Virus record (IMG/VR): IMGVR_UViG_2880395615_000009
Span: 1-46,666 of that record
Direction: 5' to 3' (one strand)
Length of the DNA stretch: 46,666 bases
Source: a virus
Taxonomy: Duplodnaviria; Heunggongvirae; Uroviricota; Caudoviricetes
Shown here piece after piece: positions 1 to 46,666 of this stretch. How positions within the stretch are numbered: position 1 is the first letter of the stretch; every line of letters begins with the position of its first letter. The notes under the pieces are model-generated. The model was given only the letters and a program-made list of their open reading frames with translations, was not told the origin of the DNA and searched no databases. A program made the translations under genes and the position numbers.

Positions 1-11877: not shown

Positions 11878-14453
11878 CGCCTGCCTCCGGAAAAGACGCC
11901 GCCATCACGCATCTGCGCCTGAATCTCATCCTGCGCCCCCTTGCGGGCCATGTCATACACCGCCTTCATCAGCTGCGGCCCCGCCTGTCCGTTGGAGCCG
12001 TCGTTCTGAATCACCACGTGATTGTTCTGATTAAAATTAATGCCTTCCGTCCGCCGCATCTGCGCCGGACTTCCGGCACCGCCCACATAACCACCTTCCG
12101 CATAGCCCCGCATCAGGCGGTACAGGTTGCCGACGCCAATCCGGCTGGTTGCCTCCTTCGTGAAGACAAACTCCCCGCGATGAACAATCCCCGCAGGCTC
12201 ATATTTGCCGCCCGTCCCCGTAAATCCCCCGGTCGCGAAATGGAAGTTCGCCGCCGCAGCCTGAATGGCCGTCCCCGTGGAGGCAGACGCCCCACCACCG
12301 AAAGCACCACCAATGGCGCTGCCGATACTCCCGACAATCCCCACCATTGCCTGCTTAAGCAGAATTTCTGTCATCATGGACAGCACGGAGCGGGTGAAGC
12401 TGCGCCAGTTCTGTTCACTGCCGGTCAGCATCACCGCCATATTCTGTGCAATACCGTCAAAGGTCTGCGTGGCCACGCTTTTAACCTGCGAAAAACTGTC
12501 CGTCGCACTTTCCGCCCACTCGCCCCAGCCGGACTTCAGCCCGGCCATCCAGCTTCCACGAAGCTGCTCCTCCGCAGACCAGGTGTTCTTCAGTGCCGAT
12601 GTGGCCTTCGCCAGCGCAGCCGGATTATCACCGTACACGTCACGAAGGCGCTGCTCTTCCGACTCCCGCTGCGCCTGACGGTCGGTGAGGCCCCGCGCCT
12701 GGGCACTGATTGCCGCCTGCTTCGCACTCTGCTGCTGTTCAAACCGCGCCGCCTGCTGTGCCAGCTCATTCAGCCGTTTCTGGTGTTCAACTTTGTCTCC
12801 CAGCTCAGCCAGCTGGCGTTTGTACTCCAGCGTCTCTTTCTCATGGGTCAGCAGGGATTTTTCCTGCTCAGATAACTGCCGTTTCGTGGCTGCCTCTTTC
12901 AGGACCGCATACTGATTTTCCGCTTTCCATAAATCGCGACGCTGCTGGCTGATTTTCTCATTCGCACCGCTGTGTTTTTCCAGCGTCCGGAGCTCGGTTT
13001 CAAGCGCCAGCAGGGCAGCATGCGCCTGGTCTTCCTGACGCTCACCGGCTGACACTTTGACTCCTGACGACTTCGGCTTTTTCAGCGTCGATTCATAATC
13101 CTTTTTCGCCGCCGCCATCAGCGTGTTGTAATCCGCCTGCAGGATTTTCCCGTCTTTCAGGGCCTTATTCAGTTCTTCCTGACGGGCGGTATATTTCTCC
13201 AGCGGCGTCAGCAGACGCTCATACGCCTTCTGCGCCTCTCCGGTATACTTCAGCTGTGATGCGTCCCGTTCGGCCCGGTCCCTGGCGGCCAGTTCACCGG
13301 CTTTTTCCATATCCGACTGCAGCGTGGCCGCTGCCAGCCCCAGACGGGCATTTTCCCGGTCATTCCATGCGCCCTGAAGGTTGGCCCGGAAAGAGGCGGT
13401 TTTTCCCCGGCGCTGGCTCCGGCTCTGGTACCACTGCCATTTTTTATCTGCCTCATCAAATGCCTTCTGTGCACTGGCGAGCATATCCGCTGAGGACTCA
13501 GGACGACCGATATCCAGAATGGCATCCCACATCGATTTGAATGCCTTCCCTGTTTTATCCGCCCAGGTCTCCAGTGTTCCCATGTTTTCTTTCAGGCGAC
13601 GGGTCTGCTCATCAAAGCCTTTCGTGGCGATATCGTTCGCCGCCTGCAATGCCCCGGCCTCGTCTCCGGAACGCTGCAGCTGTGCAACATACGCAATCTG
13701 CTCTGCCGTCACGTTACGGAACTGGCGCGCCATCGCCATCAGTCCCGACGTCGGGTCGGTGGTCAGTTTTCCGAAAGCCTCTGCCACCTTGTCCACCTCC
13801 ACACCGGATGCAGAAGCAAAACGCGCGACACTCTGGTTGATGGCATCAAACTGTTCACCACCACGCACACCGGCATTCACCAGGGCTGCCAGTGACTCAC
13901 TCGCCTGGTTAAACGTCAGCCCTGCGGCCTGTCCGGCTCTGGAGAGCGTCAGCATGCGATCGGCAGTCAGTCCGGACTGATTACCGGAAAGAACCAGGGT
14001 TTTATTAAACGCTGAAAGCGTGGAATCCCCCTGGTACCAGGCGTACGCCAGCGCACCTGTCGCCACCGCCAGCGAGGTGACCCCGACCATCGGCAGGGTG
14101 ATCGCACCGGCAAGTCCCCTGAACATGGGGATCATCCCGCCGAAGGAGTCCTTCACCTGACCGCCCTGTTGCAGCAGGATCAGCCAGGGATTCTGACCAC
14201 CGGCAAGCTGCGTGGCGATATCCGTAAACTGTGCGGGCAGGGTTCGCATGGCCGCTTTATACTGCCCGACGGAAATCCCGGCTTTTTGTGCAGCCAGCGC
14301 CTGACGACTCAGGTTCTGCTCAACAACACCGGCGGTTTTTCTGGCGTCAGTCTCCAGTCCGGAAAAATGACGCCTTACCCGGCTCATCTGCTCATCGAAA
14401 CGGACCGCATCCAGACTCAGGTCAATAACAAGATCACCAACCGGCTGGGACAT
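11874..14453 (-). CDS. H: Tail tape measure protein H
   Basis: 859 aa protein with long coiled-coil and Gly-rich regions; matches lambda H length and position. Confidence 0.9.
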   Translation of the reverse strand: MSQPVGDLVIDLSLDAVRFDEQMSRVRRHFSGLETDARKTAGVVEQNLSRQALAAQKAGISVGQYKAAMRTLPAQFTDIATQLAGGQNPWLILLQQGGQVKDSFGGMIPMFRGLAGAITLPMVGVTSLAVATGALAYAWYQGDSTLSAFNKTLVLSGNQSGLTADRMLTLSRAGQAAGLTFNQASESLAALVNAGVRGGEQFDAINQSVARFASASGVEVDKVAEAFGKLTTDPTSGLMAMARQFRNVTAEQIAYVAQLQRSGDEAGALQAANDIATKGFDEQTRRLKENMGTLETWADKTGKAFKSMWDAILDIGRPESSADMLASAQKAFDEADKKWQWYQSRSQRRGKTASFRANLQGAWNDRENARLGLAAATLQSDMEKAGELAARDRAERDASQLKYTGEAQKAYERLLTPLEKYTARQEELNKALKDGKILQADYNTLMAAAKKDYESTLKKPKSSGVKVSAGERQEDQAHAALLALETELRTLEKHSGANEKISQQRRDLWKAENQYAVLKEAATKRQLSEQEKSLLTHEKETLEYKRQLAELGDKVEHQKRLNELAQQAARFEQQQSAKQAAISAQARGLTDRQAQRESEEQRLRDVYGDNPAALAKATSALKNTWSAEEQLRGSWMAGLKSGWGEWAESATDSFSQVKSVATQTFDGIAQNMAVMLTGSEQNWRSFTRSVLSMMTEILLKQAMVGIVGSIGSAIGGAFGGGASASTGTAIQAAAANFHFATGGFTGTGGKYEPAGIVHRGEFVFTKEATSRIGVGNLYRLMRGYAEGGYVGGAGSPAQMRRTEGINFNQNNHVVIQNDGSNGQAGPQLMKAVYDMARKGAQDEIQAQMRDGGVFSGGRR

Positions 14454-14898
14454 ATCTCACACCTCCGGAAATCCCCGCTGAAGCCATCATTAATGCGACA
14501 TCATCCTCGCTGACATCCGCCACATCCGCAGACGATAAAATCTCACGCCCTCCGTCCCCACCAAACCGGACGCCTCCGGCAAGTCCTGCCGCTTTCTGCA
14601 TCAGCATTTTTTCCTCATCCGGCATCTCCGTCTGCGCTTCCTCACGCCGGGGGGCAAGCAGACTGAAATCAGAGGGATGCATATCCGGATCGCAAAAAAA
14701 CAGGCTGAGTACGGCGTACGTCAGCCCGGAAAAATGCATATCCAGTTGGGTATCGAGAAAATAATGCGTACGGTAAAAATGTCGCCAGTCGGCATATTCG
14801 GTGGATGTCATCCCGGCAAGCATGGCGCGCCAGTCAGGCCTCCCCATCTCACGCGCCAGTCTGAGGGCAAAATTCAGCTCGCCGTCGAAGACTTTCCC
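14434..14898 (-). CDS. T: T frame of the tail assembly chaperone G-T fusion, reached by a -1 programmed frameshift from G
   Basis: The -1 frame after the slippery site reads GKVFDGELNFALRLAREMGRPDWRAMLAGM..., matching lambda gpT. Confidence 0.8.
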   Translation of the reverse strand, partial: GKVFDGELNFALRLAREMGRPDWRAMLAGMTSTEYADWRHFYRTHYFLDTQLDMHFSGLTYAVLSLFFCDPDMHPSDFSLLAPRREEAQTEMPDEEKMLMQKAAGLAGGVRFGGDGGREILSSADVADVSEDDVALMMASAGISGGVRYVPAGW

Positions 14899-15305
14899 GC
14901 AGAAAAATCATCATCAGTCAGCGCGTTATTTTTCGCCACTTCGGTGCTGTCAGTATCCGCATGAACAGCCCCGCTCATCCCGGACAGACGCAACACCACA
15001 TCTTCCGCCCGGGCAATGGCATCCGCAGGCCAGGTGGTGAGCACCTCCTGTTCGATCTGCATCACAGCCTCATTCATTGACGGTGATGCCGTTTTCTGCG
15101 GATGGTTATGCCACAGGGACATCGCCACCAGAAACGCGCCGGTTCTGACGAGATCTTCCACGCTTACCTGCAGGTTGCCGCTGGATTCTGCCTGTTCTGC
15201 ACGCCGTTTCAGGAGGGCAAGATGCTCAATACGCTGCAGCGCAGACAATTCGGAAAGCGTGACGGACACACCGTTATATTCAAATTGTTCTGTTTTCAGA
15301 AACAT
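14874..15305 (-). CDS. G: Tail assembly chaperone G
   Basis: MFLKTEQFEYNGVSVTLSELSALQRIEHLALLKR... matches lambda G; ends ...AGKSSTAS. Confidence 0.9.
   Translation of the reverse strand: MFLKTEQFEYNGVSVTLSELSALQRIEHLALLKRRAEQAESSGNLQVSVEDLVRTGAFLVAMSLWHNHPQKTASPSMNEAVMQIEQEVLTTWPADAIARAEDVVLRLSGMSGAVHADTDSTEVAKNNALTDDDFSAGKSSTAS
14892..14898 (-). other. G-T -1 programmed ribosomal frameshift slippery heptamer G GGA AAG
   Basis: Plus-strand ctttccc, i.e. GGGAAAG on the coding strand in the G frame (A G K), as in lambda. Confidence 0.8.
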
Positions 15306-15318
15306 GTATTACCTCCGT

Positions 15319-16071
15319 TTACCCTGCAGCGCCCGCTTCAGTAACGGTGACTTCAGCCACTGCGGCGAACTGACCATTTCCGCTCACCACAGGGATCTGC
15401 ACCTTACCTGTCGCCACGCCGTTTACCGTAATTGTCATATCTTTCACACTAATGGTGGCTTTCGACGGATCGGCGGAAACCGCTCTGAACGTCTTGTCGG
15501 TTGCACTTTCCGGCTCAAAAGAAACCGTCAGGGTGGTTGTTTTCCCTTTTGCCACCGTACCGGATGTCGGCGTCACCTTAATCGCAGTGACCGGCGTAAT
15601 TTTGCTGCGTTCTTCCGCCACGGAAGGTTTGCCCACGTTGGTCACTTTCACCGTGCGGGTGATCACTTCTTTCGCCGTCACGGCCTTACCGATACTGCTG
15701 ACCCAGCCACGAAACACATCCACCGTGCCGTTCGGAAAACGGATTTTATAGGCCCGCACATCCCCGCTTTCAAACCAGCCTATAAGCCCTTTCTGACCTT
15801 CTTCTCCCGGTTTCCAGGCCAGCGTAAAACTGGTATCTCCTGCAGACTTCTGCCCCTGCCCGGTCGCGGTCCAGTCCGCGTCTTCATCATCCAGGTAGTT
15901 ATCATCGTAGGGTTCTGCCGTCATCTCGCCCGGCGTCAGATCCTTCACCTTAGCCAGTCGCAGCCAGTCATCGTCTGACAACGGGTTTGCATAGGCGTCA
16001 CCCTGACCGTTATAAACCCACAGGGTGGTACCGGCACCTTTTACCGGCGCCAGGGGATTTGGTGTTGCCAT
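15319..16071 (-). CDS. V: Major tail protein V
   Basis: 250 aa at the lambda V position, with a C-terminal Ig-like region. Confidence 0.9.
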
Positions 16072-16078
16072 ATCGTCC

Positions 16079-16474
16079 TCACATCTCGTATGTAATGGAA
16101 TAAGTCAGATCTGCAGAACTCCACAATGCCATATCGTCATCACGACGATAGTCATAGCCCTGCGTAACCATCGTGGTAATCATGCCTGCCAGTGCAGGGA
16201 TCACCGCCATCGCCGGGTAAATCCGGCTTTCCATCCACTGATCAAGCTCTGAATCCGGTACCTGTGCCGGTAAAAACACCTCAATATGCAGTGTGGCCCG
16301 CCAGGTATCTGCATCCAGCTCTTCACCGGTATACTCTGCATCCGTCAGATAAACCGCGACCGCGGGAAAATCCTCTTCGTCAAAAACAACGGGGCGACCA
16401 TCAAACAGCGTCGCCCCGTGTTCATGCAGCTCCAGTGCATCCAGCACTGCAGCACGGATATCAGTATGTTTCAT
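16079..16474 (-). CDS. U: Tail terminator protein U
   Basis: 131 aa at the lambda U position. Confidence 0.85.
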
Positions 16475-17004
16475 CGTTTTATTGCAATCCTCAGTTGTTG
16501 TTTCAGCGCGGATGCCAGTTCTTTAGGCAGGCGTTCACGCCGGATACGGTCAACATTCTCATCAAATGCCTGTTTCAGTAGGGCCGCCATCGGGATTTTC
16601 ACCACATCAATGGGGTAACGGTTTTTCCCGGCCACACGCTGCATGACATGCCAGCGACCATTTTTTAATCGCTGAATAAATGCCCGCTGATACCGATGCT
16701 GACCGGCTTTGAGTATGCTGTTCGGGCGACGCCCCGGCATCCTGATCCCCAGCTTAATCACAGGGAGATCACCGCGGTTAACGATAATTCTGGCATTCGG
16801 ATTTCTGACCGTCGCCCGTTTCAGTCTGGACCGTTCCTTAACCAGTTTCCGGCGAACCTTTGTCTCCCGGGCAACCTGTGATGAAGACTGATTAATCGCC
16901 GTTGTGGCCACGCGGTTAATGGCCATTGCTGAAGCCGCCGGAATGGCGTTTTTACGAACCCGGCTCAGATTGTCAATCGCCTGATCAAGCCCTTTTATCG
17001 CCAT
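16471..17004 (-). CDS. Z: Tail completion protein Z
   Basis: 177 aa at the lambda Z position. Confidence 0.85.
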   Translation of the reverse strand: MAIKGLDQAIDNLSRVRKNAIPAASAMAINRVATTAINQSSSQVARETKVRRKLVKERSRLKRATVRNPNARIIVNRGDLPVIKLGIRMPGRRPNSILKAGQHRYQRAFIQRLKNGRWHVMQRVAGKNRYPIDVVKIPMAALLKQAFDENVDRIRRERLPKELASALKQQLRIAIKR

Positions 17005-17019
17005 AATTTCACCCTGCGT

Positions 17020-17373
17020 TTATCGTCGCCGGTTAACTGCGGGTGGTTGACCACGGTTGAGCCAGAGATAACAGCTGCCCCCGTCATCCGGAGAAACACG
17101 ATCCACCCAGAATATCTCACCATTAATGGTCAGCGTGTCACCACGCCGCACGGCACGAACCGTATCCGTCCGCACAAATAATGACGGGCTGCTTCCTTCA
17201 ATACGGACCCCGCCACCGGCAAACCCCAGCGACTCCGGATCGTCAAAAACCCCCTGAACTTCGCTGCCACACTGTGCCCCCGAGGTGAACTGCGCACAGA
17301 GCCCCATCACTTCAACAATCGTGCTGTCCACCCCGGCGAGGGCAGCATCAAAGGCATTCTGAAAATCACGCAT
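17020..17373 (-). CDS. FII: Head-tail joining protein FII
   Basis: 117 aa at the lambda FII position. Confidence 0.8.
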   Translation of the reverse strand: MRDFQNAFDAALAGVDSTIVEVMGLCAQFTSGAQCGSEVQGVFDDPESLGFAGGGVRIEGSSPSLFVRTDTVRAVRRGDTLTINGEIFWVDRVSPDDGGSCYLWLNRGQPPAVNRRR

Positions 17374-17797
17374 GCTCAGCCGTTCCGTGCTGTATCATGG
17401 CTGTCGCCAGTGGTGATGGCACCAGAACACGCATGCCCCGGTACGTCAGTTCAACGGGACGGCCTGTCTCCGGGCAATACCCCATCACATGCAGGCATTT
17501 CCGCACACGGACCGCTTTAACATCATCCGTAGCATCAGTGTTGTGCAACTGCTCACCATCGTCTGTGTGATTTTGCTCAGGCCCGCTCTCATCACCAGGC
17601 ATAATGCCCTCCCGGGAAGCAGCAAGCTCCTCTTCCCACTCAGACACACGTTGCGCAATATCCGCAGCACTCCCCGACATATCCGCCTCGCGCCCCAGCA
17701 GGCCAGCCAGTTGACGAAGACGTTTCTGATTTTCTTCTTTTGTTGCCATATCAGCCCCCTGTGAAAAAAGACACGGGGGCATTTCGCCCCCGCTCAC
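17366..17797 (-). CDS. FI-position DNA packaging protein (start may be the Met at 17749)
   Basis: Position between E and FII; acidic protein; sequence not recognisably lambda FI. Confidence 0.5.
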   Translation of the reverse strand: MSGGEMPPCLFSQGADMATKEENQKRLRQLAGLLGREADMSGSAADIAQRVSEWEEELAASREGIMPGDESGPEQNHTDDGEQLHNTDATDDVKAVRVRKCLHVMGYCPETGRPVELTYRGMRVLVPSPLATAMIQHGTAEHA

Positions 17798-17800
17798 GGA

Positions 17801-18829
17801 TTATTTCACCTGCACCACCACAAACTCATCCGGATCCGGCAGCACCATCAGCGGTGCGGACTGCGTCATGGTAAATTCACGGGCCGGATCGCCCACGGTC
17901 AGCCAGTGTTTCGGGTAACGGGAAGAAGCCACCACACCTTCGGACAACGCCTGCGCATCCTGAATGGCACCGTAACAACGGATCCCATCTGCAGCCGTAT
18001 TTCCCAGGACCAGCGTGCCCTCCGGCAGATAACGTTTTTCGGTACCGTCCTCTGCCACATAAGACGTTTTCGCCACCACAATGGCCAGATCGCCGTAATA
18101 CCCTTTGAAAGACACCACCGCCCCCAGGTCTTTCACTGCCGTTTCGAGCTGTGAATTTGAGCCGCGACGGGTATCCAGTTTTTCGCGGAACAGCTTAAAA
18201 CCATTCAGCAGACGCCAGACAGTACCGTCCATAATGGCAATATTCACAAGACCGCTGGCCTGATCGCAGTAGAGGTCAATATCATGCGTCGGATCAAACG
18301 TATCACGGTCCTGCTCAGACCATTTTTTACCGTCGGCCTGCTCAATGTTATTTCCTTCAGAGCGTCCAAAATCCACCTCGACAGTATCAAACTGATCCCC
18401 TTCCATGGTGTATTTGCCATACAGCACGGCATTCACCGCCTGCATTTCTTCCACCTGGACAATGGCATGCTCTTCCTGTTTGAGGTTATCGGTGATGATA
18501 CGCAGACGACGGTAGGCCGGGTCGTTCAGTTGAGCCGGATCTTCACCGGGAAGACGCTCAACCGCCTGCTGGTAATTAAATTCGTGTTTCGGCTTGACGT
18601 AGCCCGGACGTAACACGCGGGTTTCACCACCGCGATGACGCAGCACTTTTCCTTCAACAACCGGGGAGACATAGGCCGCCACCGGCGTTTTTCCGGTAAT
18701 TTTGTCCAGCATCACCTCTTCGGTATGGAAATTCACCGTACGGCGGAAAAACAGCTCCAGAAACAGCGCACGAAATTTCACTTTTTGTTCGGTATAACCG
18801 AGTAACTGGCGGGTCGTAAACAATCCCAT
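17801..18829 (-). CDS. E: Major capsid protein E
   Basis: Matches lambda E (FLELFF...VSPVVEGKVLRHRGG...PGYVKPKHE...RGSNSQLETAVKDLG...TGDPAREFTMTQSAPLM). Confidence 0.95.
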   Translation of the reverse strand: MGLFTTRQLLGYTEQKVKFRALFLELFFRRTVNFHTEEVMLDKITGKTPVAAYVSPVVEGKVLRHRGGETRVLRPGYVKPKHEFNYQQAVERLPGEDPAQLNDPAYRRLRIITDNLKQEEHAIVQVEEMQAVNAVLYGKYTMEGDQFDTVEVDFGRSEGNNIEQADGKKWSEQDRDTFDPTHDIDLYCDQASGLVNIAIMDGTVWRLLNGFKLFREKLDTRRGSNSQLETAVKDLGAVVSFKGYYGDLAIVVAKTSYVAEDGTEKRYLPEGTLVLGNTAADGIRCYGAIQDAQALSEGVVASSRYPKHWLTVGDPAREFTMTQSAPLMVLPDPDEFVVVQVK

Positions 18830-18886
18830 AAATCAGTTCCTTTCATTCAGAAATCAGTCAGGCCACCGCGGTGGCCTGATAACGTG

Positions 18887-19234
18887 TTACGGCAGCGCCG
18901 CGTGACTCAGGGCACTGCCGGCAAAGGCATTTGCCTTTTTGTGTTCATCCACACTTTCAGGCCAGCGGATTGCCTCCGTCGCAAAGGTCCCCGACTTGTA
19001 ATAGGTCAGTACCGTCTCTGTGCCTTCAAGCGGCAGTACCAGTATGCCAACTGCACTACCGGCTTTCTGTCCGTCCCAGACCACCAGTTTCCCGCTGGCT
19101 TCATCCAGCATCAGGGGCGTCAGTGCCGGTGTTGCCGAGGAAATCCCGCTGCTGCCTGTGGCGGTATGAGCCGGATCATTACCGGCAAAAATACGTACTT
19201 CCGCACGCTGTTCAGTGATGTTTTTCGTTACCAT
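18887..19234 (-). CDS. D: Head decoration protein D
   Basis: NDPAHTATG...TPLMLDEASGKLVVWDG...YKSGTF matches lambda D. Confidence 0.9.
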   Translation of the reverse strand: MVTKNITEQRAEVRIFAGNDPAHTATGSSGISSATPALTPLMLDEASGKLVVWDGQKAGSAVGILVLPLEGTETVLTYYKSGTFATEAIRWPESVDEHKKANAFAGSALSHAALP

Positions 19235-19270
19235 ATTGTAAAAACCTCCTGTTGATGGTCAGCACTGACT

Positions 19271-20776
19271 TCATGGCATGGCCATGAGCATTTTCATGTC
19301 CGCATCACCGTCTGCTGACGTCTGTGGCACGCCACCCTGTACCGCAGCCGGTGAATGGTTCGCCATGATGCGTTCAAACAGGGCGGTTGTGGATGCAGAG
19401 ACCGGTTCTGCCTTACCTGATCCCGCAGCCAGCACAGCCCGGGCGCTCTCCACAGTCATTCCCGGGCAGGCAGCCAGCTGTTCAGCCTGCGCCTCAGCCC
19501 CTTTTGCCTCATCCAGTGCCATGATCTGATCACGGAGTGAGGGTCCGGCATCCGCCTGCGGTGAAGCAGCCAGGATCGGGCGGGCTTTTTCCACCGTCAT
19601 CTCCGGCATCGCCGCCAGCGTTGCCGCCAGTTGTTCACGACCGTTCGCTTCTTCACACGCCATAATGCGATCGGCTTCACTCTGCGTGGATGCCACCGGC
19701 TGCTGCGGTGCCGCCGCGGCCAGAATCGCCCGGGCCTGTTCAACGCTCATGCCCTGTTGTCCTGCCAGCATCGTGGCAAGCTGTTCACGTCCTTTCGCTT
19801 CCTGGCATGTCAGGATCCCCATCACTCGCTGGTTCTCCTGCGCGGCGGCTTCCGTTGCAGTTAATTGCGGCATAGTGCCTCCTCTGACATTACTGTTCAG
19901 CGCCGTGGCCATCACACTGATGGCATCCGACGCATTGACTAATTCATCCGCCAGCCCGGCATCAATGCCGGACTGACCTTCAAAAACGGCGGCCTCTGTT
20001 CCCGTGACGGCATCAACAGACAGACCGGTAAACATCGCCACTTTTTCGGCAAACATCCGGCGCGCCGCATCAATGCGCTGCTGCATGTCCTGGCGAACCT
20101 CTGCCGGTAAGGCTTCAAACTGATTGCCATCCACCTTGTGCGTCCCTGAGTAAATCAGCGTGATATCCACACCGGCCTGCGCCAGATGACCGGCATAGCT
20201 GACATGGCTCATCATCACGCCAATGGAGCCGATACGGGATGTCTGGGTAACCAGCCGTCGGGAGCAGGCCGACGCCAGCAGCATGGCTGCAGAACAGGCC
20301 GTGTCATTGCACAGTGCCCAGACCGGCTTCTGCTGACGGAGGCGGTAAATCATGTCAGCGCAGTCAAACGCGCCGGCGGCCTGCCCGCCCGGACTGTCAA
20401 TGTCCAGCAGTACGCCCCGCACCTGGCTATCCGCCATTGCCTGCTGAAGACAGGCGACAATACCGTCATAGCCTGTCATTCCGGAAAATGGCCGCATACC
20501 CCCCAGCCGGTGCACCAGCGTGCCGGTCACCGGCAGTACAGCAATACCGTTCACCACCCTGTAAACACGGGCCGGTCGTTTACCTCCGGCCATGTACTCG
20601 TCCGTTTCAGCCAGCATTCCGGGAGCATCAAATTGTACCTGCTGTTGTGGTACCGAAAGACTTGCTGCCCCCATCTCGCGCCCGAGCGCGCAAAAGAAAA
20701 CCCGCGCATAGGCGGGCTCCAGAAGCAGCGGTTCATTGAATGCTGCGGCAATAATGTGTGAAAGATTACGTCTCAC
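19271..20776 (-). CDS. C: Head maturation protease C with nested scaffold (Nu3-like) region
   Basis: S49/ClpP-like N-terminal domain; C-terminal region carries three tandem repeats of about 26 aa (QLATMLAGQQGMSVEQARAILAA / QLAATLAAMPEMTVEKARPILAA / QLAACPGMTVESARAVLAA). Confidence 0.85.
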   Translation of the reverse strand: MRRNLSHIIAAAFNEPLLLEPAYARVFFCALGREMGAASLSVPQQQVQFDAPGMLAETDEYMAGGKRPARVYRVVNGIAVLPVTGTLVHRLGGMRPFSGMTGYDGIVACLQQAMADSQVRGVLLDIDSPGGQAAGAFDCADMIYRLRQQKPVWALCNDTACSAAMLLASACSRRLVTQTSRIGSIGVMMSHVSYAGHLAQAGVDITLIYSGTHKVDGNQFEALPAEVRQDMQQRIDAARRMFAEKVAMFTGLSVDAVTGTEAAVFEGQSGIDAGLADELVNASDAISVMATALNSNVRGGTMPQLTATEAAAQENQRVMGILTCQEAKGREQLATMLAGQQGMSVEQARAILAAAAPQQPVASTQSEADRIMACEEANGREQLAATLAAMPEMTVEKARPILAASPQADAGPSLRDQIMALDEAKGAEAQAEQLAACPGMTVESARAVLAAGSGKAEPVSASTTALFERIMANHSPAAVQGGVPQTSADGDADMKMLMAMP

Positions 20777-22358
20777 GGGGTGTTGTCTCCTCTTCCGGCC
20801 TGCGACTCTCCGCTATCTGCTGCTGATACGCCTGCGCTATCCACACCGGACGTGAGAGTCCGGCTTTTTGCCGCTCTGCAGATTCCCTGACCTGCTGGCG
20901 GAAAATGTCCTGATAATCCTCGCCCATCAGCGCCAGCTCTTTCTCATACGTGCTCAGTCCGGCCTCAATGCGCATCACCGATTCCTGAACCTCCTTGAGC
21001 CCGTCAATGACCATTCTTCCGGCACCAATCCACTCTGCCCGTGACCAGGCTGATCGCGCCTGATAAAAATCAAAACGCGCCCGTGGCGGACGGATAATCC
21101 CCCGAAGAAGTGCCTCTTCCAGCCAGCAGGAAAACATCTGCGTGGCCAGCCGGGCCGCAATAAATTTTCGCCGCCCCATAAAATAGCGCCACGACTCATT
21201 GGCAGAGGCCCTGGCACTTGAATAACTGACCTTCGAGTAATCACGGGACAACTGTTCGTAGGAAACGCCAAGACCGGCGGCGATATACCGCAGCAGCGCC
21301 TGTTCAAGCGCCGAAAATCCATTGTCTGAATCCTGCGCAGTCTGTAGTTTCAGATCATCACCAGGGAAAAGGTGCGGAATTTTGACACCGCCCAGTGTCA
21401 CGTTATTCGTGTCATACCAGCTGGAGAACTTCTCCAGAATATTAATAAGCGGATTATCCTTCTGCTCCTGTGGCGCGCCGGCGATATATTCAAAGGCCTT
21501 TTCGGTATCAAGTTCACTTTCAATCGTCGCTGCATACATGGCTTTCACAATGGCCGACTGAAGCTGTGTTGCCTGCAGGGAATCCAGCATCTTCAGCCGT
21601 TCCATGACGCTGTAAAACTGATTAGCCCCACGGGTCTGCCCGTCCTCCACCGGCTCGAAAATATGCAGCATGGCCGGACGCCCGGTGGGAAGTTCACGCG
21701 GGATCCGTTCCCATCGTCCACTCCCGGAGCGAGGAAAATCATCCTCACAGATATGGTACGCAACGGCACGGCCATATCGATCGACCTCCACCCCGGCCCG
21801 CAGAAAACGGTTCCCCATACCGTGTCCTGGCGTGTCCACCCGTTTCGGACTCACGGCTTTAAAACGCGTACGGAATAACTGCGTGGTTTCCGTATCCCAG
21901 ACCGGCTGCACAAAGATTTCGCCGTTAAACGCATGAACGCCCACACCTTCACGGATAAATTCCGTAAACGTGCGTTTTCCTTCCACGTCGATCTCGCCAG
22001 ACATCCCTTCTGCGTATTCTGACCAGGCCGCCTCCACCTCATCGACAAAACTTTTTGCCGCGGTCTCCCGCATCCCCAGCCAGCGCCAGTTCGGACGGTA
22101 GCTGATCAGAAACATATGCCCGACAATATGATCCTTATGCAGGGCCACCGCATTGGCCGCTATCCCGTTATTGCGCACCAGATCATCTGCCCGGGCATTC
22201 CCCAGACGCAACGCAGGCAGCAGGGCTGCATCGGCACTCTGCGCCGGTGGCAACCACTCCGCCATTTGCCCGCCAAATCCTGCACCGCCCCCGTTGTAGC
22301 TGAGACTCTCACGAAGCGGAACGCCGTTCACATCAATCAGGACAGGCGTTCGTTTCAT
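20766..22358 (-). CDS. B: Portal protein B
   Basis: 530 aa at the lambda B position. Confidence 0.95.
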   Translation of the reverse strand: MKRTPVLIDVNGVPLRESLSYNGGGAGFGGQMAEWLPPAQSADAALLPALRLGNARADDLVRNNGIAANAVALHKDHIVGHMFLISYRPNWRWLGMRETAAKSFVDEVEAAWSEYAEGMSGEIDVEGKRTFTEFIREGVGVHAFNGEIFVQPVWDTETTQLFRTRFKAVSPKRVDTPGHGMGNRFLRAGVEVDRYGRAVAYHICEDDFPRSGSGRWERIPRELPTGRPAMLHIFEPVEDGQTRGANQFYSVMERLKMLDSLQATQLQSAIVKAMYAATIESELDTEKAFEYIAGAPQEQKDNPLINILEKFSSWYDTNNVTLGGVKIPHLFPGDDLKLQTAQDSDNGFSALEQALLRYIAAGLGVSYEQLSRDYSKVSYSSARASANESWRYFMGRRKFIAARLATQMFSCWLEEALLRGIIRPPRARFDFYQARSAWSRAEWIGAGRMVIDGLKEVQESVMRIEAGLSTYEKELALMGEDYQDIFRQQVRESAERQKAGLSRPVWIAQAYQQQIAESRRPEEETTPRET

Positions 22359-22561
22359 AACCTCACTCCCAGCGGACGACGGCGACGCCGGGTTGTCCCC
22401 AGTACCGACTCCGCATCATTGATCGCCCGGTTAAGCTCATCCAGAGAAGCCGCCGTATATTCAATTCTGCGACCATCTTTCTGGACAGACACCACCCGTT
22501 TACCGGTTAATAAATCAAGGCGCGCCTGACGCAGCGCCTGCAGTTCAGCGACTGTAACCAT
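22355..22561 (-). CDS. W: Head-tail joining protein W
   Basis: 68 aa between A and B as in lambda. Confidence 0.85.
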   Translation of the reverse strand: MVTVAELQALRQARLDLLTGKRVVSVQKDGRRIEYTAASLDELNRAINDAESVLGTTRRRRRPLGVRL

Positions 22562-32276: not shown

Positions 32277-33098
32277 CTATCTGGTCACCTTTTTCAGTTG
32301 TTGTTCTGCCCATGCTTCTTCAATATCAAACTGCACCACCAGCGTATCGTAAAAACGTTTAACTGTTTTTTTCCATGTATCAAGAGATATGGCATCGGTT
32401 ACATTACATATGGCATTAAATGCCTCCGTTGAAGGTAATCTTTCATAGCCACGACCACCACAACGCTGGCAGTCTCTGATAACAGGCATACCACGTTTTA
32501 CCGACTCTTCACGATGAATGGCAACACCGCGCCCACGACAATCTTTACAGGCGGTGGAAACCTCCCCCTTCCCTCCACACTCCGGACAGGCAACTTTTAC
32601 CACCTCCCTGACTTTTTTCCATTCCTCCCAGTAAGACGGATACACGCCTTTTGTGCACTTTGCCCACACTGGCGGCTTACCATCCGGATACTGGATCTTG
32701 TTTGTAAAAACCTCGCTTTCAATAAATTTTTTTCCGTGACAACAGGGGCACTGTTTTTTGCTCGCCGCGCTACGGGCATAATCTTCAAACGCATACGAAG
32801 CCATAATACGCATCACTGCCGGTTTTATTTCTGCCGGGAGTTTTCTTAACGCCGCCACGCGATCACACCGACTGAGTGCATATTCTGTCAGCAATTCTGT
32901 TGCCCGCTCTCTGTCATTCATACTAATGCCCATTTTCCCAAGGAACGCAGAAAACCCCATCTCAGCCCAATTCTGTGTCATGCCCTGCGCGGCCATCACA
33001 TCAGTGATACTCAGCGTATCTTTCGACGTTGAGGCCGATGCATCAGTCAGGCCGGGGGATTTTGGGGAGTAGTATTTCGGTAAATCTTCCAGTTTCAT
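32277..33098 (-). CDS. Q: Late-gene antiterminator Q (QuuQ-like, with DnaJ-type CxxCxGxG zinc-finger repeats)
   Basis: 273 aa with four Cys pairs (CPCCHGKK, CPECGGKG, CKDCRGRG, CQRCGGRG); sits between rusA and the late/lysis region. Confidence 0.7.
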   Translation of the reverse strand: MKLEDLPKYYSPKSPGLTDASASTSKDTLSITDVMAAQGMTQNWAEMGFSAFLGKMGISMNDRERATELLTEYALSRCDRVAALRKLPAEIKPAVMRIMASYAFEDYARSAASKKQCPCCHGKKFIESEVFTNKIQYPDGKPPVWAKCTKGVYPSYWEEWKKVREVVKVACPECGGKGEVSTACKDCRGRGVAIHREESVKRGMPVIRDCQRCGGRGYERLPSTEAFNAICNVTDAISLDTWKKTVKRFYDTLVVQFDIEEAWAEQQLKKVTR

Positions 33099-33469
33099 TT
33101 TTTGACCTGCCCTTCAAGCATTATGGGGTAAATCTTCACCCCCAGACGTCCACCAGATACTGGCTGAGCACGAACGATATTGATTTCATCAAACTGCTCA
33201 TCGTCCATTAGCAACCCCGCATGCGTCAGCGCATCCAGCGGCGCTTTCAGAATATTGTCCAGGTCACGGCGGCGCTTATCCGGTGGCTCGGCAATAATCT
33301 TTATCGCCAGCCTTCCGGACAGGCTTAATTTCAGCCGCTGCTGGCGAACAATAAGCGCCACAGCCCGGCGATAACGCTCACCGGCTTTTGATACAAAATA
33401 TGTGCTGCCACGACGTCGCCAGTAGGTGTTCACCGTCGGCGGGTAAAGCAAAACAAACTCTATACGCAT
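33095..33469 (-). CDS. rusA: Holliday junction resolvase RusA
   Basis: 124 aa; YPPTVNTYW...RRDLDNILKAPLDALTHAGLLMDDEQFDEI matches the RusA family. Confidence 0.9.
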   Translation of the reverse strand: MRIEFVLLYPPTVNTYWRRRGSTYFVSKAGERYRRAVALIVRQQRLKLSLSGRLAIKIIAEPPDKRRRDLDNILKAPLDALTHAGLLMDDEQFDEINIVRAQPVSGGRLGVKIYPIMLEGQVKK

Positions 33470-33481
33470 CAGTAACCTCTT

Positions 33482-34456
33482 TTACCCGAGCACGCCGGTT
33501 GCAAAGGCGTGATCAAGAAAACGAAAAATTAAATCAACCTGGGAACCATGCTTTTCTTCGAACGCCAGCGGATCCGCATGAAGCTCGTTGTGATGCTCCC
33601 GACACAGCGGTAGCGTGAAAATATCGTGGGATTTTGTTCCCATTCCGCCCTGACCATGACCAATCAGATGATGAGGATCGTCCGCTGGCTTACCACAACA
33701 CGCACACGGCTGTGTCTTTACCCAGCGTGTGTATTTCTCATTTACCCAGCGGCGACGTTTAGGTCGTTTCATGAAGGATTCCGGAGACTCCGGATCAACG
33801 GCAATGCTTACCACCGTCTTTTCCTGTGGCGGGTTTTGCTGGTGGGCGTGAGGCAGCGGCGCAAGATTTTTTGTGCGCTGTTTCAGGATGCTGGTGGCTG
33901 TCTGTTCTCCCGGTATGATGTCGCTTTCGCGGTACACCGAGCGGATTTTTTCCGCACGTAACCCCAGAGAACGACGTAATGCTGCCTCTGGTAGCGCATC
34001 CGCCACCTGATTGCAGACCGCCCACCAGGATAATTCACCCAGAGATAATTCCCGCTCCTGCGTGCCATTCATTGCATGGCGTATGACGTCAATCATCCAT
34101 GCTGACAAATTTTGGTGAGCAAGTTGCCCGAGTGATTCGGAGGTCTGGTCACGCAACTGGTTGTCGCAGTGCCAGCACAACACCATTGCGCCGGTACCAT
34201 AACGGTGAATGACAGTTTCGCTGTGGTGATAATCGCCGTGTGGCCACTGGCAGGATTTAATATGGCGCAACAGCCAGTCAGACAATGCACCAGCACCACC
34301 AGCAGCACGAATCACTCGTTCGTCGCTGAAAAATGGCAGCAATGTTTTGTCTTCCACCAGCGGCTGGCGAACGGCAGGAACGACCCCGGACGGCAGATTA
34401 CGCATGCTTTTCGGTTCCGGCTCCACCAGTACCCGGGTATTGTGAAATACCTGCAT
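33482..34456 (-). CDS. DUF968-family protein (YdfU-like); start taken at MQVFHN
   Basis: C-terminal CACCGKPADDPHHLIGHGQGGMGTKSHD and HNH-like region resemble Qin YdfU; the ORF is open a further 24 codons upstream. Confidence 0.7.
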   Translation of the reverse strand: MQVFHNTRVLVEPEPKSMRNLPSGVVPAVRQPLVEDKTLLPFFSDERVIRAAGGAGALSDWLLRHIKSCQWPHGDYHHSETVIHRYGTGAMVLCWHCDNQLRDQTSESLGQLAHQNLSAWMIDVIRHAMNGTQERELSLGELSWWAVCNQVADALPEAALRRSLGLRAEKIRSVYRESDIIPGEQTATSILKQRTKNLAPLPHAHQQNPPQEKTVVSIAVDPESPESFMKRPKRRRWVNEKYTRWVKTQPCACCGKPADDPHHLIGHGQGGMGTKSHDIFTLPLCREHHNELHADPLAFEEKHGSQVDLIFRFLDHAFATGVLG

Positions 34457-34529
34457 GGATTCACGACCTGGCTTAAGGGCCACCAGCCCGAGTTCCGGTA
34501 CCAGAACAGGTCGAAGTAATACCCGCACG

Positions 34530-34808
34530 TTACCTCCAGATCCGTTGCTGGAATGTGCGGGACGGACGCGGTGGGCGTTCGGAGTAAGGAAGCCTGACGG
34601 AGATTATCCAGTGACGGTAGTCGAGGCTGAGGGCTTTCTTAATCTCGTATCCGCGCCTGCGGTAACACTGAATCAGCCATTCAGCCTGTTCTTCGGTGCA
34701 GGGGTCGTGCTGATACCAGTCAGATTTGAATGCATGAGAACGCCGCCCGTGCCTGCTGGCAGGGGCGGCAGAGTTATCCGAATTGTAAAATTTGGTATCG
34801 TGCGCCAT
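34530..34808 (-). CDS. Hypothetical protein (Rem-position small protein)
   Basis: ORF between the DUF968 gene and hokD, the position occupied by rem in Qin; start uncertain. Confidence 0.4.
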   Translation of the reverse strand: MAHDTKFYNSDNSAAPASRHGRRSHAFKSDWYQHDPCTEEQAEWLIQCYRRRGYEIKKALSLDYRHWIISVRLPYSERPPRPSRTFQQRIWR

Positions 34809-34975
34809 CTGTTTTCTCTGCTGGCGCAGCAGGTGCCAGTTGTTCAGGCTGACGGATGGATTGTAAACCAGAACGACCAGAAAAAACAAAACCCGCCGAA
34901 GCGGGTTAAGTGCGGGTGCGTTGAGGATGCCTGACACATCAGCGGTGGCGAGGGATTTCTCCCCCGCCTGGTCTC

Positions 34976-35131
34976 TTACTCCTCAGGTTCGTAAGCTGTG
35001 AAGACAGCGACCTCCGTCTGGCCGGTTCGGATTCGTACCTCGCAGAGGTCTTTCCTCGTTACCAGTGCCGTCACTATGACGGTTAAACAGATGACGATCA
35101 GGGCGATTAACATCGCCTTTTGCTGCTTCAT
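34976..35131 (-). CDS. hokD: Hok/Gef-family type I toxin HokD (RelF)
   Basis: MKQQKAMLIALIVICLTVIVTALVTRKDLCEVRIRTGQTEVAVFTAYEPEE matches HokD/RelF as remembered; the listed ORF has an in-frame 19-codon upstream extension. Confidence 0.85.
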   Translation of the reverse strand: MKQQKAMLIALIVICLTVIVTALVTRKDLCEVRIRTGQTEVAVFTAYEPEE

Positions 35132-35597
35132 AGCCTGCTTCTCCTTGCCTTTCGGCACGTAAGAGGCTAACCTACATTTGTGAGACATAGATTGGGCCTC
35201 AGATTAATGTTAAGCGTCTTGCAGGACGCGTAATGTTAACTGGGGCTTTTCTCTATCTGCCTTTTGGTGTTCATGCCTGAGGCAGATAGCCTCAAGCACC
35301 CGCAGCAATTCTACTTAACTCTCGCTTTACCGCAAACCGTTTTTACCCGATATGGGAATTCCCATATCGTAATGAATTCAGTTCCCTAGTCGATCCATCA
35401 AAAACACAACCAGGCAGTAAACGCCCACAACAGCAACAACAGCCAGCGCACCTTCCATTGCCAGTGATATATCATCCGACATATTCCCTCCTTTGGTGTT
35501 AATCCCGGCGAACGTTTTTACCCCCACCGACAAATAACATATACTAAAAAAGCGATAGCCATAGCAACGCCTGTAATTGCAAATGCTTCAGGCCAGT

Positions 35598-36467
35598 TCA
35601 TTGGCGCACCTCCTGCGGCGGTTCTGGTAGAGGCATCCAGTGTGATGGTATCCACGACGCACCAGGTATTATCCACCCATCATTAGCGTCAGGATGCCCC
35701 GGGATGTAAGTCGCCCATTTCATTCGCCAGTCACCTTTCCTGCCAAAATCCCTGGCAACAAGAACGGCTGTTTTGGTATCCGGCATTCGCTCACTACAGC
35801 TTATCCAACTATCCGGAGTTACCGGATAGTTGCCCGATAGTGCATTCTGCTCCAGTGATGCTTTTACAAACCACGCTGCCTGAACTATAACGCCATGAAT
35901 CCAGCGCAAATCAGCATCGCGATCTTTCTTTTTCATCTTTTCGCCACTTAAGGCCTTGCTTATGTGGCTGCGTACCAGGTCTTCATGTAATTCCTTCGCC
36001 TCCTCAATGGTGAAACCACCAGGCAGAAGAGCCGGAGTTACCGGAGAGCTGGTTGACGCTTCCGGGATTTTCCGAAAATTATTGGTTGACGAATCTTTAT
36101 TTTCCCGAAAGTTTCCGGACTGAAGCATGGCTTCGCGGCAATCGTTCCAGCCTGTAGCGTATGCAGTCGCTTTGCTGCTGCCTTCAACTGGCGCATCCTG
36201 CCAATACATTTCTTCCGGCACTATCGGCGCTGGAGGGGCGGCAAATAGATATCCGCCAAAGTCAGGAAGCTCTCTAATGGCCTGTACGAATTTTTGTTTG
36301 CCTACGTCAACCCCTAATGGGTAATGAGCTATAATCTTTGCCACCGGCTCTGCTTCCAGCGATGCCAGCGCAATCCGTGCCAGTTCCATTTGTTCACCAC
36401 GGGTAAGCCCGTTTTCAAGCGGATTTTTAATGAACAATTCAATACGTTCTTTGGTAATAGTGGTCAT
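35598..36467 (-). CDS. DUF551-domain protein
   Basis: C-terminal segment ...DSWISCSERMPDTKTAVLV...GWIIPG...WMPLPEPP resembles DUF551 proteins of lambdoid nin regions. Confidence 0.55.
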   Translation of the reverse strand: MTTITKERIELFIKNPLENGLTRGEQMELARIALASLEAEPVAKIIAHYPLGVDVGKQKFVQAIRELPDFGGYLFAAPPAPIVPEEMYWQDAPVEGSSKATAYATGWNDCREAMLQSGNFRENKDSSTNNFRKIPEASTSSPVTPALLPGGFTIEEAKELHEDLVRSHISKALSGEKMKKKDRDADLRWIHGVIVQAAWFVKASLEQNALSGNYPVTPDSWISCSERMPDTKTAVLVARDFGRKGDWRMKWATYIPGHPDANDGWIIPGASWIPSHWMPLPEPPQEVRQ

Positions 36468-36477
36468 GTGTTACTCC

Positions 36478-36741
36478 TTAACCCGCAGTGCTTTCAACTG
36501 ATGAGGGGAACAAAATCTTTTCATCAAACCCTGCATTCATATCATGAACAGCAACACACCAATCCATCGACGAACGATTATCAAGAGCCTCCATGATTTC
36601 ATCCATGCGGCGTAGGTCATACAGGTAAATGCTTTTATCGCCAATGGTGTAAAAGCCAATTTTTTTCGGTGATGGACAGCGATCAAGAACTTCCTGTAAT
36701 TCGTTCAACCATGCCCGTTCTTTTTTTGTCAAAGTTGCCAT
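36478..36741 (-). CDS. Hypothetical protein (start taken at MATLTKK)
   Basis: ORF with an internal Met that abuts the upstream gene. Confidence 0.45.
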   Translation of the reverse strand: MATLTKKERAWLNELQEVLDRCPSPKKIGFYTIGDKSIYLYDLRRMDEIMEALDNRSSMDWCVAVHDMNAGFDEKILFPSSVESTAG

Positions 36742-36742
36742 A

Positions 36743-36961
36743 TCAGTTTTCCTTATACGGATTAATTTTATTGTGCAGTGTGTTGAATGACGCCCATACC
36801 ACGTCGTTATACAATTCAATAACTGGCTCAATTATTTTTCCGATTATCCAGGCTAGGATTAACGGGGATATCGGTATCATCAACACGATAAACAGAATGA
36901 GAAACAGAAATTCTGTTGTTCTACTCTTTCGCGGATATTTTTTTCTAAATAATGTGACCAT
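36743..36961 (-). CDS. Hypothetical small membrane protein
   Basis: 72 aa with a hydrophobic core FLFLILFIVLMIPISPLILAWIIGKII. Confidence 0.4.
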   Translation of the reverse strand: MVTLFRKKYPRKSRTTEFLFLILFIVLMIPISPLILAWIIGKIIEPVIELYNDVVWASFNTLHNKINPYKEN

Positions 36962-36993
36962 TCATTACCGCCCTTTCGGGCGGCCTCCTGACA

Positions 36994-37206
36994 TTAATCG
37001 TTGTGATAACTCATAGCTTCATTTGCAGCATCAACTGGATCAACCTCCCTCCAGCAATAATTTGGGTCGGCTCCTTCAGGCGTCCACGGTTCTAATTCAT
37101 TTTTTGCCGCATTCTCATCGCCAGTAATTTTAAAAATCTGCTCAGAGAATTTTCTTGCCCACTCGTTATATTTTTCCGCATTAATGGCTTTCTGTGTATT
37201 TAACAT
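36994..37206 (-). CDS. Hypothetical protein
   Basis: 70 aa ORF with a Shine-Dalgarno-like sequence (ggaggtatat) upstream. Confidence 0.45.
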   Translation of the reverse strand: MLNTQKAINAEKYNEWARKFSEQIFKITGDENAAKNELEPWTPEGADPNYCWREVDPVDAANEAMSYHND

Positions 37207-37256
37207 AAATATACCTCCAGTTAAGGATTAGATTTTATTTACAGCGCTAAATTTAT

Positions 37257-37575
37257 TTATTCAGTTCTGGATTTTGTCGCCCTGCGTATCCGCGCTTTCG
37301 CGTTACGCTCAATCTGAATTAACTTTTCTATATTTTTCCGCCTTTCCTGTTCCTCCTGGCGCAATAGCCTTACATCATCTGCCAGTCTGGTTTCTCTTTT
37401 CGCCACAGAGAGCATCCAGTCAAACGGCTCCACAACTGCACCGCAGATTTTACAGCGGACCTGACGCTCTTTTTCGTCAACCCGAACAGAGGCGTGATGG
37501 CAATATGGTCTTTCCGATGGCTCATAAAGAAAATTAACCTGATTACGAGGGTTGGATTTGCCCCTATATTTCCAT
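37257..37575 (-). pseudogene. Zinc-ribbon protein gene with an apparent 1-bp frameshift immediately after the start codon
   Basis: Strong RBS aaaggagaggagc then ATG GAA ATA TAG; the adjacent frame encodes (K)YRGKSNPRNQVNFLYEPSERPYCHHASVRVDEKERQVRCKICGAVVEPFDWMLSVAKRETRLADDVRLLRQEEQERRKNIEKLIQIERNAKARIRRATKSRTE. Confidence 0.4.
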
Positions 37576-37632
37576 GCTCCTCTCCTTTGATGCGAATGCC
37601 AGCGGTAATTGAAGCCTGATAGCTAATTTCAC

Positions 37633-38058
37633 TCACAGTACCGCCTCCTGAAAATTACCCTGATAGAAAGCCAGTACACGCTGCATAGCTTCACTCTTCC
37701 GGCACTCGCGACAGATTATGTTTAGGCGCCTGTCGTAGCGGCGTATTTCGCCGTCTGGTAACGACCAGATAAGGTCCGGATCAACCACAGATGTTTTTTT
37801 CTTCAGCTTTGCCCTTGAGAGTTTTTTGCGGGCGTTTTGCCAGTCCTTACGAGCCTGTTCAGACGGGAATAACCCGTAACCAGAGTTGTATACATCGCCA
37901 CTGGCAACCAGCTCTCTGGCGAGAACGCTCATCAGATATCTTGTCGCACCTGTTTTCGCTTCCAGTTGTCGTAACGTCTCACGCCCACTCTGGCGCACGA
38001 GTTCAACAACTTGCCTCTTAATTTTTTCCCGCTCTTCTTGTGTAAATACTTTTGCCAC
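37633..38058 (-). CDS. Hypothetical protein downstream of the replication initiator
   Basis: 141 aa basic protein with CxxC; no recognised family. Confidence 0.5.
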   Translation of the reverse strand: MAKVFTQEEREKIKRQVVELVRQSGRETLRQLEAKTGATRYLMSVLARELVASGDVYNSGYGLFPSEQARKDWQNARKKLSRAKLKKKTSVVDPDLIWSLPDGEIRRYDRRLNIICRECRKSEAMQRVLAFYQGNFQEAVL

Positions 38059-38098
38059 AAGTCCTCCTGAAAATTACCTCATGACCAGAAATCAACAC

Positions 38099-39064
38099 TT
38101 ACCCCCTGAAGCCCGGCGGAATTTCGGTATCCGGCTCAGAAATATGATTCACACAACGCTGTACAGACGAACGCCCCAGGCGGATAACCAGTTCATCCCA
38201 TTTTTCGCGAAGCTTTGACGGACTCATGATATTTTTTACCCAGAATGGATCCCGCTGCACCCGACCAAACATTTCACAAATTTGTCTGTGAGTTCTGCCA
38301 TCCAGCATCCGCATTGTGCGCACGTCGTTGGCCCATGCGGTCCAGTTGGGTTCTTTCGGTCGCGAAATCTCGCCATCATCGCTGGCGGCCTGCTCGTAAA
38401 GACTCACGATTCGCCCCCAGATCCACTGCGCACACGCCAAATCGTCCTGGCTGCCCCACTGGCGTTTTTTTGCACTGAACACAACCGCGTCAGGATGTCG
38501 GGTTAAAAAATCCTGTTCAGCCGTCTGCATGTCCGGTTGCGAAGCTTCCGGACGAGAAGTGTTTTTATTCTCTGTAGTAATCTCTGTTGTATTCTCTGTA
38601 AGATCATCGGGCCATTTTGACCCGATGACATTGGGTCGTTTTGAACCAATGGAGCGTGTCATTTTGGTCTCTTCCATCGTGTCATTTTGACCTGATGGAG
38701 CGGCGCATTTTGACCTGATGGATTCGCTCACTTTGCCACCATCTAAAAGCTCGCTCTCGTAATTAATCGTGTAAAAATTAGTCATATCACGCTTTGATTT
38801 GTTGAGCTTTTCGCAACGCAAAAGCCCCAGCGTTTTCAGACTTGCAAATGCGCGTTTTAACGTTGACTCTGACCAGAACGGGAACTGTTCCAGCCATTGT
38901 TCTGTTGTGTTATAAATCCAGCGAACACCATCACATTCCATGCCGGAACCGGTATCTCTCAACCAGTAATGCAGCTGCTGCAACACGATGGCTTCGTTCA
39001 GACCAATTTTCATCGCCAGCTGCGTGTTTATAACCAGCGGGCGTTCAGCAAAAAGGAGCTTCAT
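38099..39064 (-). CDS. Replication initiator protein (lambda O-like; iteron-binding N-terminal domain)
   Basis: Gene contains five iterons internally, as lambda O contains ori; N-terminal domain is HTH-like; position downstream of cro/cII-like genes. Confidence 0.6.
   Translation of the reverse strand: MKLLFAERPLVINTQLAMKIGLNEAIVLQQLHYWLRDTGSGMECDGVRWIYNTTEQWLEQFPFWSESTLKRAFASLKTLGLLRCEKLNKSKRDMTNFYTINYESELLDGGKVSESIRSKCAAPSGQNDTMEETKMTRSIGSKRPNVIGSKWPDDLTENTTEITTENKNTSRPEASQPDMQTAEQDFLTRHPDAVVFSAKKRQWGSQDDLACAQWIWGRIVSLYEQAASDDGEISRPKEPNWTAWANDVRTMRMLDGRTHRQICEMFGRVQRDPFWVKNIMSPSKLREKWDELVIRLGRSSVQRCVNHISEPDTEIPPGFRG
38550..38722. repeat. Origin of replication: five approximately 22-bp iterons (CATTTTGACCYGATG-like) plus an adjacent AT-rich tctctgt repeat tract
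   Basis: Iterons gccattttgacccgatg, tcgttttgaaccaatgg, gtcattttggtctcttcc, gtcattttgacctgatgg, gcattttgacctgatgg read in sequence; flanking attctctgtagtaatctctgttgtattctctgtaag. Confidence 0.6.
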
Positions 39065-39088
39065 CCCCTCCCCCCCCAGAACACGTTA

Positions 39089-39514
39089 TCAATGCACCAC
39101 CACGGCATTTCCCGCCGGACCACCACGATTCATCTGATTGAAACCAGCGATCGCCACTGCGACAAAATCATCAGCGTCTCTCACCAGCCGTTCCCGCGTC
39201 TCCACCAGCTCCCGAAAATAGGCTGAACTGTGGCTGCGCATTCGGGCCACCAGCAGAGGTGGCATTGCTTTTTCGATCGCTGGTAACAACGCCTGAATTT
39301 TTTTAACCGCATCAGGGGTGTCTTTCTCCACCCAGCGGAATATTTTCTGAGTATTGCGAGCCAGGGCTTCCGGATGGCTGTCGTCATACAGTTCCGGGAA
39401 CGTCATTCCCAGTTCGAAATACGCTTTGGTAATCTTCGCAGTCGGTACTTTTTCGCCGTCCGGATGCGCCCAGGCATTCATCGCCATGCGGATGTGCTCA
39501 TGCTTGATTTTCAT
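39089..39514 (-). CDS. YdaT-family protein (CII-position regulator)
   Basis: Begins MKIKHEHI and ends VVVH, like Rac YdaT as remembered; located between the cro-like and replication genes. Confidence 0.6.
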   Translation of the reverse strand: MKIKHEHIRMAMNAWAHPDGEKVPTAKITKAYFELGMTFPELYDDSHPEALARNTQKIFRWVEKDTPDAVKKIQALLPAIEKAMPPLLVARMRSHSSAYFRELVETRERLVRDADDFVAVAIAGFNQMNRGGPAGNAVVVH

Positions 39515-39726
39515 GAATCATTCTTTCCTTCGTTCGAGGTGCTATCCTGCCTCTTGTAAAGCTCTGGGTTGTATTTCAATTCACCGTTAGTAATTTCATC
39601 CAGCTCCATTGCGCGAAGTTTGGGAATAACAGCTTTCCACCGCACAACAGCCACATGTGAAATCCCAAGAGCCTCAGCTACTAGTCGCTTTTTTTTGAAA
39701 TGGCGCAGAACATCATCTTTGAACAT
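39511..39726 (-). CDS. Cro-like HTH repressor (YdaS/Cro family)
   Basis: 71 aa; HTH segment RLVAEALGISHVAVVRW; divergent from cI across an operator region; strong SD AGGAGAG. Confidence 0.65.
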   Translation of the reverse strand: MFKDDVLRHFKKKRLVAEALGISHVAVVRWKAVIPKLRAMELDEITNGELKYNPELYKRQDSTSNEGKNDS

Positions 39727-39817
39727 AAAACTCTCCTGTTATTTCGAACATGAGGGTAACAATAGTTACATTGTAATGTCAACCATAGTGACATTGCTTG
39801 GTAGTAACATTGATTAC
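39727..39817. promoter_or_regulatory. Immunity-region operators (OR-like) and divergent pR/pRM promoters
   Basis: Palindromic GTAACAATAGTTAC (39756..39769) and related GTAAC/GTTAC half-sites between the divergent cro-like and cI genes. Confidence 0.6.
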
Positions 39818-40492
39818 ATGAAAAACACTATCAGCGAACGTATTCGGAATCGTCGAAAAGACGTTGGACTAACCCAAGAGCAGGTTGCAAAAGCAATCGG
39901 CATAACTCGTGTATCCGTAACAAAATGGGAAAATGGCTCTTCAAAACCTGACGGTGAGAATTTGCATCTGCTGTCAAAATTGCTTTCAAAATCTCCTGAA
40001 TGGATTCTTTATGGAAAGGACGATCACGATAAAATCGATGTTCTGCGTCTGAATCAGCACCTTTACATTAGTGACAACATCGCCCGGTTGCCCGTTTTAA
40101 CGTGGGAACAGGCTGGTTATTGGGATATGAGTTGCCCAGTAACCGAGATTCCTGGTATTAAGAATTGGGTTGATGTCATGACAAAAACCGCTGAAAACTC
40201 TTTTTTATTGCACGTTGAGGGAGATTCGATGACGAACTCTAACGGCCTCCCAACAATCCCAGACGGATCTACCGTGCTGATCACACCATGCTCAAGTAAC
40301 ATTAGAGAACTGGTGGGAAAAATAATCTTAATCCAATTGGAAGGTACGCCAAACGTAACACTAAAAAAAGTTGCGATTGACGGACCAAACATCTATCTGT
40401 TGTCACTGAATCCGCTTTACAAACCCATTGAACTGAATGTCGGTTACACTATTAAAGGTAAAGTTTCACAAATACATCAATACTTAGACTAA
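39818..40492 (+). CDS. cI: CI-type repressor with LexA-like S24 autopeptidase domain
   Basis: N-terminal HTH (GLTQEQVAKAIGITRVSVTKWENG); C-terminal GDSM ... TLKKV Ser/Lys dyad motifs; apparently leaderless start as for lambda cI from pRM. Confidence 0.85.
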   Translation: MKNTISERIRNRRKDVGLTQEQVAKAIGITRVSVTKWENGSSKPDGENLHLLSKLLSKSPEWILYGKDDHDKIDVLRLNQHLYISDNIARLPVLTWEQAGYWDMSCPVTEIPGIKNWVDVMTKTAENSFLLHVEGDSMTNSNGLPTIPDGSTVLITPCSSNIRELVGKIILIQLEGTPNVTLKKVAIDGPNIYLLSLNPLYKPIELNVGYTIKGKVSQIHQYLD

Positions 40493-40496
40493 GTCA

Positions 40497-40523
40497 GAAC
40501 CCGCATTCATTGCGGGTTTTTTA
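40497..40523 (+). terminator. Rho-independent terminator after cI
   Basis: AACCCGCAttcatTGCGGGTT hairpin followed by TTTTTT. Confidence 0.6.
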
Positions 40524-40534
40524 CACCCCTGGAT

Positions 40535-40590
40535 GTACCTCTTGTAACATCATGTTGACTTCAATGGTAACTCTTGTTACCTTAACAACA
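40535..40590 (+). promoter_or_regulatory. Putative pL-like promoter with OL-like operators
   Basis: TTGACT -35 element at 40555..40560 flanked by the GGTAACTCTTGTTACC palindrome (same GTAAC-N4-GTTAC type as the OR sites). Confidence 0.5.
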
Positions 40591-40757
40591 TACCCACCCC
40601 GCCCCACAGAACGCCGGGCAATACTTCGAGTTACCAGGCAGTGGTCAGGGGTTAAGTAGCCAGCCCGAGGCGTAAGAACATGACGGCAGGGTTCAACTTT
40701 AACTATGCAGCAGGTTTTTGTTCCGCTACCCCGGCGTTAAGGGGATATGAGGTCAGC

Positions 40758-40910
40758 ATGGATACTCTTGATCTTGGCAACAACGAATCTCTGGTGTGCG
40801 GCGTGTTTCCCAACCAGGACGGCACGTTCACCGCGATGACGTATACCAAAAGCAAAACGTTTAAAACCGAATCTGGCGCGCGTCGCTGGTTAGCAAGAAA
40901 CTCTGACTAA
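40758..40910 (+). CDS. YdfA-like small protein (first gene of the dicB-type operon)
   Basis: 50 aa from the Met preceded by GAGG; resembles Qin YdfA as remembered (weak recall). Confidence 0.45.
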   Translation: MDTLDLGNNESLVCGVFPNQDGTFTAMTYTKSKTFKTESGARRWLARNSD

Positions 40911-40994
40911 TGAAATCTGGTAATTAAGGAATCCTCCACGGGGGGAGAGTGGTGCACACGCGCCGGACACAAGCAAGCATCCGGCATGCTCTTT

Positions 40995-41017
40995 AACAAT
41001 CTGGATATCCATAACAG
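40995..41017. repeat. Left copy of an inverted repeat pair (AATCTGGATATCC core) flanking the gene at 41025..41516
   Basis: aacaatctggatatccataacag; 13-bp perfect match with the reverse complement of 41565..41577 and extended imperfect similarity. Confidence 0.6.
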
Positions 41018-41024
41018 TAAAAAT

Positions 41025-46666: not shown

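What the first reader, a model, noticed from the sequence alone, without database searches (positions are those of the whole stretch)
34976..35600. Orphan hokD toxin gene without relBE and with a structured upstream region
HokD is intact, but the approximately 460 bp upstream has no relE/relB. It contains only two very short hydrophobic ORFs (35399..35497 and 35517..35600, minus strand) and inverted repeats (CTATCTGCC/GGCAGATAG at 35251..35291; TGAGGC/GCCTCA hairpin). In K-12 as I recall it, hokD is the third gene of relBEF; here it appears uncoupled, which raises the question of what controls it (an unannotated Sok-like antisense RNA, or nothing).
Basis: partly seen in the sequence, partly recalled or inferred. 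Interest (0 to 1): 0.45.

Follow-up and report, generated by a model that had tools for sequence, protein, structure and literature searches.

The report
Complete hok/mok/sok prophage toxin–antitoxin locus
This is an ordinary, complete hok/mok/sok toxin–antitoxin cassette in a lambda-like prophage of E. coli O55:H7; the K-12 copy fused to relBE is the rearranged exception, so the hok gene here is not an orphan.

Summary
The sequence facts hold. An intact hokD ORF lies at 34976..35131 on the minus strand. No relB or relE occurs anywhere in the window. The inverted repeats and two tiny hydrophobic ORFs are there.

The roughly 175 nt upstream of hok is the canonical hok mRNA leader. Rfam RF01794 matches it at 121.7 bits against a gathering score of 59. 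Every regulatory element of the plasmid R1 hok/sok model can be placed:
- an in-frame mok ORF, with its Shine-Dalgarno predicted to pair with the ucb box;
- 5' tac and 3' fbi fold-back pairing, which covaries across hok loci;
- an antisense Sok gene with its own promoter and terminator hairpin.

The locus is about 94% identical to hokW/mokW/sokW of phage 933W/Sp5, which has been shown experimentally to work. All regulatory boxes are identical between the two.

K-12 hokD loses homology about 15 nt upstream of its ATG, where the relBE cassette replaces the leader. Among 5426 complete E. coli genomes, 4297 carry the full leader–hok arrangement and 1173 carry the K-12 relE–hokD junction.

Verdict: already known, low interest. 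Sok and mok are simply not annotated in the RefSeq record.

The parts
34883..35301 (-). Predicted full-length hok mRNA, about 419 nt. The 5' end is inferred from position 1 of the Rfam model and the 3' end from the intrinsic terminator.
   Evidence: Rfam RF01794 model position 1 aligns at 35301. The terminator is at 34907..34890 followed by a T-run. MFE is -169.9 kcal/mol, z = -6.6.
35330..35335 (-). hok promoter -35 hexamer, TTGCGG (inferred).
   Evidence: It lies 16 nt upstream of the -10 hexamer and is identical in 933W.
35308..35313 (-). hok promoter -10 hexamer, TAGAAT, 6 nt before +1.
   Evidence: A TAnnAT hexamer sits at the same distance from +1 in all 8 hok loci compared, although the sequence further upstream is unrelated.
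35290..35301 (-). tac (translational activator) element, GGGUGCUUGAGG, at the mRNA 5' end.
   Evidence: It pairs with fbi in the MFE of the full-length RNA. It also pairs with 35273..35282 in the nascent-transcript hairpin and can pair with ucb in 3'-trimmed RNA.
35273..35282 (-). Partner of tac in the 5' metastable hairpin.
   Evidence: Inverted repeat I5. The hairpin folds at -19.2 kcal/mol, z = -5.1. The mechanism follows R1 as described in PMC9841398.
35241..35248 (-). ucb (upstream complementary box, anti-SD), AAAGCCCC region.
   Evidence: It pairs with the mok Shine-Dalgarno region (mRNA positions 101-106) in the full-length MFE. It pairs with tac positions 1-8 when the 3' end is trimmed.
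35197..35200 (-). mok Shine-Dalgarno, GAGG.
   Evidence: It lies 9 nt upstream of the mok AUG, the same layout as R1-type loci in the Rfam alignment. It is sequestered in the full-length fold.
34976..35188 (-). mok ORF, 70 aa, in frame with hok (hok plus a 19-aa N-terminal extension).
   Evidence: ORF list. The same layout is annotated as mokW in 933W and as mokC in K-12.
35181..35186 (-). dcb (downstream complementary box), the alternative partner of the mok Shine-Dalgarno.
   Evidence: It pairs with mRNA positions 101-106 in the MFE of the RNA trimmed to 350 nt. Assignment is by analogy with R1 (PMC9841398).
35141..35146 (-). hok Shine-Dalgarno, AAGGAG.
   Evidence: It lies 9 nt upstream of the hok AUG, is conserved in all loci compared, and is paired in the predicted folds.
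34976..35131 (-). hok toxin gene (HokD allele, 51 aa).
   Evidence: 100% identical to K-12 HokD. Pfam PF01848 at 82.9 bits. PHROG 251 'MokW-like host killing' at E = 2.8e-33.
34947..34968 (-). 3' stem-loop, GGCGGGGGA/UCCCUCGCC, presumed to be the protective end of the processed, active mRNA.
   Evidence: A 9-bp stem in the MFE. The role is inferred from R1 mutational data (PMC9841398).
34914..34926 (-). fbi (fold-back inhibition) element, CCUCAACGCACCC.
   Evidence: It pairs with tac in the MFE. Compensatory changes between tac and fbi are seen in the hokB, R1-type and Atlantibacter loci.
34890..34907 (-). Intrinsic terminator of the hok mRNA.
   Evidence: Terminator scan: 7-bp stem followed by TTGTTTTTTC.
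35145..35173 (+). Sok promoter: -35 TTGCCT (35145..35150), 17-nt spacer, -10 TAACCT (35168..35173).
   Evidence: It aligns column for column with TTGCGC-17-TATCCT of the R1-type locus and with the other hok loci. It is identical in hokW.
35180..35254 (+). Sok antisense RNA, about 70-75 nt: a 5' single-stranded tail complementary to the mok start region, then a long hairpin and a U-run.
   Evidence: Its position matches the annotated sokW and sokC, sokB and sokE, with the 5' end 8 nt inside mok. It folds at -30.7 kcal/mol, z = -5.9.

Best explanation
The region is a complete, canonical hok/mok/sok type I toxin-antitoxin module carried in the nin-like region of a lambdoid prophage of E. coli O55:H7. 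The following mechanism is taken from the plasmid R1 model and mapped onto this sequence.

1. A weak constitutive promoter (-10 TAGAAT) makes a stable mRNA of about 419 nt starting at 35301.
2. While the transcript is being made, its 5' tac element is held in a local hairpin.
3. In the finished transcript, tac pairs with the 3' fbi element. The mok Shine-Dalgarno is then sequestered by ucb, so the RNA is neither translated nor bound by Sok.
4. Slow 3' trimming removes fbi. The 5' end refolds (tac pairs with ucb), which exposes the mok Shine-Dalgarno and the Sok target.
5. As long as the short-lived Sok RNA is made from its own promoter on the + strand (about 35180..35254), it pairs with the mok start region and the duplex is degraded by RNase III.
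6. If Sok disappears, through loss of the element, transcription arrest or prophage induction, mok is translated. The translationally coupled hok follows, and the 51-aa membrane toxin depolarises or kills the cell.

What is shown here: every sequence and structure element of this model is present and conserved, and relBE is absent. What is inferred: expression, processing, killing and the biological role. The most likely role is help with lysis on prophage induction and/or stabilisation of the prophage, as shown for the 94%-identical hokW-sokW.
For: Leader and toxin.
- Rfam RF01794 matches 35126..35301 over the full model at 121.7 bits against a gathering score of 59, E = 2.3e-27.
- The Hok ORF is 100% identical to HokD and matches Pfam HOK_GEF at 82.9 bits.

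Predicted structure.
- The full-length RNA folds with tac (positions 1-12) paired to fbi (376-388) and the mok Shine-Dalgarno paired to ucb, z = -6.6.
- tac and fbi covary across independent loci: window GGGUGCUUGAGG with CCUCAACGCACCC; hokB GGGUGCCUGAGA with UCUCAUGGCACCC; R1-type GGCGCUUGAGG with CUGAAGCGCC. The fbi partner always lies 47-53 nt after the stop codon.

Sok.
- The Sok promoter hexamers align with those of the R1-type locus and the other loci.
- The Sok hairpin plus U-run has z of about -6.
- The Sok position equals that of the annotated sokW, sokC, sokB and sokE.

Relation to hokW.
- mRNA positions 1-394, from the 5' end to just before the terminator, are about 94% identical to hokW/mokW/sokW of 933W. 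tac, ucb, both Shine-Dalgarno sequences, both Sok promoter hexamers and fbi are identical.
- hokW-sokW is an experimentally working type I TA that depends on RNase III and Hfq (PMC8621323).

Relation to K-12.
- K-12 hokD shares homology only from about 15 nt before its ATG and has no leader hit.
- The full leader arrangement is in 4297 of 5426 genomes; the relE-hokD junction is in 1173.

Other published support.
Against: - There are no expression data for this copy.
- The generic sigma-70 scan called neither the hok nor the Sok promoter, because both fall below its threshold of 9 matches out of 12.
- MFE folding of 3'-trimmed RNA gives the open tac:ucb conformation only when trimmed to 350 nt or less, not at the expected processed end of about 355-380 nt. 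Thermodynamic prediction alone therefore does not reproduce the switch.
- Some wild-type chromosomal hok loci (hokA, hokB, hokC) were reported not to mediate post-segregational killing (summarised in bioRxiv 10.1101/2025.08.07.668861).
- HokD has Tyr, not Cys, at codon 46. In K-12 that codon is recoded by A-to-I editing in only about 6% of transcripts (PMC12214031).
Confidence: 0.9

Rival explanations
1. The locus is structurally intact but functionally silent. It is a conserved chromosomal or prophage hok/sok copy that makes its RNAs but never releases enough Hok to matter, as was proposed for several chromosomal hok loci.
For: [quoted passage not shown]
- HokD lacks a DNA-encoded Cys46 and is edited at only about 6% in K-12 (PMC12214031).
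- The predicted closed fold is very stable, and trimming in silico does not readily open it.
Against: - The near-identical hokW-sokW locus is active and affects phage release (PMC8621323), and all regulatory boxes are identical to it.
- The HokD coding sequence is toxic when expressed (bioRxiv 10.1101/2025.08.07.668861).
- The whole module, including non-coding elements, is retained in 79% of E. coli genomes, and tac and fbi show compensatory changes. Both argue for selection on function.
Confidence: 0.2
2. Hok here is expressed mainly as part of the prophage early-right operon, by read-through from the upstream DUF551 and small-ORF genes. This would be analogous to co-transcription of hokD with relBE in K-12, with Sok playing at most a minor part.
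For: - hok has the same orientation as all neighbouring early genes from cro to Q.
- No strong terminator lies between the upstream genes and hok. There is only a weak terminator-like site inside the 34-aa ORF and a palindrome without a T-run.
- In K-12, hokD is transcribed from the relB promoter (PMC3598666).
- Mitomycin C raises HokW in Sp5 (PMC8621323).
Against: - The module carries its own conserved -10 hexamer at a fixed distance from a conserved +1 in 8 loci that have unrelated upstream sequence.
- It keeps the tac element, which in the R1 model is described at the 5' end of the mRNA (PMC9841398).
- The same module sits in a different genomic position in 933W.
- Read-through would add to Sok control, not replace it.
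Confidence: 0.1
3. This is an orphan toxin with no antitoxin: hok is left uncontrolled after losing relBE.
For: No relB or relE is present in the window, and no sok feature is annotated in RefSeq.
Against: - The complete leader, Sok promoter and Sok terminator hairpin are present.
- relBE is not the ancestral partner. The relBE cassette replaces the leader in K-12, and the same cassette sits in front of a different hok on Klebsiella and Enterobacter plasmids.
Confidence: 0.02

Closest known systems
hokW/mokW/sokW of Stx2 phage 933W / Sakai prophage Sp5 (AF125520; Takada et al. 2021, PMC8621323)
   Same: It has the same module and the same element order. It is about 94% identical from the promoter to fbi. 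tac, ucb, the mok and hok Shine-Dalgarno sequences, the Sok promoter hexamers and fbi are identical, and mok is in frame with hok. It is preceded by a DUF551-type gene with an ATGA-coupled 27-aa membrane ORF.
   Different: - Five of about 14 nt in the Sok 5' tail / mok codons 2-3 differ.
- Hok differs at 4 C-terminal residues (TAYEPEE against VDYESEK).
- The terminator is different.
- The position in the prophage differs: near attR in 933W, between the nin-like genes and DUF968-rusA-Q here.
- An extra 175-bp segment with a 34-aa ORF lies upstream of the module here.
hok/mok/sok (parB) of plasmid R1 and R1-type IncF loci
   Same: All architectural elements are shared: tac, fbi, ucb, dcb, mok, the Sok promoter inside the leader, and a Sok hairpin with a 5' tail. 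Both match Rfam RF01794: window 121.7 bits, R1-type locus L012 88.9 bits.
   Different: The Hok protein belongs to a different clade; Klebsiella plasmid hoks of that clade share little sequence with hokD. The primary sequences of tac and fbi differ but compensate for each other. The window locus has an extra inner hairpin (about 16 nt inserted) in the Sok terminator stem. It is prophage-borne rather than plasmid-borne.
hokD (relF) of the relBEF operon, Qin prophage, E. coli K-12
   Same: The Hok protein is identical (51 of 51 aa). The 3' UTR, including fbi and the terminator, is nearly identical. A DUF968 (ydfU) gene lies downstream, followed by a Q-type antiterminator that is only about 40% identical to K-12 YdfT.
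   Different: K-12 lacks everything upstream of the hok Shine-Dalgarno: no hok promoter, tac, ucb, mok start or Sok. It is instead co-transcribed with relBE (PMC3598666). The gene just downstream of hok also differs: rem in K-12, an unrelated 92-aa ORF here.
hokC/mokC/sokC (gef) of E. coli K-12
   Same: mok is in frame with hok, tac is the same (GGGUGCUUGAGG), sokC is annotated at the equivalent position, and Rfam scores 118.3 bits.
   Different: It is about 65% identical overall. It lies at a chromosomal, non-prophage site, and its 3' UTR is cut by IS186 in K-12.

Membership tests
hok/mok/sok type I toxin-antitoxin (Hok/Gef; Pfam PF01848; Rfam RF01794) | A Hok/Gef-family toxin ORF of about 50 aa with an N-terminal transmembrane helix. 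| tested here: met
   PF01848 at 82.9 bits against a cut-off of 22. 100% identical to K-12 HokD.
hok/mok/sok type I toxin-antitoxin (Hok/Gef; Pfam PF01848; Rfam RF01794) | A conserved structured 5' leader of the hok mRNA, tested with a covariance model. | tested here: met
   RF01794 at 121.7 bits against a gathering score of 59, full model 1-157, E = 2.3e-27. The hit is on the hok sense strand, as in all reference loci.
hok/mok/sok type I toxin-antitoxin (Hok/Gef; Pfam PF01848; Rfam RF01794) | An overlapping mok reading frame that starts upstream of hok and has its own Shine-Dalgarno. | tested here: met
   ORF 34976..35188 with GAGG 9 nt upstream. The layout matches the annotated mokW and mokC.
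hok/mok/sok type I toxin-antitoxin (Hok/Gef; Pfam PF01848; Rfam RF01794) | Long-range 5' tac / 3' fbi pairing that closes the full-length mRNA. | tested here: met
   It is present in the MFE. Compensatory changes are seen across the hokB, R1-type and Atlantibacter loci, at a constant distance from the stop codon.
hok/mok/sok type I toxin-antitoxin (Hok/Gef; Pfam PF01848; Rfam RF01794) | A cis-antisense Sok gene with its own promoter inside the leader, a 5' tail over the mok start, and a terminator hairpin. | tested here: met
   The promoter TTGCCT-17-TAACCT aligns with TTGCGC-17-TATCCT of the R1-type locus. The hairpin plus U-run has z of about -6. The position matches the annotated sokW, sokC, sokB and sokE. 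Met in sequence only; the RNA itself was not observed.
hok/mok/sok type I toxin-antitoxin (Hok/Gef; Pfam PF01848; Rfam RF01794) | A refolding switch after 3' processing: tac pairs with ucb and the mok Shine-Dalgarno is freed or pairs with dcb. | tested here: inconclusive
   The alternative pairings exist and become the MFE when the RNA is trimmed to 350 nt or less, but not at 355-385 nt. MFE prediction is not decisive.
hok/mok/sok type I toxin-antitoxin (Hok/Gef; Pfam PF01848; Rfam RF01794) | Sok-dependent repression, RNase III cleavage of the duplex, and killing when Sok decays. | not testable with these tools
   Shown experimentally only for the homologous hokW-sokW (PMC8621323) and for R1 (PMC9841398).
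relBE(F) operon (type II TA with a downstream hok) | relB and relE genes immediately upstream of hok, co-transcribed with it. | tested here: not met
   tblastn with K-12 RelB and RelE finds no significant hit in the whole window. The sequence upstream of hok is the hok leader.

The most novel reading that the evidence does not exclude
The hok module itself offers nothing new. The most novel reading not excluded concerns its upstream neighbour, the 175-bp segment at 35349..35523.
- It is bounded by an 11-bp direct repeat.
- It carries a 34-aa hydrophobic ORF with a strong Shine-Dalgarno, plus a perfect 22-bp palindrome abutting the hok promoter.
- It could be a small, independently moving cassette that encodes an uncharacterised membrane peptide, such as a second toxin-like or lysis-modulating peptide, or a protein-binding site that modulates hok transcription.
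- It is present in 671 genomes, often more than once, and is tandemly duplicated in some O55:H7 strains.
Probability: 0.08. Interest if true: 0.3.

Novelty: already known. Interest (0 to 1): 0.08.

Why it matters
The value is mainly for annotation.
- RefSeq labels the gene 'hokD' and omits mok and Sok. A reader who knows K-12 therefore expects relBE and sees an orphan.
- K-12 is the rearranged exception. This prophage copy is the standard self-contained module, so further work on what controls it is not needed.
- Rfam RF01794 ('sok') hits fall on the hok sense strand. The real Sok lies on the opposite strand inside the hit.
- Biologically, the locus is one more of several hok/sok copies in prophages of pathogenic E. 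coli. By analogy with hokW-sokW, these may aid lysis on induction or stabilise the prophage.

Tried and rejected
tblastn of it against the phage collection found nothing.
- The generic promoter scan did not call the hok or Sok promoters. It called two other weak + strand sites at 35458 and 35517 that have no support. I placed the promoters by alignment with other hok loci instead.
- Folding of 3'-truncated mRNA did not cleanly reproduce the open conformation, so I do not claim the switch as shown.
- Two R1-type plasmid loci chosen as references (L009, L010) have IS elements close upstream of hok. L010 gave no Rfam hit and L009 only a sub-threshold one (31.9 bits against 59). I replaced them with L011 and L012.
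- The K-12 hokC and hokE 3' UTRs are cut by IS186, so their apparent fbi partners are spurious and were ignored.
- The review PMC2593563 is not held. The primary source, Pedersen & Gerdes 1999, is cited only through PMC12214031 and the 2025 bioRxiv preprint.
- Sub-threshold Rfam matches in the region are not credible: isrK at 27.2 bits against 50, rsmX, ceN48 and a CRISPR repeat.
Full report
**Where the window comes from.** The stretch 34900..35700 is 100% identical to E. coli O55:H7 strain CB9615 and to other O55:H7 genomes. The RefSeq annotation around it shows a lambdoid prophage. Reading along the minus strand, the genes are a LexA-family (cI-like) repressor, cro/cI-family, ydaT-family, DUF977, DUF4014, DUF551, hokD, DUF968 (ydfU-like), rusA and antiterminator Q. 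No sok or mok feature is annotated there.

**Checking the observation.**
- The hok ORF at 34976..35131 (-) encodes 51 aa. It is identical to K-12 HokD and matches Pfam HOK_GEF at 82.9 bits.
- tblastn with K-12 RelB and RelE against the whole window gives nothing significant.
- The two small hydrophobic ORFs exist. One is 35518..35601, 27 aa.
- K-12 does have relB-relE-hokD in the Qin prophage.

The raw observation is therefore confirmed.

**What the upstream region is.** Rfam RF01794 ('sok') matches 35126..35301 on the minus strand over the full model, at 121.7 bits against a gathering score of 59, E = 2.3e-27 (repeated). The hit lies on the hok sense strand and ends at the hok AUG, so in practice the Rfam model describes the hok mRNA leader. 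The same holds for K-12 hokC, hokB and hokE, whose annotated sokC, sokB and sokE lie on the strand opposite to the Rfam hit.

**Anatomy.** mRNA position n corresponds to window coordinate 35302 - n.

| Element | Window coordinates | Sequence or note |
|---|---|---|
| hok promoter -35 | 35335..35330 | TTGCGG |
| hok promoter -10 | 35313..35308 | TAGAAT |
| mRNA +1 | 35301 | |
| tac | 35301..35290 | |
| local partner of tac | 35282..35273 | hairpin -19.2 kcal/mol |
| ucb | 35248..35241 | |
| mok Shine-Dalgarno | 35200..35197 | GAGG |
| mok AUG | 35188 | |
| dcb | 35186..35181 | |
| hok Shine-Dalgarno | 35146..35141 | |
| hok | 35131..34976 | |
| 3' stem-loop | 34968..34947 | |
| fbi | 34926..34914 | |
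| terminator | 34907..34890 | followed by a T-run |

mok is in frame with hok and 70 aa long, exactly as annotated for mokW in 933W and mokC in K-12.

On the + strand, the Sok promoter TTGCCT-17-TAACCT lies at 35145..35173. It drives an RNA of about 75 nt (35180..~35254) with a 14-nt 5' tail over the mok start, one long hairpin and a U-run, z of about -6. Its 5' end is 8 nt inside mok, the same as the annotated sokC and sokW.

**Evidence that these elements are real and not read in.**
1. The MFE of the full-length 419-nt RNA (-169.9 kcal/mol, z = -6.6) pairs positions 1-12 with 376-388 (tac with fbi). It also pairs the mok Shine-Dalgarno with ucb.
2. Across independent loci the tac and fbi sequences change together, and the partner stays 47-53 nt after the stop codon:
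   - window and hokW: GGGUGCUUGAGG with CCUCAACGCACCC;
   - hokB: GGGUGCCUGAGA with UCUCAUGGCACCC;
   - R1-type: GGCGCUUGAGG with CUGAAGCGCC;
   - Atlantibacter plasmid: GGCGCUUGAGGC with GCCGCAAGCGCC.
3. In eight loci whose upstream sequences are unrelated, a TAnnAT hexamer lies at the same distance from the conserved +1. The Sok -35 and -10 hexamers align with TTGCGC and TATCCT of the R1-type locus.
4. Compared with hokW, all these boxes are identical. The differences cluster in the Sok 5' tail / mok codons 2-3, the last hok codons, the 3' stem-loop and the terminator.

The post-processing refolding is only partly reproduced in silico. tac:ucb and SD:dcb become the MFE only for RNAs trimmed to 350 nt or less. 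I treat that step as inferred from R1 (PMC9841398).

**Relation to K-12 hokD.** A three-way alignment shows the window and 933W hokW collinear from the promoter to fbi. K-12 joins them only from 'CAGGAGAAGCAGGCTATG', about 15 nt before the hok ATG. Upstream of that point K-12 has the 3' end of relE and a 71-nt spacer. Ten kilobases of Qin give no RF01794 hit.

Junction-specific searches of 5426 complete E. coli genomes find the leader-hok arrangement in 4297 genomes and the relE-hokD junction in 1173. The published view is the same:
- hokD in K-12 is considered inactivated by genomic rearrangement that removed canonical components (PMC12214031, citing Pedersen & Gerdes 1999);
- it is co-transcribed with relBE (PMC3598666).

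So this locus is not a hokD that lost relBE. K-12 has a hokD that lost its leader to relBE.

**Function.** The closest studied relative is hokW-sokW of Sakai prophage Sp5 / 933W. It is a working type I TA whose antitoxin action partly needs RNase III and Hfq. Mitomycin C lowers sokW and raises HokW, and deleting the locus halves phage release (PMC8621323). [quoted passage not shown]

I therefore commit to canonical Sok-controlled, mok-coupled Hok expression (confidence 0.9). The likely biological role, which is inferred, is help with lysis on induction and/or stabilisation of the prophage.

The main rival is that the copy is intact but phenotypically silent, as reported for some chromosomal hok loci. 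I put that at about 0.2. It concerns the phenotype, not the identity of the locus.

**Side observations.**
- *relBE cassette.* The K-12 relBE genes plus the 71-nt spacer are 100% identical to a cassette on a Klebsiella plasmid and about 93% identical to one on an Enterobacter plasmid. There the cassette precedes an R1-like hok, and identity stops inside the hok Shine-Dalgarno. Neither plasmid locus has a leader hit. relBE-hok is thus a recurrent leaderless architecture, and K-12 hokD is a mosaic with its crossover at the Shine-Dalgarno.
- *27-aa ORF.* It overlaps the stop codon of the DUF551 gene by ATGA. tblastn finds it in 92 phage records at 55-70% amino-acid identity, including just upstream of hokW.
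- *34-aa ORF.* It sits in a 175-bp segment bounded by the 11-bp direct repeat CGTTTTTACCC, and the segment is absent from 933W. The segment occurs in 671 genomes at 1464 places. Against a diverged copy, the ORF shows 6 synonymous and 2 conservative changes. It is tandemly duplicated in O55:H7 TB182A.

**Verdict.** This is a known kind of system in its usual form. Interest is low. The useful outcome is a corrected reading and a full element map.

Noticed in passing
L001:5276-5873 (K-12 Qin relBE plus spacer) compared with L013:1-500 and L014:1-500 (Klebsiella and Enterobacter plasmids): The K-12 relBE genes and the 71-nt relE-hok spacer are 100% identical to a Klebsiella plasmid cassette and about 93% identical to an Enterobacter one. 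On the plasmids the cassette precedes an R1-like hok, not hokD, and identity stops inside the hok Shine-Dalgarno (CAGGAGAA). None of these loci has an Rfam sok-leader hit. relBE-hok therefore looks like a recurrent, leaderless hybrid architecture, and K-12 hokD looks like a mosaic formed by a crossover at the Shine-Dalgarno.
   Followed up: partly
window 35349..35523; ORF 35378..35482 (-); palindrome 35348..35369; direct repeats 35338..35348 and 35513..35523: A 175-bp segment bounded by the 11-bp direct repeat CGTTTTTACCC carries a 34-aa hydrophobic ORF (MSDDISLAMEGALAVVAVVGVYCLVVFLMDRLGN, Shine-Dalgarno AAGGAGGG). It also carries a perfect 22-bp palindrome, CGATATGGGAATTCCCATATCG, next to the hok promoter. 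The segment is absent from 933W and present in 671 of 5426 E. coli genomes at 1464 places. The ORF shows 6 synonymous and 2 conservative changes against a diverged copy, and it is tandemly duplicated in O55:H7 TB182A. It has no Pfam, PHROG or phage-collection hit.
   Followed up: partly
window 35518..35601 (-): A 27-aa membrane micro-ORF (MNWPEAFAITGVAMAIAFLVYVICRWG) has a start codon that overlaps the stop of the upstream DUF551 gene (ATGA). It is not annotated in RefSeq. tblastn finds homologues at 55-70% amino-acid identity in 92 phage records, after DUF551, Ea22 or EaA genes. One is in 933W, with the same ATGA coupling, directly upstream of hokW.
   Followed up: partly
window 35126..35301 (-); L004, L005, L007: Rfam RF01794 is named 'sok antitoxin', but its hits fall on the hok sense strand and span the hok mRNA leader up to the hok AUG. 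The annotated sokC, sokB and sokE lie on the opposite strand inside the hit. The strand of an RF01794 hit should not be read as the Sok strand.
   Followed up: yes
window mRNA positions 113-124 (35178..35189), compared with L003: Differences between this locus and hokW cluster in the Sok 5' tail / mok codons 2-3, where 5 of about 14 nt differ, while all other regulatory boxes are identical. This may make the Sok RNAs of co-resident prophage hok copies partly orthogonal. CB9615 has 4 hok-like places.
   Followed up: no
window 35598..36467 (-): A continuous 289-aa ORF with a C-terminal DUF551 domain is split in RefSeq into a pseudogene fragment and a 112-aa DUF551 protein.
   Followed up: no
window 31339..31505 (-): A match above threshold to the Rfam sRNA family STnc100 (99.6 bits against a gathering score of 47) lies in the region downstream of the Q antiterminator.
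   Followed up: no
window 34530..34808 (-): The gene between hok and the DUF968 (ydfU-like) gene is a 92-aa PHROG 1212 protein of unknown function, unrelated to K-12 rem, which occupies that position in Qin.
   Followed up: no
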